Below, piece after piece: positions 1 to 23,646 of a stretch of 23,646 bases of DNA (its first letter is position 1; every line of letters starts with the position of its first letter). Below the pieces are notes generated by a model. The model was not told the DNA's origin. It did no database searches and was given only the letters and a program-made list of their open reading frames with translations. Position numbers and translations under genes: made by a program. This DNA is from an uncultured virus (IMG/VR IMGVR_UViG_3300046517_001084) (taxonomy: Duplodnaviria > Heunggongvirae > Uroviricota > Caudoviricetes), in IMG/VR virus record IMGVR_UViG_3300046517_001084. One strand, given 5' to 3'.

Positions 1-122
1 AGCGCTTCGATGTGCGGGACGATCCAGTCTTCGGCGATCTCGATGCCGGTCTTGCCGTTGGCGTAACCGAACTGGGCGAGGCCGCAGATCACGGCGTCCA
101 TGCGCGGGTCGTTGGCGTCCAT
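1..122 (-). CDS. Hypothetical phage protein, 5' part only (MDANDPRMDAVICGLAQFGYANGKTG...), runs off the window
   Basis: ATG overlaps the stop of the upstream ATPase (TGATG); frame stays open to position 1. Confidence 0.65.
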   Translation of the reverse strand, partial: MDANDPRMDAVICGLAQFGYANGKTGIEIAEDWIVPHIEA

Positions 123-859
123 CACGCGGCTCCGAGGCGGCGGTCGTTGCCGCCGATCGCGACGACGGTGGTCGTCTGGGCGAGGCGGGAGGTGATGCGC
201 TGGCCGAGCTGGTCGTGAAGGTCGGTCCCGCGCTTCTTGCCGTCCCTGTCCCGGGAGTCGACGGGAAGGTTGCTGGTGATGATCAACGGGCGGCATTCGT
301 TGTACCGCTCGTTCAAGATCCGGTAGGTGGCTTCCTCCGTGAACTCGCTGATCTTCTCCGTGCCGAGATCGTCGATCAGCAGCAGCGGTATCCGCATCAA
401 CCGCTTCACTTCGTACTCCGGTCCGCGGTCGCTGCCGCCGGGCCGGATCAGCGCGTACATGTCCGGCGCAGTCACGGCGATCAACTCGAACCGGTCCGGG
501 CCAGCCTCAGCGATCCGACGCAGCGCCCCGTAAGCCTGGTGCGTCTTGCCGGTGCCGAACGACCCGGTCAGGAAGAGGATCCCGGCGGTGCGCGGGTCGG
601 TGATGGCCCGGTCCGCCCAGGCAATCACCTGCTCGTTGCTGGCTACCGCATCCTGGTAGCGGTAGGGCGTGGCGGTCTTCCAGCGGTTCAGGGCGATCGT
701 CGCGCGCTGGCGGCGGTGGTACTCGGGGTGGCCCGGTTCGTCCGGGGTGGGCGTGTCGTCGATGGGGCCGGCGGTGATGTGGCCGAGGCCGCGGGCCTCA
801 AGCATCCGTTGCATGCGCTGCATGACGGCCTCACTCGCCAGAGGCTGGGGGTCGGGCAT
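122..859 (-). CDS. DnaC/IstB-like AAA+ ATPase (putative helicase loader)
   Basis: Walker A GSFGTGKT, Walker B LLLIDDLG, IITSN sensor, RITSRL; directly downstream of the replication initiator; start taken at MPDPQ. Confidence 0.9.
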   Translation of the reverse strand: MPDPQPLASEAVMQRMQRMLEARGLGHITAGPIDDTPTPDEPGHPEYHRRQRATIALNRWKTATPYRYQDAVASNEQVIAWADRAITDPRTAGILFLTGSFGTGKTHQAYGALRRIAEAGPDRFELIAVTAPDMYALIRPGGSDRGPEYEVKRLMRIPLLLIDDLGTEKISEFTEEATYRILNERYNECRPLIITSNLPVDSRDRDGKKRGTDLHDQLGQRITSRLAQTTTVVAIGGNDRRLGAA

Positions 860-1808
860 GGCTGTGGAATCCGTTCTCGTAGACGGAGTGATCAGTTGGG
901 GGTTCGAACGGGGTGTGGCCGCTCGACCGTTGGCGCGGCGCGGCGGGTGTTTCCCCGTTGCTCTCAGGTAGGGCGCGCCAGCCAGGGATGAAGTAGCTGC
1001 CGGAGCGGGGGCGGGACTTGGCTCCGTGCCACATCCCTTCGGCGTGATCGACGAGCACCGAGACGCCGGACTTCTGAATGAGCGCCTCGATGAGGAACCA
1101 CTCGGTGCTGTGGAGGTCCCAGCCGACGACCATCCCGGCGGACGTGAGCGCATCGACGAGCGGGCGAGATGCGTCGGGGATTCGAGGTCGATCGCCGATG
1201 CGGGGCAAGTCGGTCCCGCTAGCTAGCTCTTCTTCCGCAGGAAGAAGAGTGGGGTTGGGCTGGGCTGGGCTAGTTACGCGCGCGTTCTTCAGGGTGTAAC
1301 GGCGTGACGGATCGCCTTGACCTGCACCGCTATCCGGAAACCGGGGTTCGGTTGGGGTCTCACCTGAACCCCGGGTGGACCCCCGGTTGGGGTCCCGGTT
1401 GAGCCCCCAGTTGAGGTTTGATTCGGCTTCCGCCTCGGCCGCCGCGGCCTCCTCGGCGAGGCGTGCGCGGCGGCGGCGCTGCCTCTCGGCGCCTGCGTCG
1501 CGGGAGGCCTTCACTTCCGACTTGGAACGGTTGTATTCGAGGAAGTCGTGGATGATGTAGTCGCCTTTGTCGGGCTGTACGCAGCCTCCGCATGCGTGCC
1601 CTTCGCCGTGGAGCATCGAGAGGTCGGCCAGCTTGCGCAGTTGCGCTGCCGTCCCGTAGTCGCGTGCGACGGGGCCTGGGACGACACCTTCGGTGTTGTG
1701 TCGGGCCGAGTACGCACCGAGACGGCAGAACAGGCCAGCCGCCGCATTACCCGCCTTGCGGATCTTGGGGTGGTTGTCGAATCCGTCGTCGACTGCGAAC
1801 CAGGCCAT
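831..1808 (-). CDS. Phage replication initiator (replisome organiser)
   Basis: N-terminus MAWFAVDDGFDNHPK...YIIHDFLEYN typical of actinophage replication proteins, basic RQRRRR helix, low-complexity linker; upstream of DnaC-like gene. Confidence 0.8.
   Translation of the reverse strand: MAWFAVDDGFDNHPKIRKAGNAAAGLFCRLGAYSARHNTEGVVPGPVARDYGTAAQLRKLADLSMLHGEGHACGGCVQPDKGDYIIHDFLEYNRSKSEVKASRDAGAERQRRRRARLAEEAAAAEAEAESNLNWGLNRDPNRGSTRGSGETPTEPRFPDSGAGQGDPSRRYTLKNARVTSPAQPNPTLLPAEEELASGTDLPRIGDRPRIPDASRPLVDALTSAGMVVGWDLHSTEWFLIEALIQKSGVSVLVDHAEGMWHGAKSRPRSGSYFIPGWRALPESNGETPAAPRQRSSGHTPFEPPTDHSVYENGFHSHARPPASGE
1368..1415 (-). repeat. Four imperfect 12-bp tandem repeats in the initiator gene (possible iterons)
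   Basis: Minus strand CTCAACTGGGGG / CTCAACCGGGAC / CCCAACCGGGGG / TCCACCCGGGGT. Confidence 0.55.
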
Positions 1809-1877
1809 CAGGGCTTCTCTCGTCGAGCAGGTTGATAAAGGGCGGCAGGTGCTCTGCGGCCTACGGCGGCCGGCTGC

Positions 1878-2492
1878 TCATCGGCTGGCCTTGCGGTTGA
1901 GGTAGGGCTTGTGGCGCTTGAGGAGCCGGTCCTCGAGCTGGTAGGCGTGCTCGCGGTCGTCACACGGGTGGGCTTGCCAGCGGACGAACCGCTTGCCGTT
2001 CTTCTCGTGGGCGGTCATGCGTGGGCTGAACTTGTCCGTCGAGCCGACGTAGCAGGGCTCGTTGGCGTCGTCGAACAGGACGTAGACCACGGGGACCCCG
2101 TAGATCGGCCGGGGGGCGTCGCGTGAGATTGGGTACTCGCCCACCCAGCTGCCTTCGGGGCCGTTCGGCAGCTGCTTGGCCAGTTGGATGAGCCGTCGGT
2201 GGGAGATGCCGACGATTTCGTCCCAGGCGCTCATGCGTCCGGACATCTCGAGGCTGCGGATCTCGGTGAATGCGGCGCAGAGCTGGTGCTGCGTGATTCG
2301 GCCAGTGCGGTAGTCGGTGGCGATCCGGTGGAGCGTCTGCTCGAGCGTGCTACGGCGGGCGGCGGCGAGTCGGGTCTCCTTCTCCTGGATCAGCCGTATG
2401 TGCTGGAGGGTTCCGGCGATGGATGCCTTGAGGTCTGCGGGGAGCTCCGCCCTGTTGTCCTGCACTGCTGCCTTCTCTCGGGTGGAGGGCAT
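1878..2492 (-). CDS. GIY-YIG nuclease family protein with N-terminal helical domain
   Basis: VVYVLFD..EPCYVGST...RMTAH and AYQLEDRLLKRHKPYLN match the GIY-YIG motifs; start taken at MPSTREK. Confidence 0.8.
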   Translation of the reverse strand: MPSTREKAAVQDNRAELPADLKASIAGTLQHIRLIQEKETRLAAARRSTLEQTLHRIATDYRTGRITQHQLCAAFTEIRSLEMSGRMSAWDEIVGISHRRLIQLAKQLPNGPEGSWVGEYPISRDAPRPIYGVPVVYVLFDDANEPCYVGSTDKFSPRMTAHEKNGKRFVRWQAHPCDDREHAYQLEDRLLKRHKPYLNRKASR

Positions 2493-2531
2493 GGGGATGA
2501 AGTGCTCTGGCGCTCGGCGCCTTGCCCAGCC

Positions 2532-2582
2532 ATGATACTTTAAAGATTGGAAATTATGGAAAGGATCACCATGACTTACACT
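2532..2582. promoter_or_regulatory. AT-rich divergent promoter pair between the GIY-YIG and Phd-like genes
   Basis: Minus strand TTCCAT-18nt-TATCAT (2561..2532); plus strand TACACT (2577-2582) 6 nt before ATG 2589, suggesting a leaderless transcript; TGGAAA at 2548 and 2557. Confidence 0.55.
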
Positions 2583-2588
2583 CTTGCC

Positions 2589-2810
2589 ATGGCCTCGGAC
2601 CTGGAACCCCGCATCGCCGCCGACGGCGTGCAGGAAGTGCCGCTGACCAAGGCGCGCGCCCTCCTGACCCGCGTGATCGAGCAGGCCCTCGAAGAAGGAG
2701 TGGTCAGCGCGCTCACCGTGCGCAGCCGGCGTCGCGTTTACGTCGTGACGCCGACGTTCTACGAGCAGGCCCTCGAGGACCGTGCTCGCCTCGAGTCGCT
2801 CGAGACCTAG
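2589..2810 (+). CDS. Phd/YefM antitoxin-like DNA-binding protein
   Basis: EVPLTKARALLTRVIEQA...VSALTVRSRRRVYVV fits the Phd/YefM beta-alpha-beta-beta pattern; only plus-strand gene in the early operon; alternative start 2571. Confidence 0.65.
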   Translation: MASDLEPRIAADGVQEVPLTKARALLTRVIEQALEEGVVSALTVRSRRRVYVVTPTFYEQALEDRARLESLET

Positions 2811-2837
2811 CTGCGTCACGTCTCCTCCTCTCCTTCG

Positions 2838-2864
2838 GCCCCGCGGGTCACCGCGGGGCTTTGT
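2838..2864 (+). terminator. Intrinsic terminator after the Phd-like gene
   Basis: GCCCCGCGG-GTCA-CCGCGGGGC followed by TTTGT. Confidence 0.65.
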
Positions 2865-2903
2865 CGTGTGGTTAGTGGCCGGCGTGGGCCGGGCGGGAGG
2901 CGG

Positions 2904-4718
2904 TCACGCGGCTGCGGCCAGTTCTGGCTGCGTGTGGCGTTCGATGTCGTCGCCGGTGATTGCTTCGACGAGTGCGCTGACGATGACTTCGGCGCAGTTC
3001 GGGGTGACGGCATTGCCGTATTGGCGGACCTTTTCGCGCTTGGAGCCGAGGACTATGTACTGGTCGGCGAATGACATGGCCCGGCCGATCTCGTGGGGTT
3101 CGAGCATCCGGAAGCGGACGTCGGCGATGTCGACCTTGCCGTGGACGAGGGCGTACCGGTCGCGGGTGGACAGGGTGCCGATCGGCTCATGGACGGGGCG
3201 TGCCTGCCCGTTGCCGTAGTACGGGACCAGCAGGTGCTCCCAGGTGACCAGGGACTGGTGACCGGCGGTGGTGAGGGTGCGGAAGTACTCGTCTGCTGGG
3301 GTGCAGTGCTCGCCGCCGGGCCCGTTGCGGCTGCCGTTGTTCCGCATGACCATGGCCGGGATGTCGGGGGTGACGAGTCCGTGGTGGTTGCCGTTGGCGG
3401 AGACGGTGCCGAGGGCTTCGCGGATGGAGCGCCCGCGGAGCTGGTCGCCGCCGCCGCGCATGGTGACCATGAACGGGAGCCAGGCCAGGCCGGTTTCGTT
3501 GCGCGCGGTCTGGGTGCGCAGCGGGCTATTCGCGGTGGCGGGTTCTTTGCCGTCGCGCCCTTCGACGGGGATGAGCAGCGGCGGGATCGCGAGGCCGTCG
3601 TTCTCGCGGGTGGTGCGGCAGGCCATGGGGTCCAGGACGCTGGACGGGTCGTTGCGCCAGGTGCCGCCCGCCGGGACCATGAACGGCTCGTAGGCCATGG
3701 CCTTGGTCGGGGTGGTGGTCTGCGTGGTCAGGGGCGCGTCGACGGGCCAGGTCCGCACGCCGGGGCGCCGCTCGAAGGTGTTGCCCGCGGCTTCCAGGGT
3801 GATGGGGCGGGCGAACTTGTCGAGGCCGGCCTGGATGCGGGCGAGGGTCTTGTCGGCGAGGGGCTTGGGCCGGTCGCCGATGCGCTGGCCGGGCAGCGTC
3901 CAGTCGATGGCGACCGCTGCGGGGAGCGTCTCGGGTTCGAGGATCTGGCTTCGGCAGGCGGTGTTGGGACAGCGGTACACGTATTGCTGGCGGTAGCGGC
4001 CCATGTCGCGGCCGGGGGTCTTGAACCGCTGAACGGCTTGGACCCACTGGTCGCAGCCGGTGCACCAGGCGCGGGGGCGCAGCCACTTGTCCCAGTCGGG
4101 GGTGCGGCCCAGGCTGCGGTGCCAGTAGGCGACGTACAGTCGGTCCCTTGATTGCGGCGCCTTGTGGACAGTGCGGGGGTCGGCGTGCATCGAGTTCAGG
4201 GCGATGACGCGGGTGTCGTATCCGAGCTTTTTGATCTCGCCGATCCAGCGGTCCCACTGGTCCCAGGCGCGGACGTCGACGACGTTCTCGACGACGCCAG
4301 CCTTCACCAGCCCGCCGCGGCGTTGAACGCCCCGCAGGTACATGGGGACTTCCTCCATCAGCGCGCGGGAGCGTTCGACTTCCTCCGACGGGGCGAAGGC
4401 GTCGCCAAACAGGTCGCCCTGCTGGCTGGTGGCGAAGTCCCGCTTCTTGCCGCGCGCGTTGGACCACTGCGGGCACTCCGGGCTGGCCCAGAAGATGTCG
4501 GTGACGGGCCACTGCTCGACCGGGGCTTCACGGATGTCGCCGCGGTAATGGTCGACTTCGGGGAAGTTCGCGGCATGCGAGTCGATGGCCTTCTGCCAGT
4601 GGTTCGCGGCGCGTTCGACGCGGACGCCGGGGATGGCGTGCATGCCCTGCGAGCTGCCGCCGGCGCCACAGAACCAGTCCATGACGGTCAGTGCGTCGCT
4701 GTCGTTGCGGTACATCAC
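2904..4718 (-). CDS. DNA cytosine-C5 methyltransferase
   Basis: Motif I DWFCGAGG, motif IV SPEC, motif VI ENV, motif VIII QSRDRLY, motif X RQYGNAV. Confidence 0.92.
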   Translation of the reverse strand: MMYRNDSDALTVMDWFCGAGGSSQGMHAIPGVRVERAANHWQKAIDSHAANFPEVDHYRGDIREAPVEQWPVTDIFWASPECPQWSNARGKKRDFATSQQGDLFGDAFAPSEEVERSRALMEEVPMYLRGVQRRGGLVKAGVVENVVDVRAWDQWDRWIGEIKKLGYDTRVIALNSMHADPRTVHKAPQSRDRLYVAYWHRSLGRTPDWDKWLRPRAWCTGCDQWVQAVQRFKTPGRDMGRYRQQYVYRCPNTACRSQILEPETLPAAVAIDWTLPGQRIGDRPKPLADKTLARIQAGLDKFARPITLEAAGNTFERRPGVRTWPVDAPLTTQTTTPTKAMAYEPFMVPAGGTWRNDPSSVLDPMACRTTRENDGLAIPPLLIPVEGRDGKEPATANSPLRTQTARNETGLAWLPFMVTMRGGGDQLRGRSIREALGTVSANGNHHGLVTPDIPAMVMRNNGSRNGPGGEHCTPADEYFRTLTTAGHQSLVTWEHLLVPYYGNGQARPVHEPIGTLSTRDRYALVHGKVDIADVRFRMLEPHEIGRAMSFADQYIVLGSKREKVRQYGNAVTPNCAEVIVSALVEAITGDDIERHTQPELAAAA

Positions 4719-5530
4719 GCGGCCTCCTTGTATGCGCTGCGGTAGATCTGGAGTGCGCGTTGGAGTCCGTCGCGGGTGACGCCGAGGCGTTCGGCGGCCT
4801 GCTCGCGGGTGTGGCCCTGGCGTTCGAGTTCGAGGCCGTTCTCGGAGAGGACGACGTAGCGGGGCGTCGGGCCGGTGGCGGGCGTGAAGTCCGGGTTGTC
4901 GAAGTCGTCTTCGTCCCAGTAGTCCGGGCCCGCCCAGTCGTGCCGTTCGGCGCGCGACAGGGCCTTGGCGCTGGTTCCGGCGGTCCCGGAGAGGGCTCGG
5001 TAGGCCTGGATGACGGCAAAGTGGTTGGTGACCGAGACCGCCTTCCTGGCGCCGCGGACGATGTACTCGACACTCCGGAGTTCCAGTTCAGGGACGCTCG
5101 CGGCGATGGCGGCCGGGCCGTGGCCGATCGCGTACAGGGCTCGGCAGCGGCGGGTGCTGCCGAGTGCGGGTACGTAGCCCACGCCGACGTACTGGCGGGG
5201 CCGGACCGCGAGGATCTTCTCGGCGGTGGCGCGGTGGATTCGGGGGAAGGCGCCGCGGGCGTGGACCGTGATCGTGCTGACGCTCACGCCTGCGGCTGCC
5301 GCGATCTGGCAGGTCGTCATGTCGCTGGCCAGTAGGAGCGTGATGTGTTCGGTGACCGGGGCGGCCGGGACGGATGCGGGGCGTCCTTCGAGGCGGGCGA
5401 GGAGGCGTTTTTGTCCGGCGCGGGTCCATCCGGCGACGCAGCGGTCGCAGTGGCAGGCGGGGCGGTTGACGGTCCCCTTGTAGCGGGCTTGGCTTCCGTG
5501 GGGCGGGAGCGGCTTGCTGGCGGTCGTCAT
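4715..5530 (-). CDS. Phage protein with N-terminal CxCxxC and probable HTH motifs
   Basis: HGSQARYKG...CHCDRC; QIAAAAGVSVSTI and EQAAERLGVTRDGL HTH-like segments; overlaps both neighbours. Confidence 0.75.
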   Translation of the reverse strand: MTTASKPLPPHGSQARYKGTVNRPACHCDRCVAGWTRAGQKRLLARLEGRPASVPAAPVTEHITLLLASDMTTCQIAAAAGVSVSTITVHARGAFPRIHRATAEKILAVRPRQYVGVGYVPALGSTRRCRALYAIGHGPAAIAASVPELELRSVEYIVRGARKAVSVTNHFAVIQAYRALSGTAGTSAKALSRAERHDWAGPDYWDEDDFDNPDFTPATGPTPRYVVLSENGLELERQGHTREQAAERLGVTRDGLQRALQIYRSAYKEAA

Positions 5531-5817
5531 TGCTGCTGTTCTCCCGTCGGGTAGAGGGGCTGGATGCTGGCGGCGTACTGGTCGAGGTGGTGGTCGAGGA
5601 GGGCGAGTTCTTGGAGGGCGTCGGGTCCGTCGTGGTAGCGGCGCACGAGCGGGTGCTGGTTGCGGCGTGCTTCGGCCCGTTCGGCTCGTCGTTTGCGCCA
5701 GGTTCCGGTGGTGAGGTGGGCGGCGTACACGGCGCCTATGAGGGCGCCGAGGACCATGGCGGCGGGGACGTAGGGGGCTGCGGTGAGTGCCCAGCCGGCC
5801 ATGTCGAGGACGGTCAT
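5527..5817 (-). CDS. Hypothetical protein with N-terminal hydrophobic helix
   Basis: ATGA overlaps on both sides; AAMVLGALIGAVYAA segment. Confidence 0.7.
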   Translation of the reverse strand: MTVLDMAGWALTAAPYVPAAMVLGALIGAVYAAHLTTGTWRKRRAERAEARRNQHPLVRRYHDGPDALQELALLDHHLDQYAASIQPLYPTGEQQQ

Positions 5818-6629
5818 GTCATGCACCACCCGGAGTCGCAGTTGCCGTCGGACTCGTCGAACATCGGGAGCAGGTCGACGCCGTCCGGGATCGCCTCGCG
5901 CAGCGGCTTGTTGAACCGGGTCAGATAGACGTGGTCCTTGCCCAGTTCATCGCGCCGCCGGTTCAGCAGCTCTTCGAGCTGGCACGACTTCTCGAACAGC
6001 TCGGGCTCGTCGCGCCGCTGGTTGTGCCAGGTCTCCGGCCGGTGGAAGGGGCAGAAGTAGCAGCTGCTCTTCGGCGGTACCGGGAGTCCTGCGTCGCGGA
6101 TAATGCGGGCGCAGTCGGTGCGGCGCAGACCGAGGTCCAGCAGCGGGTAGGTGATGACCTCGTGCGGCTCGGTACGCCGGTTGTTGGCCCGGTGGATCTC
6201 ATCGACGGAGATCCCGATGCCTATGACGGCCGGGTTGGCGGCGGTCGCGCCACGTCGTTTCAGCTCGCGACCGATGACCTCGATCTTGTAGGTGGCTGTA
6301 CAGGAGCGCGTGCCCGGGGCCCCGTTGGACATCCGCACGGGGATCTTCAGGGACTTGGAGCCCTCCCGCGTCAGGTCCTGGAGCAGGGTCCGTGTCTCGC
6401 CGGTGCGCTGCATGATCCGGTCGAGGACGGTCAGCTCGATGCCGTGCTCGGCCGCGTAGGGCTTGGCGTACTCGTCGAGGTACTTGAGCGTGCCGGGGTT
6501 CTCGCTGTCGTCGCCGACGTTGGCCATGAGGAAGGTGCGGAAGTCGATGCGCTTCTGTGCGGCGAGGACGAGCAGCCCGGTCGACTGAACGCCTCCGCCA
6601 TAGCTGATGGACCGAAGCTCGCTCATCAC
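5814..6629 (-). CDS. PAPS reductase family (PP-loop) phage protein
   Basis: SYGGGVQST PP-loop, RSCT...KI, YPLLDLG, SSCYFCPF, C-terminal CDSGWC. Confidence 0.85.
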   Translation of the reverse strand: MMSELRSISYGGGVQSTGLLVLAAQKRIDFRTFLMANVGDDSENPGTLKYLDEYAKPYAAEHGIELTVLDRIMQRTGETRTLLQDLTREGSKSLKIPVRMSNGAPGTRSCTATYKIEVIGRELKRRGATAANPAVIGIGISVDEIHRANNRRTEPHEVITYPLLDLGLRRTDCARIIRDAGLPVPPKSSCYFCPFHRPETWHNQRRDEPELFEKSCQLEELLNRRRDELGKDHVYLTRFNKPLREAIPDGVDLLPMFDESDGNCDSGWCMT

Positions 6630-7003
6630 GCCGCCTTTCGCTGTTCGGTGCGGGCGGCCTGCCGGTCCTCGATGAACTTCCGTCCGGCGGCGGTGAGGAG
6701 GTAGACGTAGACGGGCTTGCCGTGGGCCTTCTCGTTGACGGAGGGGACGTCGCCGACGTGCTCCAGGACGAGCGGGTTCTTCCGCCTGGTGAGGCCGGTG
6801 AAGTACAAGCCGGCGGCGCCGCGCCCGGTCTCGGGCATGATCGCCCGCATGTCGTTGGCGCTGAACGTGCCGTGAACATCGGCAACGTGCAGCAGGGCCT
6901 GGTCGAACAGGGCCTCGGTCCAGCCGGTGACGGTGCCGTACAGGGCGGCGAGCTGGGCGTTCGCTGCGGCACGGGCCTCATCGGGGGTGGCGAAGTCGGT
7001 CAT
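6626..7003 (-). CDS. Hypothetical protein, possibly winged helix (MTDFATPDEARAA...)
   Basis: Coupled overlaps with both neighbours; ordinary globular composition. Confidence 0.75.
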   Translation of the reverse strand: MTDFATPDEARAAANAQLAALYGTVTGWTEALFDQALLHVADVHGTFSANDMRAIMPETGRGAAGLYFTGLTRRKNPLVLEHVGDVPSVNEKAHGKPVYVYLLTAAGRKFIEDRQAARTEQRKAA

Positions 7004-7329
7004 GACTGCGTCTCCGTCAGCTCGATGGTGCGGCCGGTGTGGTTGCTGTCGAAGGCCCAGTGGTTGCGGTTGCCGCTGAAGGCGGGCACGTCGACCAGGT
7101 CGGCGCCGAGAGTGACGGCGCCGAGCACGACCGCCTCGTGGACGGTGGCCCGGTCGAACGTCTTGAGGTGGGCGTAGGGGCCGTCGGCGCCGTTGCGCAG
7201 TTCGGGCACGATCAGGGCGGCGTGCCGCTGGTTGCGCTTGATGTAGCAAGGGCGGCCGAATGAGGAGCGGAAGCGGAGCAGAGCGATCAGGTTCCGGATG
7301 GCGGGACGGTAGAGGGAGATCTCGGTCAT
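7000..7329 (-). CDS. Hypothetical protein
   Basis: ATGA overlaps on both sides; purine-rich RBS upstream. Confidence 0.72.
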   Translation of the reverse strand: MTEISLYRPAIRNLIALLRFRSSFGRPCYIKRNQRHAALIVPELRNGADGPYAHLKTFDRATVHEAVVLGAVTLGADLVDVPAFSGNRNHWAFDSNHTGRTIELTETQS

Positions 7330-7721
7330 GACGCGTTCCCCTCTCCAGGAAGCGCGAGGCCGAGGTGTGCGCGGGCTTCCTTGTCGAGGCCCTGGCTGAT
7401 GGCGAGTTCGTGGGTGCTGTTGATCCGCCAGTCGACGCCTTGCTGGCAGCCGAACCCGGAAGTGTCGGACCAGGCGACGACGGTGAACCAGCGGTCGTCG
7501 CTAAGGCGGCCCAGCATGTTGATGTCAGTGGAGGCGTAGCCCTCGGGCGAGGTGGCCCACAGGTTGGTGATCTCGATGATCTGGCCAGGCTCAGGCGCGT
7601 CAACGCCCCGGTCTGCGTACTCGTACAGCGAGTCCCAGAGGTACTCGTCGAACTCGATCTCCGTCTTGAACGCCCTGGCCAGCTCTGTGAGGCGGCCGTA
7701 CAGCGCCTGATGGTTCGTCAT
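7326..7721 (-). CDS. Hypothetical protein (MTNHQALYGRL...)
   Basis: AAGGAG RBS upstream of ATG; ATGA overlap downstream. Confidence 0.75.
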   Translation of the reverse strand: MTNHQALYGRLTELARAFKTEIEFDEYLWDSLYEYADRGVDAPEPGQIIEITNLWATSPEGYASTDINMLGRLSDDRWFTVVAWSDTSGFGCQQGVDWRINSTHELAISQGLDKEARAHLGLALPGEGNAS

Positions 7722-7786
7722 CCGTGTTCTCCTTGGGCTGTGGGGCTGCCGCAGGTTCGGGCCGCGGCAGCCCCGAAGGCGGTTAG

Positions 7787-8602
7787 CTAGTCGACGAGTT
7801 CGCCCTCGATGGGGCCGTCGTCCTCGGGGTCGGTGTCGTCCAGGACGGACGGCTGGGGCGGGAGCGGGGCGCTGGCGACGCTCGTGAGTTCTCCGGCTAC
7901 TTCGGCCTGGGCGCGGAGCTGCTCGCGCATGTACTCGGCGCTGGTGGGGACCCATTTGGCGAGTTGCCGGACGGCCGACTTGAGCCACATGGATTCTTCG
8001 TTGGTGTTCCACGGGGAGTAGTCGGAGTTCTTGGAGTCGGACTTCGCCTTGATCTCCATGACGCGCTGGCGGTTGAGGACGACGACCTTGGAGACCGCGC
8101 CGTCCTTCATGACCGCGTAGGCGTATACGCCGACGAGTGCGCCGCGGTCGGCTCCGAACCAGTCGATGCCGTGGATGGGCCGGTCGTCGCGGCCGGGCGT
8201 GTACTGGAAGGTGTCGGCGGCGCGGACGGCTTCGACGATGACGGTGGAGACGGCGCCGGCCCGGTAGATGAGTTCGACGATGCCCTGGTAGCCGACGATG
8301 CCCTTGATGATCTGCTTGCCGCCATGGGCCTTGGACTTGCGGGGGGTCAGGTAGAACTGCTCGGTGCCGGGCTCCAGGCCGAGGCGGGCGGCGACCTTCA
8401 TCTCCCGTAGGAACACGCCGACGTCGGTCTGGGCGGCGGCCATGAGGTTGCGGTCACCGCGGATGGCGCCGACGGCGAGGCGGATCCACTGGTCGGGGTT
8501 GATGTGGGAGGGGACGAGGGCGGCGTACTCGTCGCGGTACTGCTCGATCTGCGCGGCGGGTCCGTTGTCGCGGGTGGCGATGGCGTTGCTGATCTGGCTC
8601 AT
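7787..8602 (-). CDS. recT: RecT-family ssDNA annealing recombinase
   Basis: AARLGLEPG..FYLTP, GIVGYQGIVELIYRAG, GVYAYA, SPW...MWLKSAVRQLAKWVP, acidic tail; adjacent to exonuclease. Confidence 0.92.
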   Translation of the reverse strand: MSQISNAIATRDNGPAAQIEQYRDEYAALVPSHINPDQWIRLAVGAIRGDRNLMAAAQTDVGVFLREMKVAARLGLEPGTEQFYLTPRKSKAHGGKQIIKGIVGYQGIVELIYRAGAVSTVIVEAVRAADTFQYTPGRDDRPIHGIDWFGADRGALVGVYAYAVMKDGAVSKVVVLNRQRVMEIKAKSDSKNSDYSPWNTNEESMWLKSAVRQLAKWVPTSAEYMREQLRAQAEVAGELTSVASAPLPPQPSVLDDTDPEDDGPIEGELVD

Positions 8603-9525
8603 GCGGCGGTTTCCTTGCTGGTGTAGGGGTTGAGGGAGTAGGTCTTGCCGCCGCGGACGGTGCGGTAGGCGATGCGGCGTTCGCCAACCACGGCCCGCTT
8701 GCCGTCGCCGATGTGGTCGAGGAGGACGCCCTTGGCGGCGGTGAGTTCGGTCTTCGCTCCGGCCATCTGCCGCTGCGCGGTCTCGTAGCGGGCCGCGTCC
8801 TCGGCGGGGATTTCGACGTCGCGGTCTTCCAGGCCGTTGGGCTGGACGCGGATCGTCTGGTACGTGGCATCCGAGCCGTCGATCGGGGGGCGTTCGCCGG
8901 CCTCGACGGTGCGCAGGAACTCCACGGCGGCGTCGCGCATGAGCTTGGCGTCGCCTTCGTCGTAGTCGACGTACAGCTCGCGGTAGTCGCAGCCGCCGAT
9001 CAGGACGCCGACGGGAGTGCGGGCGTGGAGGCCGAGGGTGTCCTGCTGCCAGATGACCTGGCAGCGGTAGTAGATGGGGACTTCGTCGGTTCCGTGCGGG
9101 CCCCAGTCGTCGCCGTAGGGGGACGTTTTGGCTTCGAAGATCCCGATCGGCTGGCCGTCGCTGGCGCCGTCTTCGCGGTGGGCGATGAGGCGGTCCGGGG
9201 TGGCGCGCTGCCAGGGGCGATCGGCGTGCCGCCAGGTCCCGGTCGGCATGAGGAGGTGCTCGGGGTGCTCGTCCTCGTACTTGCCGACTACGGCGGGCTC
9301 CAGCCGGTTGCCCCACTCGATTTGCGGGCTGACCTCGAACGGCGGGGTGGGCAGGCCGGCCTTCTTGTGCCAGAGGCTGAAGCGGGACTGCCACGGGGAG
9401 AGACCCATGACGGCGGCGATCTCGGTGGCCGTAATACAGAGGCCGCCGCGGGCCTGCTCCCACTCCGGGGTACCGGGGGTGAAGTTGCCGAGGAGGACAC
9501 CGGTCGGTGTCTCGATCGCGGTCAC
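8599..9525 (-). CDS. YqaJ/lambda-exonuclease family (RecE-like) exonuclease
   Basis: ITATEIAAVMGLSPW, WGNRLEP, ATPDRL...EAKT, YYRCQVIWQ; GTG start with GTGA overlap. Confidence 0.9.
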   Translation of the reverse strand: MTAIETPTGVLLGNFTPGTPEWEQARGGLCITATEIAAVMGLSPWQSRFSLWHKKAGLPTPPFEVSPQIEWGNRLEPAVVGKYEDEHPEHLLMPTGTWRHADRPWQRATPDRLIAHREDGASDGQPIGIFEAKTSPYGDDWGPHGTDEVPIYYRCQVIWQQDTLGLHARTPVGVLIGGCDYRELYVDYDEGDAKLMRDAAVEFLRTVEAGERPPIDGSDATYQTIRVQPNGLEDRDVEIPAEDAARYETAQRQMAGAKTELTAAKGVLLDHIGDGKRAVVGERRIAYRTVRGGKTYSLNPYTSKETAA

Positions 9526-9770
9526 TGTTCGGCCCCGGCGATCCGCTTCAGCCGATCGATGCCGTCCTCTTCGAGCTTGGCCGCGAGCATGGCCGCGCCA
9601 AGCTCCGGGTAGGCGTCGGCGAGGATTCCGGCGTTGTCGATGTCGGCGGCGTCGAAGGCCTCCATGAGGCGCTGGATGAAGTTCCCCGGCTGGATGGCGC
9701 CCGCGCGTCCGTAGTGCCACAGGACGTGGCGTGCGGTCTCTGGCGGGATGGTGATGTTCTCGGTGCTCAT
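9522..9770 (-). CDS. Hypothetical protein (MSTENITIPPETARHVLWHYG...)
   Basis: GGAG RBS before ATG; overlap with the exonuclease start. Confidence 0.75.
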   Translation of the reverse strand: MSTENITIPPETARHVLWHYGRAGAIQPGNFIQRLMEAFDAADIDNAGILADAYPELGAAMLAAKLEEDGIDRLKRIAGAEQ

Positions 9771-9800
9771 GTGGCGCTCCAGATGGGTGTCGTGTGGTGC

Positions 9801-9844
9801 GGGCCCGGTCCCCGACGGGCGGGGGTTGATCAGGGACCGGGCCC
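9801..9844. other. Intergenic stem-loop with a perfect 12-bp stem
   Basis: GGGCCCGGTCCC-20nt-GGGACCGGGCCC. Confidence 0.6.
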
Positions 9845-9897
9845 TGGGCGGCCGGAGCGGAAAGGGGGGCGCTCGACGGCCGCGTCTATGGGGTGGA

Positions 9898-10923
9898 TCA
9901 GACCGCTGCGGCAGCCTGCTCGGCCTTGCGAGCCTCGTAGTCGTCGTGCCACTTCTGCGGGTCGAAGCCGGCCTCCTTGGCGGCTTCCCACGCGAACTCG
10001 CCGATCTCCCCGTCTTCCAGGTCACCGGCCGTCTCGGCTACGACGGCCTCAGCGGCCCGCGGGTCCGCGTTGTACAGGGCGTCCAGGTAGCGGTAGGACA
10101 TCCAGGCGTGGACCGCCGACAGGCAGTGGGCGAGGAACTCGTCGGGCTTGTCCTGCGACTTCCCGCGCATGTCCCACACCGACTGGAGTGCCGTGTGCAG
10201 CAGCGACTCGCCGGTCTCGCGAATGTCTACGGTCACCTCGTAGCGCGGCCGGTCCTCCTGGAAGGCCGCCCCGTTCATGTCGGCGTCCTTGGAGCCTGCG
10301 TCGAGGGTCCACAGCCACGACAGGTGGGCGCCCTCGAACGACTCCTCTTTGCACGGGTAGATCCCGGCGTATCGGGCGGGCATCAGGGCGCCGATGAAGT
10401 CCTCGGCGAAGATGACGGCGGGCTTTTCGTCGGCAGTGAAGCGGACACGGAGGATGCCGCCGGTGTTGAACCGGGACAGGTAACCGGAGTTGACGCAGGG
10501 GAACAGGTCGCCATCAACGGTGTTCTCGACCATGTTGCGGAGCAGGCCCCGCCAGTCCGGGTACTCCAGGCCTGTGTTGACAGTGATGCTGAGGTCGGTC
10601 TGCGGGCCCTCGAAGACGAGCCGGTCCCCGGCGGTGCTGATCGTGATGAGGCCCGCGCCCTTCATGGTGTCGATCCACTCGCGCAGGGAACGCAGGTGCT
10701 CTGCGGGAAGGGTGCGCGCCCACGGCTCCTGGTCGAGGTCGCCGTGGTTGAGCTGGTAGCGGGCGGCGGCGAGCGTGTACCGGTCGGAGGCGACGGCGTA
10801 CAGGTACTTGGCGTCGACGTCGAGGCGGATGCCGTGCAGCGGTTCGATGTACTCGCCGCCCATGTGGTTGGCGGTCTTGTCGAGGAGGAGTTGCAGTTGG
10901 CGGGCGTTGATCGTTACGGACAC
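9898..10923 (-). CDS. DNA polymerase III beta-clamp-like protein with extra C-terminal domain
   Basis: LHGIRL...AVASDRYTLA, EYPDWRGLL and VNSGYL resemble DnaN middle/C-terminal motifs; AGGAG RBS. Confidence 0.65.
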   Translation of the reverse strand: MSVTINARQLQLLLDKTANHMGGEYIEPLHGIRLDVDAKYLYAVASDRYTLAAARYQLNHGDLDQEPWARTLPAEHLRSLREWIDTMKGAGLITISTAGDRLVFEGPQTDLSITVNTGLEYPDWRGLLRNMVENTVDGDLFPCVNSGYLSRFNTGGILRVRFTADEKPAVIFAEDFIGALMPARYAGIYPCKEESFEGAHLSWLWTLDAGSKDADMNGAAFQEDRPRYEVTVDIRETGESLLHTALQSVWDMRGKSQDKPDEFLAHCLSAVHAWMSYRYLDALYNADPRAAEAVVAETAGDLEDGEIGEFAWEAAKEAGFDPQKWHDDYEARKAEQAAAAV

Positions 10924-10955
10924 GAGATCTCCTGATGAGAGATGCTGGTTGGTGA

Positions 10956-10984
10956 GCCCCGCCCGAATTCGCCTCGGGCGGGGC
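10956..10984. other. Intergenic stem-loop with an 11-bp stem
   Basis: GCCCCGCCCGA-ATTCGCC-TCGGGCGGGGC. Confidence 0.6.
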
Positions 10985-11046
10985 GGTGGTTGTGGCCCGC
11001 CGGTGTCGGGGGACGCGGCACCGCGACCCGGCGGGAGACGGTGGGG

Positions 11047-11793
11047 TCAGCAGATGACGAGCGCGGACAGACGGAGCGCGGCGGCCTCGGCATATGGTTC
11101 GTGGGCTTCGATCCCGATACCGCGCCGTCCCGCCTGACGGGCAGCGTCGAGGGTGCTGCCCGAGCCGGCGAACGGATCGACGACCAGGCCGCCCTCGGGG
11201 CACGCGTACTTGATCAGCGGATCGAGGATGCCGATCGGCTTCTCCGTCGGATGGACTGCCCGGTTGTTCATCGACTGCGCCGGGATGACCGATCGCATCA
11301 ACCTCGATCCGGTCTCCGTCCATCGCCGAGCAGCCCCGTAATTGCCCGTGTGCTGGGGCTGGCTGGTACGCACGGCGGATCCGTTGCGGGCGATCTGCGC
11401 AGCCGTTGCCTGGGTGCGTGGTGTCTCGTGGTGCACGTCGCCCCACGGCCCTCGGTACCAGTGCAGGGTGTGCTCATGGACCCGCCGAAAGCGGTCTGTC
11501 GTCGCGCCGGACCCGTTGCTTTTTTCCCAGACGAGGTCCTGGGAGAGCTTCCATGCCGTGAACTGGTCGCGGCGATCGAGGAACATGCGCATCGACCCGA
11601 AGCACCACATCGACGACGCGACCGTCGCCGCCAGGGTCGGCCAGCCATCCGGCCACCGATCCCAGGCGAGACTCGTCTCGGCATAGGGCGGATCTGCGAC
11701 CAGCAGATCGGCTGTGAGGTCAAGTGCCGGGATGACTTCGCGCATGTCGCCGAGGTACAGAGCGACTTGATCGTCTGCGTAGTACGGCTTCAT
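11047..11793 (-). CDS. DNA adenine-N6/cytosine-N4 methyltransferase, beta class
   Basis: Catalytic DPPY precedes HPTEKP and SAM-binding VVDPFAGSGST...GIGIE. Confidence 0.92.
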   Translation of the reverse strand: MKPYYADDQVALYLGDMREVIPALDLTADLLVADPPYAETSLAWDRWPDGWPTLAATVASSMWCFGSMRMFLDRRDQFTAWKLSQDLVWEKSNGSGATTDRFRRVHEHTLHWYRGPWGDVHHETPRTQATAAQIARNGSAVRTSQPQHTGNYGAARRWTETGSRLMRSVIPAQSMNNRAVHPTEKPIGILDPLIKYACPEGGLVVDPFAGSGSTLDAARQAGRRGIGIEAHEPYAEAAALRLSALVIC

Positions 11794-12098
11794 CGGACAC
11801 CCGCCTCAAGCCGGTCCGCCGCGGCGAACAGGGCGGCCCGCACGTCGGCGATGCTGCGGCCGGCGGCCCATTCGTCAACAGTCGTGTCGTCGTCGGCGTC
11901 GGTGCTGTCGGGGTTGAGGTAGTGCTGGAGCCGGTACTCAGCTTCTTCGGCCAGCAGTGAGGCGTCGGTGTCCTCGAACGGCATGCGCGCGTCGGGGTGG
12001 CCGAGGGTGAGGGCGCGGATGCAGCCGACCGGGTCCGGGCCGTGTACAAGGGTGAGGCCGGCGGCTTGGCGCAGGATGCGGATGACGTCGTCCATCAC
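11790..12098 (-). CDS. Hypothetical protein (DUF6197-like pattern)
   Basis: ILRQAA...GCIRAL...VDEWAAGRSIADVRAALFAAA; coupled overlaps. Confidence 0.7.
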   Translation of the reverse strand: MMDDVIRILRQAAGLTLVHGPDPVGCIRALTLGHPDARMPFEDTDASLLAEEAEYRLQHYLNPDSTDADDDTTVDEWAAGRSIADVRAALFAAADRLEAGVR

Positions 12099-12514
12099 GC
12101 CACCCCCTGTACGAGCTGGTCGGCGAGGACGGGCAGCGCGAGCGTGTCGGTGTCCGGTACGGCCCAGGCGGGGACGTGCGGCGCTTCGGCGGTCTGCGGC
12201 AGTTCGGCTCGCGGAATGTTCTGCGTGGTCTCTGCCGACTTCGCAGAGGGATCGTTGGCTTGCCGCTTGAGCTCCCGGATCGTCGTGTCGCGGGCTTCGA
12301 CGAGGCCTGTGCTGACGTCCAGTTGCTGCGTCAGGTCGCGGACTTGTTCGGCGAGCTGGTCCTTCTCCTCATTCAGGCGCCGGTTGGTCTGAGCGGACCG
12401 GTGGAGCCGCTCCTTGTACCGCTGGCATTCGCTGCGAGCGGCGTCGCGGTCGTGCCGCAGGCGGGTGCGGGTGTAGCGGCGCAGGCCGCGGCCGGCGAAC
12501 GGGTTGATCGTCAC
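12095..12514 (-). CDS. Hypothetical coiled-coil protein (VTINPFAGRG...)
   Basis: GTGA overlaps; heptad-like central region. Confidence 0.7.
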   Translation of the reverse strand: MTINPFAGRGLRRYTRTRLRHDRDAARSECQRYKERLHRSAQTNRRLNEEKDQLAEQVRDLTQQLDVSTGLVEARDTTIRELKRQANDPSAKSAETTQNIPRAELPQTAEAPHVPAWAVPDTDTLALPVLADQLVQGVA

Positions 12515-12693
12515 GGCTGCTCCCATCCGAGGCTCGGGTCGATGGTGCTGAGGTCGCGGCCCCTTGCTGCGGCGTAGGCGATCCGCAGGTCGGCCTGACT
12601 GGTGGCGGCGTCGGCGATGGCAACCGGGTCGGTGGACCACAGGGCGCCGGGGTTCAGGCGGAGACGGAGCTCGGCCAGCTGCTGGAGGGTCAC
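12511..12693 (-). CDS. Small hypothetical protein
   Basis: GGAGGAG RBS; GTGA overlaps on both sides. Confidence 0.65.
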   Translation of the reverse strand: MTLQQLAELRLRLNPGALWSTDPVAIADAATSQADLRIAYAAARGRDLSTIDPSLGWEQP

Positions 12694-12833
12694 CACGGCT
12701 CCTCCTCGGAGGCGCGGTCGGCGTCGGCCTGTTCGGCGTAGCGCGCGTCGTCGGCTGCGTCGAGAGCGAATTCGTCGGCGCGGTCGTACTCGGCGATCTC
12801 GTCGGCGTTCGTCATGTCGTCGCGGTCGGTCAC
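12690..12833 (-). CDS. Small very acidic protein (VTDRDDMTNADEIAEYD...)
   Basis: GTGA overlaps; AGGGGG RBS. Confidence 0.6.
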   Translation of the reverse strand: MTDRDDMTNADEIAEYDRADEFALDAADDARYAEQADADRASEEEPW

Positions 12834-12901
12834 TGGTCGTCCCCCTGGTTCTGGTGCGGGATGGCGGGCGGCGCGATGGACGGCCACGGGTTGCCGGTCA
12901 T
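12830..12901 (-). CDS. 23-aa micro-ORF MTGNPWPSIAPPAIPHQNQGDDQ
   Basis: Exactly bridges the gap with ATGA and GTGA overlaps; GAGGT RBS. Confidence 0.5.
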   Translation of the reverse strand: MTGNPWPSIAPPAIPHQNQGDDQ

Positions 12902-13146
12902 GCGGTCACCTCGTGCTCGGTGAGGGCGGCCGTGAGGTCGGGCGCCACGTCGATCACGTCGTTGCTCTGGCGGCGGGGCCCGTCCGCGAGACCGAGGCCG
13001 ACGGAGATGTCGTCGTTCTCCTTGCGGAGCCGGGTGTTCTCGGCGTCGAGCCGTGCGAGCTGCCGCTCTCGGATACTCAGCTCCGCGTTGACTGCTCGGA
13101 GTTCGCCCTGGAGTCGGACAAGCTCCGCGGTGAGGTCAGTCGTCAT
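12898..13146 (-). CDS. Small coiled-coil protein (MTTDLTAELVRLQGEL...)
   Basis: Overlaps both neighbours; heptad pattern. Confidence 0.68.
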   Translation of the reverse strand: MTTDLTAELVRLQGELRAVNAELSIRERQLARLDAENTRLRKENDDISVGLGLADGPRRQSNDVIDVAPDLTAALTEHEVTA

Positions 13147-13702
13147 CACGCTCACCGGCCTCGGCTGCGGCGAGAAAGGCCGGGTCGCTCGGCAGATCGG
13201 CCAGCGACCAGGACGCCACCAACCGAACCGGCGCGTACCCGTCGCGGCCCGCAAGGGCGGCGAAACGGCCGTCGGAGTGGGGTTCCTTTTGGAAGCCGAC
13301 GTAGACCTCCAGCGCCTGCGCGTCGAAGTCGACGACGTAACCCCACTCGGCGCACAGCGAGTCGGCGGGGAATTCGGATGCGTCCTCGATGGCCCCGGCC
13401 GCGAGCATGGCCGCGCAGTCGCCTTGGGTTTCGCGCAGGAGCTGATACCAGGTGGGACCGCCCGCGCCGCCCACGTTGCGGTTGGTGAACGGCGCGAGAC
13501 GCTCGACGTCCGTCTGTGTCGGGGTGTCACTGTCGGAGACCACGCGAAGCGCCCGAGCCGCGATCGCCGCAGCGTGCAGATCTGCCGACCGTGCCCACCC
13601 GAGGATGTTGAGTCCCAAGCAGTCGGGGTACGAGTCGTGATGGATGTACGCGGTCTTGGTCTCGCCGTCGACGGCGAAGGAAACGAATCCTCGGGTGTCC
13701 AT
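13136..13702 (-). CDS. Conserved hypothetical phage protein
   Basis: MDTRG...YIHHDSYP..LG N-terminus and EWGYVVDFD motif resemble a common phage family; function unknown. Confidence 0.8.
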   Translation of the reverse strand: MDTRGFVSFAVDGETKTAYIHHDSYPDCLGLNILGWARSADLHAAAIAARALRVVSDSDTPTQTDVERLAPFTNRNVGGAGGPTWYQLLRETQGDCAAMLAAGAIEDASEFPADSLCAEWGYVVDFDAQALEVYVGFQKEPHSDGRFAALAGRDGYAPVRLVASWSLADLPSDPAFLAAAEAGERDDD

Positions 13703-13818
13703 CAGATCCCCCCAGTGGAGTTGGTCGAACGGAGTCGGTGGCCTGCCCAGAAGCAGGCGGCGGAGAAGGTCCAGGCGGCGGCCCAGGCGGCCAGGGCTTG
13801 GGTGGCGAAGCGGGTCAC
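13702..13818 (-). CDS. 38-aa hydrophobic peptide (VTRFATQALAAWAAAWTFSAACFWAG...)
   Basis: GTGA and TGATG overlaps; GGAG RBS; single transmembrane-like segment. Confidence 0.55.
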   Translation of the reverse strand: MTRFATQALAAWAAAWTFSAACFWAGHRLRSTNSTGGI

Positions 13819-14120
13819 GAGGCGGCTCCGCACGTGTTGCAGGTGAAGCCCTCGGGAGGGCTGCTTTTACATGCCGGGCAGGCCACCAGCTGACAGCGGA
13901 CTAGGACCGAGAGCAGGTCTGTGTTGAGGGCTTCGGTCGCCGTGACCAAGTGGTCGACCGAAACCTCCTTGCGGCGGCCGGATTCCAGGTTGGCGAGCAC
14001 CGTGCGCTGCACCGTGTAGCCCAGCTCGGTCATCCGGTCGGCCAAGTGCTGGGCCGAAACGCCCTGTTCCTGGCGCATCTCTCGCAGCACCGAGATCACT
14101 GTCGCGGAGATGGAGAGCAT
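13815..14120 (-). CDS. XRE-family HTH protein with C-terminal Zn ribbon
   Basis: LREMRQEQGVSAQHLADRM...VLANLESGRR; CPAC...CNTC. Confidence 0.82.
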   Translation of the reverse strand: MLSISATVISVLREMRQEQGVSAQHLADRMTELGYTVQRTVLANLESGRRKEVSVDHLVTATEALNTDLLSVLVRCQLVACPACKSSPPEGFTCNTCGAAS

Positions 14121-14356
14121 CACCGGACCGCCGCCTGTCGCCCGCTGTGCCCCATGTAGTCGCGAGGCTTCGCGGTCTGGGCCCGCCACGAGGCGAGGCC
14201 CTCGATGAAGCCGGCGATCTGTGCGGCCGTCATGCCGGTCAGGCGCGGCTCTTCGCCGGACTGAGCACATTTACGGCCCTTGGCGTAGTTGGCCATGAAG
14301 GCGGCCGAGCTCTTCGACTTCCGCGACCGGGCCTCGGCGATGGCGAAGGCACTCAT
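14120..14356 (-). CDS. Hypothetical protein
   Basis: Coupled overlaps in the operon. Confidence 0.65.
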   Translation of the reverse strand: MSAFAIAEARSRKSKSSAAFMANYAKGRKCAQSGEEPRLTGMTAAQIAGFIEGLASWRAQTAKPRDYMGHSGRQAAVR

Positions 14357-14535
14357 GCCGCCACCTGCCTCGGGTCGCCGAACGGCAGGCCGGGGCAGAG
14401 GTGAGGCCCGGAGCCGCGGGCCTCGAATGCTTCGATGTACGCCCCTTCGTTGTCCCGCTGGAGCTGCACCAGGCGCTCCGTCAGCCGGGCTACGAGCTCC
14501 TTACAGACGCGCAGTTCGCGCTCGGTGTCGTTCAT
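14353..14535 (-). CDS. Hypothetical protein
   Basis: ATGA overlaps on both sides. Confidence 0.68.
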   Translation of the reverse strand: MNDTERELRVCKELVARLTERLVQLQRDNEGAYIEAFEARGSGPHLCPGLPFGDPRQVAA

Positions 14536-14930
14536 GCCGCCACCGCCAGAAGGGGGGCCGAGAACATGAAGTCGATGTCGGCAGCGGCCGACTCGAAAGC
14601 GGCGATGACCTCGGCGGCGGTGCGCCCGTCCTGGTCGTTCCAGTCGGCGATCCGCTCCTCCGGATCGGCATCGCCGACCATCGAGTGAATGCGCGAAGCC
14701 AGGAACGTCACCGCGGCCTGGTACAGCTCCGGGCAGTCCACGAGATCAGCCGGCGGAACCGCATCTCCCGTGATGACCAGGGACAGAGCACCGGTTGCGT
14801 CCACGGGAACCGTCTGCCGGGTTCGGGTGAGGAGGAGCGCCCCGTTGAGATAGCCGCCCTGGTGGTGGCCGTTCGCGCGGATCACGTCAGCCGCCTCGCG
14901 GTACACGGCCGCGAGCTTCGGATTGCTCAT
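14532..14930 (-). CDS. DUF6197-like actinophage protein
   Basis: YREAADVIRANGHHQG...IADWNDQDGRTAAEVIAAFESAA pattern. Confidence 0.75.
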   Translation of the reverse strand: MSNPKLAAVYREAADVIRANGHHQGGYLNGALLLTRTRQTVPVDATGALSLVITGDAVPPADLVDCPELYQAAVTFLASRIHSMVGDADPEERIADWNDQDGRTAAEVIAAFESAAADIDFMFSAPLLAVAA

Positions 14931-15145
14931 GCCGCCACCGCCTTGAGTGCCGTCTGCTGGCGGCGGATGTTCGCGAGGTCCAGCGCCGCCTGGGCGATCG
15001 CTTCGAGAACCTCCGGGGACGCCTGGGTGGCGTGGAGGATGACCGGGCCGATCACCAGCCAGCTGAACTCCCGGTCGGTCCCGACGTACACGGAGTCCGG
15101 GTCGCCTTCGATGTGGGCTGTGACCTGCGTGATGTGCGCGCTCAT
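14927..15145 (-). CDS. Hypothetical protein (MSAHITQVTAHIEGD...)
   Basis: ATGA overlaps on both sides. Confidence 0.68.
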   Translation of the reverse strand: MSAHITQVTAHIEGDPDSVYVGTDREFSWLVIGPVILHATQASPEVLEAIAQAALDLANIRRQQTALKAVAA

Positions 15146-15405
15146 GACGTGCCCTTCGTGCGGGTGTTCTCGCTCTTCGCGATGAGTTCGGCGAGGCGCT
15201 CCGCCCAGCCGGGATAGACGGAGGCATCCGTCGTGCACGCCTCCGGGTTTTCGATCAGGAACAGGTCGCCCGCGTAGGCGATCTGATCCGACGGGGAATG
15301 CGACGCCTTGAACGCGTCCCGCAGCACCTGGCACCGCGCCTCAACCTCAGCGGCGGGCACGTCCCAGTCCTGCTTGCTGCGCGGCGGGATACCGATGTCC
15401 GTCAT
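15142..15405 (-). CDS. Hypothetical protein (MTDIGIPPRSKQDW...)
   Basis: ATGA overlaps on both sides. Confidence 0.68.
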   Translation of the reverse strand: MTDIGIPPRSKQDWDVPAAEVEARCQVLRDAFKASHSPSDQIAYAGDLFLIENPEACTTDASVYPGWAERLAELIAKSENTRTKGTS

Positions 15406-16031
15406 GACGTCACCGCCTTCGGGGTGGCGAGCGCGGTCAGGCCGTAGCGGGAGACCTTGTCGTAGAGGCGGATTCCGGCGACGATCGCGTAGCAGGCCCA
15501 CAGGAAGTGCGGGTCGTAGTCGCGGAAGTCCCACTCCCACACGTCGTGGAACTCGTAGCCCTTGTGTGCGAAGTCCTCGACGATCCGGGCGGCCTCCTGC
15601 TTGTCGCTCAAGTCCTCGTTCAGGACCCAGGTCCGCAATGCCTTGCCTGTGCCGGCGGGCACGCCGCCCCAACGGGCGTCGCTCACGAACTGCTCGACGA
15701 CGCATCGCCGGAGCACGTCCTCGGAGTACTCCTTGACGGAGGCCCGGCCACCGCCGAGCTTCTCGGCCCAGTAGTGCGGGTTGATGCCCCAGTCCCGATC
15801 CGAGCGGAAGAATTCGAACATGTCCGCGAGCCGGGCGAAGGTGTAGCCGTCGCCGACGTCCCCGCGCATGGTCAGGCAGCCGGGCCAGGTCACCAGGTCA
15901 AACCAGTACTCGCTGGACCTCCGAGCCCTGAACCGCAGGTGTCGGTACAGGCCGTCGTCGTGCAGGACCGTCATCTCGTGACCGGCCGTATCCCGGGCGA
16001 ACCGAGCAGCGATCTCCGGGTAGGCGCTCAT
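15402..16031 (-). CDS. Conserved hypothetical phage protein
   Basis: HEMTVLHDDGLYRHLRF...YWFDLVTWPG.L...GD...F.R..DMFEFFR...INPHYWAEK resembles a widespread phage family. Confidence 0.82.
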   Translation of the reverse strand: MSAYPEIAARFARDTAGHEMTVLHDDGLYRHLRFRARRSSEYWFDLVTWPGCLTMRGDVGDGYTFARLADMFEFFRSDRDWGINPHYWAEKLGGGRASVKEYSEDVLRRCVVEQFVSDARWGGVPAGTGKALRTWVLNEDLSDKQEAARIVEDFAHKGYEFHDVWEWDFRDYDPHFLWACYAIVAGIRLYDKVSRYGLTALATPKAVTS

Positions 16032-16297
16032 CGCGCACCTGCCTCGGGCGCCGGGCACGGAACGCTGCCGCCCTGGCACTGGCACAGGCCCTCACGGGCG
16101 ACCATCACGGCCTGCCCCCAGGACAGCGACGCGTGGCGCTTGCCCAGGAGTTCGAAGTCGGCGGCGATCTCGGCGCGAACCGCCGTGCGTACCGCCTTGT
16201 AGAAGGCGGCCAGCAGATCGGATGCTGTATCGGCGGGGATGTCATGGTCGATGGAGTCGACCAGCTGCTTGAACTCGGGAGTGGTCGCGATGCTCAT
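16028..16297 (-). CDS. Hypothetical protein
   Basis: ATGA overlaps on both sides. Confidence 0.68.
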   Translation of the reverse strand: MSIATTPEFKQLVDSIDHDIPADTASDLLAAFYKAVRTAVRAEIAADFELLGKRHASLSWGQAVMVAREGLCQCQGGSVPCPAPEAGAR

Positions 16298-16557
16298 CGC
16301 GCACCGCCGTCTCCGAGGGCGGCGAGGATCCGACGGATCTCGCCAGCCGGGATCTCCGCGTCGTCGTGCAGCTCGTAGCCGTCCGTCGTGGACAGAAGGG
16401 CCCTCTCGGCCTCAGCCAGCACCTCGGACCGGTGCTCGGCGCGGCTGACGCGTCCGCGAACCGTGCTGACCTTGATGAAGTCCAGCAGCAGATACTTCGC
16501 CTGCTCCGTGCCGATCTCCGGCGCGAGCAGCGTGATCAGGGAGTCGGCGACAGTCAT
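16294..16557 (-). CDS. Hypothetical protein
   Basis: ATGA overlaps on both sides. Confidence 0.68.
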   Translation of the reverse strand: MTVADSLITLLAPEIGTEQAKYLLLDFIKVSTVRGRVSRAEHRSEVLAEAERALLSTTDGYELHDDAEIPAGEIRRILAALGDGGAR

Positions 16558-16817
16558 GACAGGCCGCCCGTCGTCGAGCGATTCATCGACGGCACCGAGT
16601 GCAGGATCTTGTCCGCCGCGGCATACCGGGCCAGGACCGTCTCGCGGTCACCCTGGTCCTCGACCGACAACACCGGGCCGCGGAACCGGCGAAGCTCACG
16701 CTCCGCGTCATCCACCGCCAGCAGCGCCTCCGAGACGCGCGGCGAGAGCAGACGGGCCTGGAACTGGCCCACAGCCAGCGGGATTGAGACGGGTGGGGTA
16801 GGAGATGATGAAGACAT
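16554..16817 (-). CDS. Hypothetical protein
   Basis: AGAGGA RBS before ATG; ATGA overlap downstream. Confidence 0.7.
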   Translation of the reverse strand: MSSSSPTPPVSIPLAVGQFQARLLSPRVSEALLAVDDAERELRRFRGPVLSVEDQGDRETVLARYAAADKILHSVPSMNRSTTGGLS

Positions 16818-16943
16818 CGGGTCCTCTTCTCTTGCAGATGGGTTGCAGGAGTTCCGGGGGAACTCGAAGGGCCGTCCGTCGGAGGTCAGAGCCCGGCGGC
16901 GGCCCGCATAGCCGCCTAGGCGGCGGGGGCGGCAGGCTTCGTC

Positions 16944-17243
16944 TCAGGCGACGGCGCGGGCCGGCTTGCGGGATACGACCGCTTCCGGCGGGCGGGATTC
17001 GTTTTCCTGCTCCGGGTCCGGCGCCATGGCGGCCTGGTACTGGCCTTCGAGGTAAGCGTCGAGGTCGGAGATCTTGTAGGCGATGAAGCGGCGGCCGATC
17101 GGGAAACCCTTCGGGCCGGGCTCCTTGCCGAGGACTCGCCACTTGCGGAGGGTGTGGTAGGCGACGCCTAGGTAGGAGGCGGCGTCTTCGATCCAGAGGC
17201 AGCCCTCGGGTGCCTTCTGCTTGGGTCCCTTCCTGTTGTGCAC
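16944..17243 (-). CDS. AlpA/MerR-like HTH, putative excisionase (recombination directionality factor)
   Basis: LWIEDAASYLGVAYHTLRKWR...GP.....GRR..AY..SDLDAYL; AAGGAG RBS; second gene of the early operon. Confidence 0.8.
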   Translation of the reverse strand: MHNRKGPKQKAPEGCLWIEDAASYLGVAYHTLRKWRVLGKEPGPKGFPIGRRFIAYKISDLDAYLEGQYQAAMAPDPEQENESRPPEAVVSRKPARAVA

Positions 17244-17245
17244 GG

Positions 17246-17530
17246 TTACTCCTTTGAGGTGGGGGGTTCCACGTGAGACGTATCGTCCAGTTCTGGAGAC
17301 GTTTTGGGTGCGAAAAGGACCAGCAGGGCGACACCGAGAGCCTCCACTAGGGAGTGCGCGGCTTCTACGTCCGCTGTCTGCTGCTTGCCTTTGGCGAGTT
17401 TCTCGATGAGTCCACGTCCGCAGCCGCTGGCTTCCGCGAGGCTGTCGTAGCCATACGGGACGCCGCGACCAGGGTTTTTCATGACGTACTGGAACGCTTG
17501 GGCGCTGCGGAGCGTATATCTGCGGCTCAA
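17246..17530 (-). CDS. Cro-like XRE HTH protein
   Basis: YDSLAEASGCGRGLIEKLAKG...AHSLVEALGV; divergent from the repressor; TTG start at 17530 has a GGAG RBS (longer start 17578 possible). Confidence 0.8.
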   Translation of the reverse strand: MSRRYTLRSAQAFQYVMKNPGRGVPYGYDSLAEASGCGRGLIEKLAKGKQQTADVEAAHSLVEALGVALLVLFAPKTSPELDDTSHVEPPTSKE

Positions 17531-17580
17531 CGGTTCTCCCGGTAGTGCGGGGCTGCCTTGATGAGACGAGTGAAGCACAG

Positions 17581-17598
17581 TGGAGACGAATCGTCTAC
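17581..17598. promoter_or_regulatory. Putative repressor/Cro operator 1
   Basis: Near-palindrome TGGAGACG-AAT-CGTCTAC; inverted 17/18 copy at 17658. Confidence 0.75.
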
Positions 17599-17657
17599 AG
17601 ATCTGGACGGCCGACCGTTAGAAATCAGCAAAGATCTTGGCGCGATAGCATTGATCC

Positions 17658-17675
17658 GTAGACGATCCGTCTCCA
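17658..17675. promoter_or_regulatory. Putative repressor/Cro operator 2
   Basis: GTAGACG-ATC-CGTCTCCA. Confidence 0.75.
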
Positions 17676-17772
17676 GGAGGGGAAGGTTGTACTCACTGGC
17701 CTGCTATTTTTCCGGCGCCAGCCCCCACACCTAGAGACAGTCGGTGCGAACGTGACACGAGAGGACCAGGAG

Positions 17773-18210
17773 ATGACCGCCCCGGCCACAGCCTCGGAGT
17801 CCGGCACGACCCAGGGGCCCACCCCCGCCGGAGCGCTCTCCCAGCTCATCCAGGAAGCGCTCGACAAAGGCGACTCCTACCAGCGGCTCGCCGACCGCGC
17901 CCTCGACACCAAAACGGGCGAGACAGTCTCCAAGCCCTACCTCCAACGAGTCGTCAAGAACCCGCCCGTCAACCCGCCCACGGTGCCGATGATGCACGCC
18001 ATCGCCGCCGCCCTCGGCAAGCCCTTCCCTCGCATCCAGGAAGCCGTCGCCAAGCAGTGGCTGCTGTACGAGGCGACCGAGCTGAGCGGCTACGACGAGG
18101 ACACCCGGATCATCGTCGCCCACCTCGCCGGCCAGTCGCCCGCCGACAAGCGCCGGTGGCGCCGGATGATAGAGGCCGACGAACAGGCACGGCGCGAGAT
18201 CGACGACTAG
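17773..18210 (+). CDS. XRE-type immunity repressor
   Basis: LSQLIQEAL...SYQRLADRA...VSKPYLQRVV...P....MHAIAAALG; divergent from cro, co-oriented with integrase. Confidence 0.8.
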   Translation: MTAPATASESGTTQGPTPAGALSQLIQEALDKGDSYQRLADRALDTKTGETVSKPYLQRVVKNPPVNPPTVPMMHAIAAALGKPFPRIQEAVAKQWLLYEATELSGYDEDTRIIVAHLAGQSPADKRRWRRMIEADEQARREIDD

Positions 18211-18364
18211 CACCGCAGTCACCGAAACGCCGTCAACTGGTCGCGTATGTCCGCAAGTAGACTTTCACGGAACTGATTGTCGGCAGCTCTCTGTAGACGT
18301 AGCCTTCACCAACCGTGCACTTCCGGCCGATCTGGCTCAAGTGCATCGTTGGTGGGAGGGTTCC

Positions 18365-18808
18365 ATGCTGCATGTCACCTACAGAGCCGTCGACGACCTT
18401 GAGCCCGGCAGACTCGCCCGAATAGACGAGGCCCGCGGGACGATCAGGATCCGCCTCGACAGGCGCGAACCACTCAAGGATGTAGTCCGGCAACTCAACA
18501 CCGAGATCGACGACCTCATGGCTCTCGCGCGCTGGTTCCAGCTGTGGGATGACGAGATCGTCGGCCGCGACACGCCGGGGTCGCCCCTGCGCGTCGCATA
18601 CCTGCTCCACCTGGAACAGCCGAACGGCGCCATCATCGAGGAGAACAAGGGCCTCGTGAGCGTCCACATCGACCCCACCCTGAGCGTTGAACAGTTCGCC
18701 GCCGCCATGAACCCCGCCTCGGAGCTGTTCCTCGCCGGCGGCCGGTGGTTCCAGCTGTACGCCGGCGAGATCATCGATATCGGTATGGGGTCCGGGGTCG
18801 CAGCCTGA
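18365..18808 (+). CDS. Hypothetical protein made of two similar ~70-aa domains
   Basis: GGAGGG RBS; halves end in ARWFQLWDDEIV and GRWFQLYAGEII. Confidence 0.8.
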   Translation: MLHVTYRAVDDLEPGRLARIDEARGTIRIRLDRREPLKDVVRQLNTEIDDLMALARWFQLWDDEIVGRDTPGSPLRVAYLLHLEQPNGAIIEENKGLVSVHIDPTLSVEQFAAAMNPASELFLAGGRWFQLYAGEIIDIGMGSGVAA

Positions 18809-18822
18809 GTCAAGGGGGACCT

Positions 18823-20118
18823 GTGCCTGGCTACATCGAGGACCGCTGGTACAAGGCGGGTCCGCCCGACCCGGACGACCCGAAGAAGAGACCGACGCGC
18901 ATCCCGACAGACCTCTACAAGAAGTGCAAGCAGTACCGGGTCTGCGGGATCCCGGGGGTCCGCAAGCGGTCCTTCGACCGCAAGACCGACGCCGTGACGT
19001 GGATGACGAAGGTTCAAGGGGACCTGCTCCGCGGCGAGTTCGTAGACCATCGCGACGGCGTGATCACCCTGAGCGAGTATGTCGCCAAGGAGTACTGGCC
19101 CACAAAGACGGGCGACCCCGGGTCTCTCCAGACGATCGAGACGTGCATCAACGTCCGCATCCTCCCCTACCTCGGAGCGCAACGCCTTAACGCCATCAAG
19201 GTCCCGCAACTGCGTAAGTACCTCGCCGACCTGGACGGGCAGTACGCGCCCGCCACAATCATCGATGCATGGAGCTGGCTCTCGTCGATCCTGCAAGCCG
19301 CAGTGGACGACGAGCGCATCCCCCGCAATCCGTGCTTGGCCAAGACGATCCGGCCGCCGGCCCTCCCGGAGCGTAAGGCGCGGGCCTGGGCTCGGAGCCA
19401 GGTCATGGCGGTACGCGCTGGACTCGACGAACACCTGAAGGTGACGGTCGATCTCGGTGTGGGTGCCGGCCTGCGGCAGGGCGAAGTACTCGGCCTGTCC
19501 ATCGATGACATCGCCGAGGAAGTTATCCACGTTCGCCGCCAGGTCCGCATCGTGAGGAACCGGCAGGTGTTCTCCTTGCCCAAGGGAGGGAAGACGCGGA
19601 CGGTTCCGCTGCCCACCCATCTGGCCGAGCGCATCAAGGAGCACGTCAGGCGGTTTCCGCCCGTCGAGGTCACGCTCCCGTGGACCAATCCGGCGCCGCC
19701 GGAGAACGACAAGCAGGCCGCCGAGCGGGCCCCCCAGACGCACCGATTGCTCGTAACGGGCGAGAAGCGCCAGGGCGCGCTGCGCCGGAGCGTGTTCGGC
19801 AGCGGGCCGTGGAAGCGGGCGCTGGTGGCGGCGGGGGTGATCCAACCGCCGCCGAAGCGGACGCGCACGCCTGAGGAGAAGGCGCGTGGGTACCGGCCGA
19901 ACACGAAGCATGCCGCCGCCCGGGACGACGGCTTCCATGCCCTGCGGCACACGTTTGCTTCGGTTCAGCTGGATGCGCGGGAGTCGGTGGTGGCGGTCTC
20001 GAAGTGGCTGGGCCACTCGGATCCGTCGATCACGCTCAGGATCTATGCGCACATGATGCCGGAAGCGGACGGCCGCGGGCGGGCCGCGATGGACGCGTGG
20101 TTCGCAGGCGATTCGTAA
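18823..20118 (+). CDS. int: Tyrosine integrase
   Basis: GLRQGEV (R), PKGGK (K), HALRH, WLGH, TLRIYAH (Y); GTG start with AAGGGGG RBS. Confidence 0.96.
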   Translation: MPGYIEDRWYKAGPPDPDDPKKRPTRIPTDLYKKCKQYRVCGIPGVRKRSFDRKTDAVTWMTKVQGDLLRGEFVDHRDGVITLSEYVAKEYWPTKTGDPGSLQTIETCINVRILPYLGAQRLNAIKVPQLRKYLADLDGQYAPATIIDAWSWLSSILQAAVDDERIPRNPCLAKTIRPPALPERKARAWARSQVMAVRAGLDEHLKVTVDLGVGAGLRQGEVLGLSIDDIAEEVIHVRRQVRIVRNRQVFSLPKGGKTRTVPLPTHLAERIKEHVRRFPPVEVTLPWTNPAPPENDKQAAERAPQTHRLLVTGEKRQGALRRSVFGSGPWKRALVAAGVIQPPPKRTRTPEEKARGYRPNTKHAAARDDGFHALRHTFASVQLDARESVVAVSKWLGHSDPSITLRIYAHMMPEADGRGRAAMDAWFAGDS

Positions 20119-20120
20119 AC

Positions 20121-20392
20121 GATCTCCCTGGCTGCTCCCTGACGGTTAGACTCTGCGGCGAGGGAATAGCTCGGTAGCAGGTGGGACGGCCCGAATCTGG
20201 GTACAGCCTGCACACCGTCTTCCTGTGGACCGTGCGGCTACGGCACCTGCTGAGATGCCGACCAGCCTCGCCATCATGCCCCTGAAGTGCAGAGATGAAG
20301 CGAGACGAAGAGAGACGAGTGGAGACGGGTGGATAGATCCAGTGCCCCCTGAGTACTCCCTGAAGGCCTGGCGCACCCTGAGTCCCCCCTGA
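20121..20392 (+). other. attP-like site: seven 11-bp arm-type direct repeats and four 10-bp repeats around a central core region
   Basis: GATCTCCCTGG/CTGCTCCCTGA (20121-20142), CATGCCCCTGA (20275), GTGCCCCCTGA/GTACTCCCTGA (20342-20363), GCGCACCCTGA/GTCCCCCCTGA (20371-20392). Confidence 0.8.
20291..20330 (+). repeat. Four 10-bp tandem repeats (putative Xis/RDF sites)
   Basis: AGAGATGAAG CGAGACGAAG AGAGACGAGT GGAGACGGGT. Confidence 0.75.
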
Positions 20393-20439
20393 GAATGGCC
20401 GCCGGAAGGGGCGCCTCACCTGCTGGAACGCCTCACGCT

Positions 20440-20685
20440 TCAGGCTACTCCGCGCCCTCGTGAATGAGGTCCCGGCTGGTACTCGGTTCCGGTGCGCGCA
20501 GACTCCTCGCGCCTTATGTCCTCCATGGCGATGACGCACTCCTTGCAGGCGCGGACTTCGTGGTCGCCGTCGGAGCGCGGATGGATGACCCCGACGACCG
20601 CGGTGGGTACGGCGCCCCGGGAGGGGTGCCTGAAGCAGGTCCCGTCTGCCCAGTCGTAGAGGTCGAGGATCTCCTGGCGGTCCAT
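20440..20685 (-). CDS. Small putative Zn-binding protein (MDRQEILDLYDW...)
   Basis: GGAGAG RBS; CFRH...CKEC. Confidence 0.75.
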   Translation of the reverse strand: MDRQEILDLYDWADGTCFRHPSRGAVPTAVVGVIHPRSDGDHEVRACKECVIAMEDIRREESARTGTEYQPGPHSRGRGVA

Positions 20686-20789
20686 GCTCTCTCCCGTGCT
20701 CTGTGCTGGCTGGGCAGTGCGGGGGGCTGTTCCCTGGTTCCCGCTGTTGTCAACGGGATGCAAAGTCCCGGGGTTGTTCACACGATCGA

Positions 20790-20805
20790 GTGAACAACCG
20801 TTCGA
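20790..20805. promoter_or_regulatory. Putative LexA (SOS) box
   Basis: GTGAAC-AACC-GTTCGA versus the actinobacterial consensus TCGAAC-N4-GTTCGA; just downstream of a minus-strand TACTGT -10. Confidence 0.6.
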
Positions 20806-20968
20806 TTTGAGGACAGTATCGGGAGCCCTGTGGCATATGCCAGAGCGCCTCAGGGCTGTCCGGATCCGCGCCACTCGGAAGAGGGTGAACGTCGGACGCT
20901 GCTCAAGATCGAAAAAAGCATGCCCCCATAGGCTGACTCAAGATCGTTAAGGCATAACCGTTTGCTGA

Positions 20969-21202
20969 GTGCCACGCGAACCCGACCCCGACTGGATCCT
21001 TCAGAGACGCCAAGCGGTCGGGAACCGCGTCCGAGCCCACCGCGAGGACGCCGGCCTAACGCAGGAACGCCTCCGCGACCTGACCGGCGTCGAGCGCCTC
21101 ACGATCCAACGCATCGAATCCGGAGCTACCGACGCCCGACTGAGCTGGCTGTTGCGCATCGCTGACGCTCTTTGCATCCACGTGCGTGACCTCCTCGGCT
21201 AG
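20969..21202 (+). CDS. XRE-family HTH regulator
   Basis: VGNRVRAHREDAGLTQERLRDLTGVERLTIQRIESG...LLRIADAL. Confidence 0.9.
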   Translation: MPREPDPDWILQRRQAVGNRVRAHREDAGLTQERLRDLTGVERLTIQRIESGATDARLSWLLRIADALCIHVRDLLG

Positions 21203-21440
21203 GCGGCCGCGCTGGGGGCTGGGCCGGAGTTACGTGATTGAACCAATCACTTCCGCCAAGCGGAAGTGATTTGCGTGCCTGTGCAACCGTCGGACGCTCA
21301 GGCGCTTCAGCAGCGAGTGCCCTTACATCGGACACCCAACCCTGCCTCGCATATGCCAGCAGGGGAAGGGTGCGTGCGTGACCATTGCACAATGCGTCGG
21401 TGTACTCCGCACGCACGGGGTGTGCGATGGTGACGAAACG

Positions 21441-21614
21441 TCAATCCTTGGCCTGAGCTGCGGCCTTCGCGGTCGGCTGCCGGTTGGGCCACCGGTCCCG
21501 AGTGTGCCAGTTGTAGTGGTCGCCGCCGTGCCCCGGCTGCTCGAAGCAGCGCACTCCGCGGAGTCCGGGCTGCTTGGCCCAGCAGTGGCCGGGCATCCGG
21601 TGCTCGTCGTTCAC
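21441..21614 (-). CDS. 57-aa protein with C-x11-C-x5-H-x3-H motif (not in ORF track)
   Basis: VNDEHRMPGHCWAKQPGLRGVRCFEQPGHGGDHYNW...; GTGA overlap with the upstream gene. Confidence 0.6.
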   Translation of the reverse strand: MNDEHRMPGHCWAKQPGLRGVRCFEQPGHGGDHYNWHTRDRWPNRQPTAKAAAQAKD

Positions 21615-21832
21615 GCCCACGGGGACACCACCACCGTGGTCGGCTGGTCGGTCACGTAGTACAGGGGCTTGATGCCGCGGTCCGACGCGCAGGCCGCGTG
21701 GGCGAACACAGGCCTCGGTGTCCCGCTCGCCATACCAGCCAGCCGAATGCAGCAGTCGGCGCCCATCTTGTCGCAGTAGGTGCAGCTGTGCAGCTCTTCG
21801 CGGGCGGGTGTGGTTTCCCTAGAATCTGTCAT
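21611..21832 (-). CDS. Small putative Zn-finger protein
   Basis: CTYC...HAAC; AGGGGG RBS; divergent from GntR. Confidence 0.7.
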   Translation of the reverse strand: MTDSRETTPAREELHSCTYCDKMGADCCIRLAGMASGTPRPVFAHAACASDRGIKPLYYVTDQPTTVVVSPWA

Positions 21833-21910
21833 GGCGGTGCCCCCTACGGCGTCGTCCACGCCCCGGGCCGTTCACGCGGTCGCGGGGCTTACTCTGTTCA
21901 GGCCAGATTA

Positions 21911-21974
21911 GCGCGATAGGTGCGATAGGCGAGATAGACGTACACATCTCGCCCAGTACGCCTACCCCGCCTAG
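21911..21974. promoter_or_regulatory. Array of 9-bp repeats, putative GntR operator
   Basis: GCGCGATAG GTGCGATAG GCGAGATAG, then inverted degenerate copies up to the TAGCGT -10. Confidence 0.6.
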
Positions 21975-21984
21975 CGTCGCAATC

Positions 21985-22227
21985 ATGGATTGGCAGCCAG
22001 AAATCCCCAGGTGGCGGCAGGTGTACGCCCTGCTGGAGCAGCGCATCTACGACGGGATCTACCCGCCGGGTGAGCGGCTCCCGTCGGCCCTCGCCTTGGA
22101 GAAGGAAGTCGGCATCAGTCCGGTGACGGCGCGGCGGGTGCTGAAAGAACTGCGGGACGCCGGCCTCGCGTACATGGAGCCGGGCATCGGCACGTTCGTG
22201 TCACGTCTGCCGGAGAAACCGAAGTGA
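21985..22227 (+). CDS. GntR-family winged-helix regulator (DNA-binding domain only)
   Basis: WRQVYALLEQRIYDGIYPPGERLPS...L....GIS..TARRVL.EL...GL.....GIGTFV; TAGCGT 7 nt before ATG suggests a leaderless transcript. Confidence 0.92.
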   Translation: MDWQPEIPRWRQVYALLEQRIYDGIYPPGERLPSALALEKEVGISPVTARRVLKELRDAGLAYMEPGIGTFVSRLPEKPK

Positions 22228-22242
22228 TCGGCGCCATGCCCA

Positions 22243-22265
22243 TTGTCAGTGCCCGGCAGTAGCCT
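22243..22265 (+). promoter_or_regulatory. RecA-NDp/PafBC-type DNA-damage promoter
   Basis: TTGTCAGTG-8nt-TAGCCT, 6 nt before ATG 22272. Confidence 0.75.
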
Positions 22266-22271
22266 TGATCC

Positions 22272-22451
22272 ATGCCCCCAACCCCTGCCGACCCCGGTTC
22301 GGCACGCCCCGCGTCGGTGATCAATGAGGAGATCCGGGCGCTGGTTGAGGCGGGCGGCCTCGGGTCGGACGCGTATTTGCGGCTGCTGGTGGAGTGGGAG
22401 GCCGCGGTGCGCGCCCAGGGTGTGCGGGGCGATGTCAGACCCGCCGCTTAA
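22272..22451 (+). CDS. 59-aa hypothetical protein (MPPTPADPGSARPASVINEEIRALV...), not in ORF track
   Basis: Open frame starting at a leaderless position after the promoter motif; amphipathic helices. Confidence 0.7.
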   Translation: MPPTPADPGSARPASVINEEIRALVEAGGLGSDAYLRLLVEWEAAVRAQGVRGDVRPAA

Positions 22452-22454
22452 GAT
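22433..22454 (+). promoter_or_regulatory. Second RecA-NDp-like promoter
   Basis: TGTCAGAC-8nt-TAAGAT, 8 nt before GTG 22463. Confidence 0.55.
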
Positions 22455-22462
22455 CCCGGCTC

Positions 22463-22696
22463 GTGGCGATCAAACTCTCTGACGAATTGATTGAGCTGGA
22501 ACGCAGAGCTGTGGCGGCAGCCGAGGCAGCCCGCGGGGTGCCGTATTCGACGGAGGCGTGGCGGCCGTGGCTGGACGCCGCGGAGGCGGTACAGGCTGCG
22601 GTGACGGCGCACGCTGCGGCGACCGGGCAGAACCGGTTCGAGGTGGAGGCCGAGCTGAAGCGCATCGTCCGGCACCCTGAGCCAGAGGACGGCTGA
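22463..22696 (+). CDS. Small helical hypothetical protein (VAIKLSDELIELERRA...)
   Basis: C-terminal part of ORF 22394..22696; start placed by the promoter motif. Confidence 0.72.
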   Translation: MAIKLSDELIELERRAVAAAEAARGVPYSTEAWRPWLDAAEAVQAAVTAHAAATGQNRFEVEAELKRIVRHPEPEDG

Positions 22697-22697
22697 G

Positions 22698-22880
22698 CTA
22701 CAGCGCGGACTGGAACGCGGACGCGGACGGCACGTTGCCTGCGGTCGCGGTGACGCGGTCGAGCGCGGCCGGGACGTGGCCGGCGTGCTGGGCTGCGGCC
22801 CGTTCGGTGAGCGTCGGGCGGCGGCCGGTCGCGGCCGGGACGGTAGTGCGGGCCGCGGCGGAGACGAGCATCGTGGTCAT
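22698..22880 (-). CDS. FxSxx-COOH-type RiPP precursor-like peptide
   Basis: 60 aa ending ...PAALDRVTATAGNVPSASAFQSAL-stop; CACAAT -10-like hexamer 5 nt before ATG. Confidence 0.72.
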   Translation of the reverse strand: MTTMLVSAAARTTVPAATGRRPTLTERAAAQHAGHVPAALDRVTATAGNVPSASAFQSAL

Positions 22881-22978
22881 GGCTCATTGTGCACCGGCAG
22901 CACCCCGCCGCGAGCGCTGTCCCGCGACGGGGCTACCGGCAGCAATCCCCGGCTGTGTAGATGCCGTTGATGCGATCC

Positions 22979-23001
22979 ACGATACGGGCGGGCACTGACA
23001 A
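22979..23001 (-). promoter_or_regulatory. Third RecA-NDp/PafBC-type promoter, facing the FxSxx gene
   Basis: Minus strand TTGTCAGTG-CCCGCCCG-TATCGT. Confidence 0.72.
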
Positions 23002-23012
23002 CAGCGGGTCGC

Positions 23013-23426
23013 TCAGCACTCCCACCAGGGTTTGCTGGAGGCGGCGCACACGGCGTTCCTCGCCGCGCCCTGGGTGTCCAGGTCGAGGATGGTTTGCGCC
23101 TTTGCCCGCATCTCGGGGGTGAAGCAGTTCGGGTTTTGGAGTACGAGGTTCATCGCGGTCCGCTGCGAGCTGGCGCTGTCGGCGGCCCCCGCTTGGGCTT
23201 GCTTCATCATGTCGTCGCCGGTCTGGATGATGGCCGCGCAGTCTGTCGCCTGGGCCGGAGCCTGCTTCGCCTCGGGTGCGGTGGCGCGGCCTGCCCAGAA
23301 GGCGATACCGAGGGCGGCTGCCGCGACCATGACGAGCCCAATGGCCATATGGCGGCGGGCACGTCGGTGGGGGTCGTTGTCCGTGGTGTGGTCGTCGGCT
23401 TCGGGCTCATCGGCGCTGTCCGTCAT
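23013..23426 (-). CDS. Single-pass membrane protein with a small Cys-containing outer domain
   Basis: GAGGGGG RBS; RRARRH then MAIGLVMVAAAALGIAFWAG; four Cys. Confidence 0.75.
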   Translation of the reverse strand: MTDSADEPEADDHTTDNDPHRRARRHMAIGLVMVAAAALGIAFWAGRATAPEAKQAPAQATDCAAIIQTGDDMMKQAQAGAADSASSQRTAMNLVLQNPNCFTPEMRAKAQTILDLDTQGAARNAVCAASSKPWWEC

Positions 23427-23466
23427 GGTCCCCCCTCGGGATGTGGAGCAGCAGGATACGGGCGGG

Positions 23467-23607
23467 TCAGTCGGCCTGCTTGGTGTCGGTCGGCTTGGTC
23501 TTCCGGGCGGGGACGAAGCGGTTGACGCGGTAGACGTGAGCGGCCCATCCGTCGGCTACGACCTTCTCGTGCTCTTCGAGCGTCTTGGCGCCGCATTTGC
23601 AGTTCAT
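23467..23607 (-). CDS. 46-aa hypothetical protein MNCKCGAKTLEEHEKVVADGWAAHVYRV...
   Basis: GGAGG RBS upstream of ATG; GC-rich third positions. Confidence 0.6.
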   Translation of the reverse strand: MNCKCGAKTLEEHEKVVADGWAAHVYRVNRFVPARKTKPTDTKQAD

Positions 23608-23646
23608 GGTGTTCCTCCATGGGTGTTGTTGGGGCGGGGGCCCCCC

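Follow-up and report, generated by a model that had tools for sequence, protein, structure and literature searches.

A phage-carried FxsA-like precursor peptide gene lying apart from its maturase and behind a DNA-damage-type promoter motif

The DNA analyzed here, referred to throughout as the window, is the whole 23,646-nt stretch of an uncultured Caudoviricetes virus (IMG/VR record IMGVR_UViG_3300046517_001084) with a G+C content of 68%. Judging by its gene content, the window is the early and lysogeny region of a temperate phage, with genes for a DnaC-like loader, a replication initiator, C5 and N6/N4 methyltransferases, RecT, a RecE/YqaJ exonuclease and HTH regulators. A tyrosine integrase marks the lysogeny module, which bounds an accessory region containing a short fxsA-like gene, a pair of small convergent genes and two regulators (Table 1). 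The predicted membrane protein encoded upstream of the fxsA-like gene had no family match, and no tRNA was found in the window. The sequencing runs that contain the stretch are of soil and rhizosphere metagenome DNA.

Table 1. Features of the lysogeny and accessory region, numbered from the first base of the window.
Feature	Position	Strand	Evidence and remarks
Tyrosine integrase, marking the lysogeny module that bounds the accessory region with the peptide gene	18745..20118	+	PF00589; phrog_1, 3.1e-47
Cro/CI-type HTH regulator	20969..21202	+	Homologues PF01381; PHROG regulator matches
GntR-type regulator, same accessory module	21985..22227	+	PF00392, 3.9e-15; 98.75% identical copy in viral contig L044
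Second RecA-NDp-type candidate promoter	22244..22265	+	6 nt between the end of the -10 and the ATG of the 59-aa gene, leaderless geometry
59-aa protein, first gene of the convergent candidate damage-inducible operon	22272..22451	+	
77-aa protein, convergent with the fxsA-like gene, the two stop codons 1 nt apart	22463..22696	+	55 homologues
fxsA-like orphan precursor gene	22698..22880	-	60 aa, ATG start, TAG stop; conserved family, synonymous-codon pattern, invariant core
Conserved block TGCACAATGAGCC abutting the ATG; contains CACAAT (22886-22891)	22881..22893	-	
RecA-NDp-type (PafBC-type) candidate promoter, TTGTCAGTG-N8-TATCGT	22979..23001	-	Exact TTGTCAGTG-N8-TAnnnT match
137-aa predicted membrane protein, upstream of the fxsA-like gene	23013..23426	-	40%-identity homologue in the same place in prophage L006

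The C-terminus of the window peptide reads ...PAALDRVTATAGNVPSASAFQSAL and closes with SAFQSAL-COOH, i.e. a small peptide of 60 aa with the C-terminal F-x-S-x-x-COOH arrangement (F-Q-S-A-L-stop). Because an antisense ORF (22735-22998, +) has third positions in common with the peptide ORF, the GC3 of the latter (0.94) and composition alone cannot choose between the two frames. Homologues were sought in a collection of 5.8 billion proteins, which gave 65 matches at E<=10 among 72 candidates (57-79 aa); all of the named matches are from Streptomyces, and three carry the UniRef name 'FXSXX-COOH protein'. The alignment comprised 56 of the 65, the nine omitted (P0002, P0005, P0009, P0018, P0024, P0025, P0041, P0051 and P0058) coming mostly from Logan contigs shorter than 2.3 kb. 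Across the 56 aligned sequences, residues P51, S54, A55, F56, Q57, S58 and L60 are invariant and A59 is conserved in at least 90%. The terminal FxSxx, whose conservation the original prediction had singled out for checking, is retained: F-Q-S stands at the C-terminus of all 56 aligned homologues, and the full-length ones end in F-Q-S-[A/S]-L. Four loci have the ending FQSSL instead of FQSAL. An extra fragment at locus L030 is degenerate, reading ARQSAL and lacking a start.

At the invariant residues, synonymous codons vary among 37 distinct 3' ends drawn from 40 genomic copies: serines switch between TCN and AGY, and TAG and TGA both serve as the stop. This pattern argues for selection on the protein in the peptide frame. 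Together, the homologues and the codon pattern indicate that the 60-aa ORF ending in SAFQSAL is, as had been proposed, a genuine, translated gene under strong purifying selection. The same pattern led to the rejection of two other candidates, the antisense ORF as a real gene and a conserved non-coding or att element; an Rfam search of 21800-23646 gave no match. The ten C-terminal residues are conserved with equal strictness in phage and chromosomal copies, and this strict core conservation in the phage copies points to a functional product rather than a simple enzyme-titrating decoy.

Family models did not recognize the peptide. The HMM search against the FxSxx-COOH family (TIGR04268) suggested alongside the original prediction was run and gave no match: 0 NCBIfam families, TIGR04268 included, matched the window peptide at E<=10, and 0 matched five family members and the cluster-linked paralogue described below at E<=0.01. 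The cut-off of the TIGR04268 model is 28 bits, and the loci of the present family were absent among the 150 TIGR04268 genome matches listed. Pfam and PHROGs likewise had no match to the window peptide, nor to five other members or the cluster-linked paralogue. Since TIGR04268 does not match the window peptide, its membership of FxsA rests on context and homology. The claim of an FxSxx-COOH peptide thus stands insofar as the peptide appears FxsA-type by homology and by the position of a paralogue beside FxsB, but it found no backing in the TIGR04268 model at E<=10.

That paralogue was located in host genomes. FxsB (TIGR04269) occurred above cut-off two to three times per genome in five of five Streptomyces genomes carrying family members, and the small ORF directly upstream of the long FxsB form ends in ...VPGTSAFQSAL or ...VPAASAFQSAL. 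Alignment of the window peptide with the leader of the cluster-linked paralogue (LVSAAERP..RRLPLVKRAAAQSAGKAPASLTRVMT) gave 53-58% identity (E about 1e-7); the two peptides have the leader motifs LVSAA, R-x-P-L, RAAAQxAG and L-x-R-V in common and the same SAFQSAL core. By tblastn, an FxsB-adjacent family member was found in four of the first five host genomes, and the fifth (G004) has a weak TIGR04268 match beside its FxsB. Five further host genomes, with 3-6 family members each, all have one member 47-48 nt before the long FxsB match, bringing the FxsB-linked arrangement in related Streptomyces genomes to 9 of 10 by alignment and the tenth by the weak match. Across hosts, about 47-53 nt separate the paralogue from the FxsB model match downstream of it. 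Of 301 genomes sampled evenly over the genus, 8 contained the peptide family, and all six single-copy genomes have their family member within 53 nt upstream of FxsB; FxsB itself was above cut-off in 194 of the 301.

In the locus that was fully fetched (L042), the order is HTH regulator, FxsA paralogue, FxsB fused to an aKG-HExxH hydroxylase (TIGR04269, 585 bits; mod_HExxH TIGR04267, 181 bits), FxsC and FxsT, with the stop of the paralogue 20 nt before the FxsB start. FxsC has TIR-like N-terminal and C-terminal domains, and FxsT joins a KGGVGR-type ParA-like ATPase to an FxSxx-system TPR protein, so that the TIR-like and NTPase-TPR partners expected of host Fxs loci were indeed found here. Against the FNSA[IL]-type FxsA of a second locus in the same genomes, the family profile gave a collinear but weak match (probability 17.6%, E 0.0014). 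Because a paralogue adjoins FxsB-HExxH/FxsC/FxsT in related hosts, we regard the window peptide as an FxsA-type precursor, by homology a member of a narrow FxsA lineage whose ancestral place would be beside FxsB. By the same comparisons, the hosts of its relatives all appear to possess the cognate FxsB-HExxH/FxsC/FxsT locus, G004 by its weak match.

When one genome per species was scanned, 33 loci turned up in 15 Streptomyces genomes, and shared neighbours were used to group them. Class I (15 loci) occupies a conserved chromosomal site next to an MFS_3 exporter, and class II (seven loci and one of the L011 copies) a site between a catalase and a HAD hydrolase. The mobile group (five loci and the other L011 copy) has the neighbours of the window in common, i.e. 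the 59-aa, 77-aa, 82-aa, HTH and 144-aa genes, and five other loci lie in various contexts. A Pfam scan of ten representative loci (110 of 155 called ORFs, with short overlapping ORFs omitted) found no radical SAM family within about 7 kb of the peptide gene. Since hosts keep chromosomal orphans (classes I and II) without a damage promoter, orphan copies are not in themselves phage weapons. A maximum-likelihood tree was built from the codon alignment of 42 copies, after removal of the exact duplicates L045 and L042. In it the FxsB-linked genes are separated from every orphan (UFBoot 86/100), and the class I copies are monophyletic (UFBoot 93), with the prophage copy L006 as their sister (89). 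The phage copies branch near the base, where the backbone values (UFBoot 42-67) are too weak to order phage and chromosomal orphans.

Four full-length relatives were found in IMG/VR, and the original proposal that the peptide gene is carried by phages agrees with the gene orders around several copies. On the late side of L044, a 31-kb metagenomic viral contig, genes for tape measure, tail proteins, endolysin, holin, minor tail and invertase lead to the peptide gene, which is followed by the 77-aa, 59-aa, GntR, 82-aa and HTH genes, a tyrosine integrase, regulators and DUF6197; the contig and the window match to either side of the integrase. In L043 and L046, lysis genes are followed by the peptide gene. 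In the L006 prophage, tail, endolysin, holin and collagen-like fibre genes and a homologue of the 137-aa membrane protein gene precede the peptide gene, after which the 77-aa gene and others extend to a large serine recombinase and then host genes. In L044, L043, L046 and L006 the peptide gene thus has lysis/tail genes on one side and the integrase on the other, although the integrases differ among carriers (tyrosine in L044 and L046, serine in L006); the window itself shows only the integrase side. These gene orders place the peptide gene in an accessory slot between late genes and integrase, and by position it behaves as a temperate-phage accessory (moron) gene with promoter motifs of its own. 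Host DNA beside a prophage was considered as a source of the gene and rejected, as phage genes lie on both sides of it in L044.

No maturase was found in the viral records searched or in the window. A survey for phage homologues that travel without a maturase, proposed in advance, bore this out, in that none of the four viral records contains FxsB at E<=0.001, three of them being proviruses of 99-100% estimated completeness, and host genomes have FxsB loci. No radical SAM family was detected by Pfam in the 47 ORFs of the window, in line with what had been noticed at the outset; the assembly contigs end at base 23646. Searches of GenBank phages gave no match, either by megablast with 20000-23646 or by tblastn with the peptide, and a canonical FxsA (from L040) found none there by tblastn. 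PLSDB plasmids also gave no match.

For the promoters, we take TGTCAGTG-N8-TAnnnT to be the RecA-NDp consensus (Gamulin et al. 2004). The match upstream of the peptide gene spans 22979-23000 (-), extended by a T at 23001, and lies about 98 nt 5' of the peptide ATG. Two such motifs were found in the window against 0.02 expected, and none of 100 shuffles reached two. By this motif match, the results support a DNA-damage-type promoter in front of the peptide gene, as first suspected. The complete related genome G001 contains 31 matches to the RecA-NDp motif compared with one for a reversed control, and most of the 29 ORFs downstream start 6-7 nt after the -10. Genes downstream of the motif include recA, radA-like, uvrB, ruvA, two recD2-like helicases and dnaX, as well as AlkZ-like and UDG glycosylases, MgsA and thyX. 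The RecA-NDp motif therefore marks a DNA-repair regulon in the Streptomyces lineage of G001. This holds even though, according to a previous report, S. venezuelae showed no conservation of the mycobacterial PafBC motif (PMC9380542).

Among the phage and mobile copies, the damage motif lies upstream of the peptide gene at a similar distance in the window, L006 (a G variant), L021 (identical to L045), L024, L028 and L044, i.e. near the gene in 6 of 10 distinct copies; in L046 it is 464 nt away, and it is absent upstream in L043, L026 and L011 copy 1 (3 of 10). The motif was absent from all 27 chromosomal or other copies. At the convergent operon, the leaderless promoter is retained at identical spacing in L024, L026, L028, L043 and L044. 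Compared with RecA-NDp/PafBC promoters of Actinobacteria, the locus has the exact motif and, in the neighbouring operon, the leaderless geometry with 6 nt from -10 to ATG, but the peptide gene differs, in that its motif stands about 100 nt away on the 5' side, its leader is conserved and its ATG has a further candidate -10. The core of the block abutting the ATG (CACAAT..CC.ATG) is kept in 9 of 10 aligned phage/mobile copies, L044 being the one that differs; TGCACAATGAGCC persists where the sequence farther upstream is unrelated, and a near-identical block precedes the ATG in three class II chromosomal copies. Within it, CACAAT (22886-22891, -) is a plausible candidate -10 for a leaderless or near-leaderless mRNA, and could well be the separate -10 that the original prediction assigned to the gene. 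In class I copies, a hairpin and a GGAAGG ribosome-binding site take the place of this block.

The convergent 59-aa/77-aa operon constantly accompanies the peptide gene in the phage copies. Most of the 55 homologues of the 77-aa protein are 64-83 aa long, and they occur in many Streptomyces; this neighbour seems to be more broadly distributed than the peptide family (55 homologues versus 8 of 301 genomes). A dedicated partnership between operon and peptide gene was considered and found no support in these counts, though it may exist. Scans for sigma-70 promoters and intrinsic terminators returned none in 22100-23200, so that no terminator is predicted between the convergent genes.

The reading that we favour, held tentatively and at somewhat less than an even chance, is that host FxsB processes the phage precursor, and that the Fxs system of the host is manipulated in this way. 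DNA damage, which also induces prophages, would lead the phage to make the precursor peptide; the FxsB-HExxH of the host would recognize the retained leader and install a Phe-to-Ser cyclophane, perhaps with beta-hydroxylation; and the look-alike product, or competition for FxsB, would then act on the host Fxs locus. The target would be FxsC (TIR-like) and FxsT (ParA-like ATPase and TPR), a predicted abortive-infection system, and the most likely aim would be to keep it from firing during phage replication. Two publications bear on these steps. According to the available part of a review, the FxsB-type enzyme MscB makes a Phe C4-Ser Cbeta cyclophane (PMC11002830), and the available text of a preprint predicts computationally that FxsC/FxsT is a TIR-ParA cell-suicide immune system and proposes that the FxsAB peptide is an antiviral molecule or alarm signal (bioRxiv 10.64898/2026.10.19.760177). 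A more specific form of the favoured reading, in which the host-matured look-alike silences or pre-empts the FxsC/FxsT TIR-ParA abortive-infection system, i.e. counter-defence by means of a hijacked maturase, we consider possible but rather unlikely. Expression at DNA damage coincides with the time of prophage induction and so fits counter-defence best.

Strict conservation of the core, together with the existence of chromosomal orphans, fits a functional extra precursor equally well. By lysogenic conversion, such a precursor would raise the amount of the host's own cyclophane peptide, whether antiviral or alarm, under DNA damage, to the benefit of the lysogen and its kin; we would not expect this to be the case, yet it deserves serious consideration. 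Core and leader are as strictly conserved in the phage as in the chromosomal orphan copies, hosts already draw on a number of remote precursors (3-6 copies per genome), the gene sits in a moron position with candidate promoters of its own, and an antiviral or alarm role is what the available preprint text proposes for the FxsAB peptide (bioRxiv 10.64898/2026.10.19.760177). Set against this is the damage promoter, which times expression to the exit of the prophage, when protecting the host would be least useful to the phage; export or antiviral action of the peptide is, moreover, an assumption.

Another possibility is that the peptide acts unmodified, e.g. as a regulator or as a partner of its small or membrane neighbours, so that its likeness to FxsA would reflect ancestry only. 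The lack of a maturase nearby, the constant company of the convergent 59-aa/77-aa operon in phage copies and the convergent genes with no terminator between them would suit such a role. It nevertheless seems improbable given that the peptide keeps the leader motifs of the cluster-linked FxsA, its F-Q-S core does not vary and a family member stands beside FxsB in every family-positive genome examined (G004 by its weak TIGR04268 match), while the 77-aa neighbour, with its 55 homologues, seems to range more widely than the peptide family (8 of 301). That the gene is a mere passenger, gained from a host by recombination and drifting without a role, or host DNA beside a prophage, is very improbable: the accessory region is mosaic, and metagenome contigs break and diverge around the peptide gene, but the same slot between late genes and integrase is occupied in phages with different integrases, promoter geometry is conserved, and the phage genes on both sides in L044 and the synonymous changes under apparent purifying selection in the phage copies largely refute it.

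Among known systems, a close counterpart is the FxSxx-COOH/FxsA and FxsB pair itself (TIGR04268/TIGR04269; relative MscA/MscB, triceptides). The window peptide resembles FxsA in its length of about 60 aa and its C-terminal F-x-S-x-x, in having a clear paralogue immediately 5' of FxsB, at a locus that also encodes FxsC and FxsT, and in the expected Phe C4-Ser Cbeta ring, by analogy with MscB as described in the part of the review available (PMC11002830). It differs in that it has no TIGR04268 match and stands alone in a phage without a maturase, and in the damage promoter on the phage gene, which is absent from the chromosomal copies. The host loci likewise recall the TIR-ParA 'apoptosis' systems of the same preprint in having an FxsC and FxsT pair joined to FxsAB; the words decoy, mimic, counter-defense and anti-defense do not occur in the available portion of its text (bioRxiv 10.64898/2026.10.19.760177). 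A further report concerns another triceptide and does not mention Fxs (PMC12912966).

We found no report of a phage-encoded FxsA in the literature searched (open-access main texts). To what was known, the window adds a direct connection to a paralogue that has the same core and is linked to the cluster, restriction to a host lineage, synteny across phages and wiring to DNA damage. The Fxs locus is common, as seen from the proportion of sampled Streptomyces genomes with FxsB (194/301), and its immune role is a prediction from domain architecture; a phage that carries the peptide substrate alone, wired to the damage response, is a natural experiment on whether the Fxs peptide serves as signal, antidote or weapon. 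If true, the counter-defence reading would provide the first functional handle on how the Fxs peptide acts, and this phage gene of 183 bp bears more generally on whether phages can exploit the RiPP enzymes of their hosts.

Phages are known to mimic components of host immunity, as with the pseudo-ToxI antitoxin RNA of phage PhiTE, Dmd of T4 and signal sponges, among them Tad1. The present case would be similar in that a phage copy of a host component would control an abortive-infection module, but the putative mimic here is a RiPP precursor that would first need the host maturase. Precursors encoded at a distance from their enzyme are familiar from the prochlorosin ProcA genes, remote RiPP precursors that are processed in trans by one maturase, ProcM. 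The Streptomyces peptide genes are likewise scattered away from a single cognate enzyme, with 3-6 copies per host, and differ in that one lineage resides on temperate phages and mobile elements and is apparently wired to the DNA-damage response.

The peptide gene is faced by a two-gene operon whose damage-type promoter was recognized by its motif; the two transcription units converge, with their stop codons 1 nt apart, and no terminator was predicted between them. Overlapping convergent transcripts of the operon and the peptide gene could regulate one another. The 77-aa product of the operon had 55 homologues, spread over many Streptomyces, and matched no known family.

The damage-promoter motif was also searched in the complete genome of a related Streptomyces (G001), where TTGTCAGTG-N8-TAnnnT gave 31 matches versus 1 for the reversed control (loci L048–L077). 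Genes 3′ of the motif included recA, a radA-like gene, uvrB, ruvA, recD2, dnaX, DNA glycosylases, MgsA and thyX, and for most motif-bearing genes the -10 element lay 6–7 nt upstream of the start codon (i.e. leaderless). Judged from sequence, this set resembles a Streptomyces regulon of the PafBC type; this picture contrasts with a passage of a 2022 report on S. venezuelae, in which the mycobacterial motif is said not to be conserved (PMC9380542).

Metagenome contigs suggest that related phages of the same soils recombine at the peptide gene, because the summed contig depth in metagenome run X2 dropped from ∼32 to ∼14 across it (window 22650–22980), several contigs from other metagenome runs diverged within the same interval, and a loose contig end at window 22977 carried a different version of the damage-promoter motif.

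Features of the phage window and of related loci (L numbers denote loci in related Streptomyces or phage records)
Feature	Location	Strand	Content
59-aa and 77-aa gene operon	window 22244-22696	+	leaderless; damage-promoter-driven (motif-based)
Two DNA methyltransferases	window 2904-4718 and 11047-11793 (-)		604-aa C5 cytosine enzyme and N6/N4 enzyme
PAPS-reductase-like protein	window 5814-6629		phage early region
Two peptide-gene copies	L011:10001-16111		HAD-hydrolase gene after each
Peptide-gene fragment	L030:8417-8488		no start; terminal ARQSAL (Arg in place of Phe)
Second Fxs locus	L040		FxsA ...ATFNSAI, FxsBH, AAC(3)-like protein, FxsC, FxsT
SLATT protein	L040:4781-5854	-	two domains (NF033610 and NF033634)
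TIGR04268 peptide	L041:3905-4111		SAFTSAL, then eight residues to stop

Further copies of the peptide gene were found in hosts. At class I loci (L001–L005, L007, L008 and others) a conserved chromosomal orphan copy and an MFS_3 transporter gene (PF05977, ‘transmembrane secretion effector’) are arranged head-to-head, and the transporter is a possible exporter of the mature peptide. The paired copies at L011 flank a ∼5-kb insert of mobile-type genes (HTH, unknowns); either an integrating element gave rise to the duplication, or the inserted element carries a target-site copy of its own. The L030 fragment is a decayed additional copy, 1.5 kb upstream of an intact class II gene (i.e. between catalase and HAD hydrolase).

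Among five genomes, a single peptide passed the TIGR04268 cut-off (L041, 36.2 bits); given the residues that follow SAFTSAL, its FxS motif is not C-terminal. It is followed by a short FxsB, with the HExxH hydroxylase encoded separately. The SLATT protein, of a type known as a conflict-system membrane effector, directly adjoins the second Fxs locus. Within the window itself, the two DNA methyltransferases and the PAPS-reductase-like protein, all encoded in the early region of the phage, probably serve anti-restriction functions.
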